A stretch of 64,000 nt of DNA, taken from positions 22,320,001 to 22,384,000 of the forward strand of contig NC_087246.1 in NCBI RefSeq assembly GCF_037042905.1, read 5' to 3'. Every line of letters starts with the position of its first letter. The stretch's first letter is position 1. Shown here piece after piece: positions 1-64,000 of this stretch. Source of the stretch: Lytechinus pictus (taxonomy: Eukaryota). The translations under genes were made by a program, and so were the position numbers. The notes under the pieces were generated by a model. That model worked only from the letters and a program-made list of their open reading frames with translations, was not told where the DNA came from and made no database searches.

Positions 1-950
1 ATGTCAATTTGTCATTGCCCTCTTAATTCATACAAACTATCAGAAGATAGGCTTGTGGATGACACTGCAGTGAGAACGTCATAGCTTATCAGTTGAAACA
101 GAAATAAACCTAGCTGACTCCTTCACAAATGACACGATCGAGCCACTGTTTTTCAACAAATGTTTCTTCACAGATGACCACAACCCTTCCCGGATAGTTG
201 GTAATGCAATCTTTAATAGCACCCCCTTCCTCCTCAAGCGCAAAATACTAAGGTACAAGGATAATGACAGCGGGATCTTTTTCATCTCTGAAAAGCTTCG
301 TTGGTTTATCATTTCATCCTTTCAGCACTGCTTCTAAATCTACCCCGCTTCTATCCATACCAATTAAGACACTGCCTGGTTAGCCTGAATGCACCGTACA
401 CAGATCAAGTGTAAGGAGCTGAAAGGGAATCACGGAGTTGACAGACAGGACTCGCTTTCCGAGACCTGCTCCAGAAACCCCTAATGCAGTCTCTGATTTC
501 TTAATTTCAAGCATTTCCTCGAAGTCCTGAGAAAGATTTTCAGATTTCTCCAAAGTCTCAAAAAAAATTTCACGCATTTCCTAACAGTCACGAGGTAGAT
601 ATCCTCTAAATTCCCGGGCAAGATTTCCTAAAGTCCTTCGTAGGAAGATCTTGTTGTTGATATGACAGGGAAGATCAGATAGATCGTTTAAGAGGGGGTT
701 ATCTATGACCCCATGCCCTAACCCCCTTCTAGATGACAGATTGGTATAAATGGGTTCTTTCAGATAGTAATAGGGAACCTTTACACACCCTTTCCTTTAA
801 TAGCCACACCCTGATAACTTCAGAAGCAAAATTGGCAGGAGCTGATAATCCAATGGACAAGGATTTTAGCTTAACCATCAAACTGTTCATGATTACCTAT
901 TCCCAACACGTTCAGTGTACCGGTACTCTCCATACAATATAATTTTTTTT
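1..950 (-). mobile_element. Degenerate L1/Tx1-like non-LTR retrotransposon ORF2 fragment (tentative)
   Basis: A stop-interrupted minus frame gives GKRVLSVNSVIPFQLL and YFALEEEGG, in the order expected for the post-RT motifs GRVLVIN and LPxEEGG; base composition is coding-like. Confidence 0.3.
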
Positions 951-3359
951 AAAGCCTGTTTAAAGCATCGGTAAAGTGTCAGTAATTCAAATTATACTGA
1001 AGTATCATCTCACATTCTAAAATTACAAAAGTATCATGGTCTTGACTCTATGTGAGAAATTTATAATTGGACTTCTGAGGTACTTAGAGCTGTCTCTCTC
1101 TATGTATTGTTTTTTTTTTCTCCATTTTTATTTAATTAAGATCCGTTGAGTGCTCATCTAACAATTGCGCTTATATAAAAAAGAAATAATAAAAATAAAA
1201 CCTCAAGATATTTCAATTTGATCAAGCACCAAATAAACATAACTCTTCATGCACAATTACAATATTCGTCCAATGACAAACAGCCTTTACTTAATATCTG
1301 TTTTAACGCATACACATTTGTACAACTAATAATGAATTGGAATAGCGATATTCTTTTTTTTTGGGGGGGGGTACTTTAAAATGAAAAGATGCTTTAAGTC
1401 ATCATTACTAAAATATTGACCTCAACTAATATTTAAATAGAAAAATTACCCTTTTTAATTAAACTCCAACTGATTGATGATGAGACATTTGGGTATAATT
1501 GTTAAAGAAATGGAAAATAAACCTATCAAGCCTTTGTAATTTACCCTTGCCATGTGCTTTCTATCTGAAGGTATTGAAAAATATTATCAATTACTAGTAT
1601 ATAAATTCTAATTGATAACTACAGGTAACTGAAATTTTGTTGGATAAAGCAATGTGTAGGTAGAATAGAAATATTTCGATTTTAATAATTCCCTTTTCAT
1701 GATTGAGCAAACAAGGTGAATTTCAACTAAATATCTCTGTCACCCCTCATCACTCAATCATGAGGGGTACCTTTGCTCTTATTCATAGCTAACTGACCAT
1801 AATAAATATACAAATATTGTGATGGAGAGAACAAATGTGTGGGTAGTTAAAAATATTTATTTATAACCCCTCCGTTTTGATGATTGAGCAATCAAGGTGA
1901 AAATCAACTCAATTTATCCCATCTCCTATCATGCAGTCATAAAGAGGAGTTTAATAGGCATGGTGATTTAAAGGACAATATGGCTTGAACAACAACATTC
2001 CATACTACAATGTTTGCACAATTATAAAAGATTATTAATCATATTTGCCTCGGTAACAAATAAGGATAACATCATGTATTATAAAGTGCCCTTGCAGGGG
2101 GCATAATTAGTATGTGCGCAAGTATAAGAACATGTTTAATCCACAAAAGGGATAACTGTATAGCACATTATGTGTACAATAAAAAACAGCTGCTAAAATA
2201 TCATAAAATTCCTACAATAAAATATAAGAATGATTTTGAGGGACTTGTTAGGCACCTTATAAACTTGGACTATTCTGTGCAAATAAAAATACAAATGAAC
2301 ATTCAACAAACCAATGAACATACAGCTTAAAGCAAGTCTACATTCTTATTCTTTAGAACCATCCTCGTGAGAGTGAAGACAAACTTGTAAACCTATCCTC
2401 AAAACCTAACTTCCTTGAAAGCATATCTCACGGAACTCCTCAGCCACTTCTAAAAATCTTACAGAATTTCCTGATCAGCACACAGATCACAGTCTTGAAA
2501 TACTTCTTCCTGTTTATAAGTCTTGGGCTACAGTCCAGTCTTTTTAATGACTGTCTTTTAAAGTCTTGCTACCTAATTCAGAAAGTTAACCTTAAATACA
2601 TACCAAGATTGAGAAGAAACAAAAGATGTTCCTGGTTTTTATCTTTAGCCCACTAAAAATGAGATTGGAAATCCAACAAACTGGGTTATGAATTTTTTTA
2701 TTTTCTATTTTTTTCAAATGCCATATGTGAGTAGCTCTCCCATACATTAAATAAATTGTCAATTTAGTTAAAAGTTCATAACTATTCTTATTTTGGCCAG
2801 GGAAGCAAGTGTCATCTGGTATCTGGTTACTATAGGCACTAAGATTTTTAACAAAATGGCATTTTATGGATTTCAAGTTACATGACATGATAAGCTGCAT
2901 ACATCATACATGTGACATCACAAAGTTATCATTATTTTTCTTTACAAATCCAGACTTGTGTCAAATTCTGTTATTCTGTTTTAATGGTATTCACCAAATG
3001 TTCATCCGTTGATATGTGTCTCTATTTATTTGCCTGACTTTTTAGAAAAACAACTTAATGAAAGATTGAACCTTCCTTGTAATAATTTGAGTGGGTTTAC
3101 TGTAAAGCTAGGGTGTTCATTTTAGGAAAACATCAGGCCATGCAGTTGGTGTTGTGAGAGGATCACACCCGCATGTAAAAATACATCCTGGAGTTGACCA
3201 AACACCAAATAGTTTTAAAAACAAACAATGTGTTAAAGTATAAAATAGGTGTTAAACTAAAACCATAAACTGGTGTTGAGTTGGACCTCCATGAAAACCA
3301 GTGGTGTAGTTTTGATACCACACTTTTTGCAAAGCTCTGTTTGTTTAAAATTCAATACT

Positions 3360-3873
3360 AACAAGGCAAAAGCGATTTTGTGTCTCGCCCACTTATGAAA
3401 ATAACCAGAAATAACTATTTGCAAGGGCACGCAACAGAATTGTATCGAAACTACATTGTGAACTGACTGGGATGGAATAATACTTGTCATAAGAGTCTTG
3501 CATGTAAACTTTAATGTTGACTTGAAAATGACCTTTGACCTTACCATGTGACCTCCGCTTGCAGCATAACATGCAGGTCCCCCAAGTCCATCTACCATCC
3601 AAGTTTGGTTGAAAAATGACTTACGGTTGCGGAGTTAGGTGTCATAAGAGAGTCTTGCATGTAAACTTTAACGTTGACCTGAAAATGACCTTTGACCTTA
3701 CCATGTGACCCCCGACTGCAGCATAATATGCAGGTCCCCCAAGTCCATCTACCATCCAAGTTTGGTAGAAAAGTGACTTACGGTTGTGGAGTTATGTGTC
3801 ATAAGGTTTGTGACGGACGGACGACATTTGGATCCCTAAGTCTCGCCTTCACCTCTGGTGGGCGAGACAAAAA
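3360..3873 (-). mobile_element. Non-autonomous Helentron-associated (DINE-1/HINE-type) element with an internal ~155-bp tandem repeat
   Basis: Subterminal inverted repeats TGTCTCGCCCAC/GTGGGCGAGACA, a nearby partial inverted copy, a short GTCC-type microsatellite, two ~155-bp units (3488-3804), a 3' hairpin CAAAA-TCGC-TTTTG, and T-run flanks. Confidence 0.75.
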
Positions 3874-4956
3874 TGGGGAAAAAACATAATTCAATAACAT
3901 GTTTGGAGGTAAAAGAGATAAAGAGATATTCATGTATATTTCCAAAGCAGATATTGTGAAAAAAATATATAAAGCAGAAGATTTTCACATAAATAACAGA
4001 CATACATCTATGAGCAAAGGATTTAAAAGAATGCAAAATCAAACAGGAACATGAGAGAATACAAGGCATGATTCCAAATAAACAACAATATTCAAAGTAT
4101 TCAAAGAAATAAAACAGTTTTCAACAAATAAAATGAAATAGAATGAAATATAGACGATACTGAACGAAATAGATACTAAATGGCAAAAGCTGTAGCTACA
4201 GTATATGATATGTTGAATAGCATGGTGTATATGTAAACATAACAAAAGTAAATGCACATGTAGAAAAGCAAAGTCTCACAGAAATTGAAATGGCAAAATT
4301 GACTCATCGCATGGACCTATCTGTAGAGGCCAGATTGAGGAAGAGGACAAATTTGTACCAATGAGTTAAAGGATACTTCCTGATATCAGAGGTTATTCCT
4401 GATTTGTAATTGCATTTCTATCAACTTCTGCATCTGTTCTGAAGAGTTGAAGTATTGGTCAACACATGTTTGAACCCCAAAGAGGTACTATTGAGGGCAT
4501 GGGAAGGGGAAGTACATGTATTGGTACAATTAAACATAATGTCCAAAAATATTGACATACATGTAGGTAGTGTGCACCCATGCTTGATCTTATCTAAATC
4601 CCATTAAACATCACTGTAATCATTATTATTTTCTGTATGGAGTGGGAGCTATTTTTCATGTATATTTTATTGATTATGTTTTGCATCAAAGCCATTAGCA
4701 CTTAACAGGGGCTTTACTGTAACTTAGCAATTTTGGGGATGTTTGGGAGTTAACATTGCTCTGAGCCCCTGCGTATTTTTAAGATGAAAATGGAAATAAG
4801 AGACAATAGAAAAAAGGAATCAAAATGAGACAAATTGGGTTGGACATATATGTTTTGGCTTTGTTGTCTCACAGATAGCTTTCAATAGCATGTTATAAGC
4901 TCCTGAAATCTTATGCCATTCAATTGGCTTTGGAGAAATGCGTCATTTTACTGCAG

Positions 4957-5102
4957 GTCCTTATTTCATAAAGACTTGTTATAGTAAAGAATGTGCAATT
5001 TCTATAACAAATTTACCATCAGCCAATCAGATTTAAGGATTTTGGTAGCTTTTAACTGTTATTGCAAATTTGTAATTAAAACAAATTTTATGAAAAAGAC
5101 CC
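4957..5102. mobile_element. Degenerate PIF/Harbinger-like MITE
   Basis: Imperfect terminal inverted repeats (TIRs) …TTTCATAAA / TTTATGAAA…, flanked by CAG and CTG. Confidence 0.55.
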
Positions 5103-6064
5103 CTGATTTGTAGAATCTGGAGCGTTTATCATTAAGCTGTTTATTAAACATGACTTTATACACATAACTGGTGCCCCTTTTGGGGTACTCAGTCAGATTC
5201 TCAGTTATTTTGATTTGATTCACCTCAGAGTCAATGAAATCCAAACTGTTAAGATTAAAATCACATTGTAAACAAGATTTTTGAATGGAAAACTCTTCCC
5301 AAAAATTAGGGATTTAAATAGGACATGTACTTCCATTATGGGGATCATTTGGTGTATCTTGTTTCACAAAAAAACAGGTAATTTATGAAACAGCTCTCAG
5401 CCCAATGTAGCAAAGCGGTGTGCCTGTCAGATATAGGTTTTAGTTGAATTGCAAAATGGCAAAGAAGTCCAGTGGCTATTTCGTCATTCAAAGCTTATGA
5501 CAACTTACATTTTGTGTGATGATCATCTGAGAAAAGGAAAATTTGTTTTCATTTTTTTATAGACTAATCTCTGTGTCATCAGTTTTGAAGTAAAATATTT
5601 ATATATTATGGTAATGGAAGGGGTTTATTACCTGTATATTATCTTGAAATAATTTATTGGGGTAGGGTGGATCAAGATTAAGAGCTAAGAAGAGGGACAG
5701 CAAGAGATAAATATGACATGAGAAAAGAGAGAGAAGACTTAAAAATTTACGTGTAAGCAAATTTGAACTGCTGTAATTGAAGGTGCATGCAGGGCTGAAA
5801 TCAATTTTGCAGATAATTTTCGGAGTGATTAGACATTGCATTTTATGTTTCAGGCAAGCTCATGCTCTCATGCAAAACAATTGATTTCAATCAATATTTA
5901 CATACAGGGAAAAAGGGAAAGATGAATTGGATTAGGACAGTTAAGTTGTGTCACAATTTTCACACTAATCGGTTAAGTTTATTCCTTGTTACTTTCAAAA
6001 TGGCTTATTTTTGCACGATTTGCTTAAAGAACTTTTCTTCTCCCCCTTTATATGGAAAGTCTAA

Positions 6065-6367
6065 GGTCTGTATTCTGAAGTTGGGTTTAAGTTAGACAAT
6101 GGTTCAAGTCAATAGTAAAATTATGAGAAGCCAAAATTGAAATGACTTTGTTTACATTGTACACTTCTTATGTTGACTAAATTCTTTATCCATGCATGAA
6201 GGTAAAGAAAAGTATTCATGGTTTTAATCACAGACAGTTTTGAATGATCAGAAAGCCAAATAAGATGATAAATTCAACCTATTTTCTTAGGAACTTCTGT
6301 CATGGTTGGCTTTCCATAGTTAGACCATAAACTTAGACCAGAGTTGAATTAAACAGAATACAGGCCC
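6065..6367. mobile_element. Harbinger-like MITE (GGCCCRTATTCTGAA family)
   Basis: TIRs GGTCTGTATTCTG / CAGAATACAGGCC; similar to 22215-22519 and the partial copy starting at 42683. Confidence 0.6.
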
Positions 6368-7277
6368 AAGTGTTCATCTCTATTTAACCCCCTCTTTGGT
6401 CTTATGGGACCTTATTTGATTGTCACTCGCCTTGAAGCATGTGGACCTCCCCTCAGTAAGTGAGGACCTTTTAAAATATTATTTTTGGCTTGTCATTAAA
6501 CTCTGACAAGACTTACCCTCCACTTTATGTTCCTTATTAGGAATAAATCTAGCTGATCTGTCTCGCAATTCTTCAAATAACTTTTGGGTAGATTTGAGCC
6601 TCATGTAAACCTTCGATTGTTTGCTGTTGGCATCAGTGTACATGTAATTAGTATGATTCATGCAAGTTTTTTTGTTTTGTTAAACCTATATTAGTGATAA
6701 TGATGGTCACGAACTGGGTGCTATCACTAATTCAATGTGGAAAAATGAAAATGAAATTAATGTAAAATCATATGCTTGGCTGAGAGTATAGAATCATTGA
6801 GGTACCTTTGGAACAGTTCTAACATTGGACTATTCTTAAGGTAACTTGTGTGTAATTATGCTAATGCCTGATGAAAATGATATTAATTATGTTTTTGTTA
6901 AGATAATGATAAGGATCCTTATTATTTGATCCTCATTTAAAAACTATGAGCAGTCAATTGAACCAGTCAATAGTAGCAGTCATTAGCTAATTTATTGTTA
7001 GCTATAAAAATATATGACTGGTCACATGATTTCAGCCAATAATTCACTAGGATCCATGTCATCATTTTATAATAGTTACTGTCTACTGAACCCTAAACAT
7101 TGCATTGAAATCTGTTGAGTTAGTCTTGCATGTACAATGTATGTTTTCATATGATGATACCTTTGGCCTACCTATCTACAAGCACTGATCTAAAAATCAG
7201 AACAAATAAAAAAGTGCTAACAAAGAGTCAATTTCACCACCCCCTCTTTCTGTGGGACGACTTTTCTCTCACCATAC

Positions 7278-7454
7278 CATCGCCGCGGCAATGCTCCCTC
7301 CCATGACCGCGCCCCCAAAGACGTCGCTCCAGTGGTGCTTGAAGTCGGAGATTCGACTGAGGCAGGTATAGAGGGCCAGGAAAAGTGCGATGACCTGCAC
7401 GAGGGGTCGCAGGAAGACGGTGTCACGCCAGCTCCAGCGGCTCTGCATATACAG
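7278..7454 (-). CDS. PLPP1: PLPP coding exon 5, containing motif C3 (SRISDFKHHWSD)
   Basis: SRxxxxxHxxxD motif; TTCCAG acceptor; GTATGG donor gives 177 nt in phase 0 (an alternative GTGAGA donor lies 5 nt downstream). Terminal exon not confidently found. Confidence 0.93.
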
Positions 7455-10122
7455 CTGGAATAATAAGATAAAGAATAAGAGGAAAATACGAGGATGATGA
7501 CAGACTGGGTTATACTTTATAATTATGAATCGATGATAGTTCAATGCACAAATCTATTAATAAAAAAGGTTGTTTTGTTCATAAATGACCTAAAAAGGAA
7601 TGAAGGACTGCAGTTGGTTCATTTTCAAGATGATAAGTTTTGTATATAAAAAATAATATTCAGTTGAAGAACAGGATTTGGTAAATTCTGATCATTCACT
7701 AAATAAACACTATTTTATTGAATGTATTTTATACAACACACAAAACAAGTTTTGTTAAGAGTTATGCAGAGCCCAGGGGCAGATCCAGGATTTTCCAGGG
7801 GGGGGGGCATTTTGTACAGAAAAACATTAACAAGCCCACAAAAGGGTCTTCACTCCCAATTAATGGTGATTTTAATATGTCAGGAAATATTTGAAAAAAA
7901 AGAAAAAAAAAAGAGGTCCTCACTAGCATATACACAACATATTCTCCTAACAAATATTTGTTATGGCTCTCATAACCACCACTGACAGAGCCAATAAATA
8001 CTCTTCCAGCACTATACAAACAATATACAGTTATTTATATTGGATTATTTTCCAGTTATTTTGACACTGTGTGAAGCATGTCAGCCCTCCATGAATGAGG
8101 CAGTTATTGTCAACAATGGGTTATAGGTGACAGAATAAACTCTTGCTGGTCATTTATCTCCAAGGTTTGAAAACTTTAAAACAGTACTGCACTGTTTGGC
8201 TACAAAAACTGCAGAGAGATAGATCTAACACTTTGCGAGATGTTCAGTCCATGCATTGTCCTAAATGAACTCCTAAGTGCCCAAAATCGCGATATCCAAA
8301 CATTATTATTTTTCAATACTTCAAATAGACTGTCAAATATCAGTAAACTCACGAAGTTTTATAGAGTCTTCAATGTTCTAGGGTATTAAAAATATCACAC
8401 ACAACCCTGCTGTTGTAGCCCTCTAAAACAGCTACAAAAAGAAATTCACACATTGATTAAAAAAAATACTTCTGAGCCTCTTTGGAAGTATCATGAAAAT
8501 AGTGACAAAAAGTTTCAATGTTCTGCTTCTGTGACTTGACTTTATTCATCTACACGTTTATCAATTTCAGACTGGATTACTCTATTAAAAGACAAAGACA
8601 TACTTGACATACTGAACTTATGGAGGGACAATGAAATGGCAGTTGCTGAGGATCTGGGCCGGGGAGCATTTCATAAACCAAATATTTTTATAAGTTTCTA
8701 AAACCCTTGCTTCTGATAGGCTTATTAGTAAAATCACTGACAAAGATGCTTCATGATACACCCCCCTGTTCTGCCCTAGTCCTATTTCAGGAATCCTCCA
8801 TCTCAGGAAACTGGTATTGTTGATTGTTACTAGGCAACAAGAACAAACATCCTTGTTTTACCCTTGACATTCTAAACCAAAACAAAAAGCAGATATCGGT
8901 ATGACACATACCAAGATACATGTACCTGTGACAAGAGTAGAAGACTCATGAAGAGACAAGGTATCATTAAAACATTTACACTTAAACTAAACATAAGTAG
9001 CCGAAAGACAGTACAACTCAAATACAGAAGAAGAGCAAGTACTAAGTATTGAAAATCAATGCATACCCTGTCAGTGGCAGACCGTGACCTGGAGGAGACA
9101 AAGCATTGGAGGGGCACACAGCATTGTTCACAAACAATACAGTGCCCCCCCCCCAATCATTGTCTAATCCGGGTCACAGTCCGCCGCTGTACCCTGTATC
9201 ACAAAGTTTTGACACTTGATCAAAGGGCTTTTTTATCGCTTGATTACAATAATAACGAGGTGCAATAAAAGTTATAAAGTCAGCTAAGATTAAGACTGCA
9301 TGGGGTCAATGGCCCAATAGAACTATTACAACTTAGATTTGCATCAATTGAATGAAAAATCACCCAGAATGGTCCATATTGTACAAAAAAGTGTGTTCTC
9401 CATGGCAAAAGCTCCATGTATGTTTTCAATTTATGTAGAAATTTCTATTTTTGTGTAAAATACAATCCCCATCCATTCACAAACTGTCATTTAAAAGAGC
9501 AAATCTAATCTATCATACATGGGGATAACAGAACATGAGGAGGTAAAGCATGAAATATCAGTTTACTAATGAAAATGTTCAAACTCTTTAAGTGCAACTG
9601 ATCAAAGGAAAAAAAAAAGAAATAAACAAAATATGCCTTTATTACCATAAATCCATTGAGGCCCACATTTTCCTAGGATTTGATTTTCTGTAAAGTTCAG
9701 TTCCAACCACAATTTTTCGCAGAAGGGTCATTCCATGGGGTTGGGGCAAAAATTGTGACATCAGGGTCAAAAAATAGAAATGTAATAAATGAAAAGTTTT
9801 TTTTCTTATATGTTTCATGGGACAATTCTTCAACTAAATCCACTTACAGGCATTTCATACCACCCTGCATATTTGAGTAAATTGAGAAACAAGATTTGAC
9901 AAAATACCACCGTTACATGGACATCATTTATCATCCTTACTTAGACTATACTCTCCCACTGTCAAAATAAAAGGGTTGATCTCAATTCCTCTTAATAAAT
10001 ATTTTGCTAACAACATTTTTAGTCACTTTATTCCACATTTTCCAACATGGCATATATATTTTGAAAGATTTAGCATCAATAAATGGAACTTGATGCTCTT
10101 TGTGTATACCAGTGCCATGTTC

Positions 10123-10900
10123 TGTGTCGTTCTTTTTTCTCACCAGTCAAGAAAATTCAATTTATGATGGCATGTAGAACTAAATAGTTGACAGAAGTCA
10201 TGCCTCAACAGAATGGAATATTCTTTTTGGAAAAACTCAACTACTCTTTCTGGCCTAACCTTCTATTTTTGGTGTTACCACCGTTACATGGACATCATGT
10301 CTCTGTAACAGAGGTATAATTTGAAGCATTGTAAGTTAAGGTCCATTAATGGTCATCACATACCAAATTACCCTCTCTGCCTTAAATTATTTGCACAAGA
10401 TCAATTGATTATATTAGAAAAAAAACATTTTGCATGTCAAATTCTTTGCAAATAAAAGAAATTTAAATTAGAGTTTAAACAAAGAAAAATGTACAAAATT
10501 ATTGACAAATTATGTGTCGTTCTTTTTTCTCACCAGTCAAGAAAATTCAATTTATGATGGCATGTAGAACTAAATAGTTGAGAGAAGTCATGCCTCAACA
10601 GAATGGAATATTCTCTTTGGAAAAACTCAACTACTCTCTCTGGCATAACCTTCTATTTTTGTTTGGTGTTACCACCGTTACATGGACATCATGTCTCTGT
10701 AACAGAGGTATAATTTGAAGCATTGTAAGTTAAGATCCATTAATGGTCATTACATACCAAATTACCCTCTCTGCCTTAGAATATTTGCACAAGATCAATT
10801 GATTATACTAGAAGAAAAACATTTTGCATGTCAAATTCTTTGCAAGTAAAAGCACTTTAAATTAGAGTTTAAACAAGGAAAAATTTACAAAATTATTGAC
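10123..10900. repeat. Two-copy ~390-bp tandem duplication inside the Sola-like element
   Basis: TGTGTCGTTCTTTTTTCTCACCAGTCAAG… begins at 10123 and again at 10513; the copies are near-identical. Confidence 0.9.
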
Positions 10901-11820
10901 ATTATATTTAAAATCATACTAATCCTCAAGGTTCCACTTCCGTCTGTCTCTGGAAACATTTATGTTTCTGTCTAAAGGGGAAAAAACGAAAAAGTGCTAT
11001 CTTACGATCTCCAAATCTTTTATTACTTTGAAATATCTCCTTCAAAATATTACTTTCAAATGTTGATACCTCTGTTACACGGACATCATGTCCTTGTAAT
11101 GGTCATATTGAATAGCATTACTTGAATATTTGACATATTTTTCTAGTATCAACACACTAAATGCAAGTTAACTCATCTTACTTAAGTGTAGAAATACAAC
11201 ATCTACAAGCAAGCTTCTGAAATGCATATCAATGAACAGGTAAAATGTTTTTTTTATTCATACACAATTATAAAAATTTTTGATACCTTTGATACAATAT
11301 TCAGGTGAAAAAGATGTAGGTAAAGGTACTAGTTTAGTTCTTCTAAGCTATGGTTTTTCAAGACAAAACAAGACAAAGTTGGCATGGAAGACATGGACAA
11401 CACATTTATACCTTACACATATAAACTTGTTCAATTTGTTAACTAAATTTGTTTTACCTCAGTTACATGGACATCATGTCCTCAAAATGGTAGTGTAGAA
11501 GTGACATTAATTAAAATATAATCATGTCATCACTGGAACTTACATACATTAGATAAAACATTAAGTTCCAACATGCGAAAAGGACAATTGTAAAGTACTT
11601 AGTGGACAAATTTAATTTAAAAAACTCACCACCTTTGTATCTTCTGTTTTTTTAACAGAGTTGTAAGCGAGAAAGTAAAATGTACTAAGCTATTCTAATG
11701 TTAAAAAATAAAACTGCAAGAACTCTTTGGTAAACTTCTTACTGGCAAATGCAAAAAAATGTATTACACTGTACACTAAACCTGACTATTAAAATTAACA
11801 TGCAATATTTCTCTCTGCAT

Positions 11821-12012
11821 TCAGGTTACAAGTTTATGAACTTCAAGAAGACTGGTGACCCAATAAGAAATTTCAGTTTGGAAGAGGATTCTGTCAATGT
11901 CACAAAGTGGATGGAGGTAGAATTGTGCCTCGCCATCGGGCCAGGAGTACAGGTCACCAGATTGACACTTCATGTACTGAAGATATACATTTTCACCTTG
12001 AACAGAGGCTAC
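11821..12012 (-). pseudogene. Residual terminal exon of a transposon-encoded protein (VASVQGENVYLQYMKCQSGDLYSWPDGEAQ…)
   Basis: CTACAG acceptor followed by 63 open codons; the V..V....V...YM......Y.WP pattern resembles a Tudor-like C-terminal module I recall from transposon proteins. Confidence 0.5.
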
Positions 12013-12086
12013 CTGTAGTTGAGAAAATAGTATTTGGAAGTTTGACTATATTTTTTAAGCAATAAGCAAATATTTTTTATATTATA

Positions 12087-12277
12087 CACTGTAAAAACTG
12101 TGGTGTTAAAATAACACCCTAGAGATTGAACATAACACCAAAGAGTGTAAATGAAACAACCATAGGTGTTGTAATAACACCTATAGGTATAAAACTAACA
12201 CCACCAATTTAACACCGGTGTAAAATAACTGGTGTGGTCCTCTATGTACACCGGTTAACACCACAGTTTTTGCTGTG
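12087..12277. mobile_element. CACT-terminated (EnSpm/CACTA-like) MITE nested in the Sola-like element
   Basis: TA-CACTGTAAAAACTGTGGTGTTAA … TTAACACCACAGTTTTTGCTGTG-TA, with repeated AACACC motifs. Confidence 0.7.
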
Positions 12278-15200
12278 TATCAAATCATTTACTTATTTAT
12301 ATGTCTTGACATTTTCTCATTAAAGGGGGTGGATTACTAGGGACAATGAATCTGATCTGTTCTTGCAAAATACACAGGAACCCTCACTTTGTATTTTTTC
12401 ATAGCAAATAGAATTCATCATTTCGACTTTCATAAATTAAATATAAAGTTACGTTTTATAGAAGGTTTTTGTATTTGTGTTGTTGTGTTCTACTTTGTTT
12501 TCACAATACAATTACTTGCCCATTACCTTTTCATAAATTATCTGTACTTCAATTTCATTTCTCAATGGATTAATTTGATCTAATTTTATTCTGCATTCTA
12601 ATCAAGGGTGGTTATCTAGACAATTCCATTTAGTTTTTTATGACCATCCTATTTAATTTTCATCGCTGAAGTTTAATTGTTCAAGCAATTACATAATATA
12701 TGTATGTTTTATTGGAATTAAATGAATTAATGGAATTCAAATCTGCAATTTACCTTCTGATACAGCAAATAAACTCTTGTGAAACAAACTTGATTGTGTC
12801 ACATTTTCTTTTGTTCACTTGTACATGTTTTAAAAATCTCATTATATTGCAATAAAAAAAAATCACATTGAAAACAATCACACAGGCTTTTGCTTTCTGA
12901 TAAAACGAACCCCCCCCCCTCTCCTTACAATTGAATATATAGAAATCAAAATACAAAATATTGAAAAAATATTGAGAGAAAAAAAGAATGTGCTGAAAAG
13001 TATAACATTCAACAAGATGAAAAGTTTTGGGAAGGTTAGGCCTACAGCCAAGAATTACTAGTAATTATACACAAAGCACATGTACTATGTGTAGGGGGTA
13101 ACAGAAAAATTATTTTGCCCCCCCCCCCCTTTTTTTCGGATTGGGATCAGCTGACAAGCAAAAAAAAAAAAAAAAAAAAAAAAAAATGGGGGGGGGGGGG
13201 GGGGGCCTGCCTCCCCCGTGGCGCTGCCACTGGTTCTAAATTCTCATTTTTGGGGGAAATTAAAATTTGATCATCAGGTCTTTGATACCCATATTACGTA
13301 GAATCAGTAATACGTAGGAGCCAATTTAAACAAGGCGAGATTTTGTACCAAATCTGACTTCTGAGATGTCATCATGATCATCGGTGATAGAGCAGTTTTG
13401 AGTATCCATTGGCCTATTGTCTTGAAATAACATATTTCGGTGTTAAAAAAAATCAACTAAATTGCGATTGAATCATGTCAGCTAACATTCAAAACATGTT
13501 TGCACGGAATCACAGTAATAAAAACATTATTTCTTTGAGGCCGTTTAGCAAATCTGGAACAAACACGGCGATGTGTCAATCACATATTTCACTTACACGA
13601 AAAGATACATGTGGGACTGTAGTAAAAGATTATGGAAAATTAGCGAGATTTTTCAAACTTAAAAACACTTTCTGCATGATAATATAGTTTCACATTTTTA
13701 AGATAAGGTTTAACTGATTTAAAAATACGAGTATCGGGATAAATCTCCGTACTTACGTCGCTTTGAAAGGGAAAACATCGTGGAGATCCAATCCACCGTT
13801 ACACGGACATTGCGGGAAGATTCCTAATTGCAATGCTGCAAAACACCCGATATCATAGCCGTTCATGTGCACGTGGATTTCGGCTAACATCCCGTCCGTC
13901 TGATACAACGACGGTCTCTTCTCCGGTCTCTCCTTTTTACATACGCGATGAAATGTGATCCACCGTTACAAATTTGGCCCGGACATCGCCCAAAACATCG
14001 GCGACCCACGATTAATTTACATGACATTAACATTGGTTTTCAAAGCTAATCTTTTGATGAAAAGTTGCTTACTGCCTGCCCTTTCTTTCTGACATATAAA
14101 TTTGGAAAGAATGATTTCTGACTTTTAGTTATTTACCACTTTACCGCCGTTACAGAAAAAAATAAACGCGGACATCGCATGTAACGGTGGTATGCGATGT
14201 TGTAGGAATGATTTATGATATGAAGCCTCTTTTCATTTGCTATCCCATTACTGTTTTGTTATTAAACAAATGTTGCTTTATCAATCATGGCCATTTGAAT
14301 TTGACTAAGTTTATCTTTTAATTAGATATCTTCAACTGAAAATGACCATTTTGGATGTCACACTTGGTACCCCAAAAAAGAGTCTGGACATCATCATTTA
14401 AAGTCTCACCATCAAAAATATTTGAAGTTCAACATTTTTATTTCTGCATCAAGTAATTGCTTACATAACTGCCTTCCAACAAAACCACATTGCAACATCC
14501 AAACGCCAAACACATTTTCAGGATAAAGCCAACAATTCATAGGGAACACAAAAAAGTGCTGTTGCCCCAACCCCGTGGAATGACCCAGAAGCAAGCAGTG
14601 AAAGTTTGAATTTTTTTGTCTGTTTTTATTTTTAATCTTAAGAGCTCATCTTATCCATCTTTGCATCCACACACTCTATACGTCAACCCAGGGACAAAAA
14701 TAAAAAGAAGAACCTAGCCTAGTCAGATTGAATAAAGGATGCATGTGCATCTGTTGGATGAAGATAGGGTGGTAACCATAGCAACTATGATTGTTGCCCA
14801 TCATGCCTAGGCAGGTTAACTTCCTGTTCCCCACGATGAAGAGAAAGGCCCTCCTCTCCACTTCCCAGAGACAGGGAGATTAGTCATGCTGAAGAGTCAA
14901 TTCAACAGCTAGAAACGGTTATCAAAGATCAAACAACAGTTTATACTTATTAAAAAAGACTTAATTGCCTAAAATGTTTGATCACAAAAATGTTTTTTCA
15001 CCATTTTGTTCACAGGAAGTACATATTTTTATCTCATAAAATTATTTTCATCAATTTATAGAATATCAGAAACAGAATATGACATTCCAGTGCTTTCTCC
15101 CACGAAACAAACAATTATTTCTATTAAAAAGGATATATGCTAAATTATTTGAAATGGGTTATCAATCAAGGCACAACAGAAGATAAAATTGTTTTTTTTA

Positions 15201-15613
15201 ACCATGAGTTGTTTGTGTTTTAATCTGTACAAGGAAATATCTTTTACGGCATTAAAAAAGCATGACTCAATCTAAGCACTTAGAAATAAAAACACTTGTG
15301 CAGCCTTTTTTATGATAATATCTGAAACAATAACAATTATTCATCTATATACTTTTTGTCATAAGGAATAAAAGTTACAATTTTGAGCAACTCATCATTA
15401 TCATTATGATTTTCACCACCGCCACCACCATCATCATCATCATCATCATCATCATCACTATCAACTCCCTTGAGAGGCATTCCTTAATCTACAGCCATAT
15501 ATTCAAACCTCTTCATCAAAACCAAGTCTACATCTTGTCTAGATACCGTTCCCCTCACCTCTTCTCACACATCCACATATCTCAAGCTCTCTATCTTGCA
15601 GCAACTTCATCAG

Positions 15614-15747
15614 GGTCCCGTAACACAAAGGTTAGCAATTAAATCGTACGCTTGATTTTCACGATTGATTGTACAATGTCGTCAATGGAATCAATCGTAG
15701 AAAAATGTTCTACGATCATTGCTAATGAGCTTTGTGTTAAGGGCCCC
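15614..15747. mobile_element. Harbinger-like MITE with CAG TSD
   Basis: TIRs GGTCCCGTAACACAAAG / CTTTGTGTTAAGGGCC; CAG on both sides; an inverted sister copy at 43023-43146. Confidence 0.7.
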
Positions 15748-17108
15748 CAGGTCTTTTCTTGATTTCTCTTATTCTTTCAGGGTCCACTTTTCCATTTCAA
15801 TTGGGCACTACACAAATTGCAACTAGAATGAATCATGCTGGTTAAAGCTGATCACAAAAACATAAGAGAAAGGCAGACCTTGAAATAGGAATGAGCTAAT
15901 GGTAATTGGCCAACATATAATAGGGTCCACTCTCGAGCCAGGTGATGACCACTGATTAACTTCAAGAATAGAAAGGAAGACTGACTGTGACTCATCAAAA
16001 TGACGATGCACATTGTGAAAATGGCTCTAAAATCAGGCAGATTTCAGACCCACTCTTATCACCTAGTTACCTGTGAGGACTACTTGTTTGAACAGCCTCA
16101 AATACCTAATAATTATTTCATGTATCAAGATGTCACAGGCCTATCATTGATTGTTGGATTGGACTGACCTCATTGTAGTGCAGCATTTTATAAATGCATT
16201 TCTATCCCCAATAAAAAGTTGTTATGAATAAATGAAGATTTTTTTTCTAAACCAATTACACCGACGATTTCATTTAAATCTGATGATAAAGTAGTTATAA
16301 AATTAACTTTCACCTTAAGTCATTTTCACATATTTGTTATATGCACATCCTGGTCAGTATGCAAAAAGGGTGAATGTAATCATTGATATCACCTACTTTG
16401 TACAACTTCACAAAAAAAATTGATATTGAATATTAGAATTCTTACTTCATACAAAAAAAATAGTGAGCATGTGACAACATTGACTCTCTCATTTTATATT
16501 GCCTGTGTTTCAGTGAAAATAAAGTAAAACATAAAAATGCCAGAACTTTCTTATTTTACATTTGATTTTGATGAAACTTTCAGCATTATGCTTGTTTGAT
16601 TTTTCTCTATTTGTTGAAATCAACTTTTAGCTTTAATATTAGTGTTGAGTTAATCTTCATGCCATAGAATAGCACGTCGGAGTTGGATTGTGGCCCTTTC
16701 ATGTACTGGGTGTGTGAGCATGATTATATGCAGGAAGAGTCTGTTAACTACACCAAGGCTTTCTGTAAGAGATGCTAACCTAATTTACACCTCACCAATT
16801 ATCACATGGGATATATACAGAGGCAGGAATCGGGGATAGCATTTAGATATAGGATTATATTTTGGGCAGAGAAAGTCACATCCGAATCACCTTAACTCTC
16901 CAATCTCCAAGTACTCTACATTTGACTCAGACAGCTCAACAAATCTAAGGCAGAATATACATTTTTTTTCTAAAAATGTACTAATTTAGAAACCAAAGTC
17001 AGGAAACAAATTAATGCAAGATGCAAAGTAATTCCTAAAGAGTACAGAGTGCAGGAGTATTCAGAATGCCCGTAGAATAATGCCTTCTTTCATGAAAAGG
17101 CAAACCTG

Positions 17109-17265
17109 GGGCACCGTTACAGAAAAGTTAGCATTATTAATCTCTTATTTGAAAGAGCGATTCTGATTGGTTCCTAGTCAGTCTACTGAACAAAATGAGC
17201 ATACAACAATGATCTTGATAGGCCATTTAGTAGCGATTAATCGCTAACCTTCGTGTTACAGGGGT
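17109..17265. mobile_element. Harbinger-like MITE with CTG TSD
   Basis: Imperfect TIRs GGGCACCGTTACAGAAAAGTTAGC / GCTAACCTTCGTGTTACAGGGGT; CTG on both sides. Confidence 0.6.
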
Positions 17266-20200
17266 CTGAAAAATATTTCAGGGCATCAGCAGTGCAAGAT
17301 GATAAAAGCAATATGGTACTCAATTTTCCTTTTGAAGTGTCTAGAACTGCCTACAAACTCTTCAAAGAATCCCACCTGTATGCTTTCACTGTAGGCAGTC
17401 AGCAGCATGGTCACTTCTGGCAATTAGTATGTTAAACACTTGCGACACTTGAAAGGAAGTAGGTTAATGATTTGGACGTATGCGAGGATGGCCGTTCATT
17501 TAAAAAGTTAAATGGCATGGGAAAGGGGTAATGAACAGGGGAAGGGGCAAGGGGGTGGGGTGGGCTTGACTGTCTATGAATGGTATGAAAGATGAGAAGG
17601 GTCAATCAGAAGAGGTCGAGTTAAAATATAAATAAGGGCATAGGAATGAATACATGCAGGTTAAAAAGTATGCAAGTGTTGGTCAGTGGCGTATTGATCC
17701 AAACATTTTGAGCAAGCAATTTGTGAAACATCTTTAGAATAGGATCCCCTTTTGGGATGATATGTTAGGCATGATATTCCAAGAATGATATCATATTTCA
17801 CCATTTTCTTTCCTTTGATTTCTTTAACTCTTTTTTTTTCTTGTTCATAGAACTTTTGAGGGTAAAGTCCCCCCTAAAGACCATTCCAATCTTATAGTTG
17901 TTGTTCAGTTTTCACAGCACTCTTATCCAAATGATAAATTATCTCCTTACTGTTTTACACCTTTCAGGGGGGGGGGGGGTAAGTGGTAACCATTCCTCAC
18001 TATCAGTATCATGAGGTGGTTTGAGGAAGGGGTACTGAACACTTTCCGAATTGAGAGTATAAAGTTTTAATTCGTTTCACAATACATACTGAAGTTCCTT
18101 TGAATAATGACAGGGTTAGAGGAGTGGAGCTAATTTACATTTTGTGACAATCAACCCCCTCCCCATAGATCCGCAACCAAACACAGGAAACCGCATCGCT
18201 GTGAATCATTACCTCCCGATTAGCTGTGACATCTGTCAAATTGGCAATAGGAGTCAGGTGGGTACGTCTTCTATTACACAGGGCTATGGGACAAGAGTGT
18301 TTCATGAAAATAATCAAGCTATTTTATTCAATCTATTATCTATAATTTTCAATACATCGTTTACCTTATTGTCTTATTAAATTGAATTGATTTGCTCATT
18401 TATTTATTTAATTAATTAATATTTATTTAATTAATTAATATTTATTTAATTAATTAATTAATTATTTATTTATGTTATATACTTATTTTTCAAAGGGGGG
18501 GGGGGCACCATTATTCTTTTGGACCTGCAGACAGAGCTTTGTTTGGCTCTCTCTGCATTTTATAGTGAACTTGGGCTACATCACCAAGCACCTAGATAGA
18601 AGTCAGTTTTAGGGGGAAAGGCTACTCTGTAATCTTCTATGTTTTTAGCAAATAAAATTTGTTTGATGTTTGGGGACATGACTCTGGTAAAACTCCTTAT
18701 ATGTTCAATATAGGTGACCATGTTACAAAAAAAAAAAATGAAAAAGTACATGTAGGCCTAGAGAGTGTCTTTTTTAAGGTAAAATGTTTGCAACAATGAC
18801 TGGGAGTGGTAGCCTATGTACATTATTATTATTTTCATAACTGCTCAAATCAAGATATTCTCTTTAAAATAAGAAATTCCCCCACAAAGGATTGCACTAT
18901 AATACAAATAGGCGAAGGCCAAGTTATTTCTACAGCAATAACCATCTGTAAAATAAAAATAATATAGTCATGATAAACCCTCAGGAAACAATGTACATCA
19001 AAGGTCATTAGCTATATCAGAAAGGGGCAATATGCTACAAAATACTGATCAATTGCAACAATTGTATGGTATTGTCAAAATCTGTGCCAATCAACTATCA
19101 TGCGATCAGTTACATAGCCTGAGCTATGTTTAGGTGGGGGGGGGGGGAGGGGCACTCCACTTTACACTGTCTCTACATGTACATACAGGCACAGATTTTG
19201 AATCAAATCAATGCATTTTTTCCTTTGTCAAAAAGTATTTCATTCATGTATTTCTAGATGGTTTCTTTGCTCTTTATTGAGCGATAACTCATTTTTTATC
19301 AGAATCATTTAGCACCCATCATTCAAACATTTGGTGATCATTTTATTGCATTCAATATTAGTCATTTTGTGATCTTAAGGAATATCTATTTTTAAAATTG
19401 AACAATAACCAATTTCCCCCTTATAATTATATCAGAGAAATAACAAAACATATGCAAAGTGATAGCTTTTCAATATCCTGAATTCTGAACCATGAAGAAA
19501 AGTAAACAGAAAAATTGTGATCAACCATTTTTGTACCCTTACTTTAGTTACTTATCATGCATATCAAATGGTAAAATGATTGTGTTTGATTTCAATAAAA
19601 ATTTTGATGAGATTGGAAATGGGTATATTTATCAATGTTAACAACAATTTGAAGTGTTTCCCTTATAACATTTTGTTTTTCTTACAAGACCATCAAATAA
19701 ACATAGAGTAGAATAGAATAGAATGTTTTTCAAAAAACACAAACAAGCTCTCTTTACTACAGTTAATCATTACTAACAGTCCAAACAAAAATGCAAACAA
19801 TTTAATTCCAATGATTGTGTTTTGCACTTTAAACACTTAACCATCCATTTCTTTCTATATTTTTCACTCCTACATAAATTAGTTCAACCATATCCCCCAA
19901 CATTAAGAAATAAATTATTGTTTTGTTGCACTTGAAATTGCTGAATGCCTTATCAGATAGGATTACATGTAATTGTTCTTTCAAAAATGATATGCTGTAC
20001 TTTCAACAAAATCATGAAAAGAGGGCTGGTGAATGGTATTTTGAAAGGAGAGAAAGGGAAGTGAAAGATGACCATCATTTACTTTAGGGTGTGCTTTTAA
20101 TATATTGTGAACAAATAATAGTGTGTAGTTTTGTATAGTAGCATAGTCAGGCCACTTTGCCCTCTTTTCTTATATTTTTCATCCCTTCAAAAATTACCAA

Positions 20201-22214
20201 CCCTGTATGAAAATAATGGTGGCAATATCAAAGTGCCACAGTGTCGACTCAAGTTTTTTCATTATGTCTTGTGACTATCTGGTGTACTGTATATTAAGAG
20301 ATGAATTAAAAATGGAGTAAGACCAAAATGAATAGGAATTGCTTGTATAAAACTGGACAATTATTATAGAATGGTAATGAAATTGGGCCAAATGCCAATC
20401 AGGGAAATAAAATATGAGAAATCTGCAATAATCCAGTCAAATGCTACAATTTCAGTAACTTTATATTGTTACCATAATTTCAATATTGTATAACAAGTTT
20501 ACTATTTCAATAAAGTGCATTGCTATGGTATTTTTTTTGCATCCAGCACTGTATTATTCTCCTTTTGTTATGATGCTATTTCAGCAAGTTTCCCATATCC
20601 AAAGTCGATGAATGGTCAATGCATCAGAATTACATGTAGTTCAGGGTGAAATGTTACAGCAATTAGGCCACTAGGTTGACCGATCACCATCAATGAATTT
20701 GTTACCTATTTAGTTCAGGAGAAGAAAGGGGATAAAATTACTTTTGAGCACTGGAATTTTGAGACCTCACTGTTTGTGACTGTCCAAGGGCCCTTGGCAC
20801 AAAGGGTTGCATTTAAAATCTTAAATGCAACTAGACAATCATGCGCAAGTCTTGAATGTGTGCTAATGATTGGTTGATAATTAGGTTGCACGGGTTGAGA
20901 AGTCAATGTCAAGGCATGGGATTTCAAACAATATAATTCTGAATACCAAAGGTGATATATAAAGCATTTAATAACCTGGGCTATATAATCAAAATTAATC
21001 AAACTACATTTGTTTACCAGACTACAGAGCAGAGAATGACCCCCAAAAATGAGCATTTGGATTGAAGGATTGATGTATTAATCATCTCTTGAACGATATC
21101 ATTCACAAGAATTCGATTAATCATCCTAAAAAAAAACATTGTTATACTAAGCACACAAAAGAGCTCACAAGGATTTTTTATTCTAAAAAAAAATGCATTT
21201 AATTTTGGATAAAATGACTCACAGGAGGATTGAAAGAGGAACATCATGTACAATTACTCTACATCTATCGCTTGTGTTGCCAAGCCATGCACCAATTCAA
21301 AGCCATGTTCCTTGGGCAAACATTCTTACACACAGCCATGATGTCATAGGACATTGGCTCCCTTCATAATTAACCTCAAGGTATTCAAAGCCAGCTTCCT
21401 TAAATAAGAGCACAAGTACCCCAAAGTACATGAAAATTAGAAAGACAATATCAAAAGGAGATGTTGATGATTTCAGACAATGTTTCATGATCTAACAAAC
21501 AGTGTGAGATCGGGTGGATAGGGGGGGGGGGGGTGTTGCATGAAGCAATTGTAGGTGAGTTTATTAGCAACTGTTATTGAAATCCTTGCCTCTCATTGGC
21601 TAGAGATTATTGATCACTGATCAGTAAAAATCAATGACAAGACACGTTTTAGCCTTGGTCAGCTTCTGAGGCAGGGGCAATACTAGGTAATGTTGATAAC
21701 AAGAGGGGCTACCAAGCTAGGTGACCTACTCCTCAGTATATTTTTCTGTTCTCAGTGAAAAATAGGGAAATCATATGGCATACTCTCTGCTATACTTTTC
21801 CATTCTTTTCTTTCCTTTTATTTCTCTTTCAATTTTTTTTATACAAATTATTATCATTACATTGATTTATTTATGTACATACTTTTTTCATTATGTATTG
21901 TATGCCTATTCATCTACAATCTACACATGTTTATATTTATTGATATCGATAATTATTTATTTATTCATATATTGATCAATTTATTTATTCATTCGTTCAT
22001 TTATTTTTATTATTTATTTACTTACATACTTACTTATTTATTTATTTAATATTTTTATTATCTATAATTATTTTTTGGGGGGTGATATTTTTGTATTCAT
22101 TTAATAAATGTCCACAACCACGGGGGGGGGGGGGGGGGGGGGGTGTGGGGGGTATAATCTCCCGCCCTTTCTTCCTGGAGCGCCACCTCTATTCTTGAGG
22201 CAAACCCCGTGCGT

Positions 22215-22519
22215 GGCCCATATTCTGAAGCCAAGTTTAACTTAGACCACGGTCTAACTCTGTACTAAAGTTATGGAAGCCAAAATTTTAAAAAAATATG
22301 TTAATACTGTATATCTCTTATATCTACTATTCCTTTGCTTTCATAATGAATAAAAATACTTCAGTTATCATTCCAAGACAATTATGAACAATTTGAGAGT
22401 CAAATGAGTAAATAAAGTGGATTTGTACTGTTAGGGATTTGTGCCCCAATTGGCTTTCCATAGTTAAACCACAACTTAACACCAGGGTTTAATTTAAACC
22501 CGAGTTCAGAATACAGGCC
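22215..22519. mobile_element. Harbinger-like MITE (GGCCCRTATTCTGAA family)
   Basis: TIRs GGCCCATATTCTGAA / TTCAGAATACAGGCC; internal similarity to 6065-6367. Confidence 0.7.
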
Positions 22520-23654
22520 AGTATGTAGACGTCTTTGCAATAATGAGGAGGGGAGAGGGGGGTGACTTTCTCAAGGCTTCTGGTCATGAGTCACCCATCT
22601 TGTTTACCAGACAGGAACAGGAATCATTTACTGTGCCAATACTGATTCAAGTTATTAAGGGTAAGAGCCCCCTGGATTGAAAGTAAAACACAAAAGGGGA
22701 AATAATCCAGTAAATTTATTCATGGTGAGGGAGTGCTATGACCTCCATACAGAAAAGTGTGAGACCTGATTTGAAACAGAGGATCACTGGGTGATATACA
22801 GTACACACATACATGTGCAAAATACATGAATTCCTGTAGAACAAGGAACTTTTTCAAAAATTAAGAAGATGAATACATTTTGACAACTGATAATTAGATC
22901 AATTTCAGAGTCATCATTATTGAGAAAAAACAATGATTTATTTGTAATGTTAATTTTGTATTAAGTATTCTGGAGTTCTCCTTGAAGCCAGGTTTTCTTC
23001 ATAAAGAGCGTTTATGTGGTTAATCTCCTATTCTAGGCAAAGTAAAACTGAAATTATTGGTGGGATGTTCAAACCTTATCTTAAAGTAAAGAAAAAAAAA
23101 TGAGGACAGGTCAAGAAAAATTATATTTAGAAGAGTTATGATATAATCTGCAAATTTCTTTTGCCTAGAAAGAATTCTTTATAGGAATTAGAAAGTGATT
23201 TCATATATTATGAGTCGCCACCACTGTCATAATTATAAAATAAAGCTTTTCTTGATGAGGTGTCCTACGAGTCAATTGGATTTGAAATATAAAGTTTTAA
23301 CAGCTCAGCAACATTATGCAGGTTAAGTCAACCAAGCTATTCACATTCTCCAAAGTGTTTCATTCCCATATACATTATGTACAAAGATTTGCCACTCTCA
23401 ACCCAGGAATAAAATGGCATCTGGTAGGATGCAAATGACTTGAATTTGTGATACCTGGGCAAGGAATAAATCTAAGAATTGTTAATTTTTGCACTGCGAT
23501 TTGCCCTTGAGATCGTGGCATTGGTTATGATGATCATGGGATGAAAATTATGTAATAAAAAGTGTAAATCATTCCATTTTATCTGTATGGAAAAAAAAAT
23601 TACACACAAGCAGGTATATTCTACAAAATAGATATTACCATTATTTTTACTTAC

Positions 23655-23712
23655 CACTACAAAGAGCATGGTATACACTGCAACAGCTGCATGACCTGAT
23701 GGGAAGGATCGT
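23655..23712 (-). CDS. PLPP1: PLPP coding exon 4, containing motif C2 (SFPSGH)
   Basis: RRSFPSGHAAVAVYTMLFVV; CCAG acceptor, GTAAGT donor; 58 nt, phase 2 to 0. Confidence 0.95.
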
Positions 23713-24338
23713 CTGGTAGAGGTAATTGAATAAAAGAAACATTGAAAATATTCATTATTTAACAAGAAAGACAAAATAACTTTCTCATCAAAATGATTCA
23801 TTTTGAAATATGAATGATGTTTTGAATAATGTATACATGTAGCTAATCAAGCCTTCTTCCATTGTCAGACAGAATGTGCACTACTTTTAAGAAAAAAAAA
23901 ATCCAAAACAGTTCTAATCAGGAACCAAACACATATGAGAAAATAACCCACAGCATGTCTTCATTTGTAATGGTAATAAAATCCCCATCGACTTGGGTGA
24001 TTTCAAATATGGTGTCCATTTCAATTATGGAGTTTCCATGACAGTATATGCTAACAAGTGTTAATATTTTTGAGAACACGAAGAGAAAAATTGAGTTCCA
24101 TGCCAGAATTTGGTTTAGAAAATGACACTTGATTATATTGATGACACTTGATTACATTGATGAATGCATAACATCAAATGACGACAATTCCAATACCAGA
24201 TTTGATTCAAATCGGGTGTTTTGCCTAGGGTTTCTTTTGCCCCAACATCGACATCAGTTTTGAACTTGAAATCACACAATAGAGACTTTGAATGTATTTT
24301 TGACAAGAGAAAAATAGCAAGGGGCTTGGTCATTTCAC

Positions 24339-24673
24339 CTGGCTTCAAGCATCCTCTTTGGGTCCTCTGGCATGCAGACATCATCCATGATGTAGATTTG
24401 GCGAGGTCCTTCAGAACAGGTAAGGTTGTTGAAGTCCGGCTGGCAGATGTCTAGGAAGTGAGGACGAAGACGCCCGACCACGTTCTTTGTAATGTCAAAG
24501 GTCGTCATGGTTACAAGGAGACCAAAAAAGAAGACAGCTGTGTAGCGGATGATCTGGTAGAGTAGAGGAGGGATGACCACGCCGCCGCAGCACCGGTTGT
24601 AGGTGTCAGGGGACAGGTAGTCTAGGTCCTGGCGCTTGCGGTAGGCGAAGATGACAATTTCTGTGGTGATCAT
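24339..24673 (-). CDS. PLPP1: PLPP coding exon 3, containing catalytic motif C1 (KNVVGRLRP) and the extracellular loop with an NLT sequon
   Basis: DITKNVVGRLRPHFLDICQPD matches KxxxxxxRP; ACAG acceptor, GTGAAA donor; 335 nt, phase 0 to 2. Confidence 0.95.
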
Positions 24674-25399
24674 CTGTAATGAGTGATAAACAGGTGTTTA
24701 ATCATATCACTGTCCATGTATTAAATTCCAATATTTTTAGGGGAAGGACACTTTTCTATATGGCACATAGATATCTACAATACAGCATGAAAGGAAACAT
24801 TTTTAAAGGGCACAAAAATATCAAAGAAAGGGGCTTCGAGGTCAATCAACAGGCCATTCAAGATCCTGAAATCTGATGGCCTTGGATTAGAGGTAAAAGA
24901 AAGTAGTTGCAGCAAACAATTATTTCATGAGAAGGTCTTTAAAACCAAGGTTAAATGCCACCATAATATCATAGATCTAGTTCTGATACGTTGAAATAAA
25001 CTTATCTTTGTGAAATCATGAAATCTTAGCTGAATTTTCTGAAAACCATTAATTCTGATGATCCCTAACACAAAAACGCATGTGTGGGACAGTGTATTCA
25101 TATTTCAGAAAAATACCAGACTTTATAATGGAATTCTGTGCTCATTTTGCTCATTACACATTTTTTCCAGAGCCATTTGGCACAGATTTTTTTGATTTAT
25201 ACATACAAACACATTGGTGGTCATTTTATTGGATTCTGTTCGAACTCATTTAGAGATCGCTACAACAACTAGTATTTATCTTTAATCCATGCCCGACTGT
25301 CTTTAGTTGCCAGTGTGAATTAATAATTACCAAAAATATTCAAAATACAAACCTCCCTTCTTTCCTGTAGAAAAGGGATGTTTTTTGCTCAGAAATATA

Positions 25400-25799
25400 G
25401 GCCCACATTCACAAAGATGGTTTTGAAAACCATTGGTTGAACCCATGGTTTAAATGCAGATTTCCTGTATTAATTACACCTACATGTAATTTACTGCATA
25501 TACTGAAAAGTGTCCAATGCTGATGCATGCTTTTGTCACAGTGCGCCATATTGATGCCTGTAGCGGTAGTTATCCACTATTTTACTCATGAGTCCATTAT
25601 TTTGAACAGTGGAGTCATGAACAAATTAGCATACTTAACCATGGCAACAGGAGTCAATTTGGCACACTCTGACAAAAGCGCGCATCTGCATTGGACATTT
25701 TCAGTATCCATGGTAAATTAAGCATAAGTTATACAGGAAATCTGCATAAACCATGGGTTCAACCGATGGTTTTGAAAACCACTTTTGTGAATTCATGCC
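25400..25799. mobile_element. Palindromic MITE with long (>150 bp) inverted arms
   Basis: ATTCACAAAGATGGTTTTGAAAACCATTGGTTGAACCCATGGTT is mirrored at the other end. Confidence 0.75.
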
Positions 25800-28469
25800 A
25801 TAGAGTTGTATTTGCTTAGAAATGACAAAGAAAGAGCATAATTTCCCACAATAGGAAAACTTGTTCAACTCAGAATTGCTCCTCTAAAATTCTGATATTC
25901 AAGGAGGCCTACTACTGTTCTTACCGCACCCATCTTCATTGTCAACTTTATAAACCACATTATTCCAAAGCAAAATAATCAGTGAAGATTTAAAATTCAA
26001 ACAAATTCAACATTTATAAAGATTTTGATTTCTAATTTTTGACAAAATAGAGAGATTTGAAAGATCACAATGTTAAATTTCTTATAGATGTGGAAGACCA
26101 TTATTTTAATATCTAGTAGTGTTTCATGAAATATACAATTTCATAGGTCCAATTGGTTTCAACTTTAAGAGTATAGGCCTACCATCCTTTTGAGTTCCAG
26201 CAAAAAAAAAACACCTTTAAACAAAATTCTAAAGGCGAATTCTACACACAGTCTGTATTACTAGAAGAACAATTAAACATCTACTATAGATAAACACCTG
26301 TAGTCCTTTGGGAGCAAGAGAGCAGATCGGTGGATCATGCACTAACACTACAGGAATATTGACTGAGTGAAAACAGGTCAAATTTCCCAATTTATTTGGC
26401 TACTACTAGTATAAATGGGGGTACGATCTCCTCGAAGAAGCTGCTGGATACAAGTAGGTATGGTTTCTTAAGATGTTCCTTACCATGCAGTAGGGGGAAT
26501 CAAAACAATTTGACACCACTGGACCACTGAAGACAGAGTTAAGAGTAAATTGAGATCAGGAGTACAAAAAAAGTAATGTAGGTCTCTTATTACTTTACAT
26601 GGAAAGTCAATAAATAGACACTGCTTTGGTAAAATGAATCATCAGTGACCACTGAACACTTGTTCCTTAATATCACAGACCTACATTAAAATACAGATAT
26701 ATAATATGCTAGAGGTTGCAAGTCCATGGCTCATATCAAATCATCTCAAAGTATGAAGAGAGAGATAGAGGGGGAGAGATGTGGAAGGGGAGAAAACAGA
26801 TGGAAACGTAAATAAAGGAATATAGAGAAAAGTGTGTGTTCGTGTTGAATAATAAATTTGGAAAAGAAGAGTTAAAGAAAGAGAAAGAAGGGGAAGGGGT
26901 TATATAGAGATAGATGGGATGGGCGGTGGGAAAGAAAGACAAGAAAGAAGGGAAAAGAACAAGAGTAGACACATACTGTAAAAATAAGATAGGGAATGGG
27001 GAGAAAGAACAGGATAAAATAAAGTGCTAATTTAGATTCATGAACACACATAACAAGAATAGCCTGCAGCCGTATCTACTTAAAGGAATCACTTGACAAA
27101 ATCTTTGGCCCATGGCTCCCTACAAGAAGAGGTCAAGCACTTGCATAACGATGATTCACTCTTTCATTTGATTTGTTTCCTACTATTTTGGTTTCCTTTC
27201 AACCCTTACAGCCCCTTCCCCTTCTAATCGCACATCGTAATAGAAAAAAAGTTTCTTTCTTTAAATCAAAAACACTATAATGCCATTTGAAATCATGTTC
27301 ATTTTACTTTGAAAACCTACAAATTATTCTAGTCATTTAGATCACATGTAGGCCTACTTCTATTAGGGAAATACATGCTTTAAACGAAAGCAGATACATG
27401 TAATGCAATGGTGATGAGAGTTGTTATGATGATGATGATGCTAATGAAGTAATGATGATGATGATGCTGATGATGAGTTATGATGATGATGATGGTGGTG
27501 GTGGTGAGTATGATGATAGCAATGAATAGAGTTAGAGCTGTTATCAATACCCGCTAAAAAAACACAAACCATGCAAAATCAGAGGGCAAACTAAAAATAC
27601 TACAAATCAATGACCTTCAAATGAACTGTCACTTCAATAGTGGTTCTGATGAAAGCTACAATGTAATTAAAGAACTAAAAATACTTTCATGAAAATAACA
27701 TTCCAAAGTTCTTTACAGGATGAAATTAACAGGCAGGCAGGAAATACCAACTAAACTGTGGTAAATTTCACACTGTAATATACATGTACTCTTGTTATTG
27801 ATTGATAATTGACAAGGACACCTGTTTAAAAAATGACATTGAATACAGACAGATTAACCTCTTGATAACTGATAAATGGTGGTTTTTTTGGAGGGGGAAT
27901 AAGATTTGAATTTAAATTTTAATCAAAATAAAAAGTGGATAAACAGAAGTTTGTGAACAATTGAAAAGAAAACACTTGAAGATATTTCAAAGACAATTCT
28001 ACAAGGCATTTCTCTCTGTTTCTTTTTTCTATTTTGATAAATGCCTCCTAAAAGGTATTTTAAATTAGAAAATTCATGTAAAGCCAAGTACAACAGGCAG
28101 TAAGCTATCCTGAATCAAACAACCATGAATGAATTACCAATATTTTCAAGTAGAACAAAAATCATTCATATTTGACAATCTAAGAATAAAACTCTGATTC
28201 CAAATTGTAATCAACATGTTTATGAGATGCTTTTTGCTATGAGCATCCAATCTAAACTTGCTTCAGACTTTGGATAGCATAGCCGAAGGGGAAGCCCTCT
28301 ATATTACATATAGAATTTCTTTAATATCACAAAATCCCTATACTTTACCAAACAATCTGTCATTCGAGATGTCTAGCAAGGGGCACTTGAGCTCAAAATC
28401 CATCATGTGTCTGTTAATGAATAATGCTCTGGGCAAATAAGCATCAATTACATTGCATTCTATACTTAC

Positions 28470-28630
28470 AACAACAAGATAGAGACCAATTCCCACTGCA
28501 TAAAGAACAGTTGATGGGACTGTAGAGTCTTTGTACGGGTATGATATTGTCTCATCACTACAGAAGAAGCCCCTTTGAAACACCGGTAGATCAAAGCCAG
28601 GCAGACGGAAAAGCAATGCTGGCAGAACCA
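28470..28630 (-). CDS. PLPP1: PLPP coding exon 2 (…PVFQRGFFCSDETISYPYKDSTVPSTVLYAVGIGLYLVV)
   Basis: Family motif RGFFCxDxxIxYPY; TTTCAG acceptor, GTAAGT donor; 161 nt, phase 1 to 0. Confidence 0.93.
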
Positions 28631-31600
28631 CTGAAAATAAATGGAAAAGTGGAAATGTAATAATACGAGCAGATATGTACATTAAATTGTCCCCCCAAAA
28701 ATGAATCAGTTGATAAATATACAGTATATCAAGGCATTCTTATACATTAAATTAACTACATGTAATCCGTATACCATAATTATTGTACTATTTATTGTAG
28801 AGTTTTCATTATAAAAAATATGACTTAAATAACACACCAACATGACCCTGGTCAGTTTGAATTATTTTGGAGTGTGTACATGTACATGTACAGTACCTTC
28901 ACCCCCTCCCCTTTCTCTCTCCTTGGCTCATAGGGGATTCTCCATCCTTTGCTCATTCCAAATTGGAAGATCCTTCTTAAAGTGTCCTGCCACCTCTTCC
29001 AGAACATCCCCTGCCTACTACTCATCACACTTGACTCACCAGTACACCTGGGAGATAATAATCTCATCATCAAATACCCTAAAATCCTCACTTCATTGAA
29101 TCGCCATTAGACCATTCCAGACTTGGTGCACGGAATCGGCATGTTGGCCTACCGGTAAAAAGTGCCTGTCACACCCTGGATGTCTAAGCCAGCGTATGCC
29201 GACTTACCTATGTACATTTATCTTATTTCTTGATCAAGCATTTTATTTGATATCAAGAATTGCCTTTTGTTGACACAACACAAAATATCGAGAAACTGTT
29301 TTGTGTTGTTAACAAAAGGCAATTGTATCAAGGAATATTACTAAAATGAGAAATGGCTTGCCGTACGAAGGTTTAGCAGGTGTGACAGCCACTATAAGGA
29401 ATACCAATGGATGGCCAATGGTTGATGTAGAACTAATAATTCCCTGGTCGTAATACGACAAATGTAAACAAACATACATGCAGGATTTTCTTAAATTGTA
29501 ATAGTTTTTATAAAAGAAAGATCATTTCAGAAGACAGAACTGCCTGAAATCAAATTTTTAGATCAAGTGATTTATCAGCTACCCATCATTGCAGAAGATC
29601 AAAATTTAGTCAGCCAGGATGACCATTTGTTGTGTTATGTCTGAGATGTGAACAGGTTCTTGTGTTCATGATGAACATCATCTAATAACTCCCTCAATGT
29701 GTACCCTGACCCATTTGTTGAATGCACTTTTTATAGACTTCTCAAGGCAAATATTTGGAATATTAGGTACCTGTATTAAAGGTATACCAGTTCACACTGA
29801 AATCTTAATACCTATCTTAACATGACATGAGTCATAGAGTACTAGTCCAGGGGAAAACTGAAGCTTTCATATCTACTGAAACCAAGACTCTATGATGAGC
29901 TGTTTAAACAATCAAAAGATATAATCCCACTCTATTAACTGTGTACTCTGTAGAATTCCATGTATCATTTTCATACCCGAATACTAATGTCTTGAAAAAA
30001 AAATTGTGGTATTTTAAAAAATGAAAAGGGACATATTTCTCTTGGGTGTTATATTAAATGAATGGACATTTTAAATGGGACAGCAATGAACTGAAAGGGG
30101 TATCAAGGTGTTAAGTCTGCTACTTCTGATCGATGGATAATCCCTTTCTGCATGGTGTAGATTTCAAACCATAGATATCTGACTCATAAATTGCTTTGAT
30201 TGAATTATAGACTATTTCTAGCCAATCTCTAATATTGACCCTCTCATCTGGGCCCGGGTGACTGTACAGTACATGTACATGTATTTTACTCGAGGAGTAT
30301 TCTGGGTGGCAGAGGAATGGAAGTTGATATTCATCTCCACAAAGTTCATAATTTCTAAATGACTTCTTGGTTCTTAAACGGAATGAATGGTAAATCCAGA
30401 CTAGATTATGATTTTTTTGAACAAATGTGCCTGATAAAAAAATATACTTTCACTGTAAAGCTTATTTGAAATAAAAAAAAATCGTCATGAAATGAATCAC
30501 ACTAATAAAAATACTCCAGTTCTCATTTTGAGAATATTTCACTTTGAATTTAAAAAGGTCATCCCCTTTTGGTTCAAATATTTTCTCATTAACACACAAC
30601 TTTTATGTAAACTATCTAAAGTCAGGAATAAATCAGAAGAAAGAATAAAAATGAAGTCTGTTCTGCATTTAGTTCGGGATCCATGCAATATGAACATGTA
30701 CAGTATGTCACTAAAGGCTGGATACAATATGATGTACCGGTATACAATTGTATGTGATGTAATTGAGTGGAACATTCGGTTCATTAACTTCAACTCCATG
30801 GGGGAAATGCATTCTGATTGGCTCAATTTGAAGTACTTAATAATATAAGTCATACACAATAAGATTTAAAAAAAGGGCTGATATTTCCTTCCTTGTGAGG
30901 ATCGAATTTCCAATATAATTTCCCATAATTACTCAGTGAATGCAAACATCAATGATTCATATCATGTTCTGATTAGAAAAGGGAAGAGATTCTTTTTGTG
31001 TGTGCAAGAGTATTTTAGAAGAGAGAGAGAGCACAAGAGAAAGAGGTAGATACATGTAGAAGGAAAGAGGGAGAGAGACAGAAAGAGAGATAGAGGTACA
31101 GATATCAGCACAGATACATGTGGCTTAAAATATAAACTAAGTTCACATCTAAGTATGATTGGTTTTTACATATGTACAATGTACATGTAGGTCCTGTACG
31201 CAGAAGAGACCTTCATATTTGCAGCTTGAGCTATTATGGCTGCAAATCTCCATGTAAAAGTAACACTTTGCATGCTGAATGAGGTGAAATGAGGAGGAAA
31301 CAGTTGTATTCTGCTCTTTCACAGTCCAATGTATTGTAAAAGTCTAAGTATAAATAAAACAAACCACCATGTTGTGATAATATTGTTACACTCAAACTAA
31401 AGGGTTAATATTAATGTAAGAATTTCCAATGAAATAATCAATTTATTGAACCTGAAAAAAGTGCCAAAGTACATATTGAATCAAAAATAAATTCTCTAAA
31501 CCAAAGTTACATACATGTACATGTACGTGCATCAAGAAATACACCAGGGCTGCTTTCGGAAAACAAAAATAAACAGAGGTGAAGAGAACATTAAAAAGCA

Positions 31601-33482
31601 CAATGGCTTGATGTACTGTAATTGAAAGCACTGAAAACCTCTTACTGAGTTAACACCCCTCCTCTTGGCTGTAATCTTGTTAAAAGCATGTACATCCTCA
31701 CTTTAAATTGGATTATACCATCAGTGTTCTATTTCATGAAGTGGGATAATGAGAGCACTGGGGCAACAACCTATTGGGCTTCGGCTTAATATTGTAGACA
31801 GTACACCGGTATAAGAGGGCATCATCTTTCCTTTATGACTGCTTCAGTAAACCATGGACATATTATGAGTAAACAAAGAAATGCCATGAAATAGTGAAAT
31901 TACTGCGCCCCCCATGCACTACAAAAATTGTCCTCCCTGAATATTAAACTGCAAGGAATGGGGTTTTATTATTACTGTATTTCTATTTTCACCTACAAAC
32001 TATATGGACCTGTCACATCTTTCACAGCTATCACAAGCAAACCAAGATGTGCCTGACACACAGGTAACATATTTTTAAATACACGCAAGTATGCGCAAAA
32101 GAGCACACAAAGCTTGCCGACATCATAGTCTGCTGGAGAAATTATGTTGCCCGATCACTGGAAAATCCCTGGATGAAACATTCCCAAGTAGATTGCATGG
32201 AAAGTTGTTACAGGGTCTTCATACATTTAATGCATAAAATTACTAAAAATATCTGACATGTAATGTTTATCAATTTACCTTTCCTCTAAGTACAGTTAGT
32301 ACACACAGCCGAGTTTGGAGAGCCTGCAATATTTCTATTTTCATCTGCATATGGGCATTTTCAATGACTCATTATACAGTGTCAATTATCTTGTGAGCAT
32401 AAGCCATGCAGAAAATTGACCAATCAGTCATAACTGAGACATTATGGCTGTTGTTTCAAGAGTCTCTACTAAAGCCTAATATTCTAGGCTCATTGGTGCA
32501 TTTCCTGGACTTTAATCCATGAAGCTATTATCCTCTGCCTATACACATGGTGTTCACACATTTTGCAGTTGAAAGAGAATCGATACTCCCTATTATAAAT
32601 TCACTCTCAAATAGTCCAAATTTGAAAAGTTATACCCCAAAGAAAAATTTTACACTGCCTTGTGAAGTATAAATGAAGTTACAGCTTTTCATAATGGTAA
32701 GTCAGTGCAGTGCCTGCTCTTGAGAAACACCCCCCCCCCCGGGCCCCATTATGAATTCAAATATGAAATTGAATGCCAAAAATGCAGTTTGAGTCCTCAG
32801 GATTTGTTCTAACTTTCTTTTTCTCCTTTTATTCTAAACTGCCTTTTTTTTGCACCCCCTGAAAGTGACACCCAGTGCATACATGTATCCCACTGCCCCC
32901 TAGAAATTCCACTCACTTTGAATTATATACATACATGTGTTATTACACTGTAACACATGTGTTTAAAAGTGCATTTGAACTTTCAATTTATTTTCTGTTC
33001 ATTGTTTAAAGAAGTGAAGGAGAATAACTCATAAATATTGCAAAATGCTTGTAAGGTCTAATTCTGAAAAGGAATTCATAGTTTCGGTGTTGCAACTCCA
33101 ACATGAGGGATTATCTCATAATAAGCATGCGTTTGTGTAAAATATGGTATGACATCATGGTTTCCATGGCGATGAGAGGTTCTCTCATAATGCAAAACAA
33201 TTTATACAAGTTATAACCTTGAAAGCTGTATGAGTGAGTAGGCATTAGGAACATTACCCTCATTATTCTCATCACCATACATATGTACATGTTCATCTTC
33301 ATTAGACAGATGGTAGACCGATTCCATCAAGATTCTAACAACAGCCTATAATGACAGTGATGCGACATTTGCTACAAGGACACTTGCTCCCATCCTCCAG
33401 GTTTCATCATTTTCATCAAAGAATGACTTGAAGGCCTAGGGATCTCTCTTAATTATAAAGGAGAAGGATGATGCGTCTTTAA

Positions 33483-34038
33483 AGGGATACTCCGGGCTGA
33501 AGATATTTATGTCTAAATAAACAGAGTAAAATTCACAGAGCAAAATGCTGAAAATTTCATCAAAGTCGGATAACAAATAACAAAGTTATTGAATTTTAAA
33601 GATTTGCATGATTCCGGTGAAACAGTTCTAGGTATGTCTTCATTAGGTGGGAGGATGATGTCACATCCCCACTTTCCTTTTTCTTACGTATGTTATTACA
33701 AGAAATCATTATTGTTCATTTTTTCATAAATGTGTATAAAATGGTGTGTCTCCATTATTATGAAATAAGTTGCAGCAAGAAATAACTAATGCACTTAATC
33801 AGTTGTCAATCTAATAGTTCTTGGTAGAAAAATGTTGAATAAACCTAATTTCATGTAATAAAATACAAAAGAATAAAAAGACATGCCTAGAACTGTTTCA
33901 CATGAATATTAATGCAAATCTTTAAAATTCAATATCTTTGTTACTTGTTATCTGATTTTGATAAAAATTTCAGCTTTTTGCTCTGTGAATTTTACTCCAT
34001 TTATTGAGATATAAATATCTTCAGCCTGGAGCATCCCT
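33483..34038. mobile_element. TTAA-flanked (Kolobok-like) MITE
   Basis: TTAA-AGGGATACTCCGGGCTGAAGATATTT … AAATATCTTCAGCCTGGAGCATCCCT-TTAA, with long TIRs. Confidence 0.8.
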
Positions 34039-35418
34039 TTAAGGGGGAGGGGTTCTGATAGCAATACAATAACATGTACACATTAATTGCACATGTTATC
34101 AGAGCTTTAATGACAATGATGGGGCATTTGCTGAATGTGAAAATACATACACTTCCAACCATATCTTAATCACTACAATCAACTGCTTGGCTACTTGATC
34201 AGGTGGTCCTAAAATGGTGCACAGTGTAAAGGATTGACATAAAACATAAAGGATTTTAATTATAAGACCATGGCATGGGACAAAACAATAAAACTCATAT
34301 CTGGCCATGATTGGTGAAATAATCTGTTATCCTTTCTATAGTGCATGCAGGTTTCTTATTAAGTGCAATCACAACCTTGGACATGATGACTTCATTAAAC
34401 TACAATTAATGAAAACTAAAATTCATGAAACTACAATTTTATCCACTTTAAAACAACTTGAATATTAAACAAACTAAAGTCCACATTCATATTCACATTC
34501 ATTACTCTTACAGGTGATGACTGGGGGTTCAGTTTCACAGTGGGTATGCATGTATTTTGTTAAAAAGGAGGATTTTTCCTGTTTTTGATGCATTCATGCA
34601 AAATTCCATATAAGGGCACACTCAAGCATTTGATTTTTAAAAAATGAGAGAAGAACCGAACGCCCATCCAATTTTTGCCAGACAAAGAAAGCCCACAAAT
34701 ATGATTAGAATAGCCAATTATCCTCCACAATGAGTCATCATACTTTGTACTTCCATAGTACTACTGTATCTCCTGGAGTAGAATTCAGTTGAATCACTAC
34801 TACTTGATTATTTATAGCGAGGCTTAGACACCATGTCACTCTGCAGCAGTGTGTCATAAATTAATTTGTTTATTCAATTTCCACTGATCAAGTGAAATGG
34901 GTGTTTAGAACTTAAGTGAGCATTTTGAGGTCTTTTTAATGAATATTGGGCAATTCATGAAGTACAAAATGGGAGTGGATATTGAATGAATTCATCAAGG
35001 TCAGGGGAGGTACATTGTAAATGACAATGATGAATAAAGTAGAACACAAATAACCGATGAAGTACAGTATACATGTACTAAATACTCAATATTGACCCCT
35101 TTTTTTTGGGGGGGGGGGCAAGTGTGTAAGTTTACATACATGTACACCTTTTATTCAAACTCTACTTACTGACAAATGGCCTAATTCGCTTCACTCTATT
35201 ACATGCATATATGGTCCATAATCTATCTACATGTATGGCATCATCCAAAATCAGAAAACTATTTTTAAAGTACACCCCAGTGACTCTACTAAAGACCTTA
35301 CGGCTTAGGCCTACATGTACATATACTGTTCTTGAAGGTCTTAAAAGTCATTTTTTAAAGTATATAAATTATATATGGATAGAATTTCCATCAAACCCAT
35401 CCTCCAGGTCAATTTTCA

Positions 35419-35813
35419 AAGGGGAAGTTCACTCTAAAATAAAGTCCAGTGCAGAACATGAAAGAATTAAAGTTAGGCAAACTCTACCAAAGGAAAAATA
35501 TAGTTAAAGTATTTATTTGTGATCTCACATATGGGCAACTGTACAATTCCTTTTCTCTTTAAAGGCTGAAAAATTCTCAGACATTTCACAATGTTATCAC
35601 AAAAAAAAATATTATATTTTCAGTCAACATGAACCATGAAAAATAGGATAAATTATTGGAAAATGTAGCAGCTGCTTCCATCACAAAATTATAATTTAAA
35701 AAATTCACAACTCTGTTTCTTTGATTTCCTTCCATCTTTGATTAATATTTTTCTCTAATGTTTTGTTTTTATCAAATTAAAAGCCTGACTAAATATCTGG
35801 GTGGATTCCCCCT
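35419..35813. mobile_element. Degenerate TTAA-flanked (Kolobok-like) MITE
   Basis: AAAGGGGAAGTTCAC … GTGGATTCCCCTTTAA; related to 55406-56069. Confidence 0.5.
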
Positions 35814-36971
35814 TTAAACAGAGTCAAATTATAAAATAAGGAAATATTTTACTTCAAACGTCTGAGATCAATTACTAGTAGGAGCTAGACAAATAACACT
35901 GCAATTTGGTTGTTGCTATAGAACCAGGAAGGCAATATTGCAAATTATGTACACTGCATCCTGTGTCAACTTCAGTTTTAATATGTCTGACTTTTGCCTG
36001 ACAATAAAAGATGATGTGTGGCAACTGGCAAGTAGGGCATAATTATTACAACATATCTAGATTTATCTCTTTCTTCCACATTTACAATGATTGTAAGCAA
36101 CATGGACACTGAGTATGTTTGTGTACTTTGTAATTCAAAATGAATTCATGCCTGACTGTGTATACATTATGCAAGACTAATTTGGGATGAAAATATTGAC
36201 TATACTGGGAATCTTTGCCAGGAAATACACTGCATTTTGCATTGATGTACACAGGGCAATGATCAAAGTTACAGTATGTTAATTTCACTATATTCAAACT
36301 GTACTGAATATTCCTCCAGCGACTGTCAACAGTTTTCAAGAAAATTATCCTGATTTACTTCTTTAATCAGGGAAATTACAGAAAAAAAGTAATTTTGTAT
36401 TTTGGTTTTAAATGTATAAATGTATAGAACTAGTACTGGGTTTTGGGTGAATGGGTATCAATCCATAGTTTTAGCTTTTTGAAAATGAAATTTGTTCTTT
36501 AAACATAAACAAATGCAAGTCTCAAAGTCAAATTTTAAAGCTTAAAATTCTTGATATTGCTAATTTTGTCCAGATGTACATGAACTACTTGGATCTATCA
36601 TACAAATTACATGTAGGTTAACTTGAAATTTAATTCAATTCAATTTAAAAATGGTTTATTAAAACATAGCTCGCAGCCAAAGGCTGAAGAAAAACATATG
36701 TACATGTAGAATTAAAAATAACAAAATGTTCATTAAAGTGAGATCGTATGAGAGGAAATAATTACTTCTTATACATGCAATGCAAGGAGATAAATTGGTG
36801 AAAATGAAAATCATAAATTGTATTTAATGTTTTAAATATAAAGTACACAACATGTACATATGAATGGAAAGTATAAAGTAAATAGAAACGGGAAGATGGG
36901 GAACTGGATAGAAATGGGCATAGGGAGACAAACAGAGAAAAGATAGTAAAGGAAAAGGATAATTACATGTA

Positions 36972-37880
36972 AAGGACAAGTCCACCCCAACAAAATGTTG
37001 ATTTGAATAAAAAGAGAAAAATCCAACAATCATAACACTGAAGATTTCATCAAAATCAGATGTAAATTAAGATAGTTATGACATTTTATAGTTTTGCTTA
37101 ATTTCACAAAACAGTTATACATGTATGCACATCCTGGTCAGTATGATAATAATAATAATTGTAAATTTATATTGTGCAATTTCTATTTGGATATACTCAA
37201 CTGCGCATTACAATACATAACAGATAAGCAGAAAAGCAATTATTAACAGGATACGCAAACATATTAGAAGTAAATTTATGTTCGCTAAATTAATCGAAGA
37301 AAAATAAGTAAAGATTAATTATTTCTCCAAATACATAACAAAAAAGTGACTTATTTATTAAAAACTCTCTTGAAAGAGGTGGGATTTCAGTTTAGTTTTA
37401 AATAAGTTGACAGAGGATGCATTTCTTATTGAGGAAGGGAGACTATGCAAATGAGGCGACTGATGACATCATCCACTCACTATTTCTCTTGTACTTTATT
37501 TATAACATATGAAATAATCTAATTTTCTCCTCATTGTCAAGTGAAACAACAATTAATTCGTCACTGAAAATGTGAAATTAGCATTGTATATGGTTCAGTC
37601 AAGTTGGTCCTTATTGTAAAATCTTTGAAAAATGAAATATTGTATTATACGGTAATTCAAACAATATAAAACAAAAGAAATAGTGAGTGAAGGACATCAT
37701 CTACTGTCTCATTTCCATCACTGAGTTGTGCATATCACTGTTTTGTGAAAAATAAGCGAAACTTTAAAATGTCATAACTTTCTTACTTTACATCCGATTT
37801 TGATGAAATTTTCAGCGTTGTGCTAGTTTGATTTTTCTCTATTTATTCAAATCAGCATTTTCTGGGGTGGACTTGACCTT
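36972..37880. mobile_element. Kolobok-like MITE interrupted by a LINE 3' fragment
   Basis: TIRs AAGGACAAGTCCACCCCA / TGGGGTGGACTTGACCTT; a degenerate relative lies at about 16200-16630. Confidence 0.75.
37147..37443 (-). mobile_element. 5'-truncated L2/CR1-type LINE tail
   Basis: Minus frame SLPSSIRNASSVNLFKTKLKSHLFQE (ORF2 C-terminus), an (ATT)n tail, and a short TATG target duplication inside the host MITE. Confidence 0.75.
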
Positions 37881-38432
37881 GACCTTGATATACATGTAGG
37901 TGGAAAGTAAATACAGCGGATTGGGCCAGAAAGATAAAGAAAGTAGTGGCAAACTCAAAGAAAAAAAAACAGCTAACAAACAAACAAAAGCATGCATGTA
38001 TGACAACAAATTAAGTAGAGAGTAGACCGAGTGGGGAATTACGATACAATGATGACTATCCTAGCAAATAAAACACTACATGTATATCCATACTATCATC
38101 GGGAGGGGGGGTATCAACAAATTCATCTAGTTCTCATTTTGTAAGTCTGAAGTAAGAATTAAGGGGGGTGACTATTTACGTATCGGCCAGTTTTGCATTT
38201 GAATTGGTTGTACTTGGGGATTTTCCTTTAGTTCCGTCAATACACTGTACATGTACCATTTGCTGACACGTATCATTATCATGGATTTATACTAGGCCTA
38301 GATTTTGGAGAGGGAAATAAATGTTCCAAGCACTCTACATGTAGAAAAGACCCAGAGTCCCAGACTGGACTCAAAAGTGAAATTAACAAACCATGTAACA
38401 AAATAAATACTTAGCAATGTCATCAGCAATGT

Positions 38433-38733
38433 GGAAGCGCCGTGGTGTAGCGGTTCTGACTCTCGCCTTGTAATCAGAGGGTCGTGTGTTCGAATCCTAC
38501 CATGGTCTAGCATCCTTTGGCAAGGCGTCAATCCACACTTTGCCACCCTCACCCAGGTGCTAATTGGGTACCGGTAGGAAACAACCGTCATTGTGGTTGG
38601 TTTAGCAAGTGTGCGCCTAACAGGCTGCTTGAAATGCTATGAATCCAGTGACCGGGTAATAATAATTGTGAAGCGCTTTGAGCAGTCGTAGATTGATAAA
38701 GCGCTATATAAATTCCAATTATTATTATTATTA
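38433..38733 (+). mobile_element. tRNA-derived SINE
   Basis: A box TGGTGTAGCGG, B box GTTCGAATCC, L2-like 3' end (AAGCGCTTTG…AAAGCGCTATATAAAT), and (TTA)n tail. Confidence 0.85.
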
Positions 38734-39425
38734 TCAGCATGGATGAAATAAATGGTAGTGAATGGACTGGTGACTTATTTCATAATACTGTTCTTGGCGA
38801 GACTCTCATACTCCCGACTGGGGGACACCTGCAAGAGTGGTTTTTGCTCTGTCAACTGAGTCTTTCAAGAGCCACAGAACCACTCCACTCACCCTCCCCT
38901 CCGTTAATAGCTCTTAAGTTGAGATGAATCTTTTTACTTTCACTATAGTTAAGTTCAGGGGCACATCCAGGATTTTCCAAAGGGGGGGCACATTTTCCCG
39001 AGGAAAAATTTGACAAGCAAAAAAAAAAAAAAAAATGTTTTGAACCAAATATTACTTAAGGATTTGACAAGCAAAAAAAAAGGGGAAAAAAATGTCTTCA
39101 CTCTCAAAAGGGGGGGGGCACATTTCTTTTTTGTTTTAACCTATTTATTCGGTCTACAGTCTAATAAATATTTTAATATGACTCGCTGGGCCTAGCACTT
39201 ATGATGAAGCCCTCTTCCCGGTGGTAAACCAGATGTAGGGGTGTAACGTTACTCGTTAGACATAGCAGTTAGCTGGCAGTGCATTATTATTTACAGCACG
39301 ATTGGATAGCTGCATTTCAGCGGATAATGTAGTTTGACTCACGGGCGGCACACGGCAAACATACACGTCAGTTTTCGGTGACCCGACTGGAAGCAAATCT
39401 GACAAATACATTGCATTTTTCTTAC

Positions 39426-39495
39426 CTAGTGCTATTGCCAATGTATCCAGGAATATGAAGCCACATTTGGCTACTCCTCCATTCGTCCCTGCCAT
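39426..39495 (-). CDS. PLPP1: Lipid phosphate phosphatase (PLPP/PAP2 family), coding exon 1: MAGTNGGVAKCGFIFLDTLAIAL
   Basis: ATG at 39495 in a CpG-rich region; GTAAGA donor in phase 1 matching the phase-1 acceptor of the next exon; FLDxLxI resembles the start of TM1 of PLPPs. The vertebrate paralog (PLPP1/2/3) cannot be resolved. Confidence 0.8.
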
Positions 39496-39740
39496 TGTAA
39501 AAAAATTATAAATTTCGGTTATTTAGCAGTTTAGTCCTGTTATTTCTCCCACTGCACTGCCAAGTTCTTCCGACAATCTGATGACGAATCGAGTCGACTA
39601 TACTAGTCAGCTATGTGTGGTTTTCTATGCGCGGACGACCGCCACCCGCTGCAGACTGCATTGGGAAAGCAGGCTTGTGTATTAATGACGTAATGCTAAA
39701 AATAGAATCTTGAAATACCCCCACTGTGGATGGATTTAGC
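39496..39740 (-). promoter_or_regulatory. Putative PLPP promoter/5'UTR; CpG-rich, with an ATF/CRE-like site TGACGTAA at 39686-39693
   Basis: Local CpG enrichment upstream of the first coding exon, in contrast to the CpG-poor gene body. Confidence 0.45.
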
Positions 39741-39754
39741 CCGGGGTATAAATG

Positions 39755-39862
39755 AAGATGATGATGAAGATGATTGATGATGATGAAAATGATGATGATG
39801 ACGATGATGATGACGACGACGATGAAGATGATGGTGATGATGAATGATGATGATGATGATGA
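39755..39862. repeat. (GAT/GAC)n microsatellite
   Basis: Imperfect trinucleotide run; similar tracts at about 15392-15460, 27425-27520 and 41155-41250. Confidence 0.9.
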
Positions 39863-39982
39863 CGAGAAACATTAATAAAGCGTTTAATACACAATGCTTC
39901 TATGCGGTATATAAGTAAACAAATAAGTTGAATAATAATCTTGGGTAACGAATTACAAACCAACATAAAGGTAAGCCTACAC

Positions 39983-40957
39983 CAGGGGCGTAGACAACGG
40001 GGGGGATGAGGGGGATGGCATGTACAATCATCCCCCCCCCCCCCAGGTTTTGGGGAATGATATTTGGTTACTTAATAAGTCATAATGATGATAATAATAG
40101 TAATAATAATAATGATAACAATTATAATATTAATAATAATTATGATGATGATAATAATAATCCTCATCATTATTGTAATTGTGTTTATTGTTATTAGCCG
40201 TTATGGTTCCGATTTCTTCACAAACTTACAAAGCAGTATTGTTACTCCATGGATCATAGTGATACTGTTTATGTTTTTTGTATCTGTATGTTAATGAGCC
40301 GCCAGCCAATATCCATCTTTGGATACTATGCCTGTTTCTTTGAGGTAAAAAAAAAGCATAGTATGTACGTATTCATTATGCTTTATAATGAACAGACATA
40401 TTGTTATGTATTTGTTGTTTATGTGTTCTATTCACAAATGGCCACAGAGGCTGTTTTCATTCATAACCACATTCCCATATCAAGACAACAAAGACTATAC
40501 CTGCGTGTACACAGTTGACATTGGTTTTTTTTTCTGAAGAGGTGTAACAGCAAAATTCACAGAGATAAATAAATACGTAGTGTGGTTCAATATGCAATAC
40601 TATGTGTCAGTCCATTCTGTATTCGTATGCCACGGTGTGTAGATCTTGTCGATGTATGTCTGTCCATTCAAGGCGTAGTATGTGTGTGGTGCGCGCACCC
40701 GTGTGTGTGTGTGTGTGTGAGGGTGTGTGTGTGCGTGCGCGCTTGTGTGTGTTATTTTACCTCATTAAGTATGCATCAGATTGCACGATTTCAAGTTCAA
40801 AATTGCAAAAGCTCCCTACCGTGGGAGGGGGGACACCCCCCTCCCACACCCTCCCCCCGCTCGGTCGCTTCGCTCCCTCGCTCGGGCGCTTCGCGCCCTC
40901 ATTAGCGTTGGCAGCCCAGTCATCCCCCCCAGGTGTACGAACCTGTCTACGCCACTG
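39983..40957. mobile_element. Non-autonomous hAT-like element ~490 bp upstream of the PLPP ATG
   Basis: TIRs CAGGGGCGTAGACA / TGTCTACGCCACTG and an exact 8-bp TSD GCCTACAC; internal (AAT)n and (TG)n tracts. Confidence 0.85.
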
Positions 40958-41746
40958 GCCTACACAAAGTAACCAAACCGAGATTATGATATGCAAAATA
41001 GAAAACTACTGAGAATTATATTTGAATGGAGGGTTATCTAATAAAAACAAGGAATAATCTAACAAAAAAATCACTATGATTATGATTAAAGAGGTAGGAT
41101 TTCAATCTAGTCTTATCAATGGAAAGTATTGGTGAATTGTATAGACAGTGATTGGTGTTGTTGTTGTTGTTGTCGATGATGCTGATGATGATGATAGTGG
41201 TGATGATTATGATGATGACGATTGATGAAAATGATGATGTTGATGACGACGCTGATTGGTGTCGATGTTCATGCTAATTTTTTTGTATGAAGTAGTTTTT
41301 CTTTGACAACAACTTCAATTCATATACATACTAAAATACGTAAAACTAATAAAAATCTCATCTTTGCAAACTTATTACCTTGACAACTCACAAATTTAAC
41401 ACCATACATTTTTTCTTAAGTGTTACAATAAACCACAATTTCAGACATCTTCCAATCCATAATTATAAATGATATTGATGAACTCAACATACTCTTTTTT
41501 TTTTCGAGTGTCCAAATGCACAAAAACAAAATCATTATTAAAACCCAAACAAGTTGAAGCCATTAGCAATTTTTTTTTTTCATAAAAAACCTCCATCACC
41601 TCGGCCTCTTTACTCAGATATTTTATGTCCTAACAATGTTGGTGATTATCGATGATGATGATTAATGTTGTTGGTGGTGATGGTGACTACCCCCCCCCCC
41701 CTGTTGCACAACAAGGATCCGCCTTTGAAACTCATTCTCTTATTTT

Positions 41747-42350
41747 GGTTTATTTCCAATTCGTCTAATGCCAATTCGTCCAATTGCCAATTCGTCCAAT
41801 TGCCAACTCGTCTACTATAATTTGGTCTACCATCAGTTCGTCCACTCACCACATGGTCTACTTTCATTTAGTCTTATGCCATTCCGTCTAATAACCAGTT
41901 GGTCCAATAGTCATTTAGTCCATATACCATTTGGTCTAACTGGACTAAGTGTTTTATTGTACAAAATGAATGAAAATGAAATGGATATTAGACCAACTGG
42001 TTATAAGACGAAATGGTCTTGGACGAAGTGGTGATTAGACGAAGTGATGATTGGACAAAATGGTTAATGGACCAGGTGGGTGTTTCATAAAGCTGTTTGT
42101 AAAGTTACGAACGACTTTACGCACGACTGGAACATGTTCTTAGGTCATAACTCAATTACATAGGGATATCACATAGCACAAGAAAAGATCACCAGTCTAG
42201 CGTAAAGTCCTTCGTATCTTACGAACAGCTTTATGAAACACCCACCTGGTTGTTAGATGAAATGTTGATGGACGGAATGGCATTAGACTAAATGAAAATA
42301 GACCACGTGGTGAGTGGACGAGTTGGCAATAGACGAATTGGCAATTTACC
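41747..42350. mobile_element. Palindromic MITE built of ~15-bp subrepeats, with a nested Harbinger-like MITE
   Basis: TGCCAATTCGTCYAA units on the left arm mirrored by TAGACGAATTGGCA on the right arm. Confidence 0.7.
42076..42245. mobile_element. Harbinger-like MITE with GTGGGTG termini
   Basis: TIRs GTGGGTGTTTCATAAAGCTGTT; CAG and CTG flanks; near-identical to 55646-55815. Confidence 0.85.
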
Positions 42351-43022
42351 CCCTTCGTTCCAGGGGGTGCTGCCTATGGTGAATAACAGCACCCCAGTTA
42401 AAAGTTGTATTTCTATGTAAATATCATCAAGGATGTTTTTAATGTTATGATAACCATAGACAATGACTTTTACTTTTACTTTTATTATGAATCCGTCCTC
42501 TATTTAATATTCTAAGTTCAAAGCTGACGACTCTAATCATCTTTATTGAGTATAGGGTCCCATTGATCACGGTTTACATTAAGGTATGTGCCCCTGTTCC
42601 ACCGATCCGAGAAGCATCTAACACCAATCCGATCCCTATTTTGTGAAAATATCAGCGTTGAACGCAAGTTTATATACATATAGGCCCATATTCTGAAGTC
42701 GGGTTTAATTTAAACTCTGGTTTTAAGTTGTGGTTTAACTATGGAAAGCCAGTTGTTACATAAATCTCCAACAGTAGAGGTTCAATGTATCAGCTCATTT
42801 GACTCCCAAAATATTATGAACTGCCTGGGAAGGATAAGTATGACAATAACTTTTGTTTCATACTGATTATGCTTTACATAATTGATATGTATTGATTTCT
42901 TTATTTTTTTCAGTAGCAATATATAATAATCAAACATGAAAAGAATTATAGTTTAGATGAAAATGATTCAGTGTTATATTTGGCGGCAGATTAGACATCC
43001 AAAAAGTAATTTTGTAGATCAG

Positions 43023-43146
43023 GGGCCCGTCACACAAAGCTTAGCAATCATCATATTTTTCTACGACTGATTGCATTGACTATAGTGTACAATCAATCGT
43101 GAAAATCAAGCGTACGATTAAATCGCTAACCTTTGTGTTACAGGAC
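43023..43146. mobile_element. Harbinger-like MITE, sister of 15614-15747
   Basis: Reverse-complement similarity to the 15.6-kb copy, with the same type of TIRs. Confidence 0.65.
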
Positions 43147-43633
43147 TGAAACAGATTGTAATGTTTGATATGGAATATAAACTCTCTTCGGTCACCATGC
43201 ATAGAGACATTGTCATAATCTCACACTTGCCGTATACATTGTATACAGTTAGCATATTGCACACAAGATTTCATGAACGATACAAAAATTATTTTGCATT
43301 ATTATCAAGAATGTTTTTTTATTTCTTGGTAATCATATTTGAACAATGACATTTATTTATAACTTTTTGACAAAAGCTTTGTTAAATATCTCAATGGTTA
43401 ACTCCAACCTTTCAATTCGAATTGAATTCGAAAAGCAGAAAGACAGATAGAGGGCGTTGATCATCATTATCGAGTAGAATCTCATTGACGATCTCCATAC
43501 AAGAGATTATGAAATGACATATAATTCTACATACTATTTATATTGTATCATTTTTTTTTTAAATAGGCAAATACACTAATAGATGTTAATATGAAAATTG
43601 CACTTAGAGCGTTCTAAGACAGGGGGGGGGGGG

Positions 43634-45051
43634 CAACCGCGTAGCCAGGATTTCATTTTGGAGGGGGCGGTAAATGCACGCGAAGCGTGCCAACAATTAC
43701 AGAGCGCGCGAAGCGCGCTCCCTAGGGGGTGGGTGCAGGGAGGGGGAGTTTCCCCCTCGCGCGCGAAGCGCGAAGCTTTTGGTGTTTCATAAATAAAAAT
43801 GAAAAGGAGCCGTCTCTCTTGTCTCTAGTACCTATATCAGTTCCAATTCAGTTGACTATATTGTGATTTTGAACCTTGTTTTCAAAAGTGATTGTGAACG
43901 CACAAAAAAGGAATACAATGGAGGAAATTAAAATAATAATAAGCCCGCGCGAAGCGCGGAAGCTAAAGCGTGTTATCATTTTTTTTGCCATGAAAAGGGT
44001 CCCGAGAAAAGGGTATACTCAACGATACATTGAATACTTCCCTTGGAAAGATCAGATTTGATTACAATTTAGCGACAGTGCATATCTTTAACTCGCAAAA
44101 CAGAGGAGAAGAAGTGTATATGCCGGGAGGAAGATATTCCTCCCCGCGCAGAGCAATGAAACTCTGAAATTTCAAAGGGCGGACGTTTCATCAAATGCAG
44201 ATATCTCTAATACCTTATAATGCCCATCGGCTCTAATTCAATTGATTTGATAAGATTATTGAACTTCATTACAAGGAAAATAGTGCGCAAAAAGTTGAAA
44301 CTTCTGTGATTTATTGAAATTATATAAAAAAGGATGCCTAATTTCTTTGACTTATCCTGAAGCGCTTCATTTTGAACTATCTCAAGTGTCATTCAAAATT
44401 TCAAACTGAGGGCGCAAAACAGGACAGGAGATGAATGTGCAGGGAAAGGACATGAAGTTTAATAGAATTCGATAAAAATATTGTACTTTTTATTTAATAC
44501 GACACGAATTTTATACCTTCCTCTTTTTAAATAAGGAACCTGTTTGCCCCAAAATTATGGTTGTTTAGTAATGAGCTGAAAAGCGGGAAAAGTTGACTTT
44601 ATGGAGGTGACGGCAGAAATTGATTTTACCCGCCTGGAGCCGACCCGACCATAAGTTGCGCGATAAAAAAAAAAGATAACTTCATATAGTTCGGCCTAAT
44701 CTTACTCAAATTCCATGCCCTAATGTGTACATTTGAACTTGGCAAGAAACACATATAGCTGAGGTGGAAAAACAGGGTTAGAGAAAGGGTGGGGGAAACA
44801 ATGGAGAACTTCAATATTGTCATTTAACCGCGCGCAGCGCGGAAGCAACATTCATATATAAATTTAGAGCAAGAGTGAAGGAGTTTCTCTTTTGAGAAAA
44901 AAATTAAGAAAAAAAAAAAAAAAGCAACCTTTCTTCCCTTTCCTCCCTTTCCTTTTCCTTTTCTCCTCTCTTTTTTCCCTTTTTTTTCTTTTTGGGGACG
45001 TTTTTTTTGGGGGGGGCGACCGCCCCCACCGCCCCCCTGGCTACGCGCCTG
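43634..45051. mobile_element. hAT-like non-autonomous element or elements
   Basis: Ends CAACCGCGTAGCCAGG / CCTGGCTACGCGCCTG in poly-G flanks; repeated CGCGCGAAGCGCG motifs. Confidence 0.5.
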
Positions 45052-45539
45052 GGGGGGGGGCATTATTTGGGCGAAAAACCATAAAAATAACAAATTATCA
45101 TTATGCGTGCAGCGACCCCATCATGTCACGTTTTAAATTCTATCAAAAAAAAATTAACAGAGAATTGGGAACTCTTCATTGATACAATATAGTTTCAGCT
45201 TCAGCCGAAAAAAACACATGAAACTTGTTTTCTTTATAAACCATAGGGTTTTATTATGTTTATTCATTCAAATACAAGTATCAACCCGAAATCCGGTTAA
45301 TATTGGACCTGATCATAGGATGTGCCACTACGATTTAGCGTAACTTTTGAATCCAGGCATGCATCTGGAAAGAATTGGGGGTGGGGGGGGGGGGCAAATT
45401 GCCATAGCTAGGTATTCATGCTATGAGAGTTTTTGCTAAAATAAAAAAAAATCGATCGCAATTCTTGTGCCTCAATACCTCTTTATCTTTTTTCTTTTTA
45501 TGAAATCCTGGAAGCGCCTGTATTTATCATGTCTCTCTA

Positions 45540-45728
45540 TTATTTTTCAAATCGACTGATTGAGAAGAGCGAGATATCTAGTTGCGGTTGGACACCCTCA
45601 GCCAGTTGGGAGAGAAGCCGCCCCACGATAGGGGCATACATGAACCCCCCTCCAGCGAAGGCACAACCTATCGCTATGTTACTATACGATGGATGGACGT
45701 CAATGATGAAGGTCTGGTCTGGGGCCTC
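45540..45728 (-). CDS. PIPOX: PIPOX-like exon 7, terminal (EAPDQTFIIDVHP…AFAGGGFMYAPIVGRLL…FSISRFEK*)
   Basis: PDxxFIIDxHP, APxVG and FxxxRF motifs; CTGCAG acceptor; TAA at 45540-45542. The joined CDS is 1164 nt (387 aa) with no internal stop. Confidence 0.92.
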   Translation of the reverse strand, partial: EAPDQTFIIDVHPSYSNIAIGCAFAGGGFMYAPIVGRLLSQLAEGVQPQLDISLFSISRFEK

Positions 45729-46406
45729 CTGCAGGGAGGGGTGTTAGAAAAGGGAGTAAATAAAAAAAAAAGAGATGGGGAGAAGGGGATGGGAGGGAGA
45801 ATTAAGTGTGAACATTGGAAAAATAATAAGGAAACAGACGATCATCCGTATGACTACATATACCTGGACCTTGCCCATATAAATCTGCAGTAAGCCTCGA
45901 TCCTAAACAGATCTAGCTTTTCGCTTTCTCCACCTTTCCTAATTCTCTTCAAATCGCGGTTCTATTCCTTAGTTTTCGGGGTCAAAGAATCTCATGAATA
46001 TAGTATGGAAGGCAAATGGAAGTACTCCTAAATATACAACGAACATGATCATTGCTTCTAAAATGGCCCTTATAATACCCCCTAAAGTTCTACATTTTAC
46101 ATCCTACCCTGTCTTCAGACGCCCTAATATTTTCAGCCCCATTTTTTTCTGGCCCATATTTCACTTCGACAAGATGTCAAGTTTTGCGATTTGTAACCCT
46201 AAGGTACTGTACATCCTGGAAATTACAACTACCAATCTCGGGTTTTATCATTCTTTTTTGCAAGTTATCATTCACGACGAATAGAACTAGAAACCCCTGA
46301 AAAATATTGATTTTTTTTTTTTTGGGGGGGGGGTGGTTAAATCATATTTGACTCGACAATAGTAGCATTATGAAGATTTTTAGATAGTAGGTCATTTTAT
46401 ATTTAC

Positions 46407-46565
46407 CGTAACAAGACAAGCCTCCTTTATAGCGGGACCATTGTCCGCATCCAGTCCCGGAAAGTGTTCCCGAATATAGTCCCGAAGAACATCTAATTCC
46501 TGCTGTTCATCCGTTTGATCACGGGAATCAGGATCATCGATTGGGGTGGACATCCACTTTCCTAT
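46407..46565 (-). CDS. PIPOX: PIPOX-like exon 6 (IGKWMSTPIDDPDSRD…YIREHFPGL…EACLVT)
   Basis: DPDxRD and HFPGL motifs; Cys at the position of covalent FAD attachment; GATAG acceptor, GTAAAT donor; 159 nt. Confidence 0.9.
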
Positions 46566-46955
46566 CTATCGTTCGAAAAAAACAAACGGAAAAAGGGTAG
46601 CATGTCTCCGAGCATGTCACGGCCTTGATTCCTTACCCGTTATGCAAATTTTTAATCTTTTTAATGAATTGTCCCACAATAATGATGACATATTAATGTG
46701 GTGTATATATCGAACGTTTATACAAAATACTTTGGCGAGGAATAGTGATTTCACGCTTCCTGTTTTCCGACAAAGATGAAATAGATGTATGCTGATGGTG
46801 AAAATATCCTATTTTGAAAGGGTATTCTTTCCTATTGGAAAATAATACAAACAACATTAATGGTAATGATGATGACAAGGATGATTAATAATGTGAAGGG
46901 GGAGAACTTTTATGAAATAGATACATAATTATGAAAAAAATAATGTTCGTTATAC

Positions 46956-47093
46956 CTTCATAAGTCCAGGGTATTCATTGCTTGGACACCCACTGTAGGC
47001 AATTCCATCTCTGTCCAAGTCATTAAAGACTGGAAATTCCGCGTAGGTTCCTTGCACTCTCTCCTTCCAGAATATGTGGTATGCCAGATGAAC
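46956..47093 (-). CDS. PIPOX: PIPOX-like exon 5 (VHLAYHIFWKE…PSNEYPGLMK)
   Basis: EYPGLMK motif; TAAG acceptor, GTATAA donor; 138 nt, phase 0. Confidence 0.9.
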
Positions 47094-47599
47094 CTTACAA
47101 AATCAATAAAGCATTCAACCATTCAATAATAAAGTGGTTGCCTAAAACATTGTCAATATGCACCCAAGCCGGGTGAAGTAAGTGGAGACCTATTTCATTT
47201 CATTTCAATTTCATTTCAAATAAACATTTATTTTCCTCCATTATACAAAATTTCTTCATTATTGTTAACAAGAATTCATATGAAATAAATTTCCATAAAG
47301 AATATAAATATATACATCTTATGTGTACAGAGGAAGGCGTATATAGGTCCCTAGAAGCACATGCTTGTGGCGGGATACGCCTGTGATACTATGATACTTT
47401 CATATGTTCTGTCCATCGCATGTCTAGAGTCTTACACAACAAAGTCGACTACAGCATCTCAATGACTATACACGTGTGGCACTTTGGCTTCCAAGTTTAA
47501 ATGCAGACTTAAATTTAATTCAAGCTACCGGTATAGGACTATTCATAAGTAGGTATCTATACACAATGCTCGTATTTTGTTTATCACATTGCAATGTAC

Positions 47600-47782
47600 C
47601 TGGAGTGATATGTTTAGTCCAAGTTGCTTTATAACTGTTGATGCCCAAGGACCAGGAGCCAGGATGACACTTCTAGTCTGGTACTCACTTCGATTGGTCT
47701 TCACCGTTACCATGGCACCGGGAACAATCTCCAACATCTTCTCCTCATCGTGGAGAACTCCACCTCGTTTCACAAATTCACC
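47600..47782 (-). CDS. PIPOX: PIPOX-like exon 4 (GEFVKRGGVLHDEEK…VILAPGPWAS…LQ)
   Basis: TTTAG acceptor, GTACAT donor; 183 nt, phase 0; GPW motif. Confidence 0.92.
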
Positions 47783-48027
47783 CTAAATTATAATGAAATA
47801 TATTTTTACAATTCTCAATAAAACATTATGTCTAAAGTGAAAGGGTAATCTTGATTACCAATGGAGAGTATAATTATGCAGCTAGGTTTAGAAATTGCCA
47901 AAGTAATGAAAAAATTTATTTGACCCCCGAAAATGATAAGAATTTTCCTGCCAATTACAGAGGCTCCACTTAATTTGTTTATGATAAAACTGCTGAAATG
48001 AATATTCGTCACTAAAAAGATTATTTT

Positions 48028-48276
48028 NNNNNNNNNNNNNNNNNNNNNNNNNNNNNNNNNNNNNNNNNNNNNNNNNNNNNNNNNNNNNNNNNNNNNNNNN
48101 NNNNNNNNNNNNNNNNNNNNNNNNNNNNNNNNNNNNNNNNNNNNNNNNNNNNNNNNNNNNNNNNNNNNNNNNNNNNNNNNNNNNNNNNNNNNNNNNNNNN
48201 NNNNNNNNNNNNNNNNNNNNNNNNNNNNNNNNNNNNNNNNNNNNNNNNNNNNNNNNNNNNNNNNNNNNNNNNNNNN
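48028..48276. other. Assembly gap (249 N) in PIPOX intron 3
   Basis: Run of N. Exon phases on both sides join correctly, so no coding exon appears to be missing. Confidence 0.98.
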
Positions 48277-48311
48277 ATTTAGCTATCTATACGATTTATA
48301 ATGCAATATAC

Positions 48312-48531
48312 CTGGAAAGCATGAAGTGCCTTATTTGCTCGGATATAACCCGCGTGCTGGTAAATGCACAACTCAGAGTCTGCAGAATGTTTGAAGTTAG
48401 GTATCCGAATATTTGCCTCTTCGGCCGCTATCCGCTCCAAACCAGCTCCGGACTTCACCATTGACTGCATAACACGATTCGGATAACCGTCTTCCCATCC
48501 ATCATTAGAAATAAGTAACATCCCAACTTTT
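48312..48531 (-). CDS. PIPOX: PIPOX-like exon 3 (KVGMLLI…AGYIRANKALHAFQ)
   Basis: CACAG acceptor, GTATAT donor; 220 nt, phase 2 to 0; AGxIxAxKALxAFQ is typical of PIPOX. Confidence 0.9.
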
Positions 48532-48543
48532 CTGTGAGTTAGT

Positions 48544-48936
48544 TACGGTGAACGGAGCCTTTAAAGTGCCATCGACTTGACGACTTGACGAGATACTTTA
48601 TCTTGCCATGTCGATATAATAGCCTAATAATGTCGACATGGCGAAATACGTTATCTCGCCAAGTCGACTTATAAAAGGTTATATGTCGACATGGCGAGAT
48701 ATTTGGGCTCTCGCCGGGCCTTGGACACTTCATATCTTGTCATGTCGACATAAAATGTTTTATAAGTCGACTTGGCAAGATAAAATATCTCGCCATGTCG
48801 ACATATAACTTTTTATAAGTCGAATTGGCGAGATAACGTATCTCGCCATGTCGACATAATAAGGTTATTATGTCGACATTGGAAGATAAAGTATCTCGCC
48901 AAGTCTTCAAGTCGATGGCACTTTAAAGGCTCCGTA
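48544..48936. mobile_element. Palindromic IS3EU-like MITE with 6-bp TSD
   Basis: TACGG…CCGTA termini; long TIRs ACGGAGCCTTTAAAGTGCCATCGACTTG; TSD GTTAGT at 48538-48543 and 48937-48942; internal GTCGAC repeats. Confidence 0.8.
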
Positions 48937-49494
48937 GTTAGTAGGTTAATAGAATTTTAAACCTTAAAGTATAATGGAAAATGAGAAAACCCAATCTTGA
49001 TCGGAGATTTAAACCCGTTTTTATTGACATTTAGTAGTCATAGTCCTAGCCATGACAGGTGAACATGGTGAAGCAGAGATTATGCCTACTTTTATTCCTT
49101 GTTTTTCATATATTTTCATTTTTCTCATAACACAATTATGAATGTAAGATCTCAGAATACAATTGTTTATACCTTTGAAAAGGAGTCAGCAAACGAACAC
49201 AATGCACAGGAAGAGTCAATATTGACAACTGATACAACTGAGAGAGAAATGTTCGAATATTTTGTGTACAGCAAATATCCATGTAGGCTAAATGTGAATC
49301 TTAATCCCTATTTGTTCTCGATTCCCGTTTGAGTTGTTGTACTGGTGACTGTAAGGATGATGATGGTAAATGAGAATACTGATGGCGATGACAACGACGA
49401 TGATGATAATAATAATGGTGATAATGAAATCTAGTGTGTAACCATGATACTAATGATGGTGGAGAGGGTAGTGGTGGTGATGATGGTAGGCCTA

Positions 49495-49736
49495 CACTGT
49501 AAAAAAATATTGGGTAAAATTTTAACCACCACGATGGTAATTATGTGTCCAACCATTTTGGGCAGTATTTTACCCAATGTGGGAAGCATATTGTCCAGTA
49601 AGGCTAGAAAAAAATAAGCAGCAATTACTTTAGAATGGGCAAAATTTTCATCACACTAAATAAATAAAAATGCCCAATGTTTGTTGGACACATAAATACC
49701 CTCATGGTGCACATTTACTCAATATTTTTTAAAGTG
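49495..49736. mobile_element. CACT-terminated MITE with TA flanks
   Basis: CACTGTAAAAAAATATTGGGTAAA / TTTACTCAATATTTTTTAAAGTG. Confidence 0.7.
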
Positions 49737-49948
49737 TAATGTTTATTTTTTAAGGAGGTTCACATGATAAAAATTTGTTTCTCGTCGACAAAACGGTCGA
49801 CCGTGGACATGAAGGAGTTAGAATGGTCGACACGCAAAAAATCAATTGCAAAAACGGTCGACACGCAAAAAATCTATTGCAAAAACGGTCGACATTTTTG
49901 CGTGTACATCTATATACTTGAATGATACTGTATGGAGGAGTTACCCAC

Positions 49949-50097
49949 CTCAGCAATTCGGTTTTAGTCTCCTTTTCCAACTCCTCCCATAGTGCATATG
50001 ACTCGGAACTAAATTTTTGAAAGCGTTCGTCTGACTCTGCTAAGCGAGTGATTCTACTGCCACCATGCGAACTACCTCTTGTGTGAGGTAATGAATA
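49949..50097 (-). CDS. PIPOX: PIPOX-like exon 2 (YSLPHTRGSSHGGSRITRLAE…LWEELEKETKTELLR)
   Basis: GSSHGxSRIxR signature of the MSOX/PIPOX family; TATAG acceptor, GTGGGT donor; 149 nt. Only its 3' end appears in the ORF track. Confidence 0.93.
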
Positions 50098-51524
50098 CTA
50101 TACATAATGAAGAAAATATTTTTGAGGAAATAAGCTGAGCAAGTATCAGATGAGAATACAGAAGAGACAGATGAAAACGAAGAAATTGGGAGAGAAGGAA
50201 GACAATCGTGACAATATATAGAGAGGTGACCAAGAGGGAATTTGGATGAAGAGAATGAAACGACCAGGGAGGACAAAAAAAAGAAGTGTTGGGGGAAGGA
50301 AAATAAAAGAATAGAGACAAAAAGTAAGAAATAATTAAAGAATAAAAGAATTAATTAGATATACTGACCTAATTCATATTATAGGCCTACATAACCATAA
50401 CAATAAAAATTCCAACACAATATAATTCTAACCGTAACCAGATAACAGTGGCACTACAGTAGAATAATAAACCAATCATATTTGAGATAATTTTAATGCG
50501 CTTTATTGTATTCTTCTGCATCCATAATTAAAGAGGTAGGCCTACAATAACTTAAACAAAAAATGATAATACAGAAAGAACACAAAATATGATTCATTTA
50601 TAACAAATAAAAATACATTGAGAACACTTTTTGGCGACGAACCAAATACGTGTAGCAACATTCCGAGCAGAATTTTACACTTCTAACTTTATATGATGGC
50701 ATGCACATAACAAAATGTCGAATATATTTTTGATCATGATCTCATGTATAAGCCTGTCCATGCAGACAGTAGTTCATATTTACTTGGGTGAATTGAATTA
50801 TGGGCCTTTTAAATTAGGATCAAAGTGTGTGCATCTTTGTATGAAGAAACACAGATCCTGTAAATCCTTTATTTCAACATGATACTGTATGTTTCTTAAT
50901 ATGGACAACGCCCACAGAATTATACCATCATATTAAAAAAAAACAGTAAATGATAAAATTGGTAATCGTGGTCATGATGGTAATGGTAATTTTATATTCC
51001 TAAAGAAAGTAGAACTCTCTCGCATTGTGAAACTTTCTTCCGAGTGTGGATGATCGTATATTTATATATTGATTTCAAACTAAACATTTTTTTTTTTTAC
51101 AAACTTTTGTCACTGGAATTTTCGACTCAAATTGACATTATACAGTCAAACACTCCTGCCAATTATATTATTGCCAATACATTTTCGCTCAGTGACGTGG
51201 AATGATTTTTTATATTGAACAACGCAGCAATGATTTGAAAATGCTGCGTTGTTGAAAATGCTAGCCTCACAATGAAGTCTTAGTCGAGGGTTGGTGATTC
51301 AGAATAGCAGTTTCATCCAAAGTTTCAGAGCTGACGAAAACCACATATATGTCCTTTGTTAGAGTCACGGACGAAATTGCCGTTCTGATTTACCTACCCT
51401 CAACCAAAAACTTCATTGTCATGAAGGGCATTTGACAATAGATTAGCGAAGTTCCAGAAAGCACCAGAGTAACTGTTGCAAAAACTCCCAATTAAATCTA
51501 GAGCTCCCCCTGTATTCTGACCTG

Positions 51525-51706
51525 GGGGCCGTTTCATAAAGCTGTTCGTTAGTTAAGAGTGACTTTCAGAACGACTGGTGATCCTTTCTCGAGGTAAATG
51601 ATATTCACCATTCATTTTCATTGGTGATTATTTAGCGCGTAAGAAAGGATCACCTGTCGTTCTTAAAGTCGCTCTTAACTAACGAACAGCTATATGAAAA
51701 ACCCAC
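51525..51706. mobile_element. Harbinger-like MITE inserted exactly at the PIPOX exon 1/intron 1 junction
   Basis: ~65-bp TIRs; CTG TSD at 51522-51524 and 51707-51709 (CAG on the gene strand); related to the copies at 42076 and 55646. Confidence 0.9.
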
Positions 51707-51832
51707 CTGTTCTAAGAGTAGAACTCGACGTCCATCTCTCGCGCTGTAATAAGCGGCTGCTGATCCCTCGATGCCCGCCCCGATCACCACTACATCGAAG
51801 ACCATCTCCTTTGTATTTCTGACATCGTCCAT
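51707..51832 (-). CDS. PIPOX: PIPOX/sarcosine oxidase-like flavoprotein, exon 1 (MDDVR…FDVVVIGAGIEGSAAAYYSARDGRRVLLLEQ)
   Basis: GxGxxG FAD-binding motif ending in LLEQ; 126 nt; GTGGGT donor supplied by a MITE end. Confidence 0.92.
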
Positions 51833-52752
51833 TGTGGTTTCCACTTTAAACAACACAGAGTTGGGCGACTTGATAAGAATAGGAAGTTATAGTCCTACTA
51901 TTATAAAGTTATATATCTCATTTATAATCAGGGAAAAATGTTTTGCACAGTCAAGTTGATATTACACGACTATGATATTATTCAATTCGCATATACAAGC
52001 TCTATAATAATTATTAAAATCCTGTATTCGGTTTGTTAAATTAAAGGAGCATTCTAGTTTGAATTCAAATTGTCGGATAATAATGAAAGGGTAGATCATA
52101 CAAAATATGTTTTGTGAAAGATAAGCACTAAAATCTAAAATAAATAGATTGAAATTAAACGACCACAAACAAAATGAGTCCCAAAATAGGCATCAGAAGT
52201 ATATTATTTACTTTGTAGTATTTAATCTCATTATTCATTGTAACTACAAAGTTGACATGCATGTATAATCATTGAAAGTTTCAAATTCTGTATTCTTTAT
52301 ATCAGCAAAAGACTCCCTGACCAAAGCAAACATAAAAACGATTAAAATGGCTATACGATATGATGATTCATAGTACTTACTTTTGCAAGGTTCGCTAAGT
52401 TTTCTGTGGTTTGTAAATTCTAATAAGAAACATTTTCATACAGTGAAAGTATTGCTAAAATGCAAACACTTACCGATACAGCTAGATACACCGCGATACG
52501 GAATGGAAATCAATGGAATTTTTTTTTATTATCTTCAATCGCCAGATCTCACACAAACACACAGAATTTTATACAAACAGAGTTTCTAAAAATCTCATCC
52601 TGAAATAAACATATCAGAATCGTTATATGACCCAATGAATATACCAAGCACGCCCCTCGGTCAAAGGTATGCCCTTATTCTAGTTTCCCTTATTTCATTG
52701 AACATCCTGAAAATGTATTCTTCGCTGAAGAATGTATTTTCAGGATGTTCAG

Positions 52753-52784
<32 letters not shown>

Positions 52785-52785
<1 letters not shown>

Positions 52786-53001
52786 ACTGCAAAAACTTCG
52801 GTGTTGATTTAACACCAGCCCAGAATCTATGTATGTCCACACCAGAGAAATATTGAAACAAAACCAGTTTGGATTGTACAAACACCTATGACCTACGTGG
52901 TGTTAGACCAAAACGAAACTGGTGTTGTTTAACACTTCTCTGGTGTGGACATATATAGATCCCGGGCTGGTGTTTAATCAATCACCAGACTTTTTGCAGT
53001 G
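52785..53001. mobile_element. CACT-terminated palindromic MITE next to a (TA)n tract, upstream of PIPOX
   Basis: CACTGCAAAAA … TTTTTGCAGTG, TA flanks, long inverted arms. Confidence 0.75.
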
Positions 53002-54312
53002 TAATATTCTGAGCAATTATTATCTAATTAAGCAAATTTATCACCCAGTTATTAGATTTTATTACCCAATTTGGACAGATTTTAAAGAATGGTTGTGTGG
53101 ACATAGTATGTTGCCCAAGCTGGTTATAAGGGAAGGAGGACAAGGGGGCGGGGTAGGAACGGGGGGGGGGGGGGAGGGCTTGTATAGATTTGGGATATGC
53201 TTTGCATACAATTTCCCAATGTGAAAGACAATAATTCTGACTAATCAGCCAGTGTACATGTTATGTAGACGTCCATTTCACAGATCATGGTCGTTAAGTA
53301 TCTACAGTACATATGTTGTTTTTATTCATTTCAAAATTATAGGCCTATAGTATTCAAAATAATTTACAGGATCAATGTTTATTCAACTGAATATACTTTA
53401 TCTCACTATTAGATTTGTTTTTTCGTGATAGAACCAACAATATTGTAAAATAGTGACAGAATCCTTCATGATATTTGTCAGGGTATATACCAATTACTAA
53501 TGATTACATTTATGCGTTCTGAGTTCTGCAGTGATGCTTGTAGATTAAATAATTATAAACAACGCATATGGATATAAAACATAGCTTCTATATCAATGAA
53601 AAATTGACTTGAATAAAATTTATAATGAAATATATACCATTGATATAAATTCATATACATACAGATACATATCAAATAAAGAAATTATTATTTTATTTTT
53701 TTGGAAACAAATATTCAATGATGAAACTATTGTTAGGGATGCATGAATAATTTTATCTTTATAAAATCACTACAATAACTGAATGTTCGAGATGACCAAA
53801 GATTTTAGGCGAATACATGTCAAGATATAGAACATTTTAAACACAAATTTATCATCCTTTATATATAAAGTAGATATAATATCAGCCCTAGAAACTTATT
53901 ACCAGTTGTTATATATACGTTATGTAGTAGAGGCATTAACACAAAGTTCACCTGAAAAGGAAAACACCCTTTGAAATGATGGGCCTACATGAATTCAGAA
54001 ATATACGTACGCATTTCTTTCCCCACACCATATCGACGACAGTAAGTGATAGGCCTTCTCAGCGGAGCTTTTCATCAACATTTTTGTCCGACAAGTTGTC
54101 AGATTTTTGACAATTTTCCTTGTTTCTGATTGGCTTAGAAGCACTGTTACTAAGGTAACTGTCGGATAAAACGTCTGACAAGTCCTTTCATGAAATGCTT
54201 CCCTGATCTGATTGGCTAAGAATCACTGTTAACTGTCGGATGAAACAGGACTTGTCGGATAAAACATCCGACAAGTCCTTCAAAAAACGTTCCCCGGGAT
54301 TCTAGTGGAATA

Positions 54313-54556
54313 TCAGATCTGAGTCTCTTTATTTGGGGGCAGATAGGCAGAAACAGGCTCCTCGGACATTTTCCGGATGAATTCAACCCATGTGGTACCT
54401 CCGAAATCTGAATATTTCTCGGAGGCCTTCACGCAGTCGTCTGCGAATTCGGCGGTCTTAGTCCGGACTGGTCTGTAGGGGTGATCCGTCTCAATTGCAT
54501 CTTGGATGGCGTTACACACGTCATGCACAGTCACGGCCATGTTTTCAAATTGATCT
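54313..54556 (-). CDS. RDH8: RDH8-like exon 5, terminal (DQFENMAVTVHDVCNAIQDAIETDHP…ETQI*)
   Basis: TACAG acceptor in the matching phase; DVxxxIxxAIxxxxP typical of the SDR C-terminus; TGA at 54313. The joined CDS is 921 nt (306 aa). Confidence 0.85.
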
Positions 54557-55405
54557 CTGTATGTAATGATTATGATGATGATAATAATTAATAATGATTA
54601 TAGGGTGATGAAGACTTCTATCTATATATGGGAAAATTTCCCCTCAACTTTCTCGCAATTAAATTCGTTTATCATCCTAATATCGGTCAGGCGCTATTTT
54701 ACAATCATTAATATCAATAATGATAAAAGCGGGGCTCCTGGCTGAAAGCCGGGAAAACATTGCTATGTATAAAACGTTGCTCTGTACTGATTTGTACGGT
54801 TATCATTTTATATCTGTGTAATTATTCCTTATCTTGTATTGAGTTGAGAAATGAAATAAAACTTGAACTTGAACTTGAATACTAGGAGTCTCCATTTTTA
54901 TCAACTATTGCAAAATGCTATTATGTGCATAGGTCTACTCATAACTGCGACAATAACGTGTCGAATACTACTACTTCTCCCCCTTCTCCTTCTACTATAC
55001 TACTACCCTCTACTATAATGATAATCGTAACATTAGTGATAATAATAATAATTTTAAAAATAATAACAATAACAATGATAATAATACAAACACAAATCAC
55101 AATATAAGATATATGATGATATATGATATATATATGTGATATATATATGATCAAGGAATTTCTATTAATAATATAATGAATATACTCCAAGTATATCATA
55201 ATGTTTTCATTATGTTCAATACATCGTTACCAACTTTTACACATTGTCTCCATCAGGGAAACCTGTCTACGCCCCTGCCATGTTTATTTAGTTGCTAGCT
55301 ATGTTTGATGACATGCAATTCATTCATATTTATTTTATTTTGCATCATAGAGATTCCCCATTTTCTGTTTTCTCTTTTGGTATAATTTCGATATCCTGTG
55401 TTTAA

Positions 55406-56069
55406 AGGGGAATTTCATCCTAACAGAAAGTTTGTTGTAAAAATAGCAGAAAAAGTAATAAAAACTATTGGTGAAGGATTGAGGAAAATCCATTAAGGAT
55501 TAAGAAAGTTATTAGAATTTTAAATCTTGGATTTGTGACGTCATAAACGAGCAGCTGCCCCATATGTTATGTAATATAAAATGCATAAATTTAAATCTTT
55601 TAATGGTTTGTGATGACTTACTTTTTCATTTCTTTTTAGGAACAGGTGGGTGTTTCATAAAGCTGTTCGTAAAGTTACGAACAACTTTACGCACGACTGG
55701 AACATGTTCTTAGGTCATAACTCAATTACATAGGGATAACACATAGCACAAGAAAGGATCACCAGTCGTGTGTAAAGTCATTCGTATCTTACGAACAGCT
55801 TTATGAAACACCCACAGGTGTGAAATGATTTGTCTATTGATATACTGAAGGTGCAGTAAAAAAAAATTCTGAGAAAATGAAATTTCATTTCTTTTCGCCA
55901 TTCGATATGTAGGGAATTAGCTGCTCGCATATGACGTCACACATCAAATAATAAAAATTATAATAACTTTTTAATCATTTGATGGATTTTTCTCAAACGT
56001 TCGGCAATATTTTTTATTATTTTGTCTGCTATTTTTACAATAAACTTTTTGTCAGGGTGAACTTCCCCT
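55406..56069. mobile_element. TTAA-flanked (Kolobok-like) MITE in RDH8-like intron 4
   Basis: TTAA-AGGGGAATTTCATCCT … AGGGTGAACTTCCCCT-TTAA, with long arms. Confidence 0.8.
55646..55815. mobile_element. Harbinger-like MITE with GTGGGTG termini, nested in the TTAA element
   Basis: TIRs GTGGGTGTTTCATAAAGCTGTTCGTAA; CAG target. Confidence 0.85.
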
Positions 56070-56261
56070 TTAACTAGCTTTATACAATCATGTTTAACAT
56101 GCTCATAATAAGGACCTCCTCGGTTATATGCAAACTTGCATTTATGATAAATGACACAAATGTTTTGAAGTTAATTCATAAATCTTGCCACAGTAAAAAC
56201 AAAAGGAACATAACCACCCCTGAAACCAAACATTGTAGATGAGATATAAAATATTTCTTAC

Positions 56262-56399
56262 CGCGAGTGTGTTTTCATAATATTGAATTGGTCTCGTGTG
56301 AGCTGGTCAAGCTTGAATTCTGACGGTAGTCGATTCCCTTCAATTATATTTCTATTTATGTTTGTTTCCAACACTGGGCCAGTAACTACGCTCGATATG
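56262..56399 (-). CDS. RDH8: RDH8-like exon 4 (ISSVVTGPVLETNINR…KTHSR)
   Basis: GPVxxT motif; TTTTAG acceptor, GTAAGA donor; phase 2 to 2, consistent with both neighbours. Confidence 0.85.
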
Positions 56400-57037
56400 C
56401 TAAAATGAAAAATAAAATTAATATTGAATTATTATTCACAAGATAAGAACAGAATGAGGGTGGGGGGTGTGCACAGATATTTCAATTTTTATTGGACCCG
56501 GACCAAAACAAATTTTAATGTAAAATCGCAGCATTTACAAAAAAAACATTAACTTATTATCTTTTGCATCATAGCTGTTTATGTAATACACTTTATTGCA
56601 ATTTGAATACTAACAGATACTTGGCAAAAGTAAAGTTAAAAGTATTCAATCGTTTAGAAATTTTGGATGCACGGCCATGGAATGCCATCTTTATGCATCT
56701 GAACTTTTCAATACTAAAATGAATATACCTCACCCCACCCTTCCAAAAAGAATGACTTTGACAAGAGAATAGGATGAAGGAAGGAGAGAAAGTGGGAGAA
56801 AATGAACTGAATTTATTTCTGGAAAACATTTGCTGGTCTCATAATGGACAATCATATCAAAACCATAATGAGCGCACAAAATTATATTCTACGAAAAAAA
56901 AATGACTGAAAACGGTGTTAATTGGGCATGCCATCATTGAGAGTTAGTTTAGTTTTTTTTTTTCTCAAAAGGGTAAAAACAATTACTGGGCTGCTAACAG
57001 GAGGCGTGGATGCAACATGCATATAATTCTGTTCGTA

Positions 57038-57250
57038 CACTCTAAACAAGGTTGAGTAAAAGTTTACCAAATACTGTGAAGAAATTGAATATGCATGTTT
57101 GTTGGGTAAGATTTTGTCCCATATTATACAAAATGCATGTTTTATGGGAAAATTTCATCGAAACATGATGGGACAACTTTTTGCTTTCATTTTGCCCCGG
57201 CAACAAACACGCATGTTCCATGTTTACCCAATATTGATTTTTTAAGAGTG
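57038..57250. mobile_element. Degenerate CACT-terminated MITE
   Basis: CACTCTAAA … TTTAAGAGTG; a related right end lies at about 59108. Confidence 0.5.
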
Positions 57251-57567
57251 CATATTCGTCCAATGTGTTAATATCTCCATCATTCGCCTACCTTTTTTAT
57301 GGTCCAAATTCGTTAAAAATAATCACACAAAAATGGTGGAATGATAATTCAACATGTTCGACGAGAAATGAAAATAATCCACTGAGAAGTTTGAATCTTG
57401 CTTTCCTGCGGCTCGCCCGTGGTTTAGAGGGTTCACTGCATAACCTGCTTGCTTGCTCTTATAGTTAGTACAGACGTGTTTCTACCGAAAATAAATTAGA
57501 AACAAGAGAGAAATGGGAAGAATTCGCTCAAAGCCCACCAAAAACTAAAACCAGAATTGATTCTTAC

Positions 57568-57661
57568 TTTACATCGAAGGGCTTCATTCTAATGGCTAAC
57601 GCTTCAGTGAGCCCTTCCATTGCATGCTTCGATGCACAGTAGGTATCGTAGAACGGAAATC
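57568..57661 (-). CDS. RDH8: RDH8-like exon 3 (GFPFYDTYCASKHAMEGLTEALAIRMKPFDV)
   Basis: Catalytic YxxxK (YCASK); TATAG acceptor, GTAAGA donor; 94 nt. Confidence 0.93.
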
Positions 57662-57674
57662 CTATAAATTAATA

Positions 57675-58044
57675 ATGGTAATGATAATAATGATAATAAT
57701 AATAATATTAGTTACACATTAAACGCTTTTTACACCTTTTTTTATAAGCGCTTTACATTGCAGTCATTATTATTCGTCATCGGAACCTGGCATACCCGCA
57801 CATAATATATGTACTATCTCCACTTCCTGGGGAGTATTCAACAAGAGTTTCAAGACTCAGTTGCAAGGCACACTACCATAGGCTTTCGCATCCTACCGGG
57901 TACACATTTAACACCTGGTTGGAGAGTGCATTGGCAAAGAGTGGATTGACGCCTTGTCAAAGGACGCTATGCCAGGGATGGATTCGAACACACGACCCTC
58001 TGATTGCAAGGCGAGAGTCAGAACCGCTACACCACGATGCTTCC
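57675..58044 (-). mobile_element. tRNA-derived SINE abutting the RDH8-like exon 3 acceptor
   Basis: Head nearly identical to the 38433 SINE (GGAAGCATCGTGGTGTAGCGGTTCTGACTCTCGCC…GTTCGAATCC); (ATT)n tail. Confidence 0.85.
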
Positions 58045-59227
58045 ATAATTCAGATAAAAAAAATACATTGGAAAACTTGATAAAGTCAGAAATATACACT
58101 AACTCCCAAAATAGTTTGCAAAAAACACGCAATTGTTTTAACCGACACTAGTTGTCAACACAAATTGGCTAAATTTTATTCAAATAATGTTTGATAATCA
58201 GTCTGCTATGTGGTTGGGTAAATATAATAGCCCATTAGTTGGTAAAAATCCATCAGTTTTTATCCAGTCATCGGGCTATTGTCGAACTCTAAAAATCAAC
58301 CAACTATGTTTTTTAGTAATAGTAAATTTACTTGGAATTTTCAACATTTAGTTGGTAGTTTCAACTTAATCTGGTTATCTCGTGTAACTTGTTTCTAACT
58401 GACTTGATGAGATTTAACTATAAGGATTAGCTAATATAAATCATATTATCATGGCGACGCCCTAGCCACCAGCTACCCATGGATTTCAATGTTATATATC
58501 AACCTGCATTATGCTGCATTCGTTGCCGATTATACATATCCTTCGGTCATGGTTAGAACAGGTATGATACCGTCCAGATATTTCTCAAAAATATTTTATT
58601 GCAGTTTTACTTTTCTTGAAATATTAATATTTATTTGCGATTTCAATAATTTCACCATGGGCCCGCGACGACTTCGCAAAGGAAATGATATGTTATAGGA
58701 ATATGCAAAACAAATTGTCCAACTAAACTTCCCCAACTTGCTATGACAATATTGAGACGGCCAACCCTAATTAGTAGTAGTAATGATGATCTTAGCGATA
58801 CTCTAATATCAAATGACCAATAACGTTTATTCAAGTCAAAACGCTCCCAACACTCATTACCATCATTACCACATTATGTTTGTAAAAGCGTCTAATATTT
58901 GAGGAAAAAGTAATCTTTAAATGTTGGGTAACATACTGTCCACACAACAATTGGTTAAAAAAAATATCCAACTCGGGGTAGTTTTCAACCAATACTGTGT
59001 AGTTTTCACCCAAAGCACCCCTTATTGGTTTAAAACTTCCCAGAATTGGATAAAGTTTTAACCAGTTGTTGTGTTGGTCAGTATGTTGCCCAACATTTTT
59101 AAGAGTGTAGTGAAATAATGGTTCAATAACTGGACTGCTCAATTGAGTAATGAGTGTCCAAAAGTATGATATTTTGACCAACAAACACAAAAAGCATTGC
59201 AGTTAATGGTCTGAATTAACAAAATTG

Positions 59228-59483
59228 GATTCATGGCCCTCGCACTAAGACCCGATATGGTGATCGTGCATTCTCTGTAATTGCTCCCACCCTCTGGAAT
59301 AAACTCCCAACTCAAATCCAAAATGCTCCCTCCGTGGAAATTTTCGAATCGTCACTTAAAACTCACCCTTTCTCTTTTTCTTTTTTCTTTTTTAATGGAT
59401 TGACTGTATATTATTATAATCTGCCAACCTGTGCGCTTTGAAACACCAGTATAAAGCGCCCTACAAATATTATTATTATTATT
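59228..59483 (+). mobile_element. 5'-truncated L2-type LINE tail
   Basis: PRTKTRYGDRAFSVIAPTLWNKLPTQIQNAPSVEIFESSLKTH, then a GCGCTTTG…AAAGCGC 3' end and (ATT)n. Confidence 0.85.
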
Positions 59484-60157
59484 CTGCAAAATCCATCTTT
59501 GTGCATTTGCACCAATGGTTAATGTTGAATTCTGGAGAATCGATTGTTCATCCAAAATGTCCATTTTCTTGTCAATAAGGACTGGCAAATATTATATCCG
59601 TGTACATGAATCCCGCATGAATCAAAGCATGGACCTACTAGAGATCAAAGCCACATAACATTGAAAAGGTATTACAAAAGGTAGTGGGTGTTTTGTTCTT
59701 TTTTTTTCACTGCATGTCTTGTCCAGTAACCTGTCCTGTCTTGTTTTTTTTTGTGTGTGTGCCTTTTTTGTTTTGTTTTTAGTTTTCGTCCTGTCTTGTC
59801 TAATTGATTGTCTGTTCACACACTCCTGAATTCAGGGTTTGGCAGCAGGGGAATGATATAATATAGTGAGTAGGCATAAAAAGCTTGATCGCACTAGTAT
59901 TCTTTTTCATTGTTCAAGCCTCTTTAATTTACGATTTGAATTTCATTGATCAAAGATATACTTTAATTAACCATTAATTGCAGGGAACCCATACTAACAA
60001 GCTTTGCTTTCCAGTAGGTTCATTTTTTCATTTCTGTATATTATATTTTTGTGTTTTGCCTTACATTGTAACTTTTGTTGAATTTTGGAATGAAAAAGAA
60101 TAAATGCAATCAATCAAACAAAAGAGAGCATTGCCTCCTCACTTCGTGCCAGCGTAC

Positions 60158-60337
60158 CTAAGACACCTGTAATGGAGCTGACATTGACGATATGTCCTGA
60201 ACGTCGTTCCTTCATGTGAGGGAGAACTGCCTGTATCATCCGAACAACCCCAAAGAAGTTTGTCTCGAAGATTTCCCGAACCTCAGGTAGTGATGAATAC
60301 TCGATGGGCTTAACGGTTGCGATACCTGCATTGTTAA
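60158..60337 (-). CDS. RDH8: RDH8-like exon 2 (INNAGI…FETNFFGVVRMIQAVLPHMKERRSGHIVNVSSITGVL)
   Basis: NNAG motif, catalytic Asn and Ser; TGCAG acceptor, GTACGC donor; 180 nt. Absent from the ORF track. Confidence 0.93.
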
Positions 60338-60528
60338 CTGCATTTATTATTTTGCAGAGAAAGGGAAGATAAATGGTTATAGATGCTTCGTCGCATTACA
60401 GTTGAAGAAAAAAAGCGGGGCGGGGGGGGGGGGGGGGCGTGGGTCTTGCATCACATACATTATGTCCAAGCTGCCTAGTCCCTATAGTCTACCATCGATC
60501 CCCACGCTACCCATAACAGGCCATATAA

Positions 60529-61714
60529 AGCCCCTTTCACAATTGACGTACGACCATTTGCGACCTTTTGGTCGTGCGACAGGCTGCAACAGGCATCAAT
60601 CGCTAGTCATCTCATAAGATCGCACAGAGGCTTTCACAGTTGCAACAGCTGTCGTACAACAAAAACAACCAGTAAACCCCGTTGCACGAGTAAGTCGCAT
60701 ATGCTCTTATTGTGCTCGTGCGATCACATGCGAGTGTTGCACGAGGGATTGCGAGTGGAACGGTCGCATACATGCGAATGAAACGGTAGTGCAATGTTGT
60801 AAGCCGTTGCGATCGGTCTTGCAACAGTCTTATGGCCCATATTATTATCGCAACCAGTCGCAAGACAGGTCTCTGTACATGTAGGTCGCTTGCACATGTG
60901 CAAGTGTTGTACGACCTCCAGTCAAGTAAATGCGACTACTTAGTTGTGCCACCTCTCGCACCAAGTCGTACAACGTTCTACAGCACTCGCACGATGATCG
61001 CCCGACCGATGGTACGACCCCGGGTACGGTCTGATGCGAGTGAATCGATCGTATTTGATCGCGTTCGGATTTTGAACATGTTCAAAGTTCAGATGTGACC
61101 AGTCACGACCACCTCGAGTTCGTGCGACCGTCTACAACGACTGCGAGTGCTCGCAAGACACCAAGAGATCGATCGTGCAACAACAATAAAAAACTGTTGC
61201 AGGCGGTCGTAAACTGGTCGGACGTCAATTGTGAAAGGGGCTGAACGGTCGCATACATGCGAATGCAACGGTAGTGGAATGTAGTAAGCCGTAATTTCGA
61301 TCGGTCCTGCAACAGTCTCATATTATCGCACCCAGTCGCAAGACTGGTCTCTGTAGGTCTCCAGCACATTTGCAAGTGTTGTACGACCTCTAGTCGACTA
61401 AATGCGACTATACTTAGTTGCGCCACCTCTCGCACCAAGTCGTACAACGTTGAACAACACTCACACGATGATCGCCCGACCGATGGTACGACCTGTTGCG
61501 AGTGAATCAATCGTATTTGATCGCGTTTGGATTTTGAACATGTTCAAAGTTCAGATGCGACCAGTCACGATCACCTCCGACCACCTCGAGTTTGTGCGAT
61601 CGTCTACAACGACTGCGAGTGCTCGCAAGACACCAAGGGATCGATCGTGCAACAACAAGAAAAAACTGTTGCAGGTGGTCGTAAACAGGTCGTACGTCAA
61701 TTGTGAAAGGGGCT
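60529..61714. mobile_element. CpG-rich PIF/Harbinger non-autonomous element with a duplicated right half
   Basis: TIRs AGCCCCTTTCACAATTGACGTACGACC; TAA TSD (60526-60528, 61715-61717); 60758-61242 is repeated at 61243-61714. Confidence 0.88.
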
Positions 61715-61898
61715 TAACTTGCATTGAATGACCAGTGTCAAAAATATATCAAGCCCACAGAAGGCCCACAGAAGACCCACCCTAACCCCCGATAATAATT
61801 AGTCTAGGACCCTGGTTGTAGAAGTTGTAACATCAGCAGAAGTGACATTTTCTTGGTTTAGTTAGTAGTCCTAATTACGAAAATATAATTTTACTTAC

Positions 61899-62163
61899 TG
61901 AGTAAGTCGATACGACCATGTGTGTCGATGATTTCGTTGACAGCATTAGTTACAGAGTCATCTTTGACGACGTCGAGTGGACGAATAAATAATGTATCGT
62001 TGAGGGCGTCACCTGCAGCAGCCTGGAGGGATTCCCGTTTTCTAACGTATCTCATGGTAGCATAAACCAAATATTTTCTCGCTGCGTCCTTACCAAGTTT
62101 GACTGCCAGATTAAGACCGATGCCCGAAGAACACCCAGTGATCAGCGTAACTTTATTCGCCAT
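61899..62163 (-). CDS. RDH8: RDH8/HSD17B1-like short-chain dehydrogenase, exon 1
   Basis: TGCSSGIG Rossmann motif, VYATMR (Arg suggests NADP(H) preference), LDV, GRIDLL; GTAAGT donor, phase 1. Confidence 0.9.
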
Positions 62164-62668
62164 TTATAACGCGAAAATCTTTGGGGAAAAAATGAAATGA
62201 GTTCTGAAAAGAGAAGAATCGAAATCAAAACGTTGCACGAGTATGACTTAGCAACCATGTTTATGGGAACTTGGGAAGGGCCTTATAAATTATCAAATCG
62301 GATGCAATACAAATTATAATGCCCAGCAGATTATAAATATAGTAGTAAGAATAAAGACAAAAATAAAAATAACAACGACAATGACATTGAAGATGGTGGT
62401 ACTGATGATCATTAAAAATTTAATAACAATACGAAAACAAAATATGATTAATGTTGTTATCGAAGATAATATCATCAGTAGAGTTGAAATTTTCTTTTCA
62501 TTCTTTAAATGACTCAAATAATTTCAAACTGTCTCTGACAGTTTTGGAAAAAAGTGGGGGGGGGGGGGGGGTGAAGCCTCCCCCCGCTTCCGCGGCCCCT
62601 GTACTGGGAAAGTTGTGCCTACACTTGTCATAATTCACTTACCCAGTTGCCAATGGAAATATACATAC

Positions 62669-63200
62669 TGCCCTTTCACACGGTAAAAAAAATCGTAATC
62701 TGAATGATGATTCCAGTGAAAAATAAGGCTAAGGACGAATATTTAGCATGTGTGAAACCAGATTAGAACATGATTAGAATTACGAACGCTTATCACAGTC
62801 ACGATTACAATAGCAATCATCATTACAATGATGATTTAAGATTCACGTGTGAAAAGGCCCTACGTCTTATGGATCTTAATTTCTTTCAAACTGTCACCAT
62901 TCTGTTTTACCTATTTTTCTCCTCTCTCACACAACATTTTATTAATACTGAATTAATACTGAATTAATTTCTTTTATATCACCGCCTTTCACACGGTACA
63001 AAAATCATAATGTGAATGACGATTCCAGTGAAAAATAATTTTAATGACGAATCTTTAAGCACGTGTGAAACCAAACTAGAATCACGAACGCTAATCGCAA
63101 TCACGAATTCAAACCGCCCTTTCACAAGGTAAAAGAATCGTAATTTGAATGATGATTCCAGTGAAAAATAAGGCTAATGACGAATATGTAGCACGTGTGA
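62669..63200. repeat. Three tandem or partial copies of a Harbinger-like MITE
   Basis: GCCCTTTCACACGGTAAAA…ATTCCAGTGAAAAATAA at about 62669, 62984 and 63116; the first copy closes with CGTGTGAAAAGGCC. Confidence 0.7.
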
Positions 63201-63201
63201 A

Positions 63202-64000
63202 CAGTGGCGTAGCTACGGGGGGCCTAGGGGGCACGTGCCCCCCCCCGAGATTTGGTGTGCCCCCAGGTGCCCCCTGAAAAAATTGGCGGAGCAAAAAAAA
63301 GGAGAAAGAAGAAAAGAAAAAGAAAAAGAAGGGGAACTGAACGAAAAAAAGAAGAGGAAAATAAGAGGACGCGTGAATAAAATAATGTTGGGGGAAGACT
63401 TGAAAAAGAATCTTTCATGTTACTAAATAAAATTTTTGCTCGCGCTTCGCACTCGAATTGCCTGTTCGATGAGATTCATATCTTGCTCAATAGGCTGATA
63501 TGGAGCTTAATTTTGAAGTCAATATACAAAACATATTTCAGCTCGGACATCGAACTTTCATTATTTTTTTCAATTTACAAATTTAATGCACTCTGTAAAA
63601 ATAATGTCCGTTAATATGGTCTACAGATCAACATTTTAATCTCATGCACGCTGCGTGGTCACATTATTTGATTTGCCAAGTTCCTAATGTCTTCGTGTAT
63701 TCCATAAAGTTTTCAAAATATCAATTTTCAGATGTGACTGTCAAAACGTAGGCCTGTAAGTTAGCGCTGCGCGCTCGCATTTTGATTGGTGAGTACTCTA
63801 TGTCAATTCTATGTAAGCAAACAAAAACGCCAAGCATTTTCATTACATTTAATTAAAAAAAAATCAGCTCGCGATTTTCGCTCGCATTAATTGTTAAAAA
63901 TGTGTTATCCATTGTAATGCGTATTCATAATTTACAAAATGCTTATAATTTCTAGTTTTCAAGCCTTAAAGACAACAACTTCCACGCTGTCATTATGCAT
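63202..64000. mobile_element. Left part of a hAT-like non-autonomous element running off the window
   Basis: CAGTGGCGTAGCTACGGGGGG terminus and GCTCGCGCTTCGCRCTCG-type internal motifs. Confidence 0.6.

Follow-up and report, generated by a model that had tools for sequence, protein, structure and literature searches.

Very probable replacement of a splice donor by a CWG-targeting MITE at exon 1 of a sea urchin PIPOX gene

How can a transposon lie exactly at the end of a coding exon while the mRNA of the gene stays the same? This question is raised by a PIPOX (sarcosine/pipecolate oxidase) gene of Lytechinus pictus, which starts on the minus strand of the window, the whole stretch of 64,000 nucleotides analysed here (contig NC_087246.1, positions 22,320,001 to 22,384,000). 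Its coding sequence opens with the ATG at 51832, then comes the FAD-binding motif VVVIGAGIEGS, and exon 1 ends at 51707 with ..TTAGAACAG (...GAACAG), also given as ...CTCTTAGAACAG. When joined, exons 1-6 of the reference allele, all covered by an RNA contig and all open, form a frame of 325 aa that matches, letter for letter, the first 325 of the 387 residues in the NCBI entry for the L. pictus protein 'peroxisomal sarcosine oxidase-like'. No haplotigs or paralogues of the transposon site were found in the assembly, and a search of a phage collection gave no match. The gene features used below are as follows (a slash marks an exon end or a target edge).

51707-51832, minus strand: coding part of PIPOX-like exon 1 (MDDVRNTKEMVFDVVVIGAGIEGS...RRVLLLEQ), with a FAD-binding GxGxxG motif and a Pfam DAO match of the exon-1 peptide
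50098-51706, minus strand: intron 1 of PIPOX, GT..AG, 1609 nt, taken from an RNA contig joint that skips 1609 bases (CT..AC)
49949-50097, minus strand: exon 2 of PIPOX (YSLPHTRGSSHGGSRI...), starting after ..tgtatag, with the donor GAG/GTGGGT
51252-51497, minus strand: unrelated, older interspersed repeat inside intron 1, with 1420 first-look candidates at 74-83% identity

The MITE at the end of PIPOX exon 1

The first 182 of the 1609 bases of intron 1 belong to a MITE that directly abuts the exon. On the minus strand it starts with GTGGGTTTTTCATATAGC at 51706 and ends with GAAACGGCCCC at 51525, and the triplet CAG stands on both of its sides.

51707-51709, minus strand: target CAG, first copy, which also encodes the final Gln of PIPOX exon 1, read from the sequence
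51525-51706, minus strand: MITE of 182 nt, CWG-targeting (NuwaI / PIF-Harbinger type), 6.0% from the family consensus and without indels
51701-51706, minus strand: 5' terminus of the MITE, GTGGGT, the splice donor in use according to the mRNA contig joint 50097/51707 and the L. variegatus site CAG/GTAGGT
51548-51553, minus strand: ACTAAC, part of the far inverted-repeat arm, where the consensus has ACTTAC; the substitution is specific to this copy and mirrored in the other arm
51522-51524, minus strand: second copy of the target CAG, read from the sequence
51516-51521, minus strand: GTCAGA, the apparent donor before the insertion, judged by the MITE-free GAACAG/GTCAGA units of Strongylocentrotus purpuratus

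The positions that the initial annotation had given for the exon end, the MITE, both CAG copies, ACTAAC and GTCAGA were all confirmed on the minus strand, and its central observation, a MITE with a CAG duplication at the conserved LLEQ/ intron position, was upheld by the sequence and by the mRNA junction. GTCAGA now lies 185 nt inside intron 1. Its first three letters, GTC, are also the preferred flank of the target of the MITE family, and the older repeat at 51252-51497 begins about 25 nt past it.

The inverted-repeat arms of this copy are 71 nt long and 86% complementary, and the MITE region as RNA is predicted to form one long hairpin (-113 kcal/mol, z = -12.8 versus shuffles). Within the far arm, the putative branch A of ACTAAC is 51549, 27 nt ahead of the G of the duplicated CAG. 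The initial annotation was correct about this position and spacing, but the motif is a private substitution of the PIPOX copy and no family feature: the consensus from an alignment of 30 copies reads ACTTAC, and reads from other copies carry another letter at 51550. About half of the bases from ACTAAC to the CAG are pyrimidines, and a further AG occurs 8 nt after the branch point.

The exon junction in mRNA and in other sea urchins

For the splicing of intron 1, we mapped one Logan contig run and the raw reads of three RNA runs to positions 46300-51950. The depth of the three raw-read runs on the PIPOX exons was zero. A 1080-nt RNA contig (Logan, depth 46.6) contained five joints, all of them GT..AG on the gene strand, and one of these joins 51707 to 50097, so that the 1609 skipped bases include the whole MITE. 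Exons 1 and 2 meet at the same point, LLLEQ/YSLPH, in the RefSeq protein of L. pictus. The joint that the initial annotation had proposed for checking is therefore present in both the contig and the protein. Since 36 of 995 exon letters (about 3.6%) in the contig depart from the reference, it comes from another haplotype, and an allele free of the MITE would yield an identical mRNA; for this reason the contig by itself is no proof that the MITE-bearing allele is spliced. As a donor, GTGGGT is a normal sequence in L. pictus, since PIPOX exon 2 also uses it (GAG/GTGGGT). Use of the old donor at 51521 would, by in silico translation, bring a stop 18 codons into the MITE.

We reached the orthologues from an exon-3 peptide search via a full-length relative and a cluster look-up, which gave L. 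variegatus XP_041457334.1 (locus L069) and S. purpuratus XP_011682180.2 (locus L070). Exon 1 of L. variegatus is 98.6% identical to that of L. pictus and also ends in TTAGAACAG. At the same base GTAGGTGTTTCA..TCATAACGCTGTTCGTATAGTTAAGAGGCGACTTTAAGAACGACTGG begins, which is the left arm of the MITE known from L. pictus and continues for about 55 bases before a different element with a GGGGCCCGTTGCAG end takes over; homology with L. pictus intron 1 comes back only about 500 bases into the intron. In our search of this L. variegatus intron, the right arm of the MITE, the second CAG, ACTAAC and GTCAGA were all absent. At the site CAG/GTAGGT the GT of the transposon is the only donor left at the exon end, and GTAGGT is a better donor than GTGGGT. 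This site and the RNA contig joint together uphold the proposal that the MITE supplies the working donor. The annotated L. variegatus protein, a gene model rather than reads, has the same LLLEQ/YSLPH junction, is full length and falls in the same 90%-identity cluster as the L. pictus protein.

Since the left arm occupies the same site in L. variegatus, the insertion is older than the split between the two species. The 6.0% distance of the PIPOX copy from its consensus fits the divergence of about 15% between the introns of both Lytechinus species, which are 78-88% identical. Presence in a second species makes the insertion almost certainly old and fixed, and evidently neither private nor a damaged allele. 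Junction-spanning 31-mers were also looked up in public runs, where one of three sampled words was present, in six DNA runs from three samples, which is too weak a sample to speak for or against fixation.

In the S. purpuratus orthologue, intron 1 is present and the MITE is absent. Exon 1 ends with ATAGAACAG and continues with GTGGGTCAGATTGTAG..., followed by a 28-nt unit repeated 4.8 times, in which each unit reads GAACAG/GTCAGATTGTAG. GTCAGA here adjoins GAACAG, which is the empty site CAG/GTCAGA that had been predicted for a genome without the insertion, and the earlier proposal that GTCAGA was the donor before the insertion agrees with this outgroup. The intron after ..LLEQ / ..LIEQ predates the insertion, since S. 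purpuratus has this intron but no MITE there. We also tried an ancestral donor GTGGGT (as in S. purpuratus) with the MITE inserted into the CAG inside GTCAGA, and neither L. pictus junction was reproduced.

Further filled or empty alleles were sought with the exon-1 ORF in the protein collection, in which only distant genomes matched, and an exon-3 match (P0020) lay on a 963-nt contig without exon 1. The exon-1 ORFs from other genomes (P0002, P0003, P0008, P0009 and P0015) continue past LLLEQ into V (GTx), a run-on that would fit an intron in this position. These ORFs and the MITE-free intron of S. purpuratus contradict the suggestion that the MITE created an intron at this site; to judge from the compared sequences, it swapped the donor of an ancient intron and lengthened it, and created none.

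The MITE family and its targets

A first look at the L. pictus genome returned 3852 candidates for the family of the PIPOX copy, of which the best 40 are 89-93% identical to it, and 573 copies have letter-perfect termini with CWG on both sides. The 182-nt consensus was built from the alignment of 30 copies with their flanks, that is, 60 ends. Two terminal forms occur in nearly equal numbers, GTGGGTG at 29 of the 60 ends and GGGGCCG at 30, and CWG precedes both; CWG flanks were seen at 63 of 75 family ends. Genome-wide, 1274 ends read CAG/GTGGGTG..., and 167 of the letter-perfect copies have the form CAG/GT...CAG. The idea that the donor is a property of the family therefore holds for the GTGGGTG form, which gives a GT, and does not hold for GGGGCCG, which gives none.

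The two copies elsewhere in the window that the initial annotation had related to the PIPOX element exist, with GTGGGTG at both termini and CWG flanks, but they are only 70-72% identical to it and belong to a sister family:

55646-55815, plus strand: sister-family MITE upstream of PIPOX, GTGGGTG at both ends, from a family with 2838 candidates
42076-42245, plus strand: sister-family MITE, GTGGGTG at both ends, flanks CAG and CTG

Copies of the sister family are 95-98% identical among themselves, and this family is the younger of the two.

For classification, the 3-bp CWG duplication and the GGG start of the inverted repeats in one terminal form identify the PIPOX-site element, as far as its sequence can tell, as a high-copy CWG-targeting MITE of the NuwaI group in the PIF/Harbinger superfamily. 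CWG duplications and inverted repeats starting with GGG define the NuwaI group of the PHIS superfamily of DNA transposons (PIF/Harbinger-ISL2EU-Spy; Han et al. 2015, Mob DNA, PMC4482050). The known NuwaI hosts are fishes, a beetle, a crustacean, a mollusc and an anthozoan, with no echinoderms among the 16 host species (PMC4482050). The Lytechinus element shares with NuwaI the CWG flanking triplets, inverted repeats starting with GGG (here GGGGCCG) and an animal host. It differs in being non-autonomous with a length of 182 nt, in having a second terminal form, GTGGGTG, that does not start with GGG, and in the middle bases of its CWG flanks, which disagree in 39% of the copies. The L. pictus genome holds at least 150 PF13359 matches to Harbinger-type transposase genes. 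In our search for an autonomous partner, which would have a DDE transposase (DDE_Tnp_4) and a Myb/SANT ORF between matching ends, the inverted-repeat core was absent within ±1.5 kb of 30 Harbinger transposase loci.

The flanks outside the CWG, counted at 60 ends, show C at -1 in 72%, A at -2 in 52% (G in only 3%) and G at -3 in 40%, against background base frequencies of 19-31%. The preferred target of the family can thus be read as the 9-bp palindrome GAC/CWG/GTC, and the reconstructed empty site of PIPOX, GAA/CAG/GTC, fits it at eight of nine places. CAG/GT is the core of the 5' splice-site consensus. The palindrome resembles a 5' splice site, which would make CAG/GT boundaries natural targets of the family, and it is probably because of this mimicry that the MITE came to lie at the PIPOX boundary. 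CAGGT occurs about 1.7 times per kb in 270 kb of L. pictus sequence, and with thousands of copies in the genome, the family can be expected to have entered other splice donors as well.

The CWG flanks themselves show an unusual feature. Among the 573 copies with perfect termini, 167 have CAG..CAG, 182 have CTG..CTG and 224 (39%) are discordant in the middle base, so that the middle bases agree in 349; in a first sample, 10 of 26 were discordant. The middle base tracks the type of end, with 21 versus 10 for CAG/GTGGGT and 22 versus 7 for CTG/GGGGCC. Since a plain 3-bp duplication predicts the same triplet on both sides, this discordance runs counter to it. Speculatively, an excised element may carry 3-nt flaps from its previous site, which would pair with a staggered target as in piggyBac, the W:W mismatch being resolved at random. 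A simple model of such flaps predicts about 62-67% agreement, compared with 61% observed.

Donor replacement, competing readings and known systems

We explain the locus with considerable confidence as an old and exact replacement of a splice donor. The element responsible would be a NuwaI/Harbinger-type MITE with a target similar to the 5' splice site. This explanation joins the observed anatomy, the mRNA junction, the presence in two species, the absence from the outgroup and the loss of the old donor in L. variegatus. Before the Lytechinus split, a non-autonomous CWG-targeting transposon would have entered the terminal CAG of PIPOX exon 1, and the 3-bp duplication would have kept one CAG as the last codon of the exon. 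The end of the element abutting this CAG begins with GTGGGT, and it would thereby have rebuilt a usable donor at the exact old exon end, while the old donor GTCAGA was shifted 185 nt into the intron. Splicing of the transposon GT to the old acceptor at 50098 would leave the mRNA unchanged, so that the insertion would be tolerated and then fixed, probably as a neutral change. A GTGGGTG end facing the exon could rebuild the donor in place at any such boundary.

Among the competing readings, the one that survives best holds that the family, and above all the younger sister family, is a true introner, in which insertions at sense CAG are spliced out as new introns and the PIPOX case is one visible by-product of intron-making copies. 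The introner-type pairing can be found in the sequence, the GTGGGTG terminus offering the GT and the duplicated CAG the AG, and on paper its removal as GT...AG would restore one CAG exactly; 167 letter-perfect copies of the form CAG/GT...CAG and 1274 ends reading CAG/GTGGGTG... could supply it. The report of introners in S. purpuratus (PMC12130899) also speaks for this reading. We excised 36 copies with flanks in silico and sought reading frames across the joint. None of the 36 lay in a coding exon or coincided end-to-end with a spliceosomal intron, in a sample that is small and biased to near-consensus copies, and the introner status suggested earlier for the family was not confirmed. The longest frame across a joint (L003) was that of an SRCR exon, but a GTAAGT donor lies 40 nt before the MITE, which makes this MITE intronic. 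PIPOX intron 1 is moreover older than the insertion, the pyrimidine tract towards the 3' end of the element is poor, ACTAAC is missing from the consensus, and half of the ends are GGGGCCG, with no GT. On paper the family does have introner potential, but we regard the introner reading itself as unlikely.

The wider proposal, that Lytechinus CWG MITEs with GT ends form a working system of intron remodelling and intron generation, homing to exon-intron boundaries and sense CAG codons, is similarly improbable. If it were true, the GT of the element and the duplicated AG would account for tolerance by allowing exact removal, and the young sister family, 95-98% identical with GT at both ends, would be creating introns today.

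Less probable is a two-step route, in which the MITE is first removed as its own small intron (from GT at 51706 to AG at 51522, with 51549 as branch point), regenerating CAG/GTCAGA, and a second step then follows as recursive splicing with a zero-length exon. The parts are all there in the L. pictus sequence: GTGGGT, ACTAAC 27 nt before the CAG, then AG/GTCAGA. The hairpin would bring the ends of the MITE together, and the final mRNA would be the one observed. However, ACTAAC is the private substitution described above, the tract between branch and AG is only about half pyrimidine, with another AG 8 nt past the branch, and intron 1 spans only 1.6 kb, whereas known recursive splice sites serve very long introns. 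The arrangement also appears dispensable, since the L. variegatus gene is intact even though deletion has removed the right arm with its ACTAAC, the second CAG and GTCAGA from it. The initial annotation's complete intron or recursive site is unsupported, and recursive splicing, or a MITE acting as a self-contained intron, would in L. pictus be possible but unnecessary and unconserved, and we consider it very doubtful.

It is hardly credible that the reference allele is damaged (null or weak) and that normal mRNA comes only from empty alleles of other individuals, for although the RNA contig stems from a different haplotype and only one of three junction words, a weak sample, was found in other DNA runs, the same insertion sits at the same site in L. 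variegatus, its 6% distance from the consensus matches the intron divergence of about 15% between both species, all six exons of the RNA contig are open in the reference, and the L. variegatus protein is full length and in the same 90%-identity cluster.

Donor replacement at PIPOX would offer a clean and datable animal example of a transposon end serving as the donor of a conserved intron, with the site filled in two species and empty in an outgroup. Such events should recur, given a target similar to a 5' splice site and a GT start in one terminal form out of two. An intron-generating transposon would likewise require target mimicry and a GT terminus. With the good genomes, annotation, RNA-seq and population data available for sea urchins, the step from 'tolerated' to 'makes introns' is directly testable in both families.

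The extended palindromic target of the Lytechinus MITE recalls that of maize PIF, which is also a 9-bp palindrome. With regard to introners, Huff et al. 2016 reportedly described them as intron-generating non-autonomous DNA transposons. The same definition is given by Gozashti et al. (2022, PMC9860276; 2025, PMC12130899), and the 2025 paper reports introners from S. purpuratus and Styela clava (PMC12130899); its main text gives no family name for S. purpuratus. Like an introner, the Lytechinus MITE brings one splice site (GT) and its duplicated target gives the AG, so that removal would restore the coding sequence. Unlike an introner, the PIPOX MITE makes no intron and only lengthens an ancient one and swaps its donor.

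Insertions of maize Ds/dSpm and of C. elegans Tc1 are said, from work by Wessler and co-workers and by Rushforth and Anderson, to be spliced from pre-mRNA via sites at the transposon ends. There too, splicing uses transposon termini as splice sites, and a genic insertion does less harm; those cases are mostly imprecise and are recent mutant alleles, whereas the PIPOX case is exact, lies at a native exon end and is conserved in two species. Henriet et al. 2019 reportedly described MITE-derived introns in the tunicate Fritillaria borealis, another animal with hairpin-forming MITEs at intron boundaries. The introns of F. borealis are non-canonical and were created by the MITEs, whereas the PIPOX intron is old and canonical, GT..AG.

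Intron 1 of the PIPOX-like gene in other urchins

We compared the end of exon 1, where the PIPOX gene of L. pictus carries the MITE, with the corresponding region of two other species. In the PIPOX-like gene of the outgroup S. purpuratus (L070), which is without the MITE, exon 1 is immediately followed by GTGG and then by 4.8 repeats of a 28-nt unit (L070:1635-1773). Each unit contains the last six bases of exon 1 followed by GTCAGA, the hexamer of the pre-insertion donor in L. pictus, so that the exon-intron junction has four decoys in the array. Owing to the extra GTGG, the authentic S. purpuratus donor reads GTGGGT, a hexamer identical to the end of the Lytechinus MITE.

At the L. variegatus PIPOX-like locus (L069), where the left arm of the MITE is present, intron 1 holds a second, distinct element with a GGGGCCCGTTGCAG end, located at a CTG within the MITE (L069:1693-1813). 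This element stands in place of the right part of the MITE together with about 320 bases of the intron, and the arrangement is a nested insertion plus a deletion.

Flanking triplets and arrangement of the MITE copies

In the L. pictus genome 573 copies have perfect termini, and for 224 of these (39%) the two flanking CWG triplets have different middle bases, which is not predicted by a plain 3-bp target duplication. The middle base tracks the type of terminus, with CAG accompanying GTGGGT and CTG accompanying GGGGCC (loci L002-L030). For the discordant triplets, 3-nt flaps from the donor site may have been carried along by the element.

Adjoining copies were also frequently found head to tail with one common CWG (L003, L008, L009, L010, L024 and L026, near position 1500), as expected if insertions recreate target-like sequence at their own ends.

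Hairpin arms of the PIPOX copy and RNA from MITE copies

The substitution that makes ACTAAC in one arm of the PIPOX copy (51548-51553) is matched in the other arm by a complementary change, GTTAGT for GTAAGT (51678-51683), so that the hairpin pairing is kept. This points either to a source copy that already had the mirrored change or to correction of one arm to match its partner. Reads from MITE copies were abundant in all three RNA-seq runs (at 51543-51685), and many of them have "opposite strands" joints at the hairpin, reflecting either a foldback artefact of the library or transcription of MITE copies as double-stranded RNA.

Other repeats and transposase genes in L. pictus

Further repeat families lie in the window:
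51252-51497, unrelated interspersed repeat family, 1420 first-look candidates at 74-83% identity
42076-42245 and 55646-55815, sister MITE family whose two termini each carry GTGGGTG, 2838 candidates in the L. pictus genome

The unrelated repeat starts about 25 bases past the old donor. Copies of the sister family are 95-98% identical to each other across the genome, and its activity is therefore much more recent than that of the PIPOX family. The Harbinger transposase domain PF13359 has at least 150 matches in the same genome (for example L051-L067). Many of these matches lie in open frames that share one length (446 aa) and score almost alike, suggesting that an autonomous Harbinger family was active recently.
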